Assembly (NCBI GenBank): GCA_038087875.1
Contig: CM075988.1
Span: 16,866,001-16,930,000 of the forward strand
Direction of reading: 5' to 3'
DNA: 64,000 nucleotides
DNA from: Malacoraja senta
Taxonomy: Eukaryota
Part shown: piece after piece, positions 1-64,000 of the stretch
Numbering within the stretch: the stretch's first letter is position 1
How the letters are laid out: every line of letters starts with the position of its first letter
Translations under genes and position numbers: made by a program
Notes under the pieces: model-generated
Told to the model about the DNA's origin: nothing
The model's database searches: none
What the model saw: the letters and a program-made list of their open reading frames with translations, nothing else

Positions 1-44
1 TGGCGCTGTAAGGCAGCAAATCTACTGCTGCGCCACTGTGCCAT
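1..44 (-). mobile_element. V-SINE (HE1-like) head, cut by window edge
   Basis: Reverse complement of GGCACAGTGGCGCAGCAGTAGATTTGCTGCCTTACAGCGCCA, the same head as other copies. Confidence 0.8.
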
Positions 45-389
45 CCTTTTAACAGGGGCTGTGCAGCCAAATTTCTGAGCCTACAGGTTGCAACTGAATA
101 AGGAATTCTGGTCGGAATTCATCAAACATGTGGGCTAAAGTTGAGACAAATGCGTCTATTCTGGATGAAGTTCACGGACTTGCTTTGAAGTAATCCTCAT
201 CATGACAACTAACTATCACGCACTACTATGGATGTACCATGATCCAAGGTGGACACCTCATGAACAATAACCACGTTACAGACCGTTCCCAGCCAAACTA
301 TGCCAGTAACTTACTGTTCCCCAAAACAGGGAATTTTCCTTTTACTGATTTAGCCACAGCGGACAATTTGATGAGACTGCAACATGCAG

Positions 390-528
390 TTTTCTTCTTG
401 CGTATGGCGTGCACAGCCTTAAGTTGTAGGACAACTTGTTCTGTTTGATCTTATTTGATTGTGCACGCCGGGTTGATTGCATTCGTCGAAACAGGGCGGA
501 CCACGTGAAGGTTGCAGTCTCCCACCCC
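390..528 (-). mobile_element. Short non-autonomous retroposon with 5' HDV-like ribozyme and (GAA)n-type tail
   Basis: 10-bp direct repeat CAACATGCAG at 380-389 and 529-538. Minus-strand 3' end reads ...CGCAAGAAGAAAA. Internal stem GGCGTGCACA (406-415)/TGTGCACGCC (460-469). Confidence 0.8.
475..528 (-). ncRNA. Minimal HDV-like (CPEB3-type) self-cleaving ribozyme, predicted
   Basis: P1 GGGGUGG/CCGCCCU with G1-U wobble; P2 GACUGCA/UGCAAUC (1 mismatch); P3 ACC/GGU; L3 UUCACGU; GU then UUCGA in place of P4; J4/2 CGAA with putative catalytic C at 485. Confidence 0.75.
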
Positions 529-598
529 CAACATGCAGCAAGACAACCCCTTGGAATTTATTGTTAACTGTAGGATTATTAAATGTATTTTGTTTATT

Positions 599-902
599 GG
601 CGGCACAGTGGCACAGCTGGTATAACTGCCGCCTCCGCGCCAGAGATCCGTTTAGATCCTGAACTCAGGTACTGTCTGTGTGGAGTTTGCATGTTTTTCT
701 CGTGACTGCGTGGATTTCCTTCCGTTTCCTCCCTCATCTGAAAGATGTGCAGGCTTGTCAGTTAATTAGCCTCAATAAATTCCCCCTAGCGTGCAGGGAG
801 TTGATGAGAAAGTGAGATAACATAGAACGGCTGTGAACGGGTGATCGATGGTCGGCGTGGACTAGGTGGGCCGAAGGGCCTTCCTCGGTGCTGTATCTTT
901 AC
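599..902 (+). mobile_element. tRNA-derived V-SINE (HE1-like), near full length
   Basis: tRNA-like head with A/B-box-like motifs, V-domain core GGAGTTTGCATGTT...GTG...TTTCCTCCC, and CR1-like tail GGGCCGAAGGGCC...GCTGTATC. Confidence 0.85.
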
Positions 903-1490
903 AAAATACATAGCTGCTGTGTTTCATTCACCTGGCTTTCCTTGGCTTTGGCCAGCAAACATCACTTACTGTAAGCACATTGTACAGTAAGACACAGAGG
1001 CAAAATCTCCTTCAGATAAGCAAGGTTCTTCCGAGGTGTGATCCAGCACCGGAATAATGCGATTTGTTCCCAGTCACCCTGTGGGAATGGGCTGACTGCT
1101 GGAAATTACCCCATAGGTAATTCTAGTGATAGGTTTACTGTGACCAAAGCTGACAGCCAAGCGCAGCACAGCGGTGGACTTCGAGTCTCTTGACCTTTTC
1201 AAAATGGGTCGCGTTGGGAAAGTATAAATAAACTGATCAACTGCAGCAACTCTTCATGTGTGGAGTTTCCAAACGCTTTAACAGCCAGTGTTGATGATGT
1301 CAGCAGCAATTAGTTATAGAGTTTGACATCACTGTCGTAAAAGGGTCAATTCTGTAAAAAAAAACTTGTGCAATCGACGAACCTCAAACAACCACACAGC
1401 AATAACTACTTGCATTTGCAGGGCACCTTTAATAGAGCAACATGTCCTGAGGCACCTCACAGGATTACCACCAAACACAAATTAAATCCA

Positions 1491-2549
1491 GTGTTAAAGA
1501 AGGAACTGCAGATGCTGGAAAATCGAAGGTACACAAAAATGCTGGAGAAACTCAGCGGGTGCAGCAGCATCTATGGAGCGAAGGAAATAGGTAACGTTTC
1601 GGGCCGAAACCCTTCTTCAGACTGATAGGGGGTGGGGAGAAGAAAGGAAAAAAGGAAGGAGGAGCCCGAGGGTTGGGGGAGGGGAGGAGACAACCAGATG
1701 GCTGATGAAGGGGAGGGGACAGCCAGGGCTAGCAGAATTGGGAGAATTCAACGTTCAGGCCACCAGGGTGTAGACTGCCCAAGCGGAATATGAGGTGCAT
1801 TTCCTCCAATTTACGGTGTTGCTCGCTGTGGCCATGGAGGAGACCCAGGACAGAGAGGTCAGATACGGAATGGGAGGGGGAGTTGAAGTGCTGAGCCACC
1901 GGGAGTTCAGGTTGGTTATTGCGGACCGACCGGAGGTGTTCGGCGAAACGATCGCCAAGCCTCCGCTTGGTCTCACCGATGTAGATCAGCTGGCATCTAG
2001 AGCAGCGAATGCAATAGATGAGGTTGGAGGAGATGCAGGTGAACCTCTGTCGCACCTGGAACGACTGCTTGGGTCCTGGAATGGAGTGGAGGGGGGAAGT
2101 GAAGGGACAAGTGTTGCATCTCTTGCGGTTGCAAGGGAAAGTACCAGGGGAGGGGGTGGTATGGGAGGGAAGGGAAGAATTGACAAGGGAGTTACGGAGG
2201 GAGCGGTCTTTGCGGAAGGCAGACATAGGGGGAGATGGGAAGATGTGGCGAGTGGTGGGGTCACGTTGGAGGTGGCGAAACTGACGGAGGATCACTTGTT
2301 GTATGTGACGGCTGGTGGGGTGAAAGGTGAGGACTAGGGGGACTCTGCCTTTGTTGTGAGTGGGGGGATGGGGAGAGAGAGCAGTGTTGCGGGGTATGGC
2401 AGAGACCCTGGTGCGAGCCTCCTTTTTTCCTTTCTTCTCCCCACCCCCTATCAGTCTGAAGAAGGGTTTCGGCCCGAAACGTTACCTATTTCCTTCGCTC
2501 CATAGATGCTGCTGCACCCGCTGAGTTTCTCCAGCATTTTTGTGTACCT
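1491..2549 (-). mobile_element. 5'-truncated Penelope-like retroelement (Neptune-type) with inverted terminal repeat
   Basis: GIY-YIG frame; apparently identical 130-bp inverted repeat 1527-1656/2420-2549; 14-bp TSD ACAAATTAAATCCA at 1477-1490 and 2550-2563. Confidence 0.92.
1729..2421 (-). CDS. C-terminal fragment of PLE polyprotein: thumb/linker, Cys-rich knuckle, GIY-YIG endonuclease (5'-truncated, no true start)
   Basis: Uninterrupted frame EARTRVS...RVPLVLTFHP...CNRKRCNTC...SSNLIYCIRCSRCQLIYIGETKRRLGDRFAEHLRS...VAQHF...EMHLIFRLGSLHPGGLNVEF. Extends 42 codons upstream of the ORF-track start. Confidence 0.9.
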   Translation of the reverse strand, partial: EARTRVSAIPRNTALSPHPPTHNKGRVPLVLTFHPTSRHIQQVILRQFRHLQRDPTTRHIFPSPPMSAFRKDRSLRNSLVNSSLPSHTTPSPGTFPCNRKRCNTCPFTSPLHSIPGPKQSFQVRQRFTCISSNLIYCIRCSRCQLIYIGETKRRLGDRFAEHLRSVRNNQPELPVAQHFNSPSHSVSDLSVLGLLHGHSEQHRKLEEMHLIFRLGSLHPGGLNVEFSQFC

Positions 2550-3001
2550 ACAAATTAAATCCAATTCAGATAAGACTATCGGGCAGATGGGCAGCACAAA
2601 GTGGTTGGTTTAAGGAACCTGACCAAGGAAGGAAAAGGCTGAAACTCCGATTTCTAAATCTTTTGAAGGAGGAAATTCCGGACCTTAAAAACCCGGTAGC
2701 TTGGCCTACATTGTTGAGGTGATATGCAAGATATTCAGGGATATACAAGTAACCAGGATTTGAGAAGTGCTACCACATTACAGCAGCAGGGTTTCCAGAA
2801 ATGGGGAGGATGAAGGAGAGTGACTTATTTACTCCATCAGCCTTACTATACCTATAGCCTTACATGGATCCACTCCTCCCTCAATGTCATTAGTTCTTGT
2901 TGTGGTAAATGCAGACAAAATGCTTGAATGAAGTATTACCGTTGGGTGAACGTTAAACTTACTTTTAGTTTGTTAGTAGCTGTGGTGAACTGCATACAAG
3001 G

Positions 3002-3206
3002 TATATGTATATACAGTATATGTGTGTGTATATATGTGTGTGTGTATATATATATGTGTGTGTGTATATATATATATATATATGTGTGTGTGTTTGTGTA
3101 TATATATGTGTGTGTGTATATATATATGTGTGTGTGTGTATATATATATGTGTGTGTGTTTGTGTATATATATGTGTGTGTGTGTATATATATGTGTGTG
3201 TGTGTG

Positions 3207-3258
<52 letters not shown>

Positions 3259-3331
3259 TGTGTGTTTGTGTGTGTGTGTGTGTGTGTATGTATATATATA
3301 TTATATATATATATATATATGTGTGTGTGTT

Positions 3332-3364
<33 letters not shown>

Positions 3365-3377
3365 GTGTGTATATATA
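3002..3377. repeat. Compound (TG)n/(TA)n microsatellite
   Basis: Alternating TG and TA runs seen directly. Confidence 0.98.
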
Positions 3378-3479
3378 AGACAGATCCCGGTCTCTAATTA
3401 AGGATGGGTTATGCTGAGTAAACTAGGAAGGGCAGCTATGGGATCTTTAGCCGTCATGAAGCATTGCTGGACGTCCTGC

Positions 3480-3770
3480 AGTGGCACAGAGCGGCGGAGC
3501 AGTGGTGGAGGACACCAACAACATGGCCAACCCTGCAACGCCGCCAGGGCAACGGGATTTTATGACCAGCTGCACTTAAAGTTAACATGGACTTTGAAAA
3601 TGGCGCCAACACCTGGTGACTCTTGTACATTGTCGCAGTGGACTATTTCTATACATTTTGTACTTAATGGATTATGTTTATGTATAGTGATACTTTACTG
3701 AGCTGTATGCCAAAAAATGTATGCCAAATAATGAATTTCACTGTACCTCTGTACTTGTGATAATATTGCA
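3480..3770 (+). mobile_element. Dispersed repeat ending in a LINE-type 3' tail; related copies at about 5755-6035 and 10240-10520
   Basis: Shared AAAATGGCGCC/AAATGGTGCC/AAAATGGCACC motif and terminal TTTCACTGTACCTC..GTGA(T/C)AAT. The tail motif recurs at about 22605, 37280, 37965, 49846 and 60110. Confidence 0.55.
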
Positions 3771-5504
3771 CCATTGATATCCCACAAGATGTGATCATCC
3801 CATCATAAAACATTCAAAACCCACATCTATGAGAAACAGTGGACGTGAAGAGCAGCGAGTAGTTGACATGAGAACCCACTGCATCCGACTCAAGTCTACC
3901 AGCAGTTTGCTAACCATCCATTAAGCAATAGCTGAAGACAGGTTAAGATGCAGATGGAGAGTGGTATTTGCTCTCACTGAGAACAGAGGATGACACGTCT
4001 CTGAACATATTCCTGGTTGAGTGCGACAGATTTTTCATCTTCAGGAGAGTCAATATGAAGTTGAGGTGAAATCCAACTTCACAACAGATCCAGCAAGATA
4101 TTGTGTTAGAGAAGGCCCTAGGGGTCATGTACCCTCATTCTGTCTTTTGTTATCACGTCCTTATGTTCAAAGCCATAACTTAATATCAGAATCTGGGCAT
4201 ACTGAACACTGGGGATCTAATTGCCACGGGTGGCATGGCTGTCTTCAGCTCCACTGGGTTGGGAGAGCAGAAATAGTGAGTAAAAGACTATTGGATAGGC
4301 ATGTGGATATGCAGGGAATGGAAGCATGTGGGTTATGTGCAGGTAGCTAGGTGATGGTCTTGGCATTATGTTCAGCACAGACAATGTGGGCCCCGAGGTC
4401 CGTTCTTGTGCTGTACTGTGCGATGCACTATGTGAGTTGCTGGCAGATGGAGCTGGGGAGGACATCAACCAGGGTTTGTGCTCATTGACATGATTAATGG
4501 GAGACTGCTGAAAATTGTGCTGCTACACAAGTATAATGTCGGCCTAGTAACACCCATAGCCAGAATCTCCTCTCATTCGCCTCCTGACTTCCTGGGTGAA
4601 CATTTAACCGATCCTGGAAACCTTTACACCCACTGAAGGCAGGTTTTGAGAAGCAGACAGAACAGAACAAGAAGAGTGCCAAGAAGAAAGACAGACCCAA
4701 GGAAAGATATTTGCATGAATCTTATTTAATTACCAGCACAAAATAACCATTCCAGTTTCACTAATATCCTTTAACAATACCTTGAAAGCAATATTACATT
4801 AAAAAAAAAACGATTGTCAAATTGCAACCTAGCCACAAAACACGCAATCAATACCTTTATGGACACTGTTTCAGAAATATTTGTCACGAGTAAAAAAAGC
4901 AATGACATTGGGATTGCATCTCTTATGATTTTCTTTCTGAATATCTATTTTTTCTTCTCCACATGCATATTTTCTGTTCATATAAATCATCTCCTTTATC
5001 TTCCACTCATGTTTTCAGGACACATGTGCTCATTGCAAACCTCACAAGTTGTACCTCACTGAATACTTGAACAATCATTAGTAAAAATACTTTTTTCTTT
5101 CCCCCCTCAAACTAGGGTATTTTGCATTTCTCTTGAGATTGTGAAAATCCTGGATGTAATGTGTGGGATCTACAGAAGACATGCATTATTCACAAGCTCG
5201 CAAATAACTCCATTTCCACAGAATGAATATATTCAGACCGTGATTCACACGCAGGAGTTTCATTAGATGGCTGCCTGCCTCATTCAAATGCCCAATATAT
5301 TTATTAGTAATTTCAAATGAAATTGCATGCCCGGACAGGAGTCGCCGGTGCTATCTACCCTTCCCCTGACAACGCTGTTCACTTATCTAGCAGACTCCCA
5401 CACAGCAGCCAGTGCCTATTTGAAATCCAGACACATAAATGCTGAACTACAAAACGTACAAAAGCAGCGTCTTTAAAATGGCTGCACAAGATCCTTCATC
5501 CTGG

Positions 5505-5735
5505 GTAGCACCTTGGCACAGTGGTAGAGTTACTGCCTCGCAGCGCAAGAGACCCAGGTTCAACCCTGACCACGGGTGCTCTCTGTACGGAGTTTGTACG
5601 TTCCCCCTTGTGACCAAGTGGGTTTCCTCCGAGTGCTCTGGTTTCTTCCTACACTCCAAAGACGTACAGGTTTGTCAGGTAATTGGCTTTGGTAAAATTG
5701 GAAATAGTCTCTAGTGTGTTGGATATGTAGCACAG
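5505..5735 (+). mobile_element. V-SINE, 3'-truncated
   Basis: Head TGGCACAGTGGTAGAGTTACTGCC...GGTTCAACCC plus V core. Confidence 0.85.
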
Positions 5736-6261
5736 TCTGTAACACTGCACCCTCAATGTCGGCCGCAGGAGGTGCCCCGGTGTCATGAAGGTTGAAGATG
5801 GCAAGGAGAGCGACAACAGTTCGGGGGGGCGACTGGATGGAGGTGACAGCTGCAACAACTGCAGTTGAGACTGTGAAATGGTGCCAAAATCTGGTAACTC
5901 TTGCACAAGAGACTCAGTGGGCTGTTTCTGTGCAGTGTGTACTCAACCAGAGCTTGTACTTATGCATGGCAATAGTCCTACTGATATGTTTGCACAAAAA
6001 GTGTTTCACTCTTCCTTGGTACTTGATAATAAATGAACCATTAACCACATCACCCTTTCCGTTTATGTTGCCACTTTCAAGGAGCTATGGACTTGCAGCC
6101 GTTGTTCCCTCTGTGTCTCTCCTCCAAATGGTCCTGCTATTTACTGTTTACTTTCCTCTTGCATTTGACCTCCCAAAATGCAATGTCTCACACTTGTCCA
6201 GGTTAAACTCCATTTGCCAAATTTGCAACTGATCTGTATCCTACTGTATTATTTGCAATAA

Positions 6262-6490
6262 AAAAACATACAGTGCTGGAGAAATTCAACGGAGGCAGCA
6301 TCTGTGGAGGGAATGAATAGACGATGTTTGAGGTCAGGACACCTTCTTCAGACTCAAGACTCAAGTCTGAAGAAAGGTCCCAACCTGAAAAGTCACCTAT
6401 TCATTCCCTCTACAAATGCTGCTTGACCTGCTGAGTTCCTCCAGCACTTTGTGTTTTGCTCAAGTTTCCAGTATATGCAATTCCATGTAT
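6262..6490. mobile_element. Older palindromic PLE-derived mini-element
   Basis: Two diverged inverted copies of the PLE terminal repeat meeting around TCTTCAGAC...GTCTGAAGA (6344-6372). Confidence 0.75.
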
Positions 6491-6861
6491 CTCCTTTGCC
6501 AACCCACAACACCATCAATATTTGTGTTGTTTGCAAACCTACTGATCAGACGAACCTACATTTTCATCCAAATAAAAGTAGCCTGGTCCAGAAGATTGTG
6601 AGATGGGATTCATATATACAAGGTCCCAGTACTGATTTTTCAGCAGACTACTGGTCACAGACTTCCAGTCAGAAAACGATTCTTCTATCATAATTTTATG
6701 CCTTCCACGGCCAAGCAAATTTTGCCTCCAATTTACCAGTGCACTGTGGATCCCATCTCATAATCTTCTGGATCAGACTACCACAAGTGATTTTGTCAAA
6801 TGCTTCACTAAAGTTCATGTAAAGTCTACTGTCCTACTGTCACCATCAATCATCTTGATCA

Positions 6862-7010
6862 CAATAGACAATAGGTGTAGGAGTAGGCCATTCGGCCCTT
6901 TGAACCATTCAATGTGATCATGGCTGATCATCCCCAATCATCCCCAATCAGTACCCCGTTCCTGCCTTCTCCCCATATCCCCTGACTCCGCTATCTTTAA
7001 GAGCCCTATG
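6862..7010 (-). mobile_element. Young CR1 3' end with (ATTGTCT)n tail
   Basis: Reverse complement of the 15230-15449 and 33800-34020 copies. Confidence 0.85.
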
Positions 7011-7697
7011 TAGCCCTATCAAGCTCCATCACTTCCATCAAATTTGTGAGACATGACCTTCCCTGCTCAAAGTCATGCTGACTATCCCTAATAAGTCCGC
7101 AATTTTCCAAATCCCAGTAAATCCCTTCACAAATATGTTTCCAATAATTCCCCTACCCTGATGTAAGGCTCACTGGCCTATGATTCCAAGGTTCGTTCCT
7201 GTTGCCCTTCTTAAACAAAGAACAACATTTGCTATTCTCCAGTCTTCTCGAATCCTCGTCATGTCCTCAGCAAGGAAGTTGGAATCACAACTCATTTGAT
7301 TTTCTTTTCCAAGAATAACATGTAGAGGTATGAATATATTTTCAATTTCTCCGAATACATTTTCTCACAAAACAGGAGTGCAAGTTTACGGCACACAGAA
7401 CTGCAGATGCTGGTTTACAAAAAAAGGCACAAAATGTGGGAGTAACTCAACAGGTCAGGCAACTTCCCTGGAGTTTCTGGTTGGGTCCCATCTTCAGACG
7501 GATTGCAGTCTGCCAGGACCCACTCATGTTCAGACATGACTTAGGTAAATGTTCACAGGGTGGAAGGAGGGGCATTAGTTTAGTTTAGTTTAGGTTAGTT
7601 TAGATGAGTTGAGTTTAGTTTCTGAAGGCGTATCCCCCGGGGACCAAGGGCTGAAGAAGGCCAGAGGTGGAGAGGGACATCGGATAGCGTGACGATT

Positions 7698-7900
7698 GTG
7701 GGTAGATGGAAGTAGCTGCCAGAGGAGGTACTTGAAGCAGGTACTATAACAAAATAAAATGACATTTGGACAGGTACATGGATAGGAAAGGTTGAGAGGG
7801 ATATCGGCCAAACACGGGCAGGTGAGACTAGTGTAGATGGGGCATCTTCGTCAGCATGGCCAAGTTGGGCCAGAGGGCCTATTTCCATGCTGTATGACTC
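7698..7900 (+). mobile_element. CR1 3' end
   Basis: GCTGCCAGAGGAGGTA...TTGGACAGGTACATGGATAGGAAAGG...GGGCC..TTTCCATGCTGTATGACTCT. Similar copies at about 19890-20110, 34230-34485 and 40565-40705. Confidence 0.8.
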
Positions 7901-10724
7901 TAGAAGGATGGTTGGACCAGTAGATATGAAATAATGTTTAATTGGGTCATTCCGAAAGGTTTTAAGTTTAAAAGAGTGGCAGAAGTTATCTAGGGCAGTG
8001 AAGAGGTTACTGCCATAGTATCCCTCCCTATGCTGCTGGCAAGTAGTCAGTATTTCATGCCTACAGCAAGGACACTCTATTAAATAAATGCCTACAGTGT
8101 GACAACAACATTTTTCTTACTGTTGCATTTCAACAGAGACAATAGAACAATACACATTATTGTCAGAACATAGAGAGCAGGAGTTACACAATAATTCCAA
8201 TCTAATACTGAGGACTGTCAGAGGTTCAGGTGATTGATTGTTAAAGTAGATCTGCTTCAGTGGTGTCCTCAGGAAGGAAGTCTACTCTCAAATAATCAGA
8301 CCTGCCAGGATTATATAGAATCACACCTCATTTCCATTTAATATCCCATTGTCACAAACATTGGGACAGAGTCACAGGAGGAGCAATCAAGTCAGAAATA
8401 GGTTTAAAGAAGGGATGGTGAGCAGAATTTCTCCATTTCTTTAAGAGTGAAGAGGTTTGTGTGTTGTACACTCATTTAATATTTAAACATTCAGTTCAAT
8501 ATTAGTACAAAAGTGATGGCTGCCGAGTAAAGTCTAGCTCTGTCATCTGCTGCACCCCATCACCTGACCGCCCAGATTGGCGTTGGTTGTTCGGCCCAGA
8601 TCACGCCAGCTCACGCGAGAGTTCAAGCTTGACAAACGAAGGTTCGGGACCAAAGTGGCTTGGCCTCAAGAGATAACTTTAAAAAATGAAAACTGGTGGG
8701 AGGGGGGGGGGGGGGGGGGGTAGGTTATTCCACACAGAGGGAGGTGGGTATATGGAATGAGCTGTCAGAGGGAGTGGTAGAGATGAGTGTAATTATGATA
8801 TTTAAAAGACATTTGGAGAAATACATGGCAAATGGGACGAGCTCAGACAGGCTACTTGGTTAGTGTGGGTGTGTTTGACATTGTATTTATGTCCAGCTTT
8901 ATGGCCTAGTGACTCTTCTGCTGGGGTATGTCGAGCTATGAATGAATATTGATTAACCATGATCTTACTGAATGATAGAACAGGTCATAAAACAGTATGA
9001 CCTTCTCCCGCCCCAATCTCATGCTTTTTTTCCAAGATGTATATGCACATAGGACAGACATTACTGGCAATGCTAGGATATAAGATCCATCTTGAATTGC
9101 CCTGAACTGAGGAGCCAATTCTGAGGCAGGAATATTGACAGGCGGCAAGTCGAGCAGAGGCCAGACATCTCAGTCATTCCAGCTGAGCCTTTGCACCAAA
9201 CCGAGGATTTCATGGTCACCTATCAAGATCATGTGGCTAACCTGGACTTGGAGCACCGAGAGCCCACAGAATCCCAACGTCCCCAACAGAGGGAGCGCAC
9301 CACCTCCCAAACCAACGCAAGGCACCTCCTGCCTCATCCATGGAAGAGACTGCAGATGCTGGAATCCGAAACCAAAAACAAAGTCTGAAGAACTATTCAG
9401 ACCCAAAACGTGGCCTGTCCATTTGCCTCCACAGATGCTGCCCGACCTGTTGAGTTCCTCCAGCATGTTGATTTTTTTTCGCTCGACTGTGGAAGAGTCC
9501 ACAGCAGCCGCAGTGTTCTCATCAGCCATCTCAGAGCCCATTAACCCTGAGTGGAAGTGAGTCCTCCTCAATCCTGAGGGATGTCTGGGAAGATGGATAC
9601 TGATTTATTTAATTACACGTATTGTGACAATGGGATTCAGAAAGCCGTCCGGATCAAAGGTCTCATATTCTGGCTGCAAGTCTGATAGTTTAACCACTGA
9701 AGTACAATAACCATTGAAGCTCCTATTTAACCCTGACCTCCAGTTTTACAAAGGGTGGTTGTTGTGAAGGGCAGTGAATACTTGTTCGCTAACACAGCAA
9801 GGAGGTGTGATTCAATGCAGTTTATATCCTTAGCTACTCTAACTCCTGGACTTGTGGAAGTGTTGAGAGGACACTTGTACTAATGAGATCATTAAAGCAT
9901 TGGTTGCAGGCCTTATTAATACAATTGGTGGCAATTACAGCACTTCCAGTGGGCAAATGACAGTAACCTGATTCAACATCTAAAGATGTTGAACAGGATC
10001 ATTAGGAGTCCAGCAGCCCAAATATCGCAGGTTACAAAGTCGTGCATTTCTTCTAATTCATTCACGAGTTGTGGGTAACTATGGCAAGGCCAGACAGAGA
10101 TCAGCCACAGATATTCCAGACGAGGTCAGGAAGGCAGATTACCGTTGCTGAACATGGATTTTTGGGACAAATTCTGTGAAATTGGAACAACCTTTGGGAC
10201 AAAGGGCGCCGGTGAGAGGGCCGAGGGGGGTCTTACCTTCCGCACCCTCGAGGTCGGCTGCGGGAGGGGAACTCCCCCGGGGACCAAGGGCTGAAGAGGG
10301 CCAGCATGGAGAGGGATATCAGATCGTGGGACGACCAAAAATGGAGGTGACGGTGCAGCCTGGACTGTAAAATGGCACCTGTTGCATATGGACTCATGGG
10401 CTGTTCTCTGCCTACTGTACTGACTAGGCCAATTGTGCTTATGTACGTGGATAGCTTTGCTGAGCTGAATGTAAAAGATGTATTTCACTGTAGCTGGGTC
10501 ACGTGACAATGATAAAACCATTCAACATCGTGTTTGGGTGGGGTTCTGTAGGGCATCACTGTTATGCGGTTTCAGCTCTACTTTAGGGGGACAGAGTGAC
10601 ATCATTTGTGGAGCCGTTGCCTCACAACTCCGGCTTCTGGGTTCAATTCCACCTCGGGTGCTGTTGATGTGGTGTTTGCACGTTCTCTCGGGTATTGTGT
10701 GAACAACACAAAGACTGTGGGTTA

Positions 10725-11040
10725 GTTTGGTTTCGTTTCGTTTAGAGATACAGCGCCGGAAACAGGCCCCTTGGCCCACTGAGTCCGCACCGAACAGCGA
10801 TCCCTGCGCATTAACACTACCCTACTCACACTAGGGACCATTTTACTGTTACACCGGGCCACTTAACATACAAACCTATCATTCTTTGGATGTGGGTGGA
10901 AACCGAAGGTCTCGGAGGAAACCCAAGCAGGTCACGGGGAGAACGTACAAAGTCCGTACTGATGAGCACCCATAGTCAGCTTCGAACCCGGGTCTCTGGC
11001 GCTGTAAGGCAGCAACTCTACCGCTGCACCACCGTGCCTC
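10725..11040 (-). mobile_element. V-SINE, full length
   Basis: Reverse-complement head, core and (TAAAC)n-type tail. Confidence 0.9.
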
Positions 11041-11084
11041 CCCAAGTTAATTAGCCGCTGTAAGTTGCCCATATTGTATATGTA

Positions 11085-11360
11085 CACTTTTCCTCCAGTC
11101 TCAGACTAGAAGGCATAGTTTTAAGTTGAGAGGGGAAAAGGTTTAAGGAGATGTTGCGGGGAAATGTTTACATGGAGAGAGGTGGGTGCCTGGAACACCA
11201 GGGGTAGTGGTAGAGGCAGACACAATAGCGACACAAGAGAGAGTTGGATAGACTCATGGATATGCAGGGAATGGAAAGATATGTGGACAATTCAGTTAAC
11301 TTAGTATGTTCGAAATGGCCATTTGGATCAAAAGGGCGTCCCCTGTGCAGTACTGTCCTA
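11085..11360 (+). mobile_element. CR1 3' end, older subfamily
   Basis: ACTAGAAGGCATAGTTTTAAGTTGAGAGGGGAAAAGGTTTAAGGAGATG...GGATATGCAGGGAATGG. Confidence 0.7.
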
Positions 11361-12317
11361 CATTTCATATTCTGGGGGAGAATCTTGGGAGTTGATGGAA
11401 ATATGAGGACAAAAAAATGGGATTAATGAAGAATTATTGTAAATGGGTGGTTGATGGTAGACACGGACTCCATGGGCCGAAGGTTCGATATCCATGCGAT
11501 ATTAGTTTGTGTTAGCTCTTTCACCCCAAATTTATTTTCTAATGTAAAGCATTGTTGTGATGAGATTTGAACTTACGACCTGGGACCAATGATCCAAGTG
11601 TCTAGATGCCAGTCCAGACACATAATCAGCTTTGGCTGGAGATAGGCATAAAACGCTGGAGTAACTCAGGCAGCACCACTGGATAGAAGGAATGCGTGAC
11701 GTTTCGGATCAAGATCCTTTTGCAGACATCTGGATATGAAATGTGATTTCATGGCCCAGGGTGATAGTCCTCGCAAGATCCTATCAACTATTTAACTCCA
11801 GCCAATACTATAAAAGAAAGATTACCTTATTATTTGGCAAAAAAAAATGAACTGCTGGGTCAGGCAGCATCTGTGGAGGAAATGGACAGTCAACAGACTG
11901 ATCAGACTGAAGAAGGGTCCCAACCCAGAATTTCACCTGATCATTCCCTCCACAGATGCTGCCTGACCCGTTGAGTTCCTCCAGCAGTTTGATTTTTGCT
12001 CAAGATCCCAGCATGCAATGATTTGATGACACTCTATGTACCTCACGTACCTAGGTGGAGTGAAATTCTTTGTTTTTGCATACAATACAGTAAAATCACT
12101 CCGCAGACTTCACCCAGGCAGTACACAAAGAGTCGCCATGTTTCTGACGCCGACAATGTTTAAAAAGCTCTGAGCACAGTCCTGTCTTCCCTGAGTGGTG
12201 AACCAGGTCCCGACGGGTCCCTCTTCATTCTCAGCATCTGTGGTTTTGTGTGACGACATTATTATTTGATTGCTGTTAGTGGGAGTTTCCTTGTGACTAC
12301 ACGTTGAAAATACTCGC

Positions 12318-12600
12318 AAGTTCACAAATTATAGGAGTAGAATTATACCATTTGGCACATCGAGTCTCCTCCGCCATTCAATCAGGGTTGATCGCTGACT
12401 CCTAATCCCATTTTCCTGCCTTCTCCCCATAACCCTAATAATCAAGAATTTGTCTAATCTGCCTTAAAAATATCCACTGACTTGGCCTCCACAGCCCTCT
12501 TTGGCAATGAGTTCCACAGATTAACTACCCTCTGACTAAAGAAGTTCCTCTTCACCTCCTTTCTAAACAAGCGCCCTTTAATTCTGAGGCGATGACCTCT
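12318..12600 (-). mobile_element. CR1 ORF2 C-terminus and 3' UTR
   Basis: Translates RGHRLRIKGRLFRKEVKRNFFSQRVVNLWNSLPKRAVEAKSVDIFK, the typical CR1 C-terminus. Similar copies at about 25420-25650, 27145-27367 and 37535-37770. Confidence 0.9.
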
Positions 12601-12609
12601 GATCCAAGC

Positions 12610-12778
12610 GTTCCGGTTTCCTCCCACACTCAAAAGACGTACAGGTTTGTAGATTTGGATCGGCAAAAAAAATTAAATTGTCCCAAGTGTGCAGGATAAT
12701 GCTAATGTATAGGGATCGCTGGTCGGCACGGATTAGTTGGGTTAAAGGGCCTGTTTCCGTGCTGTATCTCTAAATAAA
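12610..12778 (+). mobile_element. V-SINE 3' half
   Basis: TCCGGTTTCCTCCCACACTCAAAAGACGTACAGG...GGGCCTGTTTCCGTGCTGTATCTCTAAA. Confidence 0.8.
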
Positions 12779-13126
12779 ATGAATGTGCAGTACCTTGTGT
12801 CTTCAAATAAAATATCTGGGTGCATTCAGACACTCTTATTCAGCAGTAATTAATTATGATGGCAAATACACACACAAAGGTTAATGAAGAGATTACTTCA
12901 CTGGTCACAGTTATTCTTTCAGTGGGTCTCTCTGCTGGTTAGGGCAGTGAACAGCTGGATACTGAGTGAATCCTCTTTTCCTCCAATAATGCCATGTAAT
13001 CTTTTGCATCCATCTGACTAGCCAGATGGGAGCTCATTCGAGCCATTATATTTGACAATGCAGAGTCTTTCCTGTGCTGTTTTGAAGGGAGCTCCTCGAT
13101 GAATTGCTTTGGGTTTTGCTTTTGAG

Positions 13127-13410
13127 CAGCACAGGGGGCAGCTGGTAAGAGCTGCTGCCTCACAGCGCCAGAGACCCGGGTTCAATCCTGACCTCGGCTG
13201 CCATCCGTGTGGAGTTTGCACGTTCTCCCTGTGGCCGTGTGGGTTTCCTCCGGGTGCTCCAGTTTCCTCCCACATCCCAAAGCCATGCGGGTTGTTGGGT
13301 TAAATGGCCTCTGTAAATTTGCTGGGAATGGGCTAATATAAATGGGTGATCGATGGTCAGTGTGGACTCGGTGAGCCGAAAGGCCTGGTTCCATGCTGTT
13401 CCTGTAAACT
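13127..13410 (+). mobile_element. V-SINE
   Basis: Head, V core and CR1-like tail. Confidence 0.85.
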
Positions 13411-13874
13411 ATAAGCTAATACACAACCTTCACAGGTAATTGCTAGCCTGTGAGCCAAGCTGGGATTTAAATAAAAGTGGGAAAAACTGAGGTCTTTCAT
13501 CTGCTGGTCTCTGCCAGCATTCTCTATTTCTTTTTCGGATTTTCTGCATCTGCAGTTTATTTTTTCAGGCATTGATTGACTCGCTGGAAATATATTTATG
13601 TTAAATCTTCAGTCATAGAGGTATACAGTATGGAAACAGGCCCTTCGGCCCAACTCATCCATGCCGACCAAGTTGCCCTATCTGAACCCATATCCCTATA
13701 AATCTTTCCTACCCATGTACCTGTCCAAATGTCTTTTAAATGCTGTTACAGTACCTGCCTCAACTACCATCCGGTTTTCCCCTTCCCCCACGACAATGTC
13801 GAAAAAAGCATCCCGAACCTAAACGTCAGCTGCCCATTTTCTCCAGAGACGCCTCCTGACCCGCTGAGTAACTT

Positions 13875-13970
13875 CAGTCTGAAGAAGGGTTTCGGCCCGA
13901 AACGTTGCCTATTTCCTTCGCTCCATAGATGCTGCTGCACCCGCTGAGTTTCTCCAGCACTTTTGTCTCC
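13875..13970 (+). mobile_element. Young PLE terminal-repeat fragment (same family as 1491-2549)
   Basis: CAGTCTGAAGAAGGGTTTCGGCCCGAAACGTTGCCTATTTCCTTCGCTCCATAGATGCTGCTGCACCCG. Confidence 0.85.
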
Positions 13971-14951
13971 CTTCAGTATTTTGGGTCCATCTACCACCTC
14001 TAGCAGCTATTTCTGTAATCCCACCACCCTGTGAGTGAAAAGGTTGCCTCAGGAAAATCCATTCCTTTCAAAAATCCAGGCCTCGGAATGATTTTGGAAG
14101 AGCAGGAACTTGAAAAGTGTAACTCTCTTACTGACAAGTTAGAACTCGGAGAGAGTTTGGTCCTAGATTCTACCTCTCTAATCTCAGTGGCCGATCCATT
14201 AAACAAAATTTTTATTCATCATTTCCATGCAACAAGTATACCTAAGTGCCCAAAATCTAATAAATTATAAATACAGATTAAAACTTCCATGACTAAACCC
14301 ACTCGAGCGTTCGTACAAAGCCATATAAACGTTCCCACGATATACCTTGCGGTTGCATTATTTATTAGGAACTGAAACATTTATGTACAGGACAAGAGAA
14401 ACAGTGGTTTCAGGAGAATATACCATTTTAATGCTATTTAGGTGTATTTGTCCCTGGGAGTTTTTGGATCCCAAACAATCTGCAATGCCTGGAGCCACAA
14501 GTTCACAGCACCACACTCCTAAGGCCAAGTGTTCTAAATGCACTGACTTGCTTCGCAATTGCACTCAGCATCGAGCCTCTATATCGACAAAGACAAACAA
14601 AGACCTTGCAGGAATATGGCTATTTCATTTTCCTTTTTGCTCCCCACATACAGAGATAGGGAAGAAATGGCACATTGCAGTCCAGTCCACAAATAAATAA
14701 TTACCCCATCGATTCATATAAGTGGACTGAGGTAGCGTTGTGGTTAAGTCACCGACTAGCAGGCAGAATTGTAGATCATTGATGCACAGACAACATGTCA
14801 AATCTCACCGCAATAGCTGGGGAGTTTAAACGTGAGCAATTAAATCAATTTGTACCTTTGAAGCAGCACGGTGGGGCAGCTGATAGAGCTGCTGCCTCAC
14901 AGCGCCAGAGACCCGGGTTTGATCCTGACCTCGGGTGTTGTCTATGTGGAG

Positions 14952-16187
14952 TCTACCACAGGGTTTGGTGTTGGGCCCGTTACTTTTCACATTGTATATT
15001 AATGATTTGGGTGATGGAATTCATGGATTTGTGATCATTTTTGTGGATTATGAAAAGATAGCTGGAGAGGCAGGTAATGTTGAGGAAGCAGGGAGTCTGC
15101 GGAAGGACGGACAGGTTGGCAGAACGCGCAAACAATTGGCAAATGGAATAGAGCGTTGCAAAATGTACGGTCATGCTCTTTGGGAGAAGGAATAAAGGCG
15201 TAGACTGTTTTCTAAATGAGGAGAGGATTCTCTGTCTGTGGAATTCTCTGCCTCAGAGGGCGGTGGAGGCAGGTTCTCTGGATGCTTTCAAGAGAGAGCT
15301 AGATAGGGCTCTTAAAAATAGCGGAGTCATGGGATATGGGGAGAAGGCAGGAACGGGGTACTGATTGGGGATGATCAGCCATGATCACATTGAATGGCGG
15401 TGCTGGCTCGAAGGGCCGAATGGCCTGCTCCTGCACCTATTGTCTATTGATTCAGAAATAGGAGGTGCTTGGGAGTACTGGGTGCAGGATTTCCAAAAGG
15501 TTGATTTGCAGGTTAAGTCGGTGGTAAAGATGGTAAATGCAATGATAGCATTAATTTCAAGAGGACTAGAATATTAAAGCAAGAATGTAATACTGAGGCT
15601 TTACAAGGCACTGCTCAGGCCAAATTTGGAATACTGCGAGCGGTTTAGGTTTCATGTCTGAGGAAGGGTGTGTTGGCATTGAAGGGGATCCAGGGGAGAT
15701 TTACGAGAATGATCCTGGGGATGATTGGGTTAATGTATGAGGAGCCTTTGATGGCACTGGGCCTGTTCTCACTGGAATTTAGAAGGATGGGTGGGGGGGG
15801 GGGGGTTGGGGGTCTCATTCAAACTTACTGAATAATGAAAGGTCTAGAGTGGATGTGGAGAGGATGTTTCCAGCAGTGAGAGAGTCTCTGACCAGAGGGC
15901 ATAGGCTCAAAATTAAAGGATGTACCTTTAGAATGGAGATGAAGAGGAATTTCTTTACCCAGAGGCTGGGAATCTGTGGAATTCATTGCCACAGGCAGCA
16001 GTGGAGGCCAATTCATTGGTGTTTTTAAAGCAGAGATTGACATATTCTGGATTTGTAAGGGTGTCGAGGGTTACAGGGAAAAAGCAGAAGAATGGGGATG
16101 AGAGGGAGAAATAGATCAGCCGTGATCAAATGGCAGAGCAGATCGATGGGCCAAATGGCCTAATTCTTGCTCTTACGTCTTATGATC
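14952..16187 (+). pseudogene. 5'-truncated CR1 LINE with disrupted reverse-transcriptase ORF2
   Basis: LPQGLVLGPLLFTLYINDL...FVDYEKIAG matches the PQGSVLGP..YINDL..FADDTK pattern. Downstream CR1 C-terminal and 3' UTR motifs, with frameshifts and stops. Confidence 0.88.
15230..15449 (+). mobile_element. Young CR1 3' end nested inside older CR1
   Basis: Near-identical to 33800-34020; ends CCTATTGTCTATTG. Confidence 0.88.
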
Positions 16188-16313
16188 ATTGCACATTCTC
16201 CCTGTGGCCTGTGGGTTTCCTCCGGGTGCTCGGGTTCCCTCTCACGTCCCAAGATATGCGGGTTTGTAGATTAATTGGCCTCTGTAAAATTCCCCAAATG
16301 TGGAATGGATGGA

Positions 16314-16540
16314 ACGTGGTGGCGCAGCGGTAGAGTGCTGCCTTACAGCAAAATGCAGCACTGGAGACCCGGGTTCGATCCGACTAGGGGTGCCTGTCAG
16401 TACGGAGTTTGTACGTTCTCCCCGTGACCTGCGTGGGTTTTCTCCGAGATCTTCGGTTTCCTCCCACACTCCAAAGACGTACAGGTTTGTAGGTTAATTG
16501 GCTTGATTAATTGGCTTGATAAATGTAAAAATTGTCCAGT
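16314..16540 (+). mobile_element. V-SINE (insertion subfamily), 3'-truncated
   Basis: Head with extra AAATGCAGC, plus V core. Confidence 0.85.
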
Positions 16541-18050
16541 ATAAATGGTCCAACTTCCAACTTCCAACTGGTGGACTCTTCGGAAGGTACAAGGTTGCAA
16601 TCACCAGCTGGTCCACCCACCATCTTGGATTCGCAAGCTTATGAACAATGCATCTTAGGCCCTGACTTCGTAAGACCGTTAACAAGTGTACTATGAACTT
16701 TTTTAATGATGTAGCACATTTGATCTGCTGAGGGAAGAAGCCAGGCTGGTGCCTACAGCCCTCAGCACTACTTGGTTGCCACCAAGAGAGCATTACATCT
16801 TGCCAGGAGACTCAATGATATTGTGGAGAGCCTCCCAGCAGTCCTAAATCACGATAGTGATCGTGCAGCAAAACCAATATGTTAGCAGCAAAACTGCTAT
16901 GAACATCCTAAAATTGGAAGCATTTTCCATCACAAAGACATTAGCGCAAAATAGGTACACAGGAAACTGGATATAATTACAGATCCCATCAACTCCTACA
17001 AATGAAACAAACTCCAACTGCACGAAACCTGCATACAAAGGTCATAAACAGACCGCAAGAAGAATCACATTGCCTATTTAACTTTTGAAGGAGCATTATA
17101 ATGGTTGGGAGTCGAGGAAATAATAAATTTATTTTGGGAATAAGTTTATTTCCATGCCTTGTTAAAAGGAACAGGGCCCATTCTCACAGTTCAAGGCAAA
17201 ATCTGTGCATAAAGAATGGATTCCCATTCATTTCCCACCGCCCCTAATCTGCTCAGGTCTAATGAGACTTATGGATGATTAAGTGATGCCTTATAATGAA
17301 AAGTTGGTAGCACTACAAAAATTAGACCAATTGACATAAATTTGTTTCTCCAGCCTCTAATTTGATGGAAGGAGAAGCCTCAGAGGTCCATGTTCTCCCG
17401 CGATGAAGATTAGTCTTGTTCCGTCTTCAGTGGCTAGTTATTGTTCGTTTCTTCAGCACCAGCTGAGTCGGTCCACATCCAACCTTATTTGCAATAACAC
17501 AGGGTACAAGGCAGCTGTGGCCATCAATCAGTTCAGCTCCAGGCACTCACACAGGCTGAAGATCACTCAACGTTTCATTAAAAAGAAACCAACCACCGTC
17601 CTTTGAGCCCGAGGATCAAAGTAAGCATTCTCCCTGACCAGCATCTACAAATGTTGACTGCATCTGAAATCCGGAGGTGCGAACCTTTGTTGATGTCTTC
17701 TTGGAATGACAAAAGGATAAAGGGTGACAAAAGATGCTTTGCTCAACTCTACATCATCAGGTTAAAGGAAAGGGACTAATGGATCTAGTCTACCCAGGTT
17801 GCCTGCTATATCAATCCTCTCATATTCAAACATGACCACAATAAGCATATTCACTGCAATTGCTGGAAGTGTTTAGCAGCCAGGCTACATGTGAGAAGAA
17901 AGAAACAGAGTGAACAATTCAAAAGATTTTCATCATAAAGGCATACAGCAGAGATCTTCAGCCCACCTCTATGCCAACCAAGGTGCCCAACTAGTCTTAT
18001 TTTGCCCACATCACCCCTTAGCTTCCTGCGCTCCAAGGAATAAAGTCTTA

Positions 18051-18251
18051 AGGGCCTGTCCCACTGCGGCGACCTAATTTGCGAGTTTAGACGAGTTTGC
18101 GCTCGACTCAAACTTGCAGCCTGGTCGACATGTGGTCCTAGGAGGTTTCATCGCCGACGGTTGATCCAGCTCGAGGTTTTTCAGGCGAGTGCCCTCGAGC
18201 TTGAAGGTCGAAGACAGTCGGTGGAAAAGTCGCGTTGGTGGGACAGGGCCT
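18051..18251. mobile_element. PIF/Harbinger-type MITE
   Basis: TIR AGGGCCTGTCCCAC/GTGGGACAGGGCCT with TTA on both sides. Left part matches 63772-64000. Confidence 0.8.
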
Positions 18252-18686
18252 TTACAATGCCCAACCTCCCTCTATCGCTCAGGCCCTGAAGTCCTGGCGA
18301 CTTCCTCATAAAATGTGGGATGTGGGAAAAACTGGTGGAAACCTGGCTTCACGATACAAGGGATGGAGGGATATGGGCCAAATTGGACTAGCTTTGATTG
18401 AGCATCTTGGTCAGCACGGCCAAGTTGATCTGAAGGGCCTGTTTCCGTGTTGTATGACTATATGACTGTAATACAAGTACAATACTGGTGAAAATGAATA
18501 AAACGCGCTCAGGACTGAGAAAAATCAAACAAAAAGAACAAGGTGTTGCCTAATGCTTTCCAAAAATAACCAAACTGCCGTTATAAAAGTCAAAGATTGC
18601 TACAGTTTGATAGACAGGGAACCTTTGCTTAATTACACCTCTTTAAATTATCCCACTGTGGGATGAACAGTGTATATTTGCAGATA

Positions 18687-18865
18687 GACACAAAAAGCTG
18701 GAGTAACTCAGCGGGACAGGCAGCATCTCTGGAGAGAAGGATGGGTGACGTTTCGGGTCGAGACCCTTCTTCAGTCTGACCCTCCTGCCCGTCCCACTGA
18801 GTTTACTTCAGCTTTTTGTGTCTATCTTCGGTTTAAACCAGCATCTGCGGTTCCTTCTTACACAC
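18687..18865. mobile_element. Palindromic PLE-derived mini-element
   Basis: Inverted terminal-repeat copies; TSD ATATTTG(C/T)AGATA at 18674-18686 and 18866-18878. Confidence 0.85.
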
Positions 18866-19282
18866 ATATTTGTAGATAATATCAACCGGACAGAGAACAA
18901 TATTTATTTTGATCCTGAGCCCTGAAAGACCACAGTTGGTTTAAAGAATCAATGTGTTCAATCAAAAAGACTGCCACCACTTCACAGACCGGACAGCTTG
19001 AGTGGAGGAAAAAAGTTAACATTTAAGGTGCTGACCTTTCACCTGTTCTGATGAAAAATTATCGACCTGTTCCCTGCTTGACAGATGTGTTCTGACATAT
19101 CCAGCAATTTTGATTTTTATTTCAGATTTCCAGCATCAGCCAGATTTCACTTTTGAATCATTTGCTGTCAAATTCCGTTTGACAATTTTCACAAGCACTC
19201 ACCTTGGTACAGTGAAGCTCCATTATATTCTGCTGGCCATGCCGTATAAATGTACTGTGATACAAGTTATAGTTACCGAGTC

Positions 19283-19605
19283 TAGTTTGGTTTAGTTTAG
19301 AGATGCAGCGTGTAAACAGGCCCTTCGGCCCTCCGGGTCCGCGCCGACCAGCGTTCCCCGCATATTAACACTGATGTACACACTATAGGGACAATTTTTA
19401 CATTCACCAAGCTAATTAACTTACAAACCTGTACGTCTTTGGAGTGTGGGAGGAAACTGAAGATCTCGGAGAAAAACCCACGCAGTCACGGGGAGAACGT
19501 ACAAACCCCATACAAACAGCACCCGTAGTCGGGATCGAACCCTGGTCTTTAGCGCTGCAAGCGCTGAACAGCAGCAACTCTACCGTTGCGCCACCGTGCC
19601 GCCCT
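19283..19605 (-). mobile_element. V-SINE, full length
   Basis: Reverse-complement head, core and tail. Confidence 0.9.
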
Positions 19606-21422
19606 TCTAAGAGTCGAACAACTCTTTTTTTTAGGATAAAAACAGCTACTCTTTACTCCAGCTGAAAGTGGAGATAATTGGGTCATTCATCTGCTAACCA
19701 TTAATTGGTCAGCATGGACTAGTTGGGCCGAGGGGCCTGTTTCCATGTTGTAGGACTCTATCTATGACTATACTGTATCTCAGGTACTGGAATCTGCAGC
19801 AAAATGCAAACCATTCGAGGAACTCAGCTGGCCAGGCAGCATCTAGTGGGGGGAAGGATGCTGTTTGATCTGCTGAGTTCTTCCAGCATTCACACAGAGG
19901 GTGGTCGGTACATAGAACCAGCAGTCACTGGAAAGTAGTAGAGGCAGGTACTACAGCAACAATTAAAATATATTTGCACAGGTACATGGATAGGAAAGGT
20001 TTAGAAGGATATGGGCCAAACACAGGCAGGTGAGACTGTTATAGATGGGGCACCTAGGTTGGTGTGGGCAAGTTGGGCCGAAGGCCTGTTTCCATACTGT
20101 ATGACTCTATCTATGATTCGTAGAGCATAATGTCGATTTTGGGTCGATACTCCTCATCAGACTGATTGTAGCAGGGGAGAGAAAGCTGGAAAAGAGGTGG
20201 GGGTGGGGACACCTGGTTAGTCATAGTTGGAGAAACAAGGTCCTGCGGATGCTGGTTTACAAAAAGAGAAGATAGTCGGTTACAGGTTAGTGGGGGAGGA
20301 AGAGTGGTTTGATCCGCAGATTGGGCGGACAAAGTGAGTTCTTCCAGCAGTCTGTTTTTGCTACTAATTTTTCAAAACAAAGCATTGGAAATATTTCTGT
20401 ATTACAACCTTCAAATAAAATTGGCAAAGAAACACAATGTTTTCAATGATACAGAAAAGAGTTTTTTGTGGAATCCTGCATTGGACACGCATGTTTAACA
20501 CAGCATTTGAGTCCAAATCCTCACTCTGTTTCATACACAGAATTCCGGCTTGAAAGCTTGATCTTCATTTTCAATTTTTAAAATCTAAATAAAATTGTAT
20601 TTATGTTGGGGAAAAAAAGAAAGCATTGCTTTTGGAAATAATTTTTTAATGCATCCTTAAGCATGGAACCAGCTGTTTACTTTGCATCTATAGGAGCTTG
20701 TGCTCCAATTAGACATGGTATCATAGGATATGCGGGCTCCAATAATGTGACACTTTCACAGATAGTTTGCACCAACAGTTTAAGATGCAACATGTAAACA
20801 GTTTTTGAGTGCATTGTCCTGCGAATAAAACATTGCCTCCACATGCAAACATAAGCCCTCAATGCAGTCTTGAATGCATTATAGTTTTCATGATAAATCA
20901 TGAAAATGTAATAAAATCATGAATGCCCATGGACTGAAAACATGAAGAAGGGTCTCGACCCAAAACGTCACACATTGCTTCAATCCAGAGATGCTGCCTG
21001 TCCCTCTGAGTTACACCAGCAATTTGTGTCTACCTTACAGGCAACATGAGGCAGCTTTAAAATGCAAATGCAGAGAGATTGGAGGATATTTAGCAGGTCA
21101 ACAGATTCAGACAGCAGGGAGGTGTTTATTGACATAGGGCAGTACTCCATTTAAATTTCCTTAAAAATGAAGCTTCACCAATCGCCTCCCTTGTAAGGAG
21201 TTTAAACAATGAGTTGAATGAATGGTTTAGCTGTCGCAGGCATTTGTTTGATCAGAAGATTAAGTCAGGCTTGCAGATACATGTTTTTGTTCCTCTCTGC
21301 CTCTCAATGGCTTTGCTGGTATTGTTCTTTCCGGTGTAAATTCTCTTCATCCCGCAGCCTTTATCCACGGGCCGTGTGCCTGGCTCATGTATGGATAGGA
21401 GCTGATCAAGTCAAGTGTGCGC

Positions 21423-21461
21423 ACAAGCACACGCACACGCACACGCACACGCACACGCACA
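21423..21461. repeat. (GCACAC)n microsatellite
   Basis: Seen directly. Confidence 0.9.
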
Positions 21462-21659
21462 CGGTCCAGGAAGCACTCAAGATAATAGTCCAATCTGAAA
21501 ATTGTAGGCTGGCACACAATAACCACAGGATGCGTGGTGATGTCAGTGGCAGTTGTTGGACATTTGGACGTGACTTCCAACTTGTGATCGAACATGAGGG
21601 TATAAGCAAGGAGAGATATAATCAGCCCATCACTCCCATGCAAGCTCTTTGAAAGAGTT

Positions 21660-21975
21660 AGAACATAGAACAGTACAGCACAGGAACAGGCCCTTCAGTC
21701 CACAGTACCAAACATAATACCAAGAATAATCCATATCCCTCCATTACCTGCATGCCTATATGTTCATCCAAAGGTCTTCTAAATGCCACTAGACCATCTG
21801 TTTCCAGCTTGACCCATGTGGTGCGTTCCAGGCACTGCCCCCCCCCCCCCAACCCGGTAGCCCGCACAACTCCTTTAAAACTTTGCCCCTCTCACCTTAA
21901 AGCTACGCCCTCTAGTATTTGATTTTTTCCATCCTGGGAAAATGTATACCCTGTCTATGCCTCTTTTAATTTTAT
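21660..21975 (-). mobile_element. CR1 3' end
   Basis: AGAACATAGAACAGTACAGCACAGGAACAGGCCC...CTTTGCCCCTCTCACCTTAAA. Similar copy at about 27405-27690. Confidence 0.8.
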
Positions 21976-23499
21976 TTACTTGAAGATATATATATCTCTT
22001 CAATTATATATATTTCCTAATCAAACATATATTCAATTCCCTTCTGAAAATTATTATTGACTCTGCTTCCCGTTTCCAAGTCCAACAAGACTTGGCAGAT
22101 TATCACAACCCACAATGTGAAAGATGTTCCCGAATATTTCTGTAACCACCTTGAACATGTGATCTCTGTTTACTGACAATCCCACAGCACGACATGAGAA
22201 CAATCCATGAGAATTATTCATGATATTGAACACGTGGTATTAAATCTTTTTTTAACTTCATTGTTCAAAGAGAAATATCCGAGGTTCGCCTGTCATGTTG
22301 CTCGCGGCAATGCAGTGCATCTCTCGCTCACCTTCTCCAAAGTGAGAACCTTCCCTGAATGTTGACCCTTCTGCAAAGAAAGGAAAGCTACTCATTGGTG
22401 AACATGTTAAGGCAAAGCAGGGTAGTCCTCCACTACTTCTGAGTTTACCATTGGATGCCAAGTCGCAATCATCCAATTTTAAGCATCTCCACCACTGTTC
22501 GGGTAAGACGAGTCCTGTTGGTGACCTGTCCTAATATCTTCAGCTAATGTGTCTGTAACGCTGCAATAGGTAAGAGTTTCACTGTTCCGGTTTTGGATTA
22601 GGTTTATCATTGTCATACGTACCGAGGTCCAGTGAAAGCTTTATTCTGCATGCCATCCAAACAGATCAGATAACACTATAGATAAATACAATCACGTCAA
22701 ACTCATGTGCAATAGATAGAGCAAAGGGGAAGATACAGAGTGTGCAGAATACGTTCTGGGATGGATAAAGGCTGCAGGATAAATGGAAAGAACAATAACA
22801 CATTCGTTCCACAGACAAAGTCCAATGTCCACAATGGGGTAGAGTCATAACTAGTGTATATCACACATAAACAATCTTGACTCTTTGTAATGTTAAAGGT
22901 GCTGCCTAAATGTTTAATGGTGTTAGACTGCCTACAGTGTCTTCCCCGCGTGTACAAGCTGCTAACTTCAGTCGAATAGGAATGATGCTGACTGCTGACT
23001 TCATCATTAAGCACTTATCACTTTAATGTGCTGATGCGTCAAATAATGCATGAATTTAATGAATGTCCTGAAATATAGTTCAAATCATGCAGCAATAAGG
23101 AATATAGAAGCCGCACATCAGTGCATAGACTCTCTCATCTTTGCCTCGGCCTTAATAAGTATTAACAACAAATCCCTGGTTCTCATGTTACGACGGCTTG
23201 ATTTGATGTCTTGCTGAGGGTACAAGCTAATTAAACCAACACAGACAGCCCTAACACAGCCCCGTGACCTTGCTGCTCTAAAGGCCACACATTTATCCTT
23301 CCAAGCCAGCCATTTGTGATTCTCCTGGATCAGCCCCTGCTGTCACTGCCTAAACATAGCGCAAGCTCCGAGCCACCGCCGTCTCCTCCCCCACCTCTCT
23401 GTTCTGACCATTAAGCCTTCTCTATGCACCAGAGCCAAACAGAGGGAAAGCTCCTTAATTCAGTGGGAGATTAGGGAACCTGCCGCTTGCATATAGCCA

Positions 23500-23543
23500 G
23501 CGCTGGGAGGCTGCCGCTGGGAGGCTGGCGCTGGGAGGCTGCC
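23500..23543. repeat. 14-bp tandem repeat (CGCTGGGAGGCTGS) x3
   Basis: cgctgggaggctgc cgctgggaggctgg cgctgggaggctgc. Confidence 0.85.
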
Positions 23544-24389
23544 GGAGAACAGGGCTGCAAATGAATAAGTCCATGTGCAAACTTTAACACACCGTGAGTG
23601 CATTAACATTATTGATGGCTTGTCACTTAAGCAAAGGAAGCTTGTTAAATGAAAAACCTCTCAGGAACATGCCCTGAAGATTTACAATGAACAGCTCAAG
23701 CTCAACTGCTCAAACACCTCTCCTGATGAGATGTAAAACATCGCCCTCATTGTTTTCTCAATAATGCCAACGGGACAAAATATTGATGGCTTTGCGGCCT
23801 GAGCCCAGAACTGTCGAGCGTGTGGCGAATTGTGTTCTGTTGGTGAATTTACTGATTAGCAAATGCCTCGCCATGGAGAGAAGGAAGTCTCTCCGTACAA
23901 CATCCGTCTCTGTCTCAGAGTGGTATCTGTTCAATATCAGGACCGCTGTCGGTCTTTGGGAATTGAAGAGTAACCCAGCCAATGTTCCTCCATCTCATCG
24001 CATTTCATAGTGTCTTCATGAGAGATGACATAATAGGGGCCAAGAATCTAAAGTGTTCAATTGCCTTATGTACCAGAAGCATAACAATGACAATTCTTAC
24101 TTGCTGCAACCTAACAAGCAAGTAAACGCAATAACATGCAGATTATACGCACAGATAAATATATAATAAAATAATAGCTAGAATTCTCATTCCATATTGG
24201 GTCAGAAAAAACTGAATAATCTTATGATCTTTATTAGAGTCATATTGACAAGCAGCAAGCTGGAGACTTTACATTGCATTTGGCTCATGTTTGTTGTGGG
24301 TTTAAGAGATCTCACAGTGTGTCACGGTATAATACAGAGATTGTAGCAACTAATTTGTACACAGCAAGCTCCCATTAGCTTTGGGCTCT

Positions 24390-24705
24390 TTAGTTTAGTA
24401 TAAAGGTACAGTGGGGAAACAGGCCCTTCGGCCCACTGGGTCCGCGCCGACCAGCGATCCCCGCATATTAACACTATCCCATACCCACCAGGGACAATTT
24501 TTACATTTACCAAGTCAATTAATCTAGAAACCTGTACGTCTTTCGAGTGTGGGAAGAAACCGAAGAATTTGGAGAAAACCCACGCAGGTCACGGGGAGAA
24601 CGTACAAACTCTGTACAGACAGCGCCCGTAGTCTGGATCGAACCCGGTTCTCCGGCGCTGCATTCGCTGTGAGGCAGCAACTCTACCACTGCGCCACCAT
24701 GCCGC
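24390..24705 (-). mobile_element. V-SINE (insertion subfamily), full length
   Basis: Reverse-complement head containing CAGCGAATGCAGCGCC, plus core and tail. Confidence 0.9.
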
Positions 24706-24805
24706 TCTTGTTCTATTTATTCATTATACAGGAGTAGCTGACAAGGTTGGCGTTTATTGCACATCCCTTTATGCCCCAGAGTAGGTGATGATGAGAGACC
24801 TGCTT

Positions 24806-24968
24806 GACACAAAATGCTGGAGTAAATCAGTGGGTCAGGCAGCATCTCTGGCGAAAATAAATAGGTGACATTTTGGGTCGGGACCCTTCTCCAGGGATGC
24901 TGTCTGACCCGCTGAGTTACTCCGGCATTTTGAGTCTATCTTCAGTCTAAACCAACATCTGCAGTTCT
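24806..24968. mobile_element. Palindromic PLE-derived mini-element
   Basis: GACACAAAATGCTGGAGTAA...TTACTCCGGCATTTTGAGTC inverted arms. Confidence 0.8.
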
Positions 24969-26240
24969 TGATTAGAATAGGTGTCAAGGGTTATGGGGAG
25001 AAGGCAGGAAAATGGGATTAGGAGACAGAGATCAGCCATGATTGAATGGCGGAGTGGACACGATGGGCCAAATAACCTCACTCTACTCCTATAACGTGAA
25101 CTTTTACAGTTCTGCTATTTATTGAACTGCTTCATTCCTTCTGGTGAAGATAGTCCTAGAGAGCTTTTGTAGTTAGTCCCAGAGTTTAGACTCAGATATA
25201 ATGAGAATAATGATAACGCATCAGAATAGTACACTACAGGCAGGGTGGTGTATCCATGTGTCCAAACCCCCTGTCTGTCTTGGTGGTAGAAGTCAAGTTC
25301 AGCAGATCCTATCGAAAAGCTAATATGGGTAACTGAAGTGCCTTGTATAAATTGTATATGCTGTACCAGTGGAATATGGTGGTGGAGGGCTGAACACTTA
25401 GATTGATTCATGGGGTCACAAGAGTTTACAAGTTAAAGCAGTAGAATTAGGCCATTCGGCCCATTGAGTCCACTCCACCATTGAATCATGGCTGATCTCT
25501 GCCTCCTAATTCCATTTTCCTGCCTTCTCCCCATAACCCTTGACACCCGTTCTAATCAAGAATTTGTCTATCTCTGCCGTAAAAATATCCGCTGACTTGG
25601 CCTCCACAGCCACCGTGGCAATGCGTTCCATAGATTAACTTCCTTCTGATTAAAGAGACTATAGATGCTGGAATCTTGACCCAAATATCAAGGTGCTGAA
25701 GGAACTCAGCGGGCCAGACAGCATCTGTGGAGGGAATGGGCAGATGACGTTTCAGATCGGGGCCCTTCTTCAGACAGGTTGGGGGTGGAGGGTGGAGGGG
25801 GTGGGTATCAGAGGATGGGAAGGGGTTTGTGGAGATAACAAAGGGTTGTGGATTGTGGAATCTGACAAGAAAGTAAGGTGATGAGTGAAAATGGGAAAGG
25901 GAGGAATACTGGACAGATGGAAACAGGATGGGTTGGGAAAGCAAGTGTATAAATTGTGAGCAAGAAAGATAGATGGAGTATGCGGGAGAATGGGAAGAAA
26001 CAGAGTTGCAGGAGGACTGGGAGAAGTTGTTTTTGGAAAGAAGGGATGTGTGTGAGAGGAGTTGGCTGGATAGGAAGGAGAAAGAAAGACAGAGAAGGTG
26101 CAGTGTACCACAAATTGGACAATTCATTGTGCATGCCATTGGGTTGCAGCCAATGCATGTGGAATATGAGATGATGTTCCTCTACATTTGGCTTCATCCT
26201 GGCAGTGGCAGTGGCAGAGAACAGACAGGTTGAGTGTGGG

Positions 26241-26338
26241 TAGGAACCGCAGATGCTGGTTTACACCGAAGATAGACACAAAATGCTGAAGTGACTGAGA
26301 AACCCGCTGAGTTACTCCAGCATTTTGTGTCTACCTGC
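26241..26338. mobile_element. Short palindromic PLE-derived mini-element
   Basis: TSD GGTTGAGTGTGGG at 26228-26240 and 26339-26351. Confidence 0.75.
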
Positions 26339-26402
26339 GGTTGAGTGTGGGAACGGGGATTGGGATTTAAAATGGCTTGAAATTGGAAGCTCAAGATACC
26401 CA

Positions 26403-26598
26403 AGAATGGCACGAAAAGCTGGAGTAACTCAGCGGGACAGGCAGCATCTCTGGAGGGAAGGAATGGGTGGCGTTTCGGGTCCAGACCCTTCTTCAGTCAC
26501 CCATTCCTTCTCTCCAGAGATGCTGCCTGTCCCGCTGAGTTACTCCAGCTTTTTGAGTATCTTCGGTTTAAGCCAGAATCTGCAGTTCCTTCCTACGC
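26403..26598. mobile_element. Palindromic PLE-derived mini-element
   Basis: TSD AGCTCAAGATACCCA at 26388-26402 and 26599-26613; inverted arms. Confidence 0.85.
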
Positions 26599-29500
26599 AG
26601 CTCAAGATACCCATTGCCGACAGAGGACAGGTACGTGACAAAGCATCTTGCCTTTTGCATGCAAGCATCTGCTATGGGATTTGAACCTCGAAACATTGGA
26701 CTGAGAGTCAAGGGTGCTAACAATTGAGCCAATATAGATGTTCTCTCAGGTAAGGTCAAGCTTGCTGCAAATATGTATTTGGTGTAAAAAGAATCCTGTT
26801 AAGACTGGGAAACATCACCCTCAACCCAGCACAGCCCCTTGTGGTTTCATTCTTGCCCCCGGGCCATCCAGGGCCTTGTGAAGCCTTTTGTTCATCAAAC
26901 GTTCTTTGTGATTTCAAACTGAATCCACTTATCATCATACAAAAGCTACCTTTTAAATAAAGAGTCCTTTCAGAATGTCTCGGCTTCTGAGTTTTGTGTT
27001 TAGACAGTCTAGGGTGCTGGAGGCTGCATGCTTCCACCACTTAGGAAAAAATAATATTAACACCCAGCTGACCTCCACTGTAACAGTCCATGGGAGCTGT
27101 AACATACTCGCACTATATAAACACACAACACAGTTGTGAATAAGGTCACAAGTGATAGGAAGAATTAAGCCATTCGGCCCATCAAGTCTACTCCACCATT
27201 CAATCATGCCTGATCTATCTCTCCCTCCTCATCCCATTCTCCTGCCTTCTCCCCATAACCTCTGACACCTGTATTAATCAAAATCTATCTATCTCTGTCC
27301 ACTGACTTAGCCTCCACAGCCTTCTGTGGCAAAGAATTCCACAGATTTCCCACCCTCTGACTAAAGAATAGCCCGAAATGGAAAACAATGTTGGCAATAG
27401 AAGAGACATAGAACATAGAACAGCAGAGGAACAGGCCATTTGGCCCACAATAACTGTGCTGAACATCATGCCATGTTAAACTGATCTCCTTTGCCTGCAT
27501 ATCCTTCCATTCTCCCCAGATCCTTGTGCCAAGGTAAAACCTTCATAAACACCACAGTCGTATCTGCCTCCAACACCAACCCTGACAGCACCCCGCACTC
27601 TGCATGAAAGACTTGCCCCCACACATCTCCTTTAAACTTTCCACCTCTGACCTTAAACCCATGCCACCTAGTCTTTACACTTTCTCTGATGGTCATTTTG
27701 TTTTGATTTCCTTTCTATGCAACATTTTTAATGCAAGTGTTTAGTTTCTAAGTTCCTGGATGTGCTATTTTAGTGCAGCTGCTAATGTGTTTAAGATAAA
27801 TTGGCAAATGATTCCAAATGGGAACCTTGCAGTTTTATGAAGCAATGCCGCAAAAGCAGAGCACAGAGGAAATTAAACCCTGCTGTTATGTTTGGTCTCT
27901 TCTTTAGATGCTATCTATTTCTCTCTAGTTGGCAAGATCTACTTACTTAGCTTATCTATGTTATATCCCTCAGTGTTCTTATTAAATTCCACTTGTAGCT
28001 TGAGGAAATACTGTAGAAGCAAACTAAAGCCTCATAATTAAAGTAGCTCTCAGATATTTTTAGTGTGGTAAGTGGGTGCCCTATTCTGCCCTTGTGTCAA
28101 GTATAGAGTAACCAATAAGTGCGGCATTGTTTCCTTCGGAAATTGCCCATGTGTTTTCCCAATTGGTAAAGATTGGGGCAACACAATGGTGCAGCGGTAG
28201 AGTTGCTGCCTTACAGTTCCAAAAATCTCTTAAATGCCACTATCATATCCACCTCAACCACCGACCCTGGCAACGCGTTCCAGGCATCTATCACCCCTCT
28301 GTAAAAACAAAAACCTCTGTGTAAATATGCTCTGGATGATTGAAGAGAAAGTTTGCCACGTTAAACAAATGCTCTTCTGGTCCATCCCAGCCCACCTTCT
28401 CGCCAAGCCTGGAACCTCCACCAGCCCCAGAGTTTGGACCTCTTGTGCGTCCTTAATTTCCTCCCTTCCACCATCGAATGTACGACGTCAGCTCTCTGTG
28501 CTCAAGGTTCCAGAATTTTGCTTCCAGAAAATGTCCTCTCGCATTTTCCACATCTGCCAGTCCAATCCAAGTCACTCTTCCACAGCAACAAGGTCAGCCA
28601 TTTAGGACTGAGCTGAGGAGATCTTTCTTCATTTGGAGAGTAGTGAATCTTCAATTAGTGAATCTTCAATCTAGCAATTTTCATCCCTGAGGCCTGTGGC
28701 GATTCAGCCGTTGAACTCATTCAGGCTTGAGGTCAACTGGTTCGGGTATTCAGGAAATCAAGGAATATGGAAAGAGCGCAGAAAAAATAGCGCTGATGTG
28801 GATCGGCCGTGATCGTGAAGACTGGCAGGCGAGGCTCAATGGCCCAATGGCCTACTCCTATTTCCTATTTATCACCGAACCCAAGCACTCCACCATTTAC
28901 TTCCTGAGATGACACTGTGGAAAAGAACAATGTCAAGTGAAGCAGACAAATCAAACGGCTTGCTACACACATCCAAATCCTTTAGTGCCTCGAGTTACAA
29001 AACCGGAGCACTTCTCCTGCAACAGGTTCCTCTGAGCCTTGTTTCCACAGGCTTGTAACATGATGCAGAGCATCTAAGAACAAGCGGCTAATCCATATAC
29101 TAGGGACTGAAAAACGTCCTGAGGCTAAGCACCGGCTTCTCAAGAACAAATCTATTTCTCCAACTGTGCTTTTTACTGTGAACGCCATTGATTATTTCAA
29201 CTGAGCTACCACAGTAACGTCAGCTCACTTCTTCCGTTCCCGTCCTGGACTTTGGAACTGGAGTTACCTATGATGAGCACAAGGCCTGAGGCCTAGTCCT
29301 GAAGTAAGCCTCCTCTACCACCCTTTGTCTCGGATGGCTTCGGTTGGCAAGTGATTAGATTACAGGCTCTATGCCTGTTACAATTAAGAAGATAAACCAG
29401 ATTATGGAGGGATTAATTTGTTGGTTTGGCAAACTGACAATAGCCCAGAGTCTGACAAGAAAACCATCGAGATTCCCCAACATGATTTGTGCTTCAAGAA

Positions 29501-29805
29501 GGAGAACCATCACTGTTTGAAATTCTAGTAATGTTTATTTAAGTTTTAAAATCAATAAAATCAAATTCCATTTGTTTTTCCTGGCAATCAATTGAATGAA
29601 ACTGCAAATCAGACATAAAAGAAAAATAACATGACCTCATGTCTTAGCCACCCAAGTAGGGTGAATGCACCGTTTTTTTACCCAGGAGAGGGGAATCAAG
29701 AGCCAGAGGGATAACGTGAGAGAGGAAAGAGTTAACAGGGACCTTTGGGGCAACTTTTTCACACACAAGGTGTTGGGTTTATGGAATGAGCTGCCAGAGT
29801 AGGTA

Positions 29806-30068
29806 TGTGTGTAGGAAGGAACTGTGGATGGTGGTTTACACCGAAGATAGACACAAGAAGCTGGAGTAACTCTGGGGGTCAGGCAGCATCTCTGGAGAAA
29901 AGGAACAGGTGATGTTTTGGGTCGAGACCCTTCCTCAGACTGAGAGTCAGGGGAGAGGGAAACGAGAGATATAGAAGTTGCATAGAACAAATGAATGAAC
30001 CATATGCAAAAATCAACGAAGATCAAGGAAAGGTGGAGCTCACAATGGTCCATTGTTGGCTGTGGGGA
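29806..30068 (-). mobile_element. PLE 3' UTR/terminal repeat (second family) inserted in a CR1 fragment
   Basis: CR1 sequence GAGCTGCCAGAGTAGGTA...GTTGAGGCAGG resumes after the insert. Related copies at about 49366-49580 and 59326-59610. Confidence 0.75.
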
Positions 30069-30312
30069 AGGTAGTTGAGGCAGGGACTACAGCAGTATTT
30101 AAAGGACACTTGGACAGGTACATGGATAGGAAAGGTTTAGAGGGATATGGGCCAAACGCAGGCAAATGTTCCTAGCTTAGTTAGCATGTTGAGATTGAAG
30201 TATGGTTACAGAGGGCAAAATGTGCTTGAGGGGCTGAATAATCTACTGCTGATGGGGAGGTTTGTTAAAGTTGCACAACATGAAAGGACATCCTGTTGCT
30301 GGTGGTAGATTA

Positions 30313-30481
30313 CAAAGATCCTCTAGCAAGCAAGATAGTGAACTCCTGCTAAACCCAATGGGCTGACGTGTAGTACGCAACCAAGCGTAACGGAGCGGAA
30401 TGTCAGTCTTTTCATCGGCCATTTTAGTAAACCCAACCCTACCCGACTTTGTGGGCTATCTTGCTTGCCATAGGATCTTTG
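30313..30481. mobile_element. MITE with about 26-bp TIRs, possibly hAT
   Basis: CAAAGATCCTCTAGCAAGCAAGATAG...CTATCTTGCTTGCCATAGGATCTTTG; flanks GTAGATTA/GTAAATAA form an imperfect 8-bp repeat. Confidence 0.65.
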
Positions 30482-30539
30482 GTAAATAATGTTAACAGCT
30501 CCATCTTCAATTGATCCAGGGCAGTAATTGGAAGTTGAC

Positions 30540-30853
30540 GGTAGACAAAAATGCTGGAGAAACTCAGCGGGTGCAGCAGCATCTATGGAGCGAAGGAAAT
30601 AGGCAACGTTTCAGGCCGAAACCCTTCTTCAGACTGATGGGGGGGTGGAGGGAAGAAAGGAAAAAAGGAAAAAGGCGGAGGAGGAGCCCGAGGGCTGGGG
30701 GAGGGGAGGAGACAACCAGATGGCTGATGCAGGGGAGGGGACAGCAAGGGCTAGCAGAATTGGGAGAATTCAATGTTCAAGCCCCCAGGATGTAGACTGC
30801 CCAAGCGGAATATGAGGTGCATATGAGGTGTTCGGCGAAACGAACACCTCCGG
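30540..30853 (-). mobile_element. Young truncated PLE insertion (same family as 1491-2549)
   Basis: TSD AATTGGAAGTTGAC at 30526-30539 and 30854-30867; includes the last codons of the GIY-YIG frame. Confidence 0.92.
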
Positions 30854-30993
30854 AATTGGAAGTTGACTATTTTTAAGCTATATGCGCATGTTAATAGCAT
30901 GTTAATGGCAGACTAGTGTAGATGGGGCACGAGTTAGGCCTTGGGGCCTGTTCCCGTTCTGTACCATTCCATGACTCTGCATGGTTAGTTTTG

Positions 30994-31275
30994 AGGGCGT
31001 CACGGTGGCGCAGCTGTAGAGTTGCTGCCTTACAGCGCCAGAGATCCGGGTTCGATCCCGTGCACGGGTGCTGTCGGTACATAGTTTCCACATTCTCCCC
31101 GTGACCGCGTGGGTTTTCTCCAGGCCCTCCAGGTTTCATCCACATCCCAAGGACGTGCAGGTTTGTAGTCAGTTAGCTTCTGTAAGTTGCCCCTGGTATG
31201 TAGAATAAAGCTAGTATTGGTCGGCATGGATTCGGTGGGCTGAAAGGCCTGTTTCCACACTGCATCTCTAAAAGT
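30994..31275 (+). mobile_element. V-SINE, full length
   Basis: Head, core and tail. Confidence 0.88.
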
Positions 31276-32180
31276 AAAATACACAGAAAACCCATTGGAG
31301 ACAGAGAACTGGAGCTCATTAAAGTATGTTTTCAGAACACTCCAACCCCATTCTGTAATCTGTACAGTGCAGAATACAACCATCATCTTTTCATTTGTAA
31401 CAGTGAGGCACAGTCAGATTGATGGGATCTGAAATTTTCAATTAGTAATGCCCTCAAAACAGCTTTCAACTGATGTATGCCTTGACAGAGTTAAACCTGA
31501 TTGAAATGGAGTGGTGGAATAAATGTCAGCCTGCAGTGCATTACAAGGCTGACAGAAAATGGATGTCAGACAACAAAACCGGGGAGTGGGTGATTGGAAG
31601 CAACGCTCCTCTCCCATTATCAAGTCGGTGGCTCCACTGAAGGAAAGGTGGACTGCTTTCTCCCTTACGTTAAATCAAGGCCCCATCATCTCTCTCGGCT
31701 GCAAAAACACAAAAGTACTGGAGTAACTCAGCTGGTCAGGCAGCATGTGCAGAGGGAAATGGACACATGGCTGAGTCTGATGAAGGGTCCCAACCTGAAA
31801 CATCGTCTGTCCATTCCCTCAACCTGCTCTCTCGACCCAAAACGTCACCCATTCCTTCTCTCCAGAGATGCTGCCTGTCCCGCTGAGTTACTCCAGCTTT
31901 TTGTGTCCGTTTTCAGTTTAAACCAGCGCCTGCAGTTCCTTCCTGCACATTGTAGAACCAGTTGCTCATGTGTAGCTGGAGCTATGAAGGGCATCTTTAT
32001 CAATCTGGGTCAGAGGACTCCATCTGTGAGGCACAGCTGACACACGTCCTCAACAGTCAGGGATGTGCGAAGCATTTTGATTTTTGTCAAACAAATGACC
32101 ATTTAAAAGCCCGTTGCACGGAAGTCAATATTTTCTCCAAACGAATCCTTTTTTTACAGTCAATACTTGAATAATCTACG

Positions 32181-32396
32181 GTGTCTGTCTGTGTCTGAGT
32201 GTCTGTCTGTGTCTGAGTGTCTGTCTGTGTCTGAGTGTCTGTCTGTGTCTGAGTGTCTGTCTGTGTCTGAGTGTCTGTCTGTGTCTGAGTGTCTGTCTGT
32301 GTCTGAGTGTCTGTCTGTGTCTGAGTGTCTGTCTGTGTCTGAGTGTCTGTCTGTGTCTGAGTGTCTGTCTGTGTCTGAGTGTCTGTCTGTGTCTGA
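32181..32396. repeat. Perfect 18-bp minisatellite (GTGTCTGTCTGTGTCTGA) x12
   Basis: 12 identical units counted. Confidence 0.97.
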
Positions 32397-32466
32397 GTGA
32401 ATACACAAAGATTTAGTACATCCCACAAGATTCCTTTGGTTATACTCAAAGATGGGTTTCTGCTCT

Positions 32467-32676
32467 GTGAGTGTGTGTGTGTGTGTGTGTGAAAGAGAGG
32501 GTGAGAGAGAGTGGGGGCGAGAGAGAGAGTGTGGGAGAGAGGGAGGGAGGGAGGGAGAGAGAGACAGAGACAGAGACAGACAGACAGAGAGAGAGAAGGA
32601 GAGAGAGAGGCGAGAGAGAGGCGAGAGAGAGGTAGAGGCAGAGGCAGAGGCAGAGGGAGAGGGAGAGGGAGAGGGA

Positions 32677-32742
<66 letters not shown>

Positions 32743-33110
32743 AGAGAGAGAGAGAGACAGAGGGGGAGAGAGAGAGAGGGCGAGAAAGAGGGAAGGTGTG
32801 AGAGAGGGAGGTGAGAGCGAGGGTGAGAGAGGGGCGGCGAGAGAGAGTGGGGAGCGAGAAAGAGAGAGAGAGTTTGGGGTAAGAGAGAGAGGGGGCGAGA
32901 GAGGGGTGTGAAAGAGGAGGGGGGTGAGAGAGAGAGGGAGAGGGTGAGAGAGAAAGAGGGGTATGAAAGAGGGAGGGGGTGAGAGGGGAAGGGATGGGAG
33001 AGAGAATTGGAGGAAGTGGGAGAGTATGTTGTGTCAGAAAGGGAGAAAGAGAATGTTTCTGCATGTGTGTGTGAGTGAGTGACAGAGAGAGAGACAGAGA
33101 GAGTTGTGTG
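32467..33110. repeat. (GA)n-rich polypurine low-complexity tract with (TG)n ends
   Basis: Seen directly. Confidence 0.95.
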
Positions 33111-33774
33111 TGCAGTCTCTTCCATCAACTCAGTACATTTCGTTCAGTCACCTTTGGACTTGTTCTGTCCACAGGCTCTCCAAAATAACCAACATTATTT
33201 TTAATACTTGCTTGAGGAGGGGAAGAAGTAGAATAGGTGGGTGAAGAGTGGAGGCAAGAGGGAAGATGGAGGAGAGAGGAGGGAGGAGAGAGCCTGGATT
33301 TCCATTTATACTCAAATTGCCAAAGGTCAACTAAACTAGTAAAAAAGAACATTTGGTTGATCCTTTTATGGAGATAAAGACTTTCCTGAGTTCAAATGCC
33401 ACGGATATTAAAGAGGTTTAAAATCCTAATTAGGATTACAGAAAGAGTTCAAGATACGTGCAGAGTAATAAAAGACTAAGTGACAGACTTTGACTGGAGA
33501 AGAGCAAATAAAAATTTGATGGGAGCAGGCTGAAAGATTTCTGCAACATCATACAGTGATTGCCCACATTATGTGGCAACTACTGTTCAGTGAATGCATC
33601 AGCGGCTTTGAGAAGGATACAAAGTACTTTCCTTCTTAGCAATGTCAATAATTGCTTGAACATTACCTTGAACATGATGAAATATACAAGAGGATACCAA
33701 CAGGAAAAATATAACATAATATAATTTAACATCGAGACACAGAAGTAGGCTTTAAGGCAGATAGTGGATTTAGT

Positions 33775-34020
33775 GGTGAGTCTGTGGAATTAGTGGTGTC
33801 TGTGGAATTCTCTGCCTCAGAGGGCGGTGGAGGCAGGTTCTCTGGATGCTTTCAAGAGAGAGCTAGATAGGGCTCTTAAAAATAGCGGAGTCACGTGATA
33901 TGGGGAGAAGGCAGGAACGGGGTACTGATTGGGGATGATCAGCCATAATCAAATTGAATGGCGGCGCTGGCTCGAAGGGCCAAATGGCCTACTCCTGCAC
34001 CTATTGTCTATTGTCTATTG
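33775..34020 (+). mobile_element. Young CR1 3' end with (ATTGTCT)n tail
   Basis: Near-identical to 15230-15449. Confidence 0.88.
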
Positions 34021-34637
34021 ACCAAAGAATTGGTCAAAAGCTAGATTGTAACTAATTTCTTAAAGAAGAGAAAAAGGCACAAAAAAAAGATGGTATTTAA
34101 AAGTTTAGAATTGCCCTCTATTAACAAGTAAACTTGTTGCTGTCTATGAAACAAATCCCTATATTCAGGGCCTGCCGTGCACTGATCAGTCGATGGATGA
34201 TAATGGTTAGCAAGTATTAGCTCAGTATTTTAAGGTGAGAGGGAAATGATTTAATAGGATCCTGAGGGGCAGCATTTTCACACAGAGGGTGGTGGGTATG
34301 GAACGAGCCAAAGGAGGTAGTTGAGGGAGATACAATAACCACATAAAACATTTAGAAAAGTACATGGATCGGAAAGGTTTAGAGGGATATGGGCCTATTG
34401 CGGGTATATGGGATTATGGGGCATGTTTGTTGGCGTGGAAGAGTTGGGCTGAAGAGCCTGTTTCCGTGCTGTATGACTCTATGACTCCATTGAGTGACTG
34501 CAAGTACTTTATCAATTGTCTGGCAATTCCAATATTTGTAGAATGGCAGGGTGGGTGAATGAGGACAACGATATATGTTGTTGTGTATAGCTGTGGCTAT
34601 TCGAATGTTGTGTATAGCTGTGGCTATTCAAATCTTA

Positions 34638-35130
34638 CTAGCTTAGTTAGCATGTTGAGATTGAAGTATGGTTACAGAGGGCAAAATGTGCTTGAGGGGC
34701 TGAATAATCTACTGCTGTATTTGTGGTGATGGGGAAGTTTGTTAAAGTTGCACAACATGAAAGGACATCCTGTTGCTGGTGGTAGATTACAAAGATCCTC
34801 TAGCAAGCAAGATAGTGAACTCCTGCTAAACCCAATGGGCTGACGTGTAGTACGCAACCAAGCGCAACGGAGCGGAATGTCAACCTTTTCGTCGGCCATT
34901 TTAGTAAACCCGACCAGACCCGACTTTGTGGGTATCTTTGAGGATCTTTGGTAAATATTGTTCACAGCTCCATCTTCAATCTCCAAGGCAGTAATTGGGA
35001 GTTGACTATTTTTAAGCTATATGCGCATGTTGATAGCATGTTAATGGCAGACTAGTGTAGATGGGGCACGAGTCAGGCCTTGGGGCCTGTTCCCGTTCTG
35101 TACCATTCCATGACTCTGCATGGTTAGTTT
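34638..35130 (+). repeat. Local duplication copy B (empty site)
   Basis: Matches 30172-30991 without the PLE; single target AATTGGGAGTTGAC at 34993-35006. Confidence 0.92.
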
Positions 35131-35335
35131 ATCTCCCCACTAAACACGTACAAAAAAGGCAATGCATCAATCTCACAGCACTAATGAGACAAACATTTCC
35201 TGGTGACATTTTACCACAGATGGGGTTGTACACCCTCTTATTGTTCATGATCCCCTCAAGACGCAAGTGACATTAAAAAATAATCACAGTAAGAAGTTCC
35301 GGTCTTGTAATACGAAATTAAACAAGTCGTTCTGG

Positions 35336-35429
35336 GGTAGACAAAAATGCCGGAGAAACTCAGCGGGTGCAGCAGCATCTATGGAGCGAAGGAGATAGGC
35401 AACGTTTCGGGCCGAAACCCTTCTTCTCC
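35336..35429 (-). mobile_element. Young PLE terminal-repeat fragment
   Basis: Direct repeat CAAGTCGTTCTGG(GG) starting at 35323 and 35430. Confidence 0.85.
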
Positions 35430-36186
35430 CAAGTCGTTCTGGGGGGTGCTCAGTGGGTTCAAGTTGTCTCAGAGAGAGAAATACAGTTAATATTGTCGGG
35501 TGTGGTCCAACTAAAAAAAAACTTTATACAAAGGCAAAACCCATTTTTGGTTTCTTAAACATTGGGTCTTGCAAATGTTAGACACAAAATGCTGGAGTAA
35601 CTGAGCGGGTCAGGCAACATCTTTGCCTGAGTTACTCCAGCACTTTGTGTCTTTCTTTGGTAGACCAGCATCTGCAGTTCCTTGCTATTACATTGTGCTT
35701 CAGATTTTGACGGAGACACTGCGTCGTATCTAGGGCCTTGTTAAACCAATCCAACAGAGGAACAGGTAAAACAAATAAAAACTCACATTTTCATCATCTC
35801 TTTTGACTCAGCTTACCTATAACTTTCTCTTCACAATAATTTATATTTATAGAACATTGTATGGCAATAACATACCCTCATTAAATTAAAGAATTTAAAA
35901 GCACCATTTGACGCCAAACCGTCTAAAATACATAAAGTGCGTTCTTCATCAAAGCGGAAACACTTGAAGTGGGGTAGATGAACAGATGGGGAGGTCTAGG
36001 GAGGAGTAAAATCAAGGGTCCCTTCTCCTGGTGGAGATGAGGGTGATGGTATTGGAGGATTGGTGATCAATAAAACCCAAGGGTTATTGTTAAATTCTCA
36101 AATCCTGTTAAAAGAGGAGTACAGTTCCCACTAGAGTTAAAGGCAGTCCTGTTGATGTGTTGATCAATTCTACCGTACATTTACGG

Positions 36187-36508
36187 TGCATGGTGGCGCA
36201 GCGGTAGAGTTGCTGTCTCACAGCGAATGCAGCGCCGGAGACCCGGGTTCAATCCCGACTACAGGTGCTGTCTGTATGGAGTTTGTACGTTCTCCCCGTG
36301 ACCGCGTGGGTTTTCTCCAAGATCTTTGGTTTCCTCCCACACTCCAAAGACGTACAGGTAAGCAGGTTAATTGGCCTGGTGTGTATGTGTAAATTGTCTC
36401 TAGTGTGTGTAGGATGGTGTTAATGTGCGGGGATCGCTGGTCAGTGCGGATTCGGTAGGCCGAGGGGCCTGTTTTCGCGCTGTATCTCTAAACTAAAGTA
36501 AACTAAAT
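36187..36508 (+). mobile_element. V-SINE (insertion subfamily), full length
   Basis: Head with CAGCGAATGCAGCGCC, core and (TAAAC)n-like tail. Confidence 0.9.
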
Positions 36509-36964
36509 CTGTGCAACTCAGACATGCGGGAATGAGACTGAGGTTTGAAGCACGTTGGAAAGGATTGTGGACTTTACTAGGGAGAGAGGCACGTTTGGTG
36601 AAGGTGAAACTGTGATCACTAAGTCAAAGAAAGATCATCAAGAATAGAAGCTCAAAAAAGCCAGTCAGTTTTTGTAGGTGGGACTAGAAACTCCTCAGTG
36701 AGAGATTTATTCTGCAAGAGCAGAGGCAGAAGGAAGTGGTTGGAGCAAACACATCAACGAGCTTGCAAGGCCAAGGCACTGATGATCACGTGAGAACAGC
36801 CCTGGGATTATATGGTGTGAAATAATGTCAGAATAATAAATAAGAAATTGTCAGCCTTCTGTAACAGAGTTTTGCCCAACACACTCACACACTCCAACGG
36901 CCAAGGTCAACAAACATGCACAGTCCTTGAATTCACTCCCACACACTTCCAATAGCATTGACTC

Positions 36965-37215
36965 TATATAATGTTTCCGGACAGACGTTCCCACCTACCC
37001 ATCCACAACCGACACACCTCCGGGGTCTCTACGGATGCTTTCCACAAAAAGCTGAAGACAAAACCCATCCCTGTCCTTGTCCAGGTTGGAAAGACAGTGC
37101 CCACCAGGAATCCTGACCACATCAGCATTCTCCCAGAGACCCTACACCTCCAACACCAACATACCATCAGCTACCGCCGACAATATTAACGTCTTCCCAG
37201 GAAGCCAGTTCCAGA
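36965..37215 (+). mobile_element. Possible old RTE/RTEX LINE C-terminal remnant
   Basis: Weak resemblance of DAFHKKL... to the RTE-type C-terminal motif; highly degenerate. Confidence 0.25.
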
Positions 37216-37337
37216 GGCCCCTGTAATATTATCGGCTCTGCAGATCCTAGCCTTCAAATTAATATCGTTCAGTTTAGTTGTCACGTGGACCGAGGTACAG
37301 TATAAAGCTTTTGTTGCGTGCTAAGCAGTCAGTGGAA

Positions 37338-37363
37338 ATAATAATAATAATAATAATAATAAT
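37338..37363. repeat. (AAT)n microsatellite
   Basis: Seen directly. Confidence 0.95.
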
Positions 37364-38691
37364 AGATTTTATTTATATAGCGCTTTTCAGGACTCAAAGA
37401 CTATACCTGACTACAATTGAGCCATTCACATCAAATGACACAGACCTAGTGCTTTCAGTGCAAGTTTTACTTTAGGTCAGCACTCATTAATAGGCAATAA
37501 TGTGCAGGGAAATCACCAAATAAGGAAACGTTTATAAGTTCAGAAGTTCTAAGAGCAATATTAAGCCATTCGGCCCATCAAGGCTACTCCGCCATTCGGT
37601 CATGGCTGATCTATTTTTCCCTCTCAATACCATTCTCCTGCCTTCTCCCCATAACCCCGACACCCATGCTAATCAAGAATCTGTGAATCTCCGTGTTAAA
37701 AATATTTATTGACTTGGCCTCCACAACCGTCTGTGGCAATAAATTCCACAGATTCACCACCCTCTGATGACAGGCAACTGAATCATCCTACCACAACTAG
37801 AGAGCAGTCCACTATCTATCTCATTGGTAACGCTTGGACTATCTTTGATCGGACTTTACTGGCTTTACCTTGGACCAAACGTTATTTCCTTATCATGTAA
37901 CTGTAAGCTATAAATGTAATCATGCATTGTCTTTCCACTGACTGGTTAGCACTCAACAAAAGCCTTTCACTGTACCTCGGCACATGTGACAATAAACTAA
38001 ACTGAACTGAACAGACAGCAATCTGAGGGCGGGCAGAGTTCCTGTGACCTTGTATTCCCCCCCCCCCCCCCCCAACCTCAGCCGACCCTCAGGGACACAG
38101 GGATTCCAGTTTAGCGATCGAAGCAGTAAACAAGAGGACACGGAGAATCCCCAAACTCGCAGCGCGGATGTTTGTGACCTATAAAGCGATGGTGCCCGGG
38201 GACGGCCTCGTGGCTGTCCACATGTTCGCTGTCAGTCCCGGCCTAACCATTATTCTGATGGCGGCACTCGTTCCTGCAGCCAAAATATCAGTAGAAATTG
38301 CATATCAGCAGCGAGCAACTCAAACCGAGAGTGAGCGAAGCACTCTGCCTTTAGACCCATGAACTAAATTGGTGTGACAGGGCGGCTTGTTAATGAAAGC
38401 AGTTGGCACTATGTATGTAAATGTACCATGTTTAAAGTAGCTCGGTAAAAGCCTTTAACATATCAAACAAATGTGGGCACATGGACGTGGAAGGGTTTGC
38501 ACAAGATTTTTGCTGTTAACTCCTTCGTTTTTCTTCCAGGTGATCGCTCCAAATGCATAGTTTATCCCAGCCAGGTCTCTGCCTCCTACTGCTCCCAATA
38601 AAGGCACAACTTTCAGAAAGCAAAATACGGCAGATGCTGAAAAATCCAAAATAAAAACAGGAAAATGCTGACGCATACATCATGGGTCAGG

Positions 38692-39002
38692 TAGTTTAGT
38701 TTAGAGATACAGCCCAGAAACAGGCCCCATCGGCTCACTGAGTCCACGACGACCATCGATCACACCGTACACCAGCACTATCCTACACCCTAGGGACAAT
38801 TTACAATTTTTACTGAAGCCATTTAGCCTACAAACCTGTACATCTTTGGAGTGTGAGAAGAAACCAGAGCACCCGGAGAAAACCCACGTGGTCACAGGAA
38901 GAATGTACAAACTCTGTACAGACAGCACCTGCAGTTAGGATCAAACACGGGTCTCTAGCGCGGCAGGGCAGCAACTCTACCACTGCGCCACCATGCCACC
39001 CT
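38692..39002 (-). mobile_element. V-SINE, full length
   Basis: Reverse-complement head, core and tail. Confidence 0.9.
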
Positions 39003-39465
39003 TGTCAGTAGAGACAATAATACTCAGATGAAGTGTCATTGGCTTGAGGCGTTAGATCTATTTCTCCCACTGCAGATGCTGTCTGACATGCAGGGTATTT
39101 TCATCAATCTCAACTTTCAGTTTAAGGCACAGCTTTATATGTTGCTTTACTCAAGATTTACTCAACAATAAAAGTTCTTAATAGGCAAAGACTAGAGGTG
39201 ACATTGGGCCCACGTCTTGCATCTGGATGTTTGAAGGAAATCACTTCCAATCATGAGGATCTGAAAGAAATTGTATTTTTGAAAACCTGAACGCAGCATC
39301 CCATATGTACAACCCCACAGTGAAACCTGACACTGCTGGAAGCAGCACGACCCAGTAGCTGGCACCTCGCAGGGAAGAGAAATGAGGAACTGCAGCTGTT
39401 AGTCAATACACAAAATGACACAGAGTAAGTGGAGCAACGCAGCAGGTCAGGCAGCATCTCTGGAC

Positions 39466-39659
39466 AAAAATGCTGGAGAAACTCAGCGGGTGCAGCAGCA
39501 TCTATGGGGCGATGGAAATAGGCAACGTTTCGGGCCGAAACCCTTCTTCAGAAACGTTGCCTATTTCCTTCGCTCCATAGATGCTGCTGCACCCGCTGAG
39601 TTGCTCCAGCATTTTTGTGTACCTTTGATTTTCCAGCATCTGCAGTTCCTTCTTTAACA
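39466..39659. mobile_element. Young palindromic PLE mini-element nested in an older PLE repeat
   Basis: Direct repeat CAGCATCTCTGGACAA at 39452-39467 and 39660-39675; near-perfect inverted arms. Confidence 0.88.
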
Positions 39660-39684
39660 CAGCATCTCTGGACAACATGGATAG

Positions 39685-40050
39685 GTGAATAGTGAAAGGC
39701 TTGAATAGAGTGGATGTGGAGAGGATGTTTCCAATTGTGGGAGAGTCTAGGACCAGAGGTTTCAGAATCAAAGGACGTTTCTTTTGGAAGGAGATAAGGA
39801 GGAATTTCTTTAGAGGGCTGTGATCTGTGGAATTCTTTGCCACATACGGCTGTGGAGGCCAGGTCAATGGATATTTTTAAGGCAGAGACAGATAGATTAT
39901 TGATTAGTACGGGTTATGGGGAGATGGGGTTATGGGGAGAAGGCAGGAGAATGAGGTTAGGAGGGAGAGATAGATCAGCCATGATCGAGTACATGGAGTA
40001 GGCTTGATGGGCAGAATGGCCGAGCTCTGCTCCCATCACGTACGACCTCA
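39685..40050 (+). mobile_element. CR1 3' end
   Basis: AGAGTGGATGTGGAGAGGATGTTTCC...GATAGATCAGCCATGATC. Confidence 0.85.
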
Positions 40051-41464
40051 CTTATGCTGCCTGACCTGCTGAGTTATTCCAGCGCTTTGTGTCTTTTTGT
40101 GTTTTAACCAACATCTGCGGTGTTACAGAGTGTCTGGACCCTTATTCAGACTTCACAGGGTGTACCTGGGCAGATATCAAGGGAGTACCAAGAGAATGCG
40201 GGCCTGCCATCAGGGCATTGCCGAGAGAGTGCTGGACCAGCATCAGGGAATAAATGGACTGCCAGGGCAGTACAAAGAGAGTGCCCAACCTGACTCCTGA
40301 CCAACCAGCACATTAACTACATATCCCAAGTCTGGTTCAAGCTGTAAAACTGACCTTCACTGTCTTTGCAGGTTTGCAAAGTTTAGCTGTATTGATGGCT
40401 AGACTAAAGCAGGATGGAATACGCAAAATGCTGGAGTAACTCGGCGGGTCAGGCAGCATCCCTGGAGGACACGGATAGGTGACATTTCGAGTTGGGCTGA
40501 AAAGCAGGAGGTGTTTTATTGTTGGAAAGGTATGGACCAATATCCCCACACCATGTTCTCTGAAAAACATTTGGACAGGTACGTGGATTGGATACGTTTA
40601 CAGGGGTATGGGCCAAATGCAGGCAGGTGGGACTAGAATAGATGGGGCAAGTTGGTCGGCGAGGGCAAGTTGGGCCGAAGAACCCATGCTGTATGACTCG
40701 ATGACCAATTTGCAAGGACAGTTTCTGCAATTAGATTATTTTCTTCAACACTAACTGACGCTTGCTTCATAAGAGCTATTGGATACCCTGTCTTATTTTT
40801 TCTGCCTCTCTTCATCTATCTCCAAGATCTGCCATCCTCTGCAACACAGACTGATGTGTGTGGACCAATTCCGGAGTGCAATACAGGATGGTCAACTGTG
40901 CCCTGTGCCAAAAGGGGGAACACAGCGCTCCCTTTCAAAGGACTGTCAATGGCTCCTCTTGATTCCAGTGCCACCATTATGAAAGAGCTCAGCCAGTTAT
41001 TGTACACTTCCATTTCACTCCAGCCTTGGCCAGGTTCTTAAGAGAAAACTCATGTGTTAGAAAAGTTTGCCTCATGAATGGACAGCTCAAAGCACATGTC
41101 TGAATGGGGAAGAAACTGGATCTTTGTGAACAGCCACCTGATGTTGCCTGATAACGTCCCAGTTATTAAAACAGGAGATTCAGTTGACACAAAGTCAGCC
41201 ACGCTGATCTTATCAATGGATTGATAGAAATAAACGACTTCCTCTGGCAATGAAGTTCCCAACACAAAGCCGAGCGCAGGGCATTCAAGTCTAATGGGGT
41301 AGGAAGAAGCAGGGATGCATTTGTTTACTTAAAGCTTAGTGGAAATCTGTAAATGCCCCCACCCCAAAACAAATTGGTTGAAGCTGGGAATATGTCAGGC
41401 AATAGAACATCACAAAAATTAAAAACGGAGGGATATACGTCCTTTGGCCCGGATTGTCAAACAA

Positions 41465-41740
41465 TATGCCCCATCTAAGCTTGTCCCATTTGCCTGCAAT
41501 TAGCCCATATCCCTCCAAATCGTTCCAATCCATGTACCTAACCAGGTTCAGTTGAAATGCTGTTATAGCACCTGCCTCAACAACTTCCTCTGGCAGCTCT
41601 TTCCATATACCCACCACCTGCTGTGTGAAAAGGTTGTCCTTGTTGTTATTACATCTTGCCCCCCTCACTTTCAATTTGTTTTCTCTGCTTTTTGATTCCC
41701 CTCCTCCAAGAGCACTCTGTAACTGCCCTTTCACCCTACC
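41465..41740 (-). mobile_element. CR1 3' end
   Basis: Translates LFTQQVVGIWKELPEEVVEAGAITAF. Confidence 0.8.
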
Positions 41741-41742
41741 TA

Positions 41743-41853
41743 CAGTGCATTCAGATGATTAAAACAATAAAATTTAATCAATTTTAGAATAATGTTGTAA
41801 CATAACAAAATGTGGGAAAAGTGGAGGGGTCTGAATACTTTCTGAATGCACTG
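41743..41853. mobile_element. Tc1/mariner internally deleted remnant
   Basis: TA-CAGTGCATTCAGA...GGGGTCTGAATACTTTCTGAATGCACTG-TA; TA target duplication. Confidence 0.85.
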
Positions 41854-43011
41854 TATTCCCTCAGTGTTCTGCTTAGCCCGATAGTTCATTTTAAATTGAC
41901 AATATTCATCGTTAAACCATCATCTATTAGCAGGCAACAATGAAGATGGCTCCTACTCGTCAACCATCCTTTCTTAAAGTCAGATCCATACAGCACAGAA
42001 ACAGCCCATCTCAGCCATGCTGACCTCTATGCACCTCTATAAGATCGGCCCACAGCCTTCTGCACTCCAAGGAATAACATCCTAGCCTGTCCAGCCTTTC
42101 CCTATATCTCAAGCCTTCAAGTCCTGGCAACATCCTCATAAATCTTACCCACACTCTTACAGTTTAACCATGCTCTGTAGTTATGGTACAGGTGTTAAAT
42201 GGACAGCAGAGATAGCTTGATGGACTGAATGGCCTACTGTTCTTGTGTTATGTTCCAGTGTGAAATCCCTACAGTGAAAATACTGCTAGTCAATAACCAA
42301 AAAATAAATCAAATTAAATCCTACACACCAGTTTGCTCTACAAATCTTCAACTGTTGAAAGGAATGAAAGATCTGTCATGAATTCAGGCATATTGATTTT
42401 GAAAAAGGTTATAATTGTAATTCCTTTCATTTACTAGTAAAGAGAGATGTATCCATCAATAGAGAAGTATTAGGTCAATAATTCACTGGTGTTTTAAAAA
42501 AAAAATGCTTTAGTTCAAAACAATTTCCTCTCACACACCCTCACCAATGTTAAACAATCATACTTGTGATGGAAAGGTATCCAGATTCAAAAAGAACAGA
42601 GTTCGTGATAACAGGCTATGCAATTGAAACTTCCAATTCCCCAGAGCCTGGTTAATGCCCCAGTTGAAACCAACATATGTACGGAATTTACAGCTGTCAA
42701 AATTGCAAATTACACACTCGAACATATTATTGGAAGTAATGCCCTTTCCAGCCTTCAAGATACCCATATTTCCAGTCAAAGAGCATCTGACAAAATTGTA
42801 CATTCCCAACAGACCTATACTTCATATTAAATTGGCAATGTTCATAGTTAAGCCTTCATCTATTGCAAGGATATGATGAGGATGACTCCTGCTTCTCAAA
42901 CCTCCTTTCCTAAGGTTCATCATATTACGCCAACTTTTTGCCACGTTTGTTACATGTTCACATCTTGGGGTACAAGGTGGTCATAGTGAAGAATTCAGAC
43001 GTTTTAAACTG

Positions 43012-43155
43012 AGGCAGCACAGTGGCGCAGCGGTACAGTTGCTCCCTTACAGCACCAGAGTCCCAGGTTCAATCCTGACTACGGGTGCTGTCTGCATGCA
43101 CTTTGTACATTCTCCCTGTGACCGCGTGGGTTTTCTCCAGTTGCTCTGGTTTCCC
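43012..43155 (+). mobile_element. V-SINE 5' half
   Basis: Head and start of V core. Confidence 0.85.
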
Positions 43156-43574
43156 AGCAAGGTGAGAGATGATATCACTGGAAGACAAATGAAATCAGAA
43201 GCGCTCTGGACAACATTGGAACTTGTTCATCTTGTACAACAGGTAAAAAAACTATCCCCATATTTTACCTCTTCAGCTAGGACATGAATGAATAATTAGT
43301 AAACCAATTGAGAAATGCTCCAGAGAGAAAATGTAACAATAAGTTGCATCTTAACATTAAACTAGCCCGTGACTCACAAGGGATAGTATGAAGTACAAAT
43401 CTGACCCCACATTAATGCTGATGACTAAAAGCTTAGACAGAGGTTCCAAGCAGTATTGTAGAGAGGGAGGAATCACTAGATGGAAATATTTTGGGATGGA
43501 ATTTGGCAGCGTTGGCCTCAGCAGCTGAAGGTAGATCCTGTTTCTATTCAGTGGCTTTCTATTAATCAATATTG

Positions 43575-43835
43575 TCTAGGGCTATGGGGAGAAGGCAGAA
43601 GAACAGATCAGCTATTGAATGGCAGAGCAGACTTAATTAATACATAAGTTACAGGATCAGAATTAGGCCATTCGGCCCATCAAATCTACTCTGCCGTTCA
43701 ATCATGGCAGATCTATTTTTCCTTCTCAACCCCATTCTCCTGCCTTCCTCCCATAACCTCTGATACCTGTACTAAGCCATGGACCTGATGGGCAAAATGG
43801 CCTAATTCTGATCCTATAACTTATGAACTTATATA
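43575..43835. mobile_element. CR1 3' tail (+) with an opposite-orientation CR1 tail inserted (about 43645-43775)
   Basis: Plus-strand tail stops at GCAGAGCAGACT and resumes at GACCTGATGGGCAAAATGGCC. Confidence 0.7.
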
Positions 43836-44053
43836 ATGAAGATTTACTAATTAAACTGTTAAACATTCTGATCTCAAAAAGTTGAGCTTTAATCCAGCAA
43901 TCTGTTGGTATGAATGCAGTAGATCTCTGGCAACGGTTCCCCTCCGACCCTTCAAACCCCGAGCCTCAGCTGCATTTGTCATATTATGCTGACAAGGGCT
44001 CTTATCAAAGCTTACAGAGCAGCAAGCATCTGCACAGCCATCAGAGATTGCTA

Positions 44054-44310
44054 TGTGTGTATGTGTGGATCCGAGTGTGTGAGTGTGTGTGCATCTGCAT
44101 CCATGTATCTGCTTGCGTGCATGTATCTGCTTGTGTGTGTGAGAGTGTGTGAGTGTGAGTGTGTGTGCGTGTGTGTGAGTGTGTGAGTGAGTGTGTGAGT
44201 GAGTGTGAATGTGTGCGTGAGTATGAGGGTGTATGAGAGAGTGTGTGAGGGTATGAGGGAGAGTGAGTGTGTGCATGTGTGTGTGCACATGTGTGTGTGT
44301 GTGCATGTCT
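44054..44310. repeat. Degenerate (TG)n/(GTGA)n microsatellite
   Basis: Seen directly. Confidence 0.92.
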
Positions 44311-44966
44311 GCTTGTGCCTGTACACATAAGGTTCTTCATGACTGTAGATCTCCATTAATTTCTGTGCATGAGGTTCGTGCGAGTGTGTGTGCACGACTA
44401 TATGTGTGTACAACCTGCATGTATGGTATTTGAGTTCACACACAGATGTAATGCACTTTCCAGTGTATATGTGCGCGTACATGCAGGCCAGTCTCTGTAT
44501 TTTCACAGTTCCACGGGCACATGTTGTGACCTGGTGCTGATGTAAAAGGACTCAGGCGGAGACGAGAAGCTAGGGGCAGTGTGAGCGCTGCTTCCTTGCA
44601 AGACCACGACTTTGCTGAAAAGCAGCATTTGGGATGATGTCATTCAACAGAACCAAGATAATTAAGCAAATTCATTACCACTGCAAATCCTGGAAACTGA
44701 AACCCTGAAAATTAAACCACAGTGGAGATGCACGTCCTTTGTTAGGAAGGAACAGCTGCCGGATGCTCTCATTTAGTCCAAATGAACAGCATCCTTCAGA
44801 ATCAAACTCTCCGCTGCCAGATGTACTTCCGCATATATTCTGTTGAATGTCCTGGTATTAGCTTACTCGCACGGCAATAGTTCTGCTCTGCATTCAGAAT
44901 CCTTTGTTAAACGCACAGCTCCTGTAAATGATGCTTGCATTGAAATAAGAATATCAGTAAGCAAGC

Positions 44967-45247
44967 TTAGTTTAGTTTAGATATACAGTGTGGAAACAGG
45001 CCCTTCGGCCCACCCAGTCCGTGCCGACCAGCGATCACCCATACATAGACACAAGGGACAATTTACAGAAGCCAATTAACCTACAAACCCGCACGTCTTT
45101 AGATTGTGGGAGGAAACCGGAGCACCCGAAGAAAATCCATGGAGAACGTACAGGGAGAACGTACAAACACCAAATATCCATGGTCAGGATTGAACCCGGG
45201 CCTCTGGTGCTGTAAGGCAGCAACTCTACCGCTGTGCCACTGTGCCA
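44967..45247 (-). mobile_element. V-SINE
   Basis: Reverse-complement head, core and tail. Confidence 0.88.
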
Positions 45248-45339
45248 AAATATTGTTTCTATTACTTTTTTGTTATTAACGTAACGTTGATATGATAGCT
45301 TACACGACTCTCTTCCAAACCAACAGTCATTAAACTGAG

Positions 45340-45505
45340 TGGGCAAAAGGGAACTCAGATTATCATCCCATCTACAAGATGGCATCTCTGACAATGTGTT
45401 GCACTAGGTTTCAATCTAGAATTTGGGCCAAGTTTTTCTGGAGTGGGACTTGCACCCACAACTTTATGATGATGAGATAAAGATGATTTGCACTGGGCCA
45501 CAACT
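45340..45505 (-). mobile_element. Old degenerate tRNA-derived SINE (Deu/SacSINE1-like)
   Basis: GGAGTGGGACTTGCACCCACAAC (reverse-complement B-box region) preceded by AAGATGGCATCTCTGACAATG. Confidence 0.4.
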
Positions 45506-45706
45506 AGCACTGAAAACACATATAGGGAGTACTGAGTGAGATGCAGCCAAAAGGAAGGTAGAAGATTGGCACAACTTTGATTTCAAAACCAGCATATAAC
45601 ATAACAGAGCTGTAGTCTTTGAAAATAAGTTGAATAGTGTCTGAATGAAGCCTATATGATCCTCTTTCCTATTGATACTGGTTCAGAGCAGGTTCATCTA
45701 TTGTAA

Positions 45707-46072
45707 AGCCCCTGTCCCACGATGCGAGTTCACCCAAGAGCTCTCCCGAGTTCAAGAAAAAATCAAACTCGTGGTAAGTACGTAGAATGTACGTAGGACC
45801 TCGTGGATGTCCCGTAGCGGCTCGTAATGCGAACGGCAGGTACTCGGGAAACGGGGTATCTAACGGCAGGTACTCGGGATACCCTTGGACATTTTTCACA
45901 GTGTTGAAAATAATTCACGAGTTACCGCGTTTCCCAAGTACCTGCCGTTAGCATTACGAGCCACTACGGGACATCCACGAGGTCCTACGTACCCGCTACG
46001 CACATACCAGGAGTTCGATTTTTTAAAACTCGGGAGAGCTCTTGGGTGAACTCGCATCGTGGGACAGGGGCT
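45707..46072. mobile_element. PIF/Harbinger-type palindromic MITE
   Basis: TIR AGCCCCTGTCCCAC/GTGGGACAGGGGCT; TAA at 45704-45706 and 46073-46075; inverted arms span most of the element. Confidence 0.9.
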
Positions 46073-46075
46073 TAA

Positions 46076-46355
46076 ATCCCCTGTCCCACTATACGAGTTC
46101 ACCCAAGAGCTCTCACGAATTTAAAAAAAAATCAATCTTGTGGTAAGTACGTAGAATGCACGTAGCGGGTACGTCGGAGCTCATGGATGTCTCGTAGCGG
46201 CTCGTAATGCTAACGGCAGGTACTCAGGAAACGCGGAAACTCGTGACGTTTTTTCAACAGTGTGAAAAATTTCCAAGAGTAAAAAAATACTCGTGATGAG
46301 GTACCACGAGTTTGATTTTTTTTTTAAACTCGGGAGAGCTTTTGGGTGAACTCGC
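46076..46355. mobile_element. Second copy of the same MITE family, right tip missing
   Basis: Starts ATCCCCTGTCCCAC directly after the shared TAA; ends GGGTGAACTCGC. Confidence 0.85.
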
Positions 46356-46788
46356 CTGCCTAAGCGTCTGCCTACTTTGAAGAAATTAAGCAAAAGTGAC
46401 TCTGGTTTCATTCACAATCCAAAAATAAGGATTGATTCTGCAGAACAATAATAGACTCAGCATAATTACATTTATGGGTGGATTCTGTCAGACTAAGCTA
46501 AAATGTTGCTGGAAGTTGGAACCAAGCAATTAGATGAACTAAAGGAACTTTAGTTTTTAAAATGAGTTTAGAGGAATTATTTCATTGGTCCTGCCCTTTA
46601 CAGGACAGGTGCTGAGAGATTGTTTTCTCTGAGGAAAGTCTAGAACTTAGGATGTTCTCAGGATAAAGGGTTGGACATGTGGGACTGAGATGAGGAGACA
46701 TTTCTCCATCATGAAACTTTGCAATTCTCTCTCAAAATGGGTGTGGATTATCAGTCATTATTCTTGACAGAGATCAGTAGATTCTTAG

Positions 46789-47144
46789 TAGACATAAGCT
46801 TACACCCCTGCGGTATGAACATTGACTTCTCTAACTTCAAGTAACCCTTACTTTCCCTCTCTCTCCATCACTCCACCTTCCCAGTTCTCCGACCAGTCTG
46901 ACTGCCTCCGACTACATTTTATCTCTGTTTGCTTTGTTGTTACCTTCTCCCAGCTAACAATGATCTATCCAACATGGTCCTTGATCTCCACCCCCTCTCA
47001 CCTGTTTTCACACCTTATGCTTCCTTATCTATGTATCTCCCTCTCCCCTGCCATCAGTCTGAAGAAGGGTCTCGACCCGAAACGTCACCCATTCCTTCTC
47101 TCAAGAGATGCTGCCTGAGTTACTCCAGCATTTTGCGTCTATCT
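46789..47144 (+). mobile_element. PLE 3' end (second family): last GIY-YIG codons, 3' UTR and terminal repeat
   Basis: LHPCGMNIDFSNFK*; TSD TCAGTAGATTCTTAG at 46774-46788 and 47145-47159; inserted in a CR1 remnant. Confidence 0.88.
47059..47086 (+). ncRNA. Minimal hammerhead-like motif in PLE terminal repeat (representative copy)
   Basis: CUGAAGA-A-GGGUC(UC)GACCC-GAAA-CGUC; stem I is only about 2 bp. Confidence 0.55.
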
Positions 47145-48104
47145 TCAGTAGATTCTTAGATGCAAGAAACTAAGGGATATGGGGATGCAGCAAAAAAGTA
47201 GCTGGATTGATTATGAATAGATTGTTACAGCTCGTACCCGGTGGTGAATCTCTAGATTCTCTAAATTCCATTCTTGAGAACTGTCCATTAGCTGATTTCT
47301 TCGTAAGTCAGAAACATTCATTTTCTACAGTAACCCATATATTGCTCTGCAGACACTTGCTATGATTCTTTCACTTCATTGTATAATCACCCTAATAATA
47401 CCTATAATTAAACCAATTGAATATATAGTATCCAGCCATTAATGAATACCATGAAGCATTGTATTATTATTAGTAGTAGCTTGCAAACTGCTTTAAAATG
47501 TATGGGAAATTTTACATAGTCAGATTTGCGTATGTCAGGTCATCTGTAACCCTGGAAGCCCCTGTATGTATAAACACATGTATATAAACTATATATATAA
47601 TGAAGTATTAAATATACCTCATAGTTATTCTTCAGCATCAATTGTCTATTGTAATATTTTCAATATTACATTTTGCCGTGAACCTTCCTTCATTTTAAAA
47701 CAGTGACCAATTGCAAAGGAAGGATCAACTTCAGAGCGGGATCTTGAAGTCACGTGCCTCTTCGCAACACATGAAAACCCCCCTATGGTCAGTAAAGAGT
47801 CGAACAATGAGTCCTCGGAAACCAAATAGCTCTGTGCTTTATTTTCCTTCGGTCCTGAGCATTGGACAATAGATATTGACGCGAGAGTGACATTGGTCTT
47901 GGGTGCCTTGTTTTCACACAAAGTCCAGTTGAAGAGAACACAAAGTACCTTGCCACACAACTGGACAATGAATCTTAGCCCTAGTTCCAACAAAACATTG
48001 CAACGTGTTGGCATGCTAGACCTTTTCTTTATTAAACTGCTAATTGCGGGTCCTCTTGTAGGAATTATTTGTTCCGGTTTTTTGTTTTGGTTTTCAAGAG
48101 AGAG

Positions 48105-48415
48105 TTAGATTTAGCTCTTAGGGCTAACGGAATGTTTACAAATACACGGGACAAGATGTTAAAAGTCCAAAGTGCCAAATATCAACTTACTCCCGATGGT
48201 GATGGGAGCCTTCTGCACTCACCTATGCTCCTCCGATGTTGAGAAAGGCTAGACAGACACGTCATTGGGGTTATCAAGTGGGCACCAAAGGGATATGGGG
48301 GAAAAAGCAGGAGCGGGGTACTGATTTTGGATGATCAGCCATGATCATATTGAATGGCAGTGTTGGCTCGAAGGGCCAAATGGCCCACTCCTGCATCTAT
48401 TTTCTATGTTTCTAT
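48105..48415 (+). mobile_element. CR1 3' end interrupted by about 150 bp of unrelated sequence
   Basis: AGCTCTTAGGGCTAACGGAAT | insert | AAGGGATATGGGGG...TTTCTATGTTTCTATG. Confidence 0.7.
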
Positions 48416-48997
48416 GTTCCGTTACCATAAGAAGCTTTAAACACTAAGAACAGGATGTTATGCAACAATAGAGTCCCAGAGTCATACAGAATGGAAACAG
48501 GCCCTTCAGCCCAAATTGCACATGCCAACCTAGATGCCACATCTATACCAGTCCCTGTGTTGGGCCCATATCCCTCTAAAACAGTCACAGAGTCCAGTAA
48601 AACCACTTCCCCATATAGTTTGATCATGGCAGTTTTGAACCACAACCTCATTTTGCAACCTCATTCTTCCATATTCCTCAACGCTCTTGTTTCCCATAAA
48701 TCTGTTATACAATCTTTAAATGACCCATTTATTTTTTGAGGAGGGGAGAAAATTCCAGACATCCCACCCTTCATGCAGAAGATCTACTTCATCTGGCTCT
48801 GATTTTGTGATCAGTTAAATATCTTTTAGCATGGAACATGTTTTTTATTCCCAGTTGTACTGTTAGCCAGTGGGTAATAGTGTCACGTGGTGCATCTTGC
48901 TTTCAGCAGTGTACCAATTCTAAAGACAATCAATCTACAGAATCTATTTAAAGTCTCAGCAGGTAAGTAATTTTAAGGGCACTAACTTGCAGGCAAA

Positions 48998-49086
48998 GTC
49001 TGAAGAAAGGTCTCGACCCGAAACGTCACCTATTCCTTCGCTCCACAGATGCTGCCTCACCCGCTGAGTTTCTCCAGCATTTTTGT
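48998..49086 (+). mobile_element. PLE terminal-repeat fragment
   Basis: Flanked by CTAACT(T)GCAGGCAAA at 48982-48997 and 49087-49101; begins just before the CTGAAGA motif. Confidence 0.8.
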
Positions 49087-49954
49087 CTAACTGCAGGCAA
49101 ACATGACCATTTTGCATTTGCTAATAGACTTTGTCTCAGTGCATTCATGAAGACATTAGGATTATGTTCCCTCATTCTTGATTCCACCACCAAATAAAAT
49201 TATTTCTCCACTGAATCCTTGAGTTATTTCAAACTGATCAGATCAACTTTTTTACCCAAGAAACTCAAGGGAACAGACCAAGTATATGCGTCCTGAACTG
49301 GTCTGTCAACTAAATTAACAAGCACAAACGTACTGATGTTGAGCCATCCAACCGATATTGATGAAGGACTAAAGATAGACACAAAAAGCTGGAGTAACTC
49401 AGTGGGACAAGCAGCATCTCTGGAGAGAAGGAATGTGTGACCGTTTGGGTCGAGACCCTTCTTCAGACTGAAAGTCGCGGGAAAGGGAAATGAGAGATAT
49501 AGACGGTGATAAAGAATAATGAATGAAGGATATGCAAAAAAGTAACGATGATAAAGGAAACTGGCCATTGCTAGCTGCTAGATGTTCATCTGTTAGTGCT
49601 CAGAAAACTGGTGTTGCTCATATACGTAGGAGGGACCCTCCGAGTCTGAGAGAGATGGATGGGTGATGTTGCCTATGGTAGGAATGGACCACGGAAATGC
49701 AACAGCAGTCATGAACATGAAGTGGATTGGGGTACGATGTTATGCTCTAACAATATTTCTGCACTCTGTTTATTTTTTACTTTGTGTATGGTTTGATTGT
49801 ACTCATGTAGAGTATGCTTTGACTGGATGGCACACAAAACAAAGATTTTCACTGTATCCTGGTATACATGACAATAATAAACCAATGAATCAATCTACTC
49901 AGCAGACACCAGTTTGGGATGAAATTCATTTAGGTTTATTGTTGATTGCTGTCT

Positions 49955-50239
49955 TTAGACTTTAGGCTTCAGAGATACAATGCAGCAATAGACCCTTCAG
50001 TACACCGAGTCCAGGTTGACCAGGTACACTAACACTATCCTACACACTAGGGACAATTTACAATTTGTTACCATAGCCAATCAACCTACAAACCTGTATG
50101 TCTTTGGAGTGTGGGAGGAAATCAGAGCACCCGGAGAAAACCCATACAGCCACAGGGAGAACGTACAAACTCTGTACAGTTAGCACCTGTAGTCAGGATC
50201 GAACCTGCTTCTCTGGCACTGTAAGGCAGCAACTCTACT
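49955..50239 (-). mobile_element. V-SINE
   Basis: Reverse-complement head, core and tail. Confidence 0.85.
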
Positions 50240-53200
50240 GTTGCACCACTGTGCCACCCATTGTTGTCATGTGTACCATGATGACAATATCTCTGCTAAA
50301 TAGCTTGGTATTTAACACAAATATATCATACTTTTCCAGCCTGCATAAAAGACCAATCTTCTAGAGTCATCTGTTATAAACTTTGCCTTTAGTTGTACTC
50401 TGTCATTTGCCCATTATCCTTGGACATTTGAGAGTTCATCACTGGTCAAAAGGTTGTGCAATGAGCAACCAACCAACCTCTGGAAATATTTGCTGGACCC
50501 CAATAATCACTGAGGCATGACCTGCTCTGTGCAGCTTATATGATACCAGTGTGGACCCCTTAGAAAATTGTACAATGTGGCCAAGCTCCAGAATAACATT
50601 GCATCCATTAGTACGGTCAGCAGTTAGTTACATGGCATGTTTTTAATCTCAATCCAACCCTGCCTGTCTACCCTATCGCTTACTTATTAGCACAGTTTCC
50701 CTTCAGATGCATCCATGTTAGTTCAATTCACCCATTCAACATGTCAATAATATCCTAATTTCAGGTGAAAGAAAAAGATATGTGGCAATTTTTTACTCGA
50801 GGTTTGAACATTTTTCTGGCTTAGACTTCTGTCCTCTCCCCAAACACATTTACTCTACATCCACCACTTTGTAGTTTCGCTATTTGGCCACCACTCCTGC
50901 CTTCCCTTTACTCGATAAAAGAATCCTCCTCCCATTCACAATTTCTCGATGGGAATTACGGTTGTCACGTCATTCCTAAATATCTGTAAAAGCTTCCGCA
51001 GCACTTCAGATCTATTTTGTAATAATATCAGCAGACAATGCAAAAACCCACATGCAATAAAAATTACATACTATGATAGTTGCAACACAAAGTGCTGGAA
51101 TAACTCAGCAGGTCAGGCAGCATCTGAGAAGGGAATGGATAGGCACGTTTTGGGTCAGGACCCTTCAGACAATGTTGGTATGCGTGAAAAATAATCCCAT
51201 TGTAAATTCTCACATGCCTCCACTCCCTGCTGGTCTATGGTTATTGATTGGTATCACACACTGACTGGGCAGAGAGCAAAATCTGGTCTCTTCATCACAG
51301 AATTGGCATAATTGTCCTCATTAAAACAGGCAATAAAGACAAAAATCTATCTCAAAGGGTTTAGCATTAACATTAACATTAAAAAAAGTGTGTGATTTTA
51401 ATGCTTGAATGTTATTGTCACAACCGCAGAAACATGGAGCCCCTTTAAGAGGACGTAATAATCCAGATATAGAGAGTAAAAATCAAAGAAACCAAACTTT
51501 CTGTCAATTTCCACATCACAATCACTGTCAGGTTAACCCCCTTCCACACTCTGGACAGATGGATGTAAGCTTTCAGAATTAATTATTTACATTATACTTT
51601 CAGGAATATTTATGTTAAAAGCAATCTACTGCTCTCCTCAATGATCAAATTAGTTACTAACCCCCCACCTCCAGAAGAAACCAGTGGAGAAAATGCCATT
51701 AAAGTCTGAATTAATGAACAAGGGCACTGCGCCATCCATTAAAGAGGACTGGCCAAACTCTAAAGTCACTTCAAAACTCCTTTTATTCCAAATCAGCAAG
51801 AGAGGCCACCAGCCTTGCATTGGGACTGTGTGGGATTAAAAGGCACTGCTCCCTCAATATTTAAACATGTGCATGCAATGGCTGGTCACATAAACATCTT
51901 GGGCGATGCTTAGTGCAGCGCTTAGGGAATGCTATAATGTAGAAAGTGTTCTCTGGAGGGGATGCTCAAATCGGGCTCTGTTTGGCCTTTACCAGCAGCA
52001 TGACTTCAAAGAAAAGTAAAGTTCTCTCTGGTGCCCAGCTAATGCTTACACCTCACCTCCCCTTCGTACGGTGTCTGGGGTTATGGGGAGAAGACAGGGG
52101 AATGGGGTTAAGAGGGGAAGATGGATCAGCCATGATTGCATGACGCAATAGAGCTGATGGGCCGAATGGCCTAATTCTGCTCCTAGCACTTATGAACCTA
52201 TGAAAATGAAAATAACTTTACAAACACTCGTGAATCTGATCTTTGACCTTGTTGCCAATATCTCGAGTGAAAATACGATTTCTCATTGCAAGCGATTTTT
52301 GTGTATCTTTTAAATGAAAAAAAAAAGAAGCCAGCCAGTTGTGGGATGTTGCCATGTTTCCCCACAACAATGACTTTGAGCTGTGGTCCATCCTTAACAT
52401 CAACACCATCCCACAGGAGCAATGATCAGATAAATATTTAGCCAGGCTCCGTGAGAAGACAATAAAAATCATGATGAAAAGCTTGATCAGGGAAGGAGTT
52501 AGCATGCAGCACCTTGTGGGGCAAGAAAGAGCTGCAGAGAGATAGGAGGGTGGGGGAGCTTCGGAATGGCCCCTCACGTCCAACATAGCTGAAGGCACGG
52601 CCATTGATGGAGGAGTGAATAAAGTCAGCAAAGCATATCATGCAACTAATTATCGGAGCTCAAACATCACAAAGACTTCAGGGATGAAGAGACTACAGAG
52701 GCAGGAGGGCAAACATTGCCAGAATCTGATGCAGATTAAACAGACTATTGGATTAAAAGATCTTCCTTCACACCTTCAATGCATCAACATTACTGCCCCA
52801 GGACTCCAGAAGGAAAAATCTATATTAATGCATTAGGAAAAAAAACGTTACCAATCATTTTATCAATACAGGCATGTTAAGATAGATAAGGGAAAGACTG
52901 AATGAGAAAATGTCAGGCAGGGTGAATTGATCGGAAATATACTTTATGCATTATGTTGCAATGGCCCACAAAGGCAGCTGCTGAAGCAGGATAATGTACA
53001 AATTGACACGCAATGCCATTTTGTTCATCTAATATTAATTTGCCAAATCACAGTTGATAGAAAAATGCTCTCCTTCGCCTGTGGCTGCCTAATGTAAACA
53101 TGATCCATTCCAGGCAGCAAGTGACCCGTAATGATTGGAAAAAGAGCAACATGCATCGTATACGAATACACAATGTGTATGAAAAACAACTTTATGAAAG

Positions 53201-53441
53201 CATAAAATATGTCTCAAGTCACCCAACATCTCCCACCTCAAAGAGTAATCTCAGATCTACTCTTCATTGTGGACCCTGCTGTGCAGTCTAATGTCTTGCT
53301 TCACATTTCACTGGTCAACAATCCCACTCTCAATGGCCCAAGTGGAATCTTGGTCACTTGCTCTTCAATTTAGTGCCAACCCCACAACTTCTCCTTCAAC
53401 AGGATGAACTTTCCCGATCAGTACAACATCGCATCAACATT

Positions 53442-53805
53442 GGGTGGCATGGTGGCGCAGCGGCAGAGACAATAGACAATAGGTGCAGGAGTAGGCCATT
53501 CGGCTCTTCGAGCCAGCACCGCCATTCAATGTGATCATGGCTGCTGCCCTACAGCGCCAGAGACCCGGGTTCGATTCTGACTGCGGGTGCTGTCTGTACG
53601 GACTTTGTACGTTCTCCCTGTGATCATGTGGGTTTATTCTGGGTGCTCCGGTTTCCCCCCACATTCCAAAGACGTGCAGGCTTGTAGGATAATTGGCTTC
53701 TGTAAAGTGTCCAGAGAGTGTAGGATGGAACTAGTGAACAGGTGTTCATATGGTGGACTCAGTGGGCCGAAGATAATGTTTCCATGCTGTATCTCTAAAT
53801 TAAAC
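53442..53805 (+). mobile_element. V-SINE with a nested reverse-orientation young CR1 tail (about 53468-53540)
   Basis: Head interrupted after GCGGCAGAG and resumes at CTGCTGCCCTACAGCGCC. Confidence 0.85.
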
Positions 53806-55289
53806 TCAACCAAACCTGCCTACATCCCACCTTGTTCATCCAACAACTGGGCGGCTTATTCATCCCTTTGCCATCTCTACAGTTGGTTACTGATCTTTCA
53901 ATCCCTCAGACTATAAATTACCAGTGGATTCTACATATGCCTGCATACTGTCCCCCATTTTATCCGATTTGCCAACCAACTGAACTGACGTTTACTGGCT
54001 TGCTGCCCCTGGTGTAAATAGTTCCAGATCTGTCTGCAAATCTCTCCATAGGTTTATTTCATGCCCTGCCTGCAACCTCGTCCATCCCAGATCCTATCTC
54101 CTCTTTCGCAAAGCCTTTTCAACCATGCTTTTAGCTGCATTTCCTATTCTCTTAATCTGAAGAAGAGTCCTGACCCGAAACGTCATCTGCCCATTCCCTT
54201 TACAGATGCTGCCTGACCCGTTGAGTTCCTCCAGCACTTTTGTGTTTTCCTCACGGTTCCAGCATCTGTGTCTCCTATTCTCTTTCCTTGTTTTGGTACA
54301 ACCTTATTTCCTCCAGTTAATCACAGAAAGAGGCACGTCACTGCTGGATTTGAAACCAATTAGATTGTTGGAAGCAGCACTTCAATGTCAGACTGCAATG
54401 AAGGGAACAAACAGAAAGCTGCACAAGGCAGGCTGGAGCACATTCAAAACAATAATTTAGGAATATTGAGGTAAATTAAACATGTAGCTCTTCCTGACTC
54501 TTTTGACACCAATCTGTTTAACTGTAAGATCTGCTGTGACATCAGTGAAGATAAAAATCCCTTTTATGTGCTTGGAGTGATTTCAGGGAATGCTGTTAAT
54601 GAAGGTAATCTTGTAATCCCCTTAACACTCTTTAAACTTGCGCAATCAGGGCAATGTAACATACGAGGCATCAGTTCGATTCCCCACACTAATGAAAGGC
54701 ATAGAAGGCCCATTCTCCTTTCTAACAGCCTTCTAATGAGTGTATTAATGGGTGACAATCCACTGTACTGCTCAGCTCCTGCTCCACATATAAGCAGCAT
54801 CAGATCCATTGCAGGGGCATGTATGCTGATATTATTCAACGCTGGGCCTATTACAAAGACTTCTGCTTCAAGGAGTATGATATTTTGACAGGCATCGCAA
54901 GTCTCATTGATTCCTGGTGATCCCTACCCTTCTTTCAGCTGTTTCTTGAAAAGGGAACGTTTTAAAATCATGTTTCAGATTTTCCACCCTTAAATCTGTA
55001 GGCTTGGGATTCTGAAACAGTTTGCAATGTAAAAAAAAATAATTCTCACTGCAGACGTCAAAGCATTCCCACCCGCTCGCCCCCATCCCAGTAGGAAATA
55101 AGGCACCTGCAAGGAAATATTTTCTCAATGTGTTGAAAATACTCAGCCTTGTCTTTCTCTCAGCTGGGGAAGAACGAATTAGCAAATTTATCTACATGCG
55201 AGCACTACAAATCCATAAAAAAAAACAATCGAGGGCTCGGCCAGGCCAGGCCAGGCCTACCACACTTTACAACACAGCAACAGTAGAGG

Positions 55290-55720
55290 CATAGATCGTA
55301 TACAGCATGGAAACAGGCCCTTCGGCCCAACTTGCCAATGCTGACCAAGATGCCCATCTTTACTTGTCCCACCTGCCTGTATTTGGCCCATATCCCTCCC
55401 TCTCCATGTACCATATTCAAAATATCTTTTGAATGTTATTTTAGCATCTGCCTCAACTACCTCCTCTGGCAGCTCATTCCATAAAGTTGCCCCATCAGGT
55501 TCTTAGCAAATCTTTTCCCTCTCATCTTATACCTATGACCTCTGTTTCTTGATTTCCCTACTCCGGGTAAAAGGTTTTAAGCATTCAACTTTTCTATTCT
55601 CCTCATGATCTTATACACCTCTATAAAATTACCCCTCACCTTCCTGTACTCCAAGGAATAAAGTCCTAGTCTGTCCAAGCTCACCCTATAGCTCAGGGCC
55701 CCAAGCCTAGCAACATCCTC
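55290..55720 (-). mobile_element. CR1 3' portion
   Basis: ACAGCATGGAAACAGGCCCTTCGGCCC...CTCCAAGGAATAAAGTCCTAG. Confidence 0.85.
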
Positions 55721-55905
55721 TCTTAAAACAAATTAAACTTTATTCAAGTACAAAATGTATACAATACAGGAACCGTGCAAAAAAATAATCTGACATTCTC
55801 GGAGGCTATACATACATTCAATACTGTTTACACAAATCACACAATTTTACCCCACTCGTGTAGCTCCCTGACATGAAATCGCCCTCAAAATAAGGGAAGG
55901 TATTT
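55721..55905 (-). mobile_element. Retroposed insert with AATAAA near its 3' end (L1/Tx1-like 3' end)
   Basis: 19-bp repeat CAAGCCT(A/T)GCAACATCCTC at 55702-55720 and 55906-55924; TTTATT at 55739-55744. Confidence 0.6.
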
Positions 55906-55931
55906 CAAGCCTTGCAACATCCTCGTAAATC

Positions 55932-55950
55932 TGACCACCAGGTGGCGCTT
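55932..55950 (+). promoter_or_regulatory. Candidate CTCF-binding motif
   Basis: TGACCACCAGGTGGCGCTT matches the CCASYAGRKGGCRS core. Confidence 0.45.
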
Positions 55951-56415
55951 TGATGGTAGCCTCGCCTACAGTCTGTCTGTCCTTTTTGTCTTTTTTTTGT
56001 TATTTTTAGTATGTTTAAAAAGTATGTGTTAATGTTCTCTGATTTGTTTTATGTGGGGGGTGGGCAGGGGGGGTGGGGGGGGCCGGGGTCGGGGAAAACT
56101 TATTTTCAATCTCTTACCTTGCCGGAGATGCGATTGTTTTCTGGGTTGTGTCTCCGGTCGCTCTGCAGCCTTCAGAAGCAAACTTCAAAAGGACACAAGC
56201 GGGATAATGTGACAGCAACCATTCTGGGGAAGTTGTGCAAGGCAGATATGTATCTGAGTGCAGAGTAAAAGCTTAGCCTCAACCCTGCCAACTGTGGACC
56301 CGAGAAACACCAGCCTCGGCTACTTACGCCTGAGCATGTTTTCCGCAGGGTTGGGCATGGCAAGAGGGAGGTCACCTGTTGGCTCAGTCGCTGGACTCAT
56401 CACTGGTTCAGCAGG

Positions 56416-56614
56416 AATGTGTCGGAAGGAACTGCAGATGCTGGTTTAAACCGAAGGTAAACACAAAATGCTGGAGTAACTCAGTGGGACAGGCAGCATC
56501 TCTGGAGAGAAGGAATGGGTGGCGTTTTTTAAGGGTCTCGACCTGAAACGTCACCCATTCCTTCTCTCCAGAGATGCTGCCTGTCCCACTGAATTGCTCC
56601 AGCATTTTGTGTCT
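56416..56614. mobile_element. Palindromic PLE-derived mini-element
   Basis: Direct repeat ATCACTGGTTCAGCAGG at 56399-56415 and 56615-56631. Confidence 0.88.
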
Positions 56615-56673
56615 ATCACTGGTTCAGCAGGGGCTTGTTGAAGCAACCAAAATATCAGTTTAAATAGCAGTGA

Positions 56674-56879
56674 AGGGCCTGTCCCATTTAGGCAACTCTT
56701 TAGGCAACTGCCAGGGACTACTTTTAATGGAATTCACCTACTACACCTGGCGACAACCTACGACAACCTACGACAGCAAAAATTGTTGGCACTGTCGGTG
56801 AAAAATTTTCAACATGTTGAAATTTTTGCGGCAGTCGCCTGTAGTCGCACAAAAAAATCACCTAAGTGGGACAGGCCCT
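56674..56879. mobile_element. PIF/Harbinger-type MITE
   Basis: TIR AGGGCCTGTCCCATTTAGG/CCTAAGTGGGACAGGCCCT; internal palindrome AAATTTTCAACATGTTGAAATTT; TSD imperfect. Confidence 0.8.
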
Positions 56880-57651
56880 AACTGAAATTATATGGTTGAA
56901 GACACAAGAAATTGCAGATGCTGGTTTACAAAAAAACAAAACACAAAGTGCTGGGATAACAGCGGGTCAGGCAGTATCTCCAGAGGACATGGATAGGGAC
57001 TAGCGGATCTTCATCAGATTTTAAAAAAAGAAAATGTTGGGAACACTCAGAGAACATCTGCAGAAGGAGAAACAGAGTCAGCATTTTTCAGGGTTAACAC
57101 TAGTTCTGGCAAAATTAATGTTATCCCTATTTCTATTCCACAGATGCTGCCTGAGTGCTTTCACTGTTTTTTTTTGGATTTTCAGTATCTGCAATTATTT
57201 TTTGTTTATTTCCAAATTGTCATTTGAAACGAAACATCTGATTTACTAACATCCTTCAGCAAAGCCAATCTTCCTAATGTGGCTGATATTTGATTTAGGA
57301 CCCACCAATGTGGTGAACTATCTAGTGCTTCAACATTTGTAAGGGGTGGACAATAAACATTTGGAGCTCCAAATTCTGGGAACAAAAAAATAAATAAGTT
57401 TGAAAAATGAAAAGGTACTAAATTTTAAGTATGTTTCAACAGGGTCGACGACTTAGGTCAGATGGAGGAGGTTGCTGTTCATCTGCCTGTTCACCCAGGG
57501 GCAAAGCTGACGGTTTCTCGTTGATGAGGTTCTGAGTCTAAGTGGACATTGAGATGCGTCAGCACTTACCTCCAGCCTGCCTTTGATATAACAAAGATGT
57601 GTTTACCGTGCATGGTCTACATGCCTGAGAGCCAGTGATACCCAATGGAAC

Positions 57652-58110
57652 GTGTAGGAAGGAACTGCAGATGCTGCTTTAAACCGAAGATGGGCACAAA
57701 AAGCTGGAGTAACTCAGCGGCACAGGCAGCATCTCTGGAGAGAAGGAGTGGGTGACGTTTCGGGTTGAGACCCTTCTTCAGACTTCAACTTTTTTTCTGC
57801 AATGTCCGGCCTGTGAAGTGGTGGCAGGATTTTCGATTGAAAACATTGATTCTTTAAACCAACTGTGGTCTTTCAGGGCTCAGGATCAAAATAGATATTG
57901 TTCTCTGTCCGCTTGATATTATCTGCAAATATACGTGTAAGAAGGGACCGCAGATGCTGGTTAAAACCGAAGGTAGACACAAAAAGCTGAAGTAACTCAG
58001 TGGGACGGGCAGAAGGGTCAATTTGAAGAAGGGTCTGACCCGAAACGTCACCCATTCCTTCTCTACAGAGATGCTGCCTGTCCGCTGAGTTACTCCTGCT
58101 TTTTGTGTCT
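57652..58110 (-). mobile_element. Composite PLE insertion carrying an inverted copy of about 18685-19020
   Basis: TSD ATACCCAATGGAAC at 57638-57651 and 58111-58124; PLE terminal repeat at 57652-57783; 57803-58110 is the reverse complement of 18685-18995. Confidence 0.88.
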
Positions 58111-58999
58111 ATACCCAATGGAACTCCTTGCATTCAGCAGTTCAACGTGGTCGAATGATTCATGCAGTCTCCACTTCCAAAAAGACGATTCACAGAGCAT
58201 GAGAGGATGAGACGGGAGGGGAGAGGCTGGCAGGGGCAGGATGGGGTGGTGGTGATCTGTTGAAGCACACTCTCGAATTGGTAAAGAAAATAAGAAGAAG
58301 CCTACATTGCTTGCATTGACCAATGCGCTCCTCCTTTTGTTTACAGCCAGCGATAGCAATCGGTGTGCTGTATCAATTATTTCTGCTACATTAGTGCCTT
58401 TATCAAAAACCACAGTAGCTGGAGGCTCTTCAAGTGTAATAGCATCTCCAGACAATATCAGAAAAATGTCACATCCAATAAAACATTATTACTGCGATCC
58501 TTGACGGCATCTGACGCAGATTTCCACAATTGTCACGAAACAAGCCGATCTTCTGTCTCAACAATTCACATCAGACCATCAAGCTGCATCAAGTAACTTC
58601 ACATTTGAACTCATATTCTCTCTAATTTCACGGATCAATAAGAAATCCAGACATATAAATACATATATTCTCCTTTTGACTTAATTCCACTCATCGCCCT
58701 CAAACATCACAAAGAAACTAATTTACTGAACAATATCTCCGACTTACCGAGAGGAATAAAAGGAGATAAATAAATAAACGGCGTTTTTTTAATGTCTCAA
58801 GACGGGAGGAGAGAGTCCTATTCATGCCAATTCAATCATATCGTCGTCAAGTAAAAAAGAAAGAGAAATCCACTCGTGGTCACTTAAGCAAAAAGCAATA
58901 AAGGTTCAGCACAAAAATCTGCAATGGTGGGAGTCTCATCCCAATGTGAGCAGAGGCGAGAGGTGGATACACTCACAACACTAAGAGTTGTTGGAATTG

Positions 59000-59265
59000 C
59001 ACTGTACAGCGCCATAGACCCCGATTCAATCCTGACTGCAGGTGCTGCCGTACGCCGTTTGTACATTCTCCCTCTGACTGCGTGGTTTTCTCCAGGAGCT
59101 CCGGTTTCCTACGACACTCCAAAGCTGTACAAGTTTGCAGCTTAATTGGCTTCTGGAAATTGTAAATTGTTCCTAGGTGTAGGATAGTGTCAGTGCACGG
59201 GGATTGATGGTCGGGGTGGACTCGGTGGGCCGAAGGGCCTGATTCCTCACTGCATCTCTAAAGTC
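59000..59265 (+). mobile_element. V-SINE, 5'-truncated
   Basis: TACAGCGCCATAGACCCCGATTCAATCC, core and tail. Confidence 0.82.
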
Positions 59266-61062
59266 CAAAGGGCACAACTCAGTGAAACACCTGTTGCCTC
59301 ACAAAGTCAATGCACATGACAAGAGAGACACAAAGTGCTGGAGTAACTCAGCGGGACAGGCAGCATCTCTGCTGAGAAGGAATGGGTGACGTTTCGGGTC
59401 GAGACCCTTCTTCAGACTGAGTCAGGGGAGAGGGAGATACAGAGATAAGGATGTGTAAGGTGTGAAAACGAGACAAAGGGGGTGGAGATCAAGGAAAATG
59501 TAGAATAAATCATTGTTAGCTAGGAGAAGGTAACAGCAAGATAAATTTAAACGGGGACAGTCAGGCTAGTTGAACTGGGAAGGGGGAGGGATAGAGAGAG
59601 AGGGAAGGCAAGGCACATGTCACGAGTTGGTTTAAAGAGTGGAGGTAACGGACACCATATTAAATTTGCCACCAAAAAATTGCAGTGTAGTTTCTCCAGT
59701 AAATTGCAGTGAATACATTCGATGTGCACAAAATCATTCTCAGGCACTTACTGCAGCATGGTCAACAAATCTGATAGAGAGCAGAACTAACTCATTTCCA
59801 CTCACGCTGGCTTTGACAATGTGATTCAATATATCCTCTCTGCCTGTCCATGGAATTACACTGAACAATTTGAAGTTTCTTTAAATCAGCGTAGAAAAAG
59901 GAGCAGGCCCTTCAGCCCACAATGTCTGTGCTGGACATGATGCTGTCAAACTACTCACCTCTGCCTGCACATGATCCCTATTCCTCTATATCCATGTGCC
60001 TACCTAAAACCCTTCAATGCCAATGTCACATCTGCCTCCACCACCACCCACAATTTTCTGTGTAATAAAAATGTGAACCACAGTTTATGTGATTGGTATT
60101 GCGATTGGTTATTAATGTCTTGTGTACCCAGATACAGTGCAAAACGTTAGCTTTGCTTATCTATCCAGATGAATCAGACCAGACACGAGCCTAGTCAGAC
60201 CATACAAGAGTACAAACACACCATGAATGAATACAATCATTCCATACGGAAGTCCGATCTCACAAACATGAGTGCAGATGGTGCAATAGGGCAAAGGAAA
60301 TGGAGTGCAGGATATATTGCCGTCTCCACAAAGTGCAGATAAACAAAAGTGCATCTGCTGCAACAAGGTACATTGGGACATCAGGAATTCAACCCCTGCA
60401 TTTGAGAGGTCATAAGGTCATAAGTGATAGGAGTAGAATTAGGCCATTCGGCCATCTAGTTTGCTCCGCCATTCAATCATGGCTGATCTATCTCTCCCTC
60501 CCAACCCCATACTCCTGCCTTCCCCCCCCCCCCCCCCCATAACCTCTGACACCTGCACTAATCAAGAATCTATCTATCTCTGCCTTATATATTTTACAAA
60601 GTCCTTAAAAAGGTCTGTTCAAGAGTCTGATATCACCAGCTGTTCTTGCATCTGGTGGGACGTGCTTTCAAGCCTTTGTATCTTCTGCCCAATGGGAGGG
60701 AACAGCAGAGAGAATAGAAACGTTTTAAAACTTTTGTTTTTTTAATTCCCTCTTTTAATTTACCTTTTGCTTTCTCTATATACCTGACTTGACATTGAAC
60801 TCACCCGCTTTCATTCATCCTCTTTCTCACTTTCTGCGCAGATACTTTCACTAGACTTCAATCTGATTAGTTAAAGAGATAAACATTTGTACACAAGCAT
60901 TGGCTGGTGGTTGTAAACTCCACTGTGGACATTCCAGCTCACAGTTGGTTCAGTTTGGCCATTCCCTATAAATGAATGCCATGGTGCATGGCATAGCTTC
61001 CTGAGAGGACAGAATGGGATCCATTTGAGTAAAGCGCCTCCTACAGTTCAGCATTCCCTTTG

Positions 61063-61326
61063 CATCATCATCATCATCATTGAAAACTTCAACGGGCACG
61101 GTGCCTTACAATGCTACGTACGACGGTGATCGCAACTTCTACGAAAGCGATGATGCCGTTGGCTCGCTAGGAGCTCATCTGCCCTTTTACAGGTCTTGTT
61201 TCTGGTCCTGCTGGGTTCCACAGCCCCCTCCTCACCTGGCAAACAGGTGGGGGAGACAATTTGGTCGTCGACTATCCGACCATGGAGCAGGTAGCACGGG
61301 ATTACATGGTACCCGTGGAGGGGGGA
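61063..61326 (-). mobile_element. Probable short retroposon with (TGA)n tail (RTE-related?)
   Basis: (CAT)6 at 61063-61080; CpG-richer than flanks; structured 5' region; no TSD seen. Confidence 0.45.
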
Positions 61327-61462
61327 ACCATCTTAGCCCTACAGTAAAATCCAGCTCAGATATTTATGCACAAATACCTCAAGTGAGAAATCCCATAGTC
61401 TTCCGACTCAAAGGTTAGAGACCTCCCATTGAACCAAAGATGTCAAGTAACAAATATGTTGC

Positions 61463-61668
61463 AGTTTAGTTTAGTTCAGTTTAGTTGAGAGATACAGCGC
61501 GGAAACAGGTCCTTCGGCTCACTGAGTCCACATCGACCAGAGATCCACGCCCATTAACACTATCCTAGGGAACACACTACACTACACCACACTAGGGAAA
61601 ATTTCACATTAACACCAAGCCAATTAACCTACAAACCTGTACGTCTTTGGAGTGCGGGAGGGAAACCA
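61463..61668 (-). mobile_element. V-SINE 3' half
   Basis: (GTTTA)n tail, GAGATACAGCGCGGAAACAGG...AAACCTGTACGTCTTTGGAGTG. Confidence 0.85.
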
Positions 61669-61972
61669 CACTCTGTACCTTTCTGTACTCTCCCCAATTT
61701 AGCCACATGGTCACTATAGCAGGGTGACCAGAACTACACACAATTATCCTGGTGCAGACTCACCAACGCCATGTGCAGCTGTAATTTAACATGCCCAACT
61801 CTTGTATTCACTGCTAATCAAAGCATGCCAAATATCTCCTTGACCACCTTGACCACTAGTGTTGTCAGTGTCAGGAAACTACGTCGTATTCTCTTAAAGT
61901 CACCCATCCATCTTTTTTACCAGAGATGCTGCCTGACACATTGCATTACTCCAGCACTTGTGTCTATCATAA

Positions 61973-62504
61973 ACGGCCTGTCCCACGAGCATGCGATCGC
62001 ATGCGGCTAGCATGACCTAACGTGGTCGCGCTAGCCGTGCAGCCTCGCGGGGCCGGTCCCACTTCGATCGCCGGAGCTGCATGGAGTTGTGCGGAGCTCC
62101 GAAAAACTGACAGTTCAAAAATTCCGCGCTGCAAAGGCCTGCCGGCCCACTGCCGCATGGAGGCCGCTTGCACTGCCTCGACGCCGCACGCACCGCCTCG
62201 ACGCCGTACGCAGCGTCTCAACGCCGAACGCAGCGTCTTGATGGCGTACGCCTAGCGCGTGGCGTTGCGCGATGACGTCACCGCCCGGCGTGCCGTTGCG
62301 TGATGACGTCACCGCCCGACGTCGTGCGACGTCCAAATTCAGTCGGCCCACCTCCTGCCCAGCTGATTGGTGAGTTTGATGTCGGGACCAGCTCCATACG
62401 GCTCCGCGGTTGGAAGTGGGACCGGCCCCGCGAGGCCGTACGGCTCAAGCCCCACGTTTGGTCACGCTCGCCGCATGCAGTCGCATGCTGGTGGGACAGG
62501 CCCT
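61973..62504. mobile_element. CpG-rich PIF/Harbinger-type MITE
   Basis: TIR ACGGCCTGTCCCAC/GTGGGACAGGCCCT, extended imperfectly for more than 50 bp; TAA at 61970-61972 and 62505-62507. Confidence 0.88.
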
Positions 62505-62983
62505 TAAGATCGTTAGCGATAGGAGCAGAATTAGGCCATTTGGCCCATCAAGTCTACTCCATCATTCAATCATGACTAATCTATCTCTCCCTCCTAGCCC
62601 CATTCTCCTGCCTTCTCCCCATAACCTCTGACAGCCTCTATCAGTATCCTCAGTATATACCATATCTGCAGTTCCTTTCTGCACAAGGACATATTACAGC
62701 AGATGGTAGAAAGCCTTGACCAAAAGGGCAGGATTTAAGAGGCCGATTCTGCAGAGCGGATTAGTGAAGGGAATGCCAGAGTTTCAGGACTTGGCACCAG
62801 AAGGCATGGTCAGCAATGGCAATGTGAGCAAATTTGATCAGGATTGGAGCAGTATTTTTCTGAAGGTTAGTAAGTTTGGAGAGGTTACAGAGTTGTGGAG
62901 GCCATGGAAACAGAATGAGGAATTCTAAACCATAAAGCAGTTTAACCGGAAGATTGCAGGGCTAAAAAGAATATCCATCAGCA

Positions 62984-63270
62984 GGGCGGCACGGTGGCGC
63001 AGCGGCAGAGTTGCTGCCTTACAGCGCCAGAGACTCGGGATCGAACCCTGACTACGGCCGCTTTTCTGAATGGAGTTTGTACTTTCTCCCCGTGACTGCG
63101 TGGGTTTTCTCCGAGGTCTTCGGTTTCCTCCGTCACACCAAAGACGTACAGGTTTGCAGGTTTATTGGCAAGGTGTGTAAATTGTCCCTAGTGTGTGCAG
63201 GATAGGGTTAGTGTGCGGGGATCGCTGGTTGTCACGGTCGGTTTCCATGCTGACTCTGACTCTGACTGTG
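62984..63270 (+). mobile_element. V-SINE
   Basis: GGGCGGCACGGTGGCGCAGCGG head, core, and (TGACTC)n tail. Confidence 0.88.
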
Positions 63271-63771
63271 GACAGACCACAGAACCACTCAGGTGCAAAG
63301 TGCTTGGGATGACCCAAATCTATGACTTGCTTTTATAAATAGAAGCCTCTCTTCCGTTCCATTGACATGACAGACTGTATTGGCATTATTATAAAGAAGA
63401 AATGTGCATGGGATTAGAGGAACTCACTCCTGCTGATGAATGACTCTTGCAATTCCTGAGTCTTTTCACATTAATTGTACGAAGTTAAATTGTCTGAAGT
63501 TGCAAAGCAAGAGATGACTGTCCAGAAATTCAATCAGATAATACAACTGAAAATTGATTTTTTTTTCCAAGGGTGAAATGTGATAATAATTTGTTTGGAG
63601 TTGCTTTGCGTCACTGGGCACTTCAACTGGGCAATTCCTCGCAAGCCTCGCACTTCTGCCCCAACGTGACTTCAACCAACTTAGAGGGGTCTGTTAAAGT
63701 CTGGTTGTGTATTGGCCCCACTACACAGGAGCTCGCAGCTCATGAACAGACTAGGTGCAGAAAACCTTTTA

Positions 63772-64000
63772 AGGGGCTGTCCCACTTGGGCGACCTAATC
63801 CGCGACTTCTGGCGAGTTTGCCCTCGACTCATACTCGCAGCATGGTCGACACGAGGTCGTAGGAGGTCTTTGTAACTCTCCTTCATGCTCGGGAGTAGTC
63901 CTCGTGTACTCGAGGCCTCAGCCAGGACGCGGCGTATTTTTTAACATGTTGAAAAATGCCCGCGAGTAAAAAAAGGTCGCCATGGAAAGAATCGATACTT
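63772..64000. mobile_element. PIF/Harbinger-type MITE, runs off the window end
   Basis: TTA followed by AGGGGCTGTCCCAC; same family as 18051-18251. Confidence 0.8.

What the first reader, a model, noticed from the sequence alone, without database searches (positions are those of the whole stretch)
380..538. 139-bp retroposon capped by a minimal CPEB3/HDV-like ribozyme whose cleavage site coincides with the element's 5' end
Seen: on the minus strand 528->475 reads GGGGUGG GA GACUGCA ACC UUCACGU GGU CCGCCCU GU UUCGA CGAA UGCAAUC. This gives P1 (7 bp, G1-U wobble), P2 (6/7 bp, one C-A mismatch), P3 ACC/GGU, L3 UUCACGU, almost no P4, and J4/2 CGAA (C at 485). G1 (528) abuts the 10-bp TSD CAACATGCAG. 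The rest is a long hairpin with a GAA-type tail; there is no tRNA head and no ORF. Established: UUCACGU and CGAA are the L3 and J4/2 of the mammalian CPEB3 ribozyme, HDV-like ribozymes process the 5' ends of R2/RTE-type retrotransposons, and P4 is dispensable. Inference: this is a promoter-less SINE-like element that cuts itself out of read-through transcripts and is mobilised by a LINE (tail suggests RTE). I cannot tell whether this family has been described.
Basis: partly seen in the sequence, partly recalled or inferred. Interest (0 to 1): 0.92.

Follow-up and report, generated by a model that had tools for sequence, protein, structure and literature searches.

The report
Ribozyme-headed mini retroposon and its LINE
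This is one copy of a 139-base mobile element, present in thousands of copies, whose first 54 bases fold like a stripped-down hepatitis-delta-type self-cutting RNA inherited from the front end of a larger jumping gene in the same genome, a known trick of such elements seen here in an unusually small form.

Summary
Window 528->390 (minus strand) is a 139-nt retroposon flanked by the 10-bp duplication CAACATGCAG. Its first 54 nt draw a P4-less HDV-like fold.

The family is large: 970 exact 37-nt cores and 2516 exact 3' ends in the 1.94-Gb genome. A target duplication abuts G1 in 48 of 55 copies.

I found the likely partner: a 3.2-kb RTE-like LINE (APE-type endonuclease plus reverse transcriptase, 30-nt 3' UTR, (GAA)n tail). 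It ends in CATTCGCAA(GAA)n, against the SINE's CATACGCAA(GAA)n. Its own 5' end is an 89-nt HDV-like fold.

The SINE head aligns to the LINE head with a single 35-nt gap, which is P4. Seven of 18 pairs changed on both sides and 97% of cells stayed paired.

Against: Rfam scores stay below threshold (12-15 bits), self-cleavage is untested, and one polyA RNA-seq run shows no pile-up of read starts at G1.

Ribozyme-headed RTE elements and bipartite non-autonomous RTEs are already described, so this is a well-supported new member of a known kind. The likeness to the CPEB3 ribozyme is no stronger than the likeness to a bacterial HDV-like ribozyme.

The parts
529..538 (.). Target-site duplication, copy upstream of the element's 5' end (CAACATGCAG on +)
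   Evidence: identical to 380-389
390..528 (-). Whole 139-nt non-autonomous retroposon copy (e1 = 528, e139 = 390)
   Evidence: family copies share exactly this span
475..528 (-). 54-nt P4-less HDV-like ribozyme-type head
522..528 (-). P1 5' strand GGGGTGG; G1 at 528 is the proposed base 3' of the cleavage site
   Evidence: pairs with 493-499; (4 pairs of P1 changed on both sides; 3 of them separate SINE from LINE)
513..519 (-). P2 5' strand; this copy GACTGCA (minority C at 517), family majority GATTGCA
500..512 (-). P3 (ACC/GGT) enclosing L3 TTCACGT; C at 507 can pair with G at 492 (P1.1)
   Evidence: invariant in SINE and LINE
493..499 (-). P1 3' strand CCGCCCT
482..492 (-). J1/4 GT, 5-nt linker TTCGA where the LINE has a 35-nt P4 region, and J4/2 CGAA with the candidate catalytic C at 485
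   Evidence: single 35-column gap against the LINE head; the C is invariant in 15 of 15 rows
475..481 (-). P2 3' strand TGCAATC
406..469 (-). Long stable hairpin of the body, no detected source
   Evidence: z -4.10, 0 of 200 shuffles as stable, measured on copy L002; no match to the LINE
398..406 (-). 3' terminal box CATACGCAA, 8 of 9 identical to the LINE's last nine bases CATTCGCAA
390..397 (-). Tail GAAGAAAA; in other copies (GAA)2-5
380..389 (.). Target-site duplication, copy downstream of the tail

Best explanation
The element is a non-autonomous derivative of an RTE-like LINE that lives in the same genome. It has a SINE-like size but belongs to the 'bipartite non-autonomous LINE' or SIDE type.

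Its head is the LINE's 5'-terminal HDV-like ribozyme with the P4 arm deleted. Its last bases and its (GAA)n tail are those of the LINE. A stable hairpin of unknown source lies between them.

Proposed mechanism (inferred): the element has no promoter of its own and is transcribed as part of longer host transcripts. The head folds into the nested double pseudoknot and cuts the RNA immediately 5' of G1. This leaves a 5'-OH RNA that begins at G1. The LINE's endonuclease/reverse transcriptase recognises the 3' end and tail and copies the RNA into a nicked target. Because the template begins at G1, full-length copies begin at G1, flanked by 7-16-bp target duplications.

Shown here: the family, its boundaries, the partner LINE, the homology of the two heads, and compensatory change in P1 and P2.

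Inferred: catalysis, read-through transcription, and mobilisation by this LINE.
For: Family size. 970 exact 37-nt cores (control 0) and 2516 exact 27-nt 3' ends (control 0).

5' ends. 36 of 40 scored matches start at base 1. 29 of 30 copies chosen by the 3' end alone carry the head. A TSD of 7-16 nt (median 12) ends at the base before G1 in 48 of 55 non-duplicate copies.

Fold. All 18 pairs are formed in the majority sequence, and 96.6% of cells are paired over 43 copies, against 25-43% when the partners are slid.

Rfam. When only the head is scanned, the only 2 of 4227 families with E<=10 are both HDV-type.

Partner LINE.
- RVT_1 domains.
- An Exo_endo_phos_2 fragment.
- A 30-nt 3' UTR plus (GAA)n in 6 of 6 copies read.
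- 3201 nt with a TSD in one full-length copy.
- 5958 first-look candidates for its C-terminal 195 aa.

LINE 5' end. 8 of 13 independent copies start at the G1 of their own P1 directly after unrelated flank.

Homology of the heads. MAFFT aligns the 54-nt SINE head to the 89-nt LINE head with one 35-column gap.

Covariation. 7 of 18 pairs changed on both sides (4 in P1, 3 in P2). 97.4% of cells are paired, against 31-44% slid. The covariation score is 0.378, against <=0.132 slid. 0 of 500 shuffles reach the observed values.

Subfamily-level variants all fit the fold. e8 lies in J1/2. e32 G>A turns U.G into U-A. e45 gives CTAA, the J4/2 printed in the F. prausnitzii ribozyme consensus.
Against: No cleavage assay exists for this RNA.

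Rfam scores are far below threshold: 12.5-14.5 bits against gathering scores of 35 and 44. There is no hit at gathering level or in the wider scan. The LINE head gets no HDV-type hit at all, only a spurious mir-TAR match.

The LINE's J4/2 reads CAGA rather than CNAA. My own descriptor required CNAA and, scanned over 600-2000 of the reverse-complemented L075, found nothing there; that stretch proved to be non-LINE, since the copy is 5'-truncated. No full-length LINE head was put through the descriptor.

PolyA RNA-seq, run X24. All 734 reads that touch the element run on into other sequence (0.95 by 20 or more letters). No place shows many molecules beginning. About as many reads cross the G1 junction (219+31 loose ends) as cross the 3' junction (204+22). 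Efficient cleavage in steady-state polyA RNA is therefore not visible. The library's strandedness, the share of dead copies and the loss of short 5'-OH RNAs are all unknown.

The covariation rests on two lineages, SINE against LINE, so it is about six pair changes in one comparison plus one within the LINE. Inside the SINE family no pair changed on both sides.

Folding energies are not exceptional: z -1.41 for the element and -0.67 for the LINE head.

Only 9 bases plus the repeat are shared at the 3' end.

No intact LINE open reading frame was seen among the copies scored.
Confidence: 0.8

Rival explanations
1. The conserved 5' fold is a structural element of the RTE 5' UTR (protein-binding site, translation or promoter element) that does not cut itself. 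The sharp 5' ends come from transcription initiation at G1.
For: Cleavage is untested. The polyA RNA-seq shows no starts at G1 and many reads crossing it. Rfam does not recognise the LINE head. The LINE's J4/2 is CAGA. The review passage read says R2 protein binds a pseudoknot in the ribozyme region, so such folds can have a second role.
Against: The fold has the whole HDV-type layout: a 7-bp P1 starting at base 1 with a G.U base pair, a 3-bp P3, a 7-nt L3, a C-G for P1.1, and an invariant C before P2'. The SINE lost P4 and kept exactly the parts that form the catalytic core. In the passages read from the review, RTEs are described as lacking promoters of their own.
Confidence: 0.12
2. It is an ordinary Pol III SINE whose head comes from an unrecognised small RNA. 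The HDV-like drawing is incidental.
For: Size, copy number and dispersed insertion resemble SINEs. There is no T4 run in the sense strand. Earlier follow-ups in this scan found that ribozyme drawings on SINE heads in other genomes did not hold.
Against: No tRNA was found. No small-RNA family matches. The head is homologous to the 5' end of a LINE, not to a small RNA.
Confidence: 0.03
3. Chance: the pairings are what any 54-nt stretch might offer.
For: My loose descriptor matches about twice per 128 kb of shuffled sequence. The folding z-scores are weak.
Against: The match begins on the first base of the family. It is kept through seven two-sided pair changes in a second element. Slid registers pair only 31-44% of cells.
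Confidence: 0.02

Closest known systems
HDV-like ribozymes at the 5' ends of RTE-clade and other non-LTR retrotransposons (Ruminski et al. 2011). The paper itself is not held. I read how it is cited in PMC6765202 and PMC5786205.
   Same: The ribozyme lies at the extreme 5' end. The element has no promoter and is released from a co-transcript. The partner has RTE features: one reading frame with endonuclease and reverse transcriptase, a very short 3' UTR and a simple-repeat tail.
   Different: From recall, the families tested there were mainly from insects and other invertebrates; I could not check the paper. Here the LINE/derivative pair is in a 1.94-Gb animal-type genome, and the derivative's ribozyme has lost P4.
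R2 SIDEs and R2/R1 hybrid SIDEs of Drosophila (PMC3414825, passages read)
   Same: Non-autonomous elements made of a LINE's 5' ribozyme plus a LINE 3' end. The helices are kept by compensatory change. The ribozymes were active in vitro.
   Different: SIDEs sit in fixed rDNA sites, are a few hundred bp long, are few in number and keep P4. This family is dispersed, 139 nt long, has thousands of copies and lacks P4. Its middle part is not LINE-derived.
Bipartite non-autonomous RTEs (RTESINE2, WALLSI3, MAR4_MD; PMC5786205, passages read)
   Same: They are RTE derivatives that keep the 5' end and the 3' end. The paper itself suggests that a 5' ribozyme explains why the exact 5' end is retained.
   Different: In the passages I read, the ribozyme is offered as a possible cause, and no folds or covariation are given. 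Here the retained 5' part is exactly the ribozyme core and only about 9 nt of the 3' end are shared.
Minimal (P4-less) HDV-like ribozymes and theta ribozymes (PMC10879173, passages read). Also R2 ribozymes with too few P4 nucleotides to form a structure (PMC3774820).
   Same: The core has no P4 arm and is about 50-55 nt long.
   Different: That paper states that nearly 99% of theta ribozyme and minimal HDV-like ribozyme sequences were confined to bacteriophages. This one is in a eukaryotic retroposon, and its P4-bearing parent is at hand in the same genome.
Mammalian CPEB3 ribozyme (Rfam RF00622)
   Same: Same L3 (UUCACGU). Same CCCUGU after P3'. Same CGAAU before P2'. P1 starts GGGG.
   Different: Scores are 12.5-14.5 bits against a gathering score of 35. 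There is no P4 and the P2 differs. It is a multi-copy mobile element, not a single intronic locus. The bacterial F. prausnitzii model scores the same (12.7-14.4 bits), so the likeness is not specific.
L1Tc/NARTc of Trypanosoma cruzi (PMC3383444, abstract)
   Same: An autonomous LINE and its short non-autonomous partner share an HDV-like ribozyme in their first bases.
   Different: It is a different LINE clade, and its 77-nt head also acts as a promoter. Nothing here shows promoter activity.

Membership tests
HDV-like (delta-like) self-cleaving ribozymes | Nested double pseudoknot: P1 of about 7 bp starting at the cleavage site, P2, a 3-bp P3 closed by a 7-8-nt L3, with P1' directly after P3' | tested here: met
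   all 18 pairs formed in the majority sequence; 96.6% of cells paired over 43 copies
HDV-like (delta-like) self-cleaving ribozymes | Helices supported by compensatory change in relatives | tested here: met
   7 of 18 pairs changed on both sides (4 in P1, 3 in P2); six separate SINE from LINE heads and one varies within the LINE; only two lineages are compared
HDV-like (delta-like) self-cleaving ribozymes | Unpaired catalytic C in J4/2 and a G.U (or G-C) pair at the base of P1 | tested here: met
   the C is invariant in 43 of 43 SINE and 7 of 7 LINE rows; G1.U36 in 14 of 15 rows
HDV-like (delta-like) self-cleaving ribozymes | Match to a curated model at its threshold | tested here: not met
   best 14.5 bits against gathering scores of 35-44
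HDV-like (delta-like) self-cleaving ribozymes | Self-cleavage giving 2',3'-cyclic phosphate and 5'-OH ends | not testable with these tools
   The only indirect look, polyA RNA-seq, shows no starts at G1
CPEB3 ribozyme (RF00622) | Reaches the family's gathering score; single conserved copy in a CPEB3 intron; P4 present | tested here: not met
   12.5-14.5 bits against 35; thousands of dispersed copies; P4 absent
RTE-clade LINE (the partner) | About 3.2-kb element encoding an APE-type endonuclease and a reverse transcriptase | tested here: inconclusive
   RVT_1 hits at E 1e-16 and 2e-9. Exo_endo_phos_2 at 26.6 bits, just under the 27.4 cut-off, on a 60-aa piece. Length 3201 nt. All copies read carry frameshifts or stops.
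RTE-clade LINE (the partner) | Extremely short 3' UTR ending in simple-sequence repeats (as stated in PMC2887409) | tested here: met
   30 nt after the stop codon, then (GAA)2-4, in 6 of 6 copies
RTE-clade LINE (the partner) | Reverse transcriptase groups with RTE in a phylogeny | not tested
   No named RTE reference proteins were on hand. The protein-atlas look-up gave only unnamed RVT_1 clusters.
Bipartite non-autonomous LINE / SIDE | 5' end and 3' end of the parent LINE joined, no reading frame, TSDs | tested here: met
   Head homologous over 54 columns. TSDs in 48 of 55 copies. The 3' share is only 9 nt plus the repeat, and the 64-nt hairpin is not from the LINE, so the structure is really tripartite.
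Classical Pol III SINE | Head derived from tRNA, 5S, 7SL or snRNA with an internal promoter | tested here: not met
   no tRNA and no small-RNA family

The most novel reading that the evidence does not exclude
The mammalian CPEB3 ribozyme descends from the head of an RTE-type retrotransposon, or of a mini-derivative of one, like this. On this reading the family here is its closest relative outside mammals, and the natural P4 deletion shows how small a working eukaryotic HDV-like ribozyme can be.
Probability: 0.1. Interest if true: 0.85.

Novelty: new member of a known kind. Interest (0 to 1): 0.58.

Why it matters
It gives a matched natural pair in one genome: a P4-bearing HDV-like head on an RTE-like LINE and a P4-less 54-nt version on a derivative with thousands of copies. 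The two differ by compensatory changes in P1 and P2.

That makes it a ready test case for three questions:
- what the minimal eukaryotic HDV-like ribozyme needs;
- whether Kojima's idea (PMC5786205) holds, that a 5' ribozyme is why bipartite RTE derivatives keep the exact 5' end;
- how promoter-less retroposons spread from read-through transcripts.

For genome annotation, these copies should be filed as RTE-dependent non-autonomous elements and not as tRNA-type SINEs. Each sense copy inside a gene is a potential RNA cleavage site.

Tried and rejected
Covariance model. I used plain patterns instead.

Pattern tricks to find the head or the hairpin joined to other sequence gave only deletion variants: 3 hits, 0 hits, 2 hits.

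L036 looked like a possible LINE 3' end. Its upstream sequence is single-copy, so it is a 5'-truncated SINE copy.

A Pfam RVT_1 search of the genome listed 150 of 159857 candidates, but loci could not be cut out. It did not lead to the partner. The partner came from scanning loci already held for non-SINE (GAA)n tails.

A pattern for other P1' sequences found a different repeat that holds a head-like piece but has no P2' or J4/2.

Rfam on the LINE heads gave nothing of HDV type.

The protein atlas gave unnamed RVT_1 clusters only.

The look-up of sequencing runs listed no RNA holder on record. One raw RNA run was offered as a same-study addition and was laid.

Earlier findings of this scan: none for this genome or this sequence.

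Literature. The searches found no paper describing this family. The search was badly framed and says nothing. Ruminski 2011 and Webb 2009 are not held, and no Repbase or Dfam look-up was possible. I therefore cannot say that the family is unnamed.

I did not establish the organism. The genome looks animal-type and, to my eye, like a fish, but that is an impression.

Full report
OBSERVATION. P1 is GGGGTGG/CCGCCCT. The two-base joiner is GA. P2 is GACTGCA/TGCAATC with one C-A mismatch. P3 is ACC/GGT around L3 TTCACGT. GT and the linker TTCGA follow P1', then J4/2 CGAA (C at 485) and P2'. The 10-bp repeat CAACATGCAG stands at 380-389 and 529-538 and touches both ends of a 139-nt unit. ARAGORN finds no tRNA.

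IS IT A FAMILY, AND WHERE DOES IT START? The window lies in a 1.94-Gb genome of 6182 contigs. A DNA search with the 139 nt gave 1311 first-look candidates. The 40 that were scored are 96-100% identical. 36 of them start at query base 1, 3 at base 2 and 1 at base 11. Exact-pattern counts are whole-genome counts: the 37-nt core from P3 to P2' occurs 970 times, and the last 27 nt occur 2516 times, each with 0 for the reversed control.

To avoid choosing copies by their heads, I took the first 30 places that hold the 3' 27-mer. 29 of them carry the head and one (L036) is a 5'-truncated copy in single-copy DNA.

A script examined 55 copies. Dropped beforehand were three segmental duplicates, L036, and L057, whose head the script could not place. 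In 48 of the 55, a direct repeat of 7-16 nt (median 12; one mismatch allowed from 11 nt) ends exactly at the base before G1. In 4 no repeat was found, and in 3 the repeat is off by 1-3 nt. In 40 of the 48 the repeat can also be read 1-4 bases into the G run, so the start is fixed to G1-G3 there.

The tail is (GAA)2-5 or a decayed form of it. The majority P2 strand is GATTGCA, which pairs perfectly. The window's C at e12 is a minority state: 5 of 43 aligned copies have it, and 97-100% of reads in four runs show T.

HOW GOOD IS THE FOLD BY ITSELF? A loose descriptor of my own asked for:
- G at base 1;
- a 7-bp P1;
- a joiner of 0-4 nt;
- a P2 of 6-8 bp with at most one mismatch;
- a 3-bp P3;
- an L3 of 7-8 nt;
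- a 2-60-nt gap, then C-N-A-A.

It hit two places on both strands of the window: this one and a (GT)n/(AT)n microsatellite. It hit 1.95 places on average in 40 dinucleotide shuffles. So a match somewhere is expected by chance, but a match on the first base of a repeat family (about 1.5e-5 per position) is not.

Over 43 copies, 96.6% of pair cells are standard pairs, against 25-43% with slid partners. No pair changed on both sides, as expected for a young family.

Rfam finds nothing at gathering level or in a 271-nt scan. Scanning only the head leaves two families of 4227 with E<=10, and both are HDV-type:
- CPEB3_ribozyme: 12.5 and 14.5 bits, E 0.35 and 0.17, gathering score 35;
- HDV-F-prausnitzii: 12.7 and 14.4 bits, E 1.4 and 1.3, gathering score 44.

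These are leads, not memberships.

THE PARTNER LINE. Pattern tricks to find the head or the hairpin attached to other sequence failed. I then scanned the 269 kb already fetched for (GAA)n tails that do not belong to the SINE. This turned up, in L058, the 3' end of a LINE. It has an open frame ending in a Cys-His motif, a stop codon, a 30-nt 3' UTR and (GAA)3.

- Its last nine bases before the repeat are CATTCGCAA. The SINE's are CATACGCAA.
- The C-terminal 195 aa have 5958 first-look candidates in the genome. The scored copies are 70-92% identical.
- Longer copies carry RVT_1 (E 1e-16 and 2e-9).
- Further upstream is an Exo_endo_phos_2 fragment at 26.6 bits, just under the 27.4 cut-off.
- Two copies are 95% identical over 908 nt. 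This is similar to the SINE's copy-to-copy identity, so the two families are of similar age.
- One full-length copy measures 3201 nt from its G1 to the end of its tail and has a target duplication, with five extra bases at the 5' junction. Another copy has the duplication GTTTACAAT(GG).

A size of 3.2 kb, endonuclease plus reverse transcriptase, a tiny 3' UTR and a trinucleotide tail are the features given for RTE elements in PMC2887409 (abstract and passages). One moth RTE there even ends in (GAA)2GA. Rex3 of fishes carries (GAA)2 before its own repeat (PMC6274825). I did not make a tree, so 'RTE-like' is a description by features.

THE LINE'S OWN HEAD. Upstream regions of six copies share homology that begins at one point. 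A pattern for the LINE-type P3/L3 found 40 places (control 0): 15 LINE heads and 25 SINE copies with a single A>T change in L3.

Of 13 independent LINE 5' ends read, 8 begin exactly at the first G of GGGAGAG (or a one-base variant) right after unrelated flank. One has T at base 1, one has a 15-nt partial duplication, and three are irregular in their first 4-6 bases.

The first 89 nt draw the same fold:
- P1 GGGAGAG/CTCTCCT;
- joiner AT;
- P2 GTCGGCA/TGCCGAT;
- P3 ACC/GGT;
- L3 TTCTCGT;
- GT, then a roughly 40-nt segment that folds into an imperfect stem (P4);
- GAC-AGA, then P2'.

MAFFT, given no hint, aligns seven LINE heads and eight SINE heads with a single 35-column gap in the SINE where P4 lies.

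On that alignment, 97.4% of cells pair, against 31-44% in six slid registers. 7 of 18 pairs changed on both sides: 4 in P1 and 3 in P2. P3 and the C-G of P1.1 never vary. The covariation score is 0.378, against at most 0.132 slid. 0 of 500 shuffles reach the observed pairing, two-sided cells or score.

The caveat is that the rows fall into two lineages. This amounts to about six compensated pair changes in one comparison, plus one inside the LINE (A3-U34 in L088). Even so, differences that fall on both strands of two helices and nowhere break them are what a conserved fold predicts, and neither chance nor plain homology predicts that.

RNA. No run on record as RNA holds the element (this says nothing about expression). 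One raw polyA RNA-seq run (X24, coded organism G) was laid together with contig sets of three other coded organisms. All three contig sets hold the family, in 103 to 919 contigs laid, so it is not confined to one species label.

In X24, 734 reads touch the element. All continue into other sequence (0.95 by 20 or more letters). Both orientations occur, with first mate on minus about twice as often as on plus. No place shows many molecules beginning. Reads crossing the G1 junction (219+31 loose ends) are as many as those crossing the 3' junction (204+22).

So in steady-state polyA RNA the copies sit inside longer transcripts, and efficient cleavage is not visible. This counts against the reading, but weakly, for five reasons:
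- strandedness is not documented;
- most copies are decaying (for example 8-15% of reads have lost the J4/2 C, which sits in a CpG);
- the released short RNA has no poly(A);
- 5'-OH ends are poorly captured;
- HDV-like ribozymes can be slow.

MECHANISM. I commit to the following at about 0.8. The element is transcribed as a passenger of host transcripts. The head cuts 5' of G1. The RTE-like LINE's protein uses the 3' end and tail to prime reverse transcription at a nicked target. The copy then begins at G1 and is flanked by a duplication.

The stable hairpin in the body (z -4.10, 0 of 200 shuffles) may protect the RNA or help recognition. That is a guess. The LINE's 3' 106 nt show no comparable structure (z 0.68).

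KNOWN RELATIVES. The kind is described.
- The review PMC6765202 (passages) says RTEs and baggins elements carry HDV-like ribozymes, lack promoters and ride on other transcripts. It also says some non-autonomous SINEs use hammerhead or HDV-like ribozymes.
- PMC5786205 (passages) defines 'bipartite nonautonomous LINEs', lists RTE among the few clades that make them (RTESINE2, WALLSI3, MAR4_MD), and proposes the 5' ribozyme as the reason they keep the true 5' end.
- PMC3414825 (passages) shows the same logic for R2 SIDEs, with compensatory changes and in vitro cleavage.
- PMC3774820 (passages) notes that P4 is so variable in R2 that some ribozymes have too few bases to form it. It also notes that unrelated HDV-like ribozymes converge on the same active-site letters.
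- PMC10879173 (passages) states that nearly 99% of theta ribozyme and minimal HDV-like ribozyme sequences were confined to bacteriophages.

What is particular here: both members of the pair are in hand in one genome. The derivative is extremely small and abundant. The P4 loss can be read directly. The middle is not LINE-derived.

CPEB3. The shared letters are real (UUCACGU, CCCUGU, CGAAU). A mouse CPEB3 ribozyme primer in PMC10274809 also holds TTCACGT. But the bacterial F. prausnitzii model scores the same and shares P3 and most of L3. The LINE parent has TTCTCGT and CAGA. PMC3774820 warns of convergence. I therefore give descent of CPEB3 from such an element about 0.1.

VERDICT. This is a new member of a known kind. 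Catalysis is still to be shown.

Noticed in passing
L067-L073 (e.g. L068:1-441, minus strand): A different low-copy repeat with roughly 123-nt internal monomers. It contains a 33-nt piece nearly identical to SINE bases 1-33, with P3 extended to GGAACC/GGTTCC around the same loop TTCACGT. It has no P2' or J4/2. Its last monomer has GGGGTGGGAGAT followed by a C/T-rich run. Which element borrowed from which is unknown.
   Followed up: partly
L089 with L095 (G000:C7:27516008-27517760): A LINE copy with an intact head and the C-terminal and 3' end only about 1.75 kb apart, with a target duplication. It is an internally deleted LINE, the sort of intermediate from which short derivatives could arise.
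   Followed up: partly
L082:16-130 and L083/L091: LINE heads that break off after about 44-47 nt and continue in other sequence. In L082 the continuation holds a second head-like piece (GATTGCA ACC TTGTCGT GGT) with a P1' that matches nothing upstream.
   Followed up: no
genome-wide: 25 SINE copies carry the LINE-type L3 (TTCTCGT) on SINE-type P1 and P2. At about 1% of copies this fits random A>T change, but it could also mark an old subfamily.
   Followed up: no
window 390-528, run X24: RNA reads with the first mate on the minus strand are about twice as many as the reverse, across the whole element. If the library is stranded, antisense copies dominate in polyA RNA.
   Followed up: no
window 598-800 (+): About 70 nt from the element lies another, unrelated dispersed repeat starting GGCGGCACAGTGGCACAGCTGG. 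A similar start is seen at window 1-45 and in the flanks of several loci. It is probably a common SINE of this genome.
   Followed up: no
window 3321-3400 (+): A (GT)n/(AT)n microsatellite satisfies a loose HDV-like descriptor. This is a reminder that such descriptors need low-complexity filtering.
   Followed up: yes
SINE e45 (window 484): A large subfamily has CTAA instead of CGAA in J4/2 (10-49% of depth, depending on the organism's run). This suggests a master copy with that change spread successfully.
   Followed up: partly

What the first reader, a model, noticed from the sequence alone, without database searches (positions are those of the whole stretch)
57638..58124. PLE insertion appears to have captured about 330 bp of DNA from 39 kb away in the same locus
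Seen: one 14-bp TSD encloses a PLE terminal repeat (57652-57783) joined to an inverted, slightly diverged copy of 18685-18995, with weaker similarity out to about 19020. The copied block comprises a palindromic mini-PLE with a distinctive junction, its right-hand TSD, and about 120-140 bp of non-repeat-looking flank. At 18.7 kb the mini-PLE keeps both TSDs, so that site is the likely donor. Inference: a PLE reverse transcriptase began on a terminal-repeat RNA and switched template to a plus-strand transcript (or DNA) of the nearby locus. That would be PLE-mediated local sequence shuffling in a vertebrate.
Basis: partly seen in the sequence, partly recalled or inferred. Interest (0 to 1): 0.75.

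Follow-up and report, generated by a model that had tools for sequence, protein, structure and literature searches.

The report
Penelope insertion that copied neighbouring DNA
A small jumping-gene insertion contains a real, old copy of about 330 bases taken from a sister insertion 39,000 bases away, most likely because the two shared an end sequence; such capture is known in other animals and for other retroelements, so this is a neat single case rather than a new process.

Summary
A perfect 14-bp TSD encloses a tailed Penelope-like terminal repeat (57652-57784) and an inverted copy of 18684-18995 (92.7%, weakly to 19017): donor mini-element, its right TSD and about 140 bp of flank. Five private variants and the TSD copy fix 18.7 kb as donor. 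In public runs only one contig per run lies on the flank, so it is not a high-copy repeat; a relative's contig carries the recipient's letters, which argues against misassembly. All eight TSD-flanked two-arm insertions here end in one tailed and one tail-less arm, so 58112 is an ordinary insertion end. The cargo continues from that arm in register with the donor's matching arm. Best reading: the tail-less end paired with the donor's near-identical arm, copied on through about 240 bp (template: donor minus strand, probably DNA) and was blunt-joined to the tailed arm, during insertion or in later repair. A random jump lands so placed in only 3-7% of sites. No transcript or empty site was found. 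Capture between Penelope repeats is published for a rotifer, templated copying for L1: a new variant, one non-coding event.

The parts
57638..57651 (.). Recipient left TSD (14 bp)
   Evidence: identical to 58111-58124
57652..57784 (-). Tailed pLTR arm of the recipient, from the tail end to the 5' edge of the hammerhead motif; not copied from the donor's tailed arm
   Evidence: lacks the donor's 5 private variants, 6 of 133 differences from the majority of local arms; hammerhead-like core at 57781 on -
57785..57786 (.). Closing junction, 0-2 untemplated bases, no microhomology
57787..57802 (-). Far end of copied flank (donor 18996-19017), with short deletions
   Evidence: 5 of 5000 random matches
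57803..57919 (-). Copied unique flank (donor 18879-18995), 7 substitutions
   Evidence: one contig per run in 3 of 4 runs
57920..57934 (-). Copy of the donor's right TSD in its unmutated state
   Evidence: 15 of 15 to donor left TSD, 12 of 15 to donor right TSD
57935..58012 (-). Copy of the donor's tailed arm
   Evidence: shares all 5 private variants of 18785-18863
58013..58023 (-). Copy of the donor's arm-to-arm junction
58024..58112 (+). Tail-less pLTR arm: ordinary second insertion end and the homology shared with the donor's tail-less arm
   Evidence: 0 private variants shared with donor arm
58111..58124 (.). Recipient right TSD (first 2 bases also fit the arm end)
18672..18686 (.). Donor left TSD (15 bp)
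18682..18777 (-). Donor tail-less arm, the arm closest to the local majority sequence (2 of 97 differences)
   Evidence: hammerhead-like core at 18774 on -
18778..18784 (.). Donor arm-to-arm junction
18785..18863 (+). Donor tailed arm with 5 private variants
18864..18878 (.). Donor right TSD (3 changes after the copy was made)
18879..19017 (+). Unique flank that was copied
1491..2549 (-). Related Penelope-like insertion (about 80% alike arms) with 14-bp TSD and the C-terminal GIY-YIG part of the ORF; identifies the repeat family

Best explanation
An ordinary two-ended Penelope-like insertion went astray at one end. Shown: this family inserts with 12-16 bp TSDs and two inverted arms, one starting at the tail and one about 35-45 bp inside it. 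Inferred from PMC11167929 (the enzyme nicks and extends both strands and starts at two adjacent RNA sites): each nick primes one arm and the arms are then joined. Shown: at 57.7-58.1 kb the tail-less arm continues, in register, into the donor's junction, tailed arm, TSD and flank. Inferred: the nascent tail-less strand (3' end pointing into the insertion) paired with the then essentially identical tail-less arm of the young sister insertion 39 kb away, was extended about 240 nt along the donor's minus strand (DNA, SDSA-like, by a host polymerase or the element's own RT; a minus-strand nascent RNA is not excluded), was released near 19017-19019 and was end-joined without homology to the tailed arm. 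The donor stayed intact and the TSD formed normally. Proximity explains why a neighbour was used among very many copies.
For: 8 of the 23 inward-facing arm pairs examined have a 12-16 bp TSD-like repeat at their ends; all 8 have one tailed and one tail-less arm, and 6 have middles of at most 9 bp, so joining needs no homology and 58112 is a standard end. One end of the duplication lies wholly within 95 bp of homology, the other has none. A homology-blind jump would land within 350 nt of a suitably oriented arm at 2.6% (arms >=84% alike) to 7.2% (all arms) of sites. The donor's tail-less arm is the closest of 46 arm hits to the local majority sequence, and no pre-copy change is seen in 91 bp of arm plus the TSDs (95% upper bound 2.4%), so homology was near perfect. 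Changes on the recipient side of the copied part (12 of 310) do not differ from those of its own tailed arm (6 of 133; p=0.79): no detectable lag after insertion. Precedent: L1 cDNA pairing with nearby homologous DNA, akin to SDSA (10.1101/2024.08.27.596794, passage); L1 cDNA recombination promoted by 50-150 bp of homology and reduced by mismatches (PMC13526784, passages).
Against: One event only; the final structure is also produced by the rivals, and the 3-7% figure is a likelihood argument that ignores any tendency of the enzyme to bind transcripts that carry its repeat. The lag test is weak (95% intervals 1.7-9.6% and 2.0-6.7%), so later repair is not excluded. The tail-less arm shares no private variant with the donor (0 of 91 against 5 of 78 in the tailed arm, p=0.02), so the switch point cannot be placed. 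L1 templated insertions usually come from within 15 bp of the site, not 39 kb. A blunt join at 57785 is equally what an RT template jump would leave (established knowledge, recalled). Site 57915 (same letter in runs X10 and X5, a different letter in both window copies) does not fit the simple history without one repeated change. The two-nick model is extrapolated from a lizard element in vitro.
Confidence: 0.45

Rival explanations
1. Later repair. A plain palindromic mini-element inserted first; its hairpin centre broke later, the right-hand end invaded the donor's homologous arm, copied 240 bp and was rejoined (one-ended SDSA / ectopic gene conversion). The element's enzyme plays no part in the capture.
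For: Same geometry as the best explanation. Plain two-arm joints are common among contigs of the family (57784 to 58036-58047). The two outer arms pair over about 90 bp as single-stranded DNA. A second, about 500-bp local duplication not bounded by these repeats lies in the window (30163-30991 against 34629-35130), so local copying occurs here without them.
Against: No detectable lag between insertion and capture; donor TSD still unmutated when copied; the tailed arm ends cleanly at the family's usual stopping point rather than being resected.
Confidence: 0.22
2. First reader's model. RT copied the tailed repeat RNA, jumped without homology to a plus-strand transcript (or DNA) near 19017, ran back through flank and mini-element, and the product paired with the tail-less strand primed at the other nick.
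For: Gives the same final structure; the join at 57785 is blunt; L1 insertions made from two RNAs in the same orientation are reported (PMC11702581, passage); template jumps were proposed for rotifer Penelope (PMC3846280).
Against: Needs a chance landing beside a correctly oriented, same-subfamily arm (2.6-7.2% of sites). No host gene was identified to supply a plus-strand RNA.
Confidence: 0.16
3. Spliced chimeric RNA. A transcript starting in the donor mini-element was spliced from about 19027 into the acceptor-like site at the 5' edge of the hammerhead of a downstream element, and this RNA was reverse-transcribed in one run.
For: Body-bearing copies show a pyrimidine tract and AG at exactly the point where the tailed arm stops (read); the Drosophila virilis Penelope intron ends at the 5' end of helix I (PMC4209133, passage). 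It would explain proximity and the presence of the donor element.
Against: The only fitting GT is weak and needs an extra 6-7 base deletion at the junction, whereas simple joining needs one substitution; no downstream sense-oriented full tailed copy with acceptor was seen among the 46 arm hits.
Confidence: 0.07
4. Not a capture: the block is a composite repeat with its own family, or an assembly artefact.
For: Only one copy of the recipient's middle has been seen, in the window itself; no whole genome was available to count copies.
Against: One contig per run on the flank against summed depths of 1e5-1e7 on the arms. The X2 contig has exactly the 11 differences that the window's donor predicts and its length projects to 19319, just inside the next repeat at 19283. 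The copies differ mainly by substitutions, and run X5 shows the recipient's letter at 57834, 57842, 57894 and 57912. Left junction is bridged to 57673 in X1 and X2, the right one from 58084 in X1.
Confidence: 0.05

Closest known systems
pLTR-bounded host DNA capture by Adineta vaga Penelope (PMC3846280; parts 2-4 of 5 read)
   Same: Non-element DNA between Penelope terminal repeats inside one TSD; the authors also report non-coding sequences captured between solo pLTRs, and inverted pLTR pairs with palindromic junctions.
   Different: There a multi-kb gene of a 50-copy family with unknown donor and a proven empty allele; here about 140 bp of unique flank plus a sister element, donor identified 39 kb away in cis, homology at one end, no empty site shown, vertebrate-type host (recalled, not tested).
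L1 templated insertions and cDNA recombination (10.1101/2024.08.27.596794, PMC11702581, PMC13526784; passages only)
   Same: Genomic DNA under about 250 bp copied into a TSD-flanked retro-insertion; proposed pairing of nascent cDNA with nearby homologous DNA, akin to SDSA; twin priming from both nicks.
   Different: Different enzyme class; L1 templates mostly lie within 15 bp of the site; no poly(A); here both primers start at fixed sites of the terminal repeat.
Poseidon of Anolis carolinensis, PAc (PMC11167929; main text read)
   Same: Tail defined by two RT start sites; both strands nicked and extended; hammerhead motif in the pLTR; matches the tailed plus tail-less ends seen here.
   Different: In vitro work, no capture of flanking DNA described in the parts read; clade of the present element (Poseidon or Neptune) not tested.
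L1 3' transduction (PMC6431247, passage)
   Same: Copies an element together with DNA downstream of its 3' end.
   Different: Transduced DNA ends in poly(A) at the insertion end; here the flank is internal and is capped by a second, independently derived repeat.

Membership tests
EN+ Penelope-like element | C-terminal GIY-YIG endonuclease next to the terminal repeat | tested here: met
   Related insertion 1491-2549: Pfam GIY-YIG E=2.2e-4, 21.9 bits, just under the 22.6 cut-off; atlas hits 0.95-0.97 to GIY-YIG clusters; ORF read. It belongs to a sister subfamily (arms about 80% alike), not to the recipient itself.
EN+ Penelope-like element | Telomerase-like RT upstream of the endonuclease in one ORF | not testable with these tools
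   No RT part of this family lies in the window and no genome is held.
EN+ Penelope-like element | pLTR with minimal hammerhead motif | tested here: met
   12 cores found by my pattern scan, including 57781 and 18774; architecture as in PMC4209133 (passages). Rfam at gathering score found 0. Cleavage not tested.
EN+ Penelope-like element | Optional 30-45 bp tail; inverted pLTR pairs; TSD | tested here: met
   Arm starts cluster at positions 1-13 and 31-56 of the 133-bp arm; 8 TSD-flanked tailed plus tail-less pairs.
EN+ Penelope-like element | Placement in Penelope/Poseidon or Neptune clade by RT tree | not tested
   No RT sequence available.
pLTR-mediated host DNA capture | Non-element DNA between pLTRs inside one TSD | tested here: met
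pLTR-mediated host DNA capture | Cargo is low-copy with an identifiable donor | tested here: met
   genome-wide count not possible
pLTR-mediated host DNA capture | Empty allele or ortholog with one copy of the TSD | tested here: inconclusive
   No contig joining 57651 to 58125 among the 15 joints shown of 1889.
pLTR-mediated host DNA capture | Capture made by the element's own machinery at insertion time | tested here: inconclusive
   No detectable lag, wide intervals.
L1-type 3' transduction | Transduced flank ends in poly(A) at the insertion's 3' end | tested here: not met
   Flank is internal and capped by a pLTR arm; the 7-A run is present (6 A) in the donor DNA.

The most novel reading that the evidence does not exclude
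Two-ended Penelope integration routinely lets one nascent end invade a neighbouring copy of the same terminal repeat and copy its flank. In genomes crowded with these repeats this would be a steady, homology-guided source of short local duplications, and the set of donor-recipient pairs would reveal both the unsolved second half of the Penelope integration cycle and germline chromatin proximity.
Probability: 0.3. Interest if true: 0.6.

Novelty: new variant of a known kind. Interest (0 to 1): 0.33.

Why it matters
How Penelope-like elements finish integration is unresolved (PMC11167929 says the later steps are yet to be validated). This insertion keeps donor, both TSD pairs and both junctions readable, and turns the question into a countable one: do captured pieces begin in homology with an arm, on which side, at what distance, and on which strand. 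By itself it is one old event of about 140 bp of non-coding DNA with no sign of function (1 of 8 TSD-flanked two-arm insertions in this window).

Tried and rejected
Whole-genome count of the flank: no genome held. Rfam at gathering score: 0 matches in the window. Host gene and transcribed strand: 145 ORFs (from the 170 low-repeat ORFs of 60 aa or more listed, out of 732 of 45 aa or more) scanned against Pfam gave only GIY-YIG, a LINE-type RT fragment and weak hits of E 0.005-0.04; PDB searches gave nothing credible; homolog search with 54567-54923(-) gave 0 of 105 candidates; the profile-free search with 58093-58485(-) gave one weak hit, a repetitive acidic protein that I dismissed; a crude splice-site scan gave 10 candidates, none forming a gene. 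Expression: no RNA holder listed; not evidence either way. Recipient-specific middle: in 4 of 4 runs laid (4 of the 24 listed) no contig with the recipient's version of 57787-57934 in the recipient's context was seen; X1 had no cover there at all, X2 and X10 showed only the donor version, X5 a contig that runs on in what projects to the donor context; X2 and X10 were read to 88-90%, contigs drop variants and a filter removes records, so this hole proves nothing, but the middle remains unconfirmed by independent reads. Empty site: none among the joints shown; the X10 left-flank contig ends 23 unaligned letters past 57650, the same distance at which X1 and X2 end inside the repeat, and an X5 contig begins at 58105; both hint that the insertion is shared but the letters were not shown. 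Reverse direction (57.7 kb as donor): rejected, only 18.7 kb has both 15-bp TSDs. Staggered-break inversion of the 39-kb interval: rejected by reasoning, it does not give a direct 14-bp repeat around the recipient. Direct priming on a minus-strand read-through RNA of the donor: folded into the best explanation as a minor form, because PAc needs RNA 3' of its start sites, which the donor arm lacks. Other cargo-bearing insertions: none among 23 arm pairs or 46 arms searched for an exact 12-bp partner within 2.5 kb. Earlier scan findings: 0 in 3 look-ups.

Full report
Observation. The recipient spans 57652-58112 between two identical 14-mers, 57638-57651 and 58111-58124, the only two occurrences in the window. 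Its right 310 bp are an inverted copy of 18684-18995 at 92.7%, with 19 substitutions and 4 one-base gaps; a weaker match runs on to 19017 (5 of 5000 random 30-mers as good). The non-repeat flank has one significant partner in the window.

What the repeat is. The 133-bp arm has 46 hits in the window. A sister-subfamily insertion at 1491-2549 has a 14-bp TSD, inverted arms and an ORF fragment with a GIY-YIG domain (Pfam E=2.2e-4, just under cut-off; atlas 0.95-0.97; translation). My pattern scan found 12 minimal hammerhead-like cores of the kind described in PMC4209133 (passages); Rfam found none at gathering score. Arms begin either at the tail or about 35-45 bp inside it, the signature that PMC11167929 (abstract, main text and start of methods read) traces to two RT start sites, with both DNA strands nicked and extended. 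So this is a Penelope-like terminal repeat; the RT and the clade could not be tested. That the host is a cartilaginous fish and that the other common repeat is an HE1-type SINE is recalled, not tested.

Direction and age. The donor's tailed arm has 5 variants, all 5 shared by the cargo copy and absent from the recipient's own tailed arm: the cargo descends from 18.7 kb and the outer tailed arm does not. The cargo's copy of the right TSD equals the donor's left TSD at 15 of 15, while the donor's own right TSD is now 12 of 15: the donor was young when copied (upper bound 2.4% divergence). Changes on the recipient side of the copy (12 of 310, my polarisation) and in its own tailed arm (6 of 133) do not differ (p=0.79), but intervals are wide.

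Outside data. No genome is held. Of 24 runs listed I laid 4, all contigs. On the arms the summed depth is 1e5-1e7 (114,000-186,000 records laid per run); on the flank a single contig lies in X2, X10 and X5 and none in X1. Summed depth is no copy number, but a high-copy flank at 85% likeness would have shown many contigs. The X2 contig has 11 differences over 57803-57961, exactly the number the window's donor predicts, and projects to end at 19319, just inside the next repeat at 19283: it is the donor. X10 shares the donor letters at 57834, 57842, 57894 and 57912; X5 shows the recipient letters there, and its contig has 5 differences where full donor letters would give 6. The recipient therefore preserves letters found in another organism, which an assembly error would not do; the tool warns that some differences were not counted. 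Site 57915 does not fit without one repeated change. The left junction is covered to 57673 in X1 and X2 (22 letters beyond the TSD), the right from 58084 in X1 (27 letters); both fall short of the tool's 31-letter bridging rule. The recipient's own middle was not seen in any run and no empty site was seen; both are open (see Tried and rejected).

Mechanism. Of 23 inward-facing arm pairs, 8 have a 12-16 bp TSD-like repeat at their ends; all 8 pair a tailed with a tail-less arm; 6 have middles of at most 9 bp, one holds element body, one is the recipient. Thus 58112 is where any insertion of this family would end, and what needs explaining is the 239-bp middle. It continues from the tail-less arm exactly as in the donor and stops at a blunt join with the tailed arm. 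Homology at the start and none at the end is the mark of strand invasion and extension: the new strand reads donor plus-strand sequence from about 18777 to 19017, on the donor's minus strand. I put homology-led copying at about 0.67 in all: 0.45 at insertion, 0.22 as later repair of a broken palindrome; the RNA jump 0.16; a spliced chimeric RNA 0.07; artefact or composite repeat 0.05. Whether the template was DNA or RNA, and which polymerase acted, is inferred, not shown; no host gene or transcript was found.

What is known. PMC3846280 (parts 2-4 of 5 read) reports a gene and non-coding sequences captured between Penelope pLTRs with TSDs in a rotifer, with an empty allele; PMC6431247 (passages) cites it as PLE transduction. 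For L1, 10.1101/2024.08.27.596794 (passages) reports 22 templated insertions, mostly under 250 bp and within 15 bp of the site, and cites the SDSA-like model; PMC11702581 (passages) reports two-RNA and genomic templated insertions; PMC13526784 (passages) shows homology-dependent cDNA recombination, including two events with endogenous copies. 10.64898/2026.07.22.740005 (passages) links vertebrate retrozymes to pLTRs; no capture appeared in the passages seen. Six searches of the open library listed no paper whose title or abstract start describes local capture by a vertebrate PLE; subscription journals are not covered, and no supplements were read (the L1 preprint's Supplementary Fig. 4d and the rotifer inventory table could bear on donor distances).

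Verdict. Real, well preserved and correctly described; a new variant of a known kind. Its value is as a template for a genome-wide test of how Penelope ends are resolved. Interest 0.33.

Noticed in passing
window 30163-30991 and 34629-35130: A second local duplication, about 500 bp, direct, 4.5 kb apart, about 96-97% alike, not bounded by Penelope repeats. One copy later received a single-arm Penelope insertion (about 30541-30853) with a 14-bp TSD, so the other copy is its empty site.
   Followed up: partly
window 1623, 2453, 29941, 30635, 47056, 49469, 59418 (arm position 133): In 7 of the 8 copies that run on into element body, the sense strand has a pyrimidine tract and AG right at the 5' edge of the hammerhead, like a splice acceptor; many short copies stop at arm positions 128-133. 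The D. virilis Penelope intron ends at the same landmark (PMC4209133).
   Followed up: partly
window 58220-58343: A second contig matches this stretch in X10 and X5 (and part of it in X1 and X2), so a paralogous copy lies elsewhere; it has no partner inside the window.
   Followed up: partly
window 58199-58650: Right flank differs from runs X10 and X5 by about 3% against about 7% for the left flank in X10, a hint of a conserved element; no protein match found.
   Followed up: partly
window 39452-39675: A two-arm mini-element of the sister subfamily inserted inside an older arm, with a 16-bp TSD taken from that arm.
   Followed up: no
window 26496-26596, 39551-39652, 56419-56527, 61896-61968: Several arms stop at arm positions 101-110, close to the predicted hammerhead cleavage site.
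   Followed up: no
window 18048-18146/63769-63867, 27427-27581/59899-60049, 41875-41980/42811-42916, 42028-42137/55612-55720: Further two-copy matches of 100-150 bp at 74-84%, probably low-copy or old repeats.
   Followed up: no
window 32181-32399: Perfect 54-bp tandem repeat, about four units.
   Followed up: no
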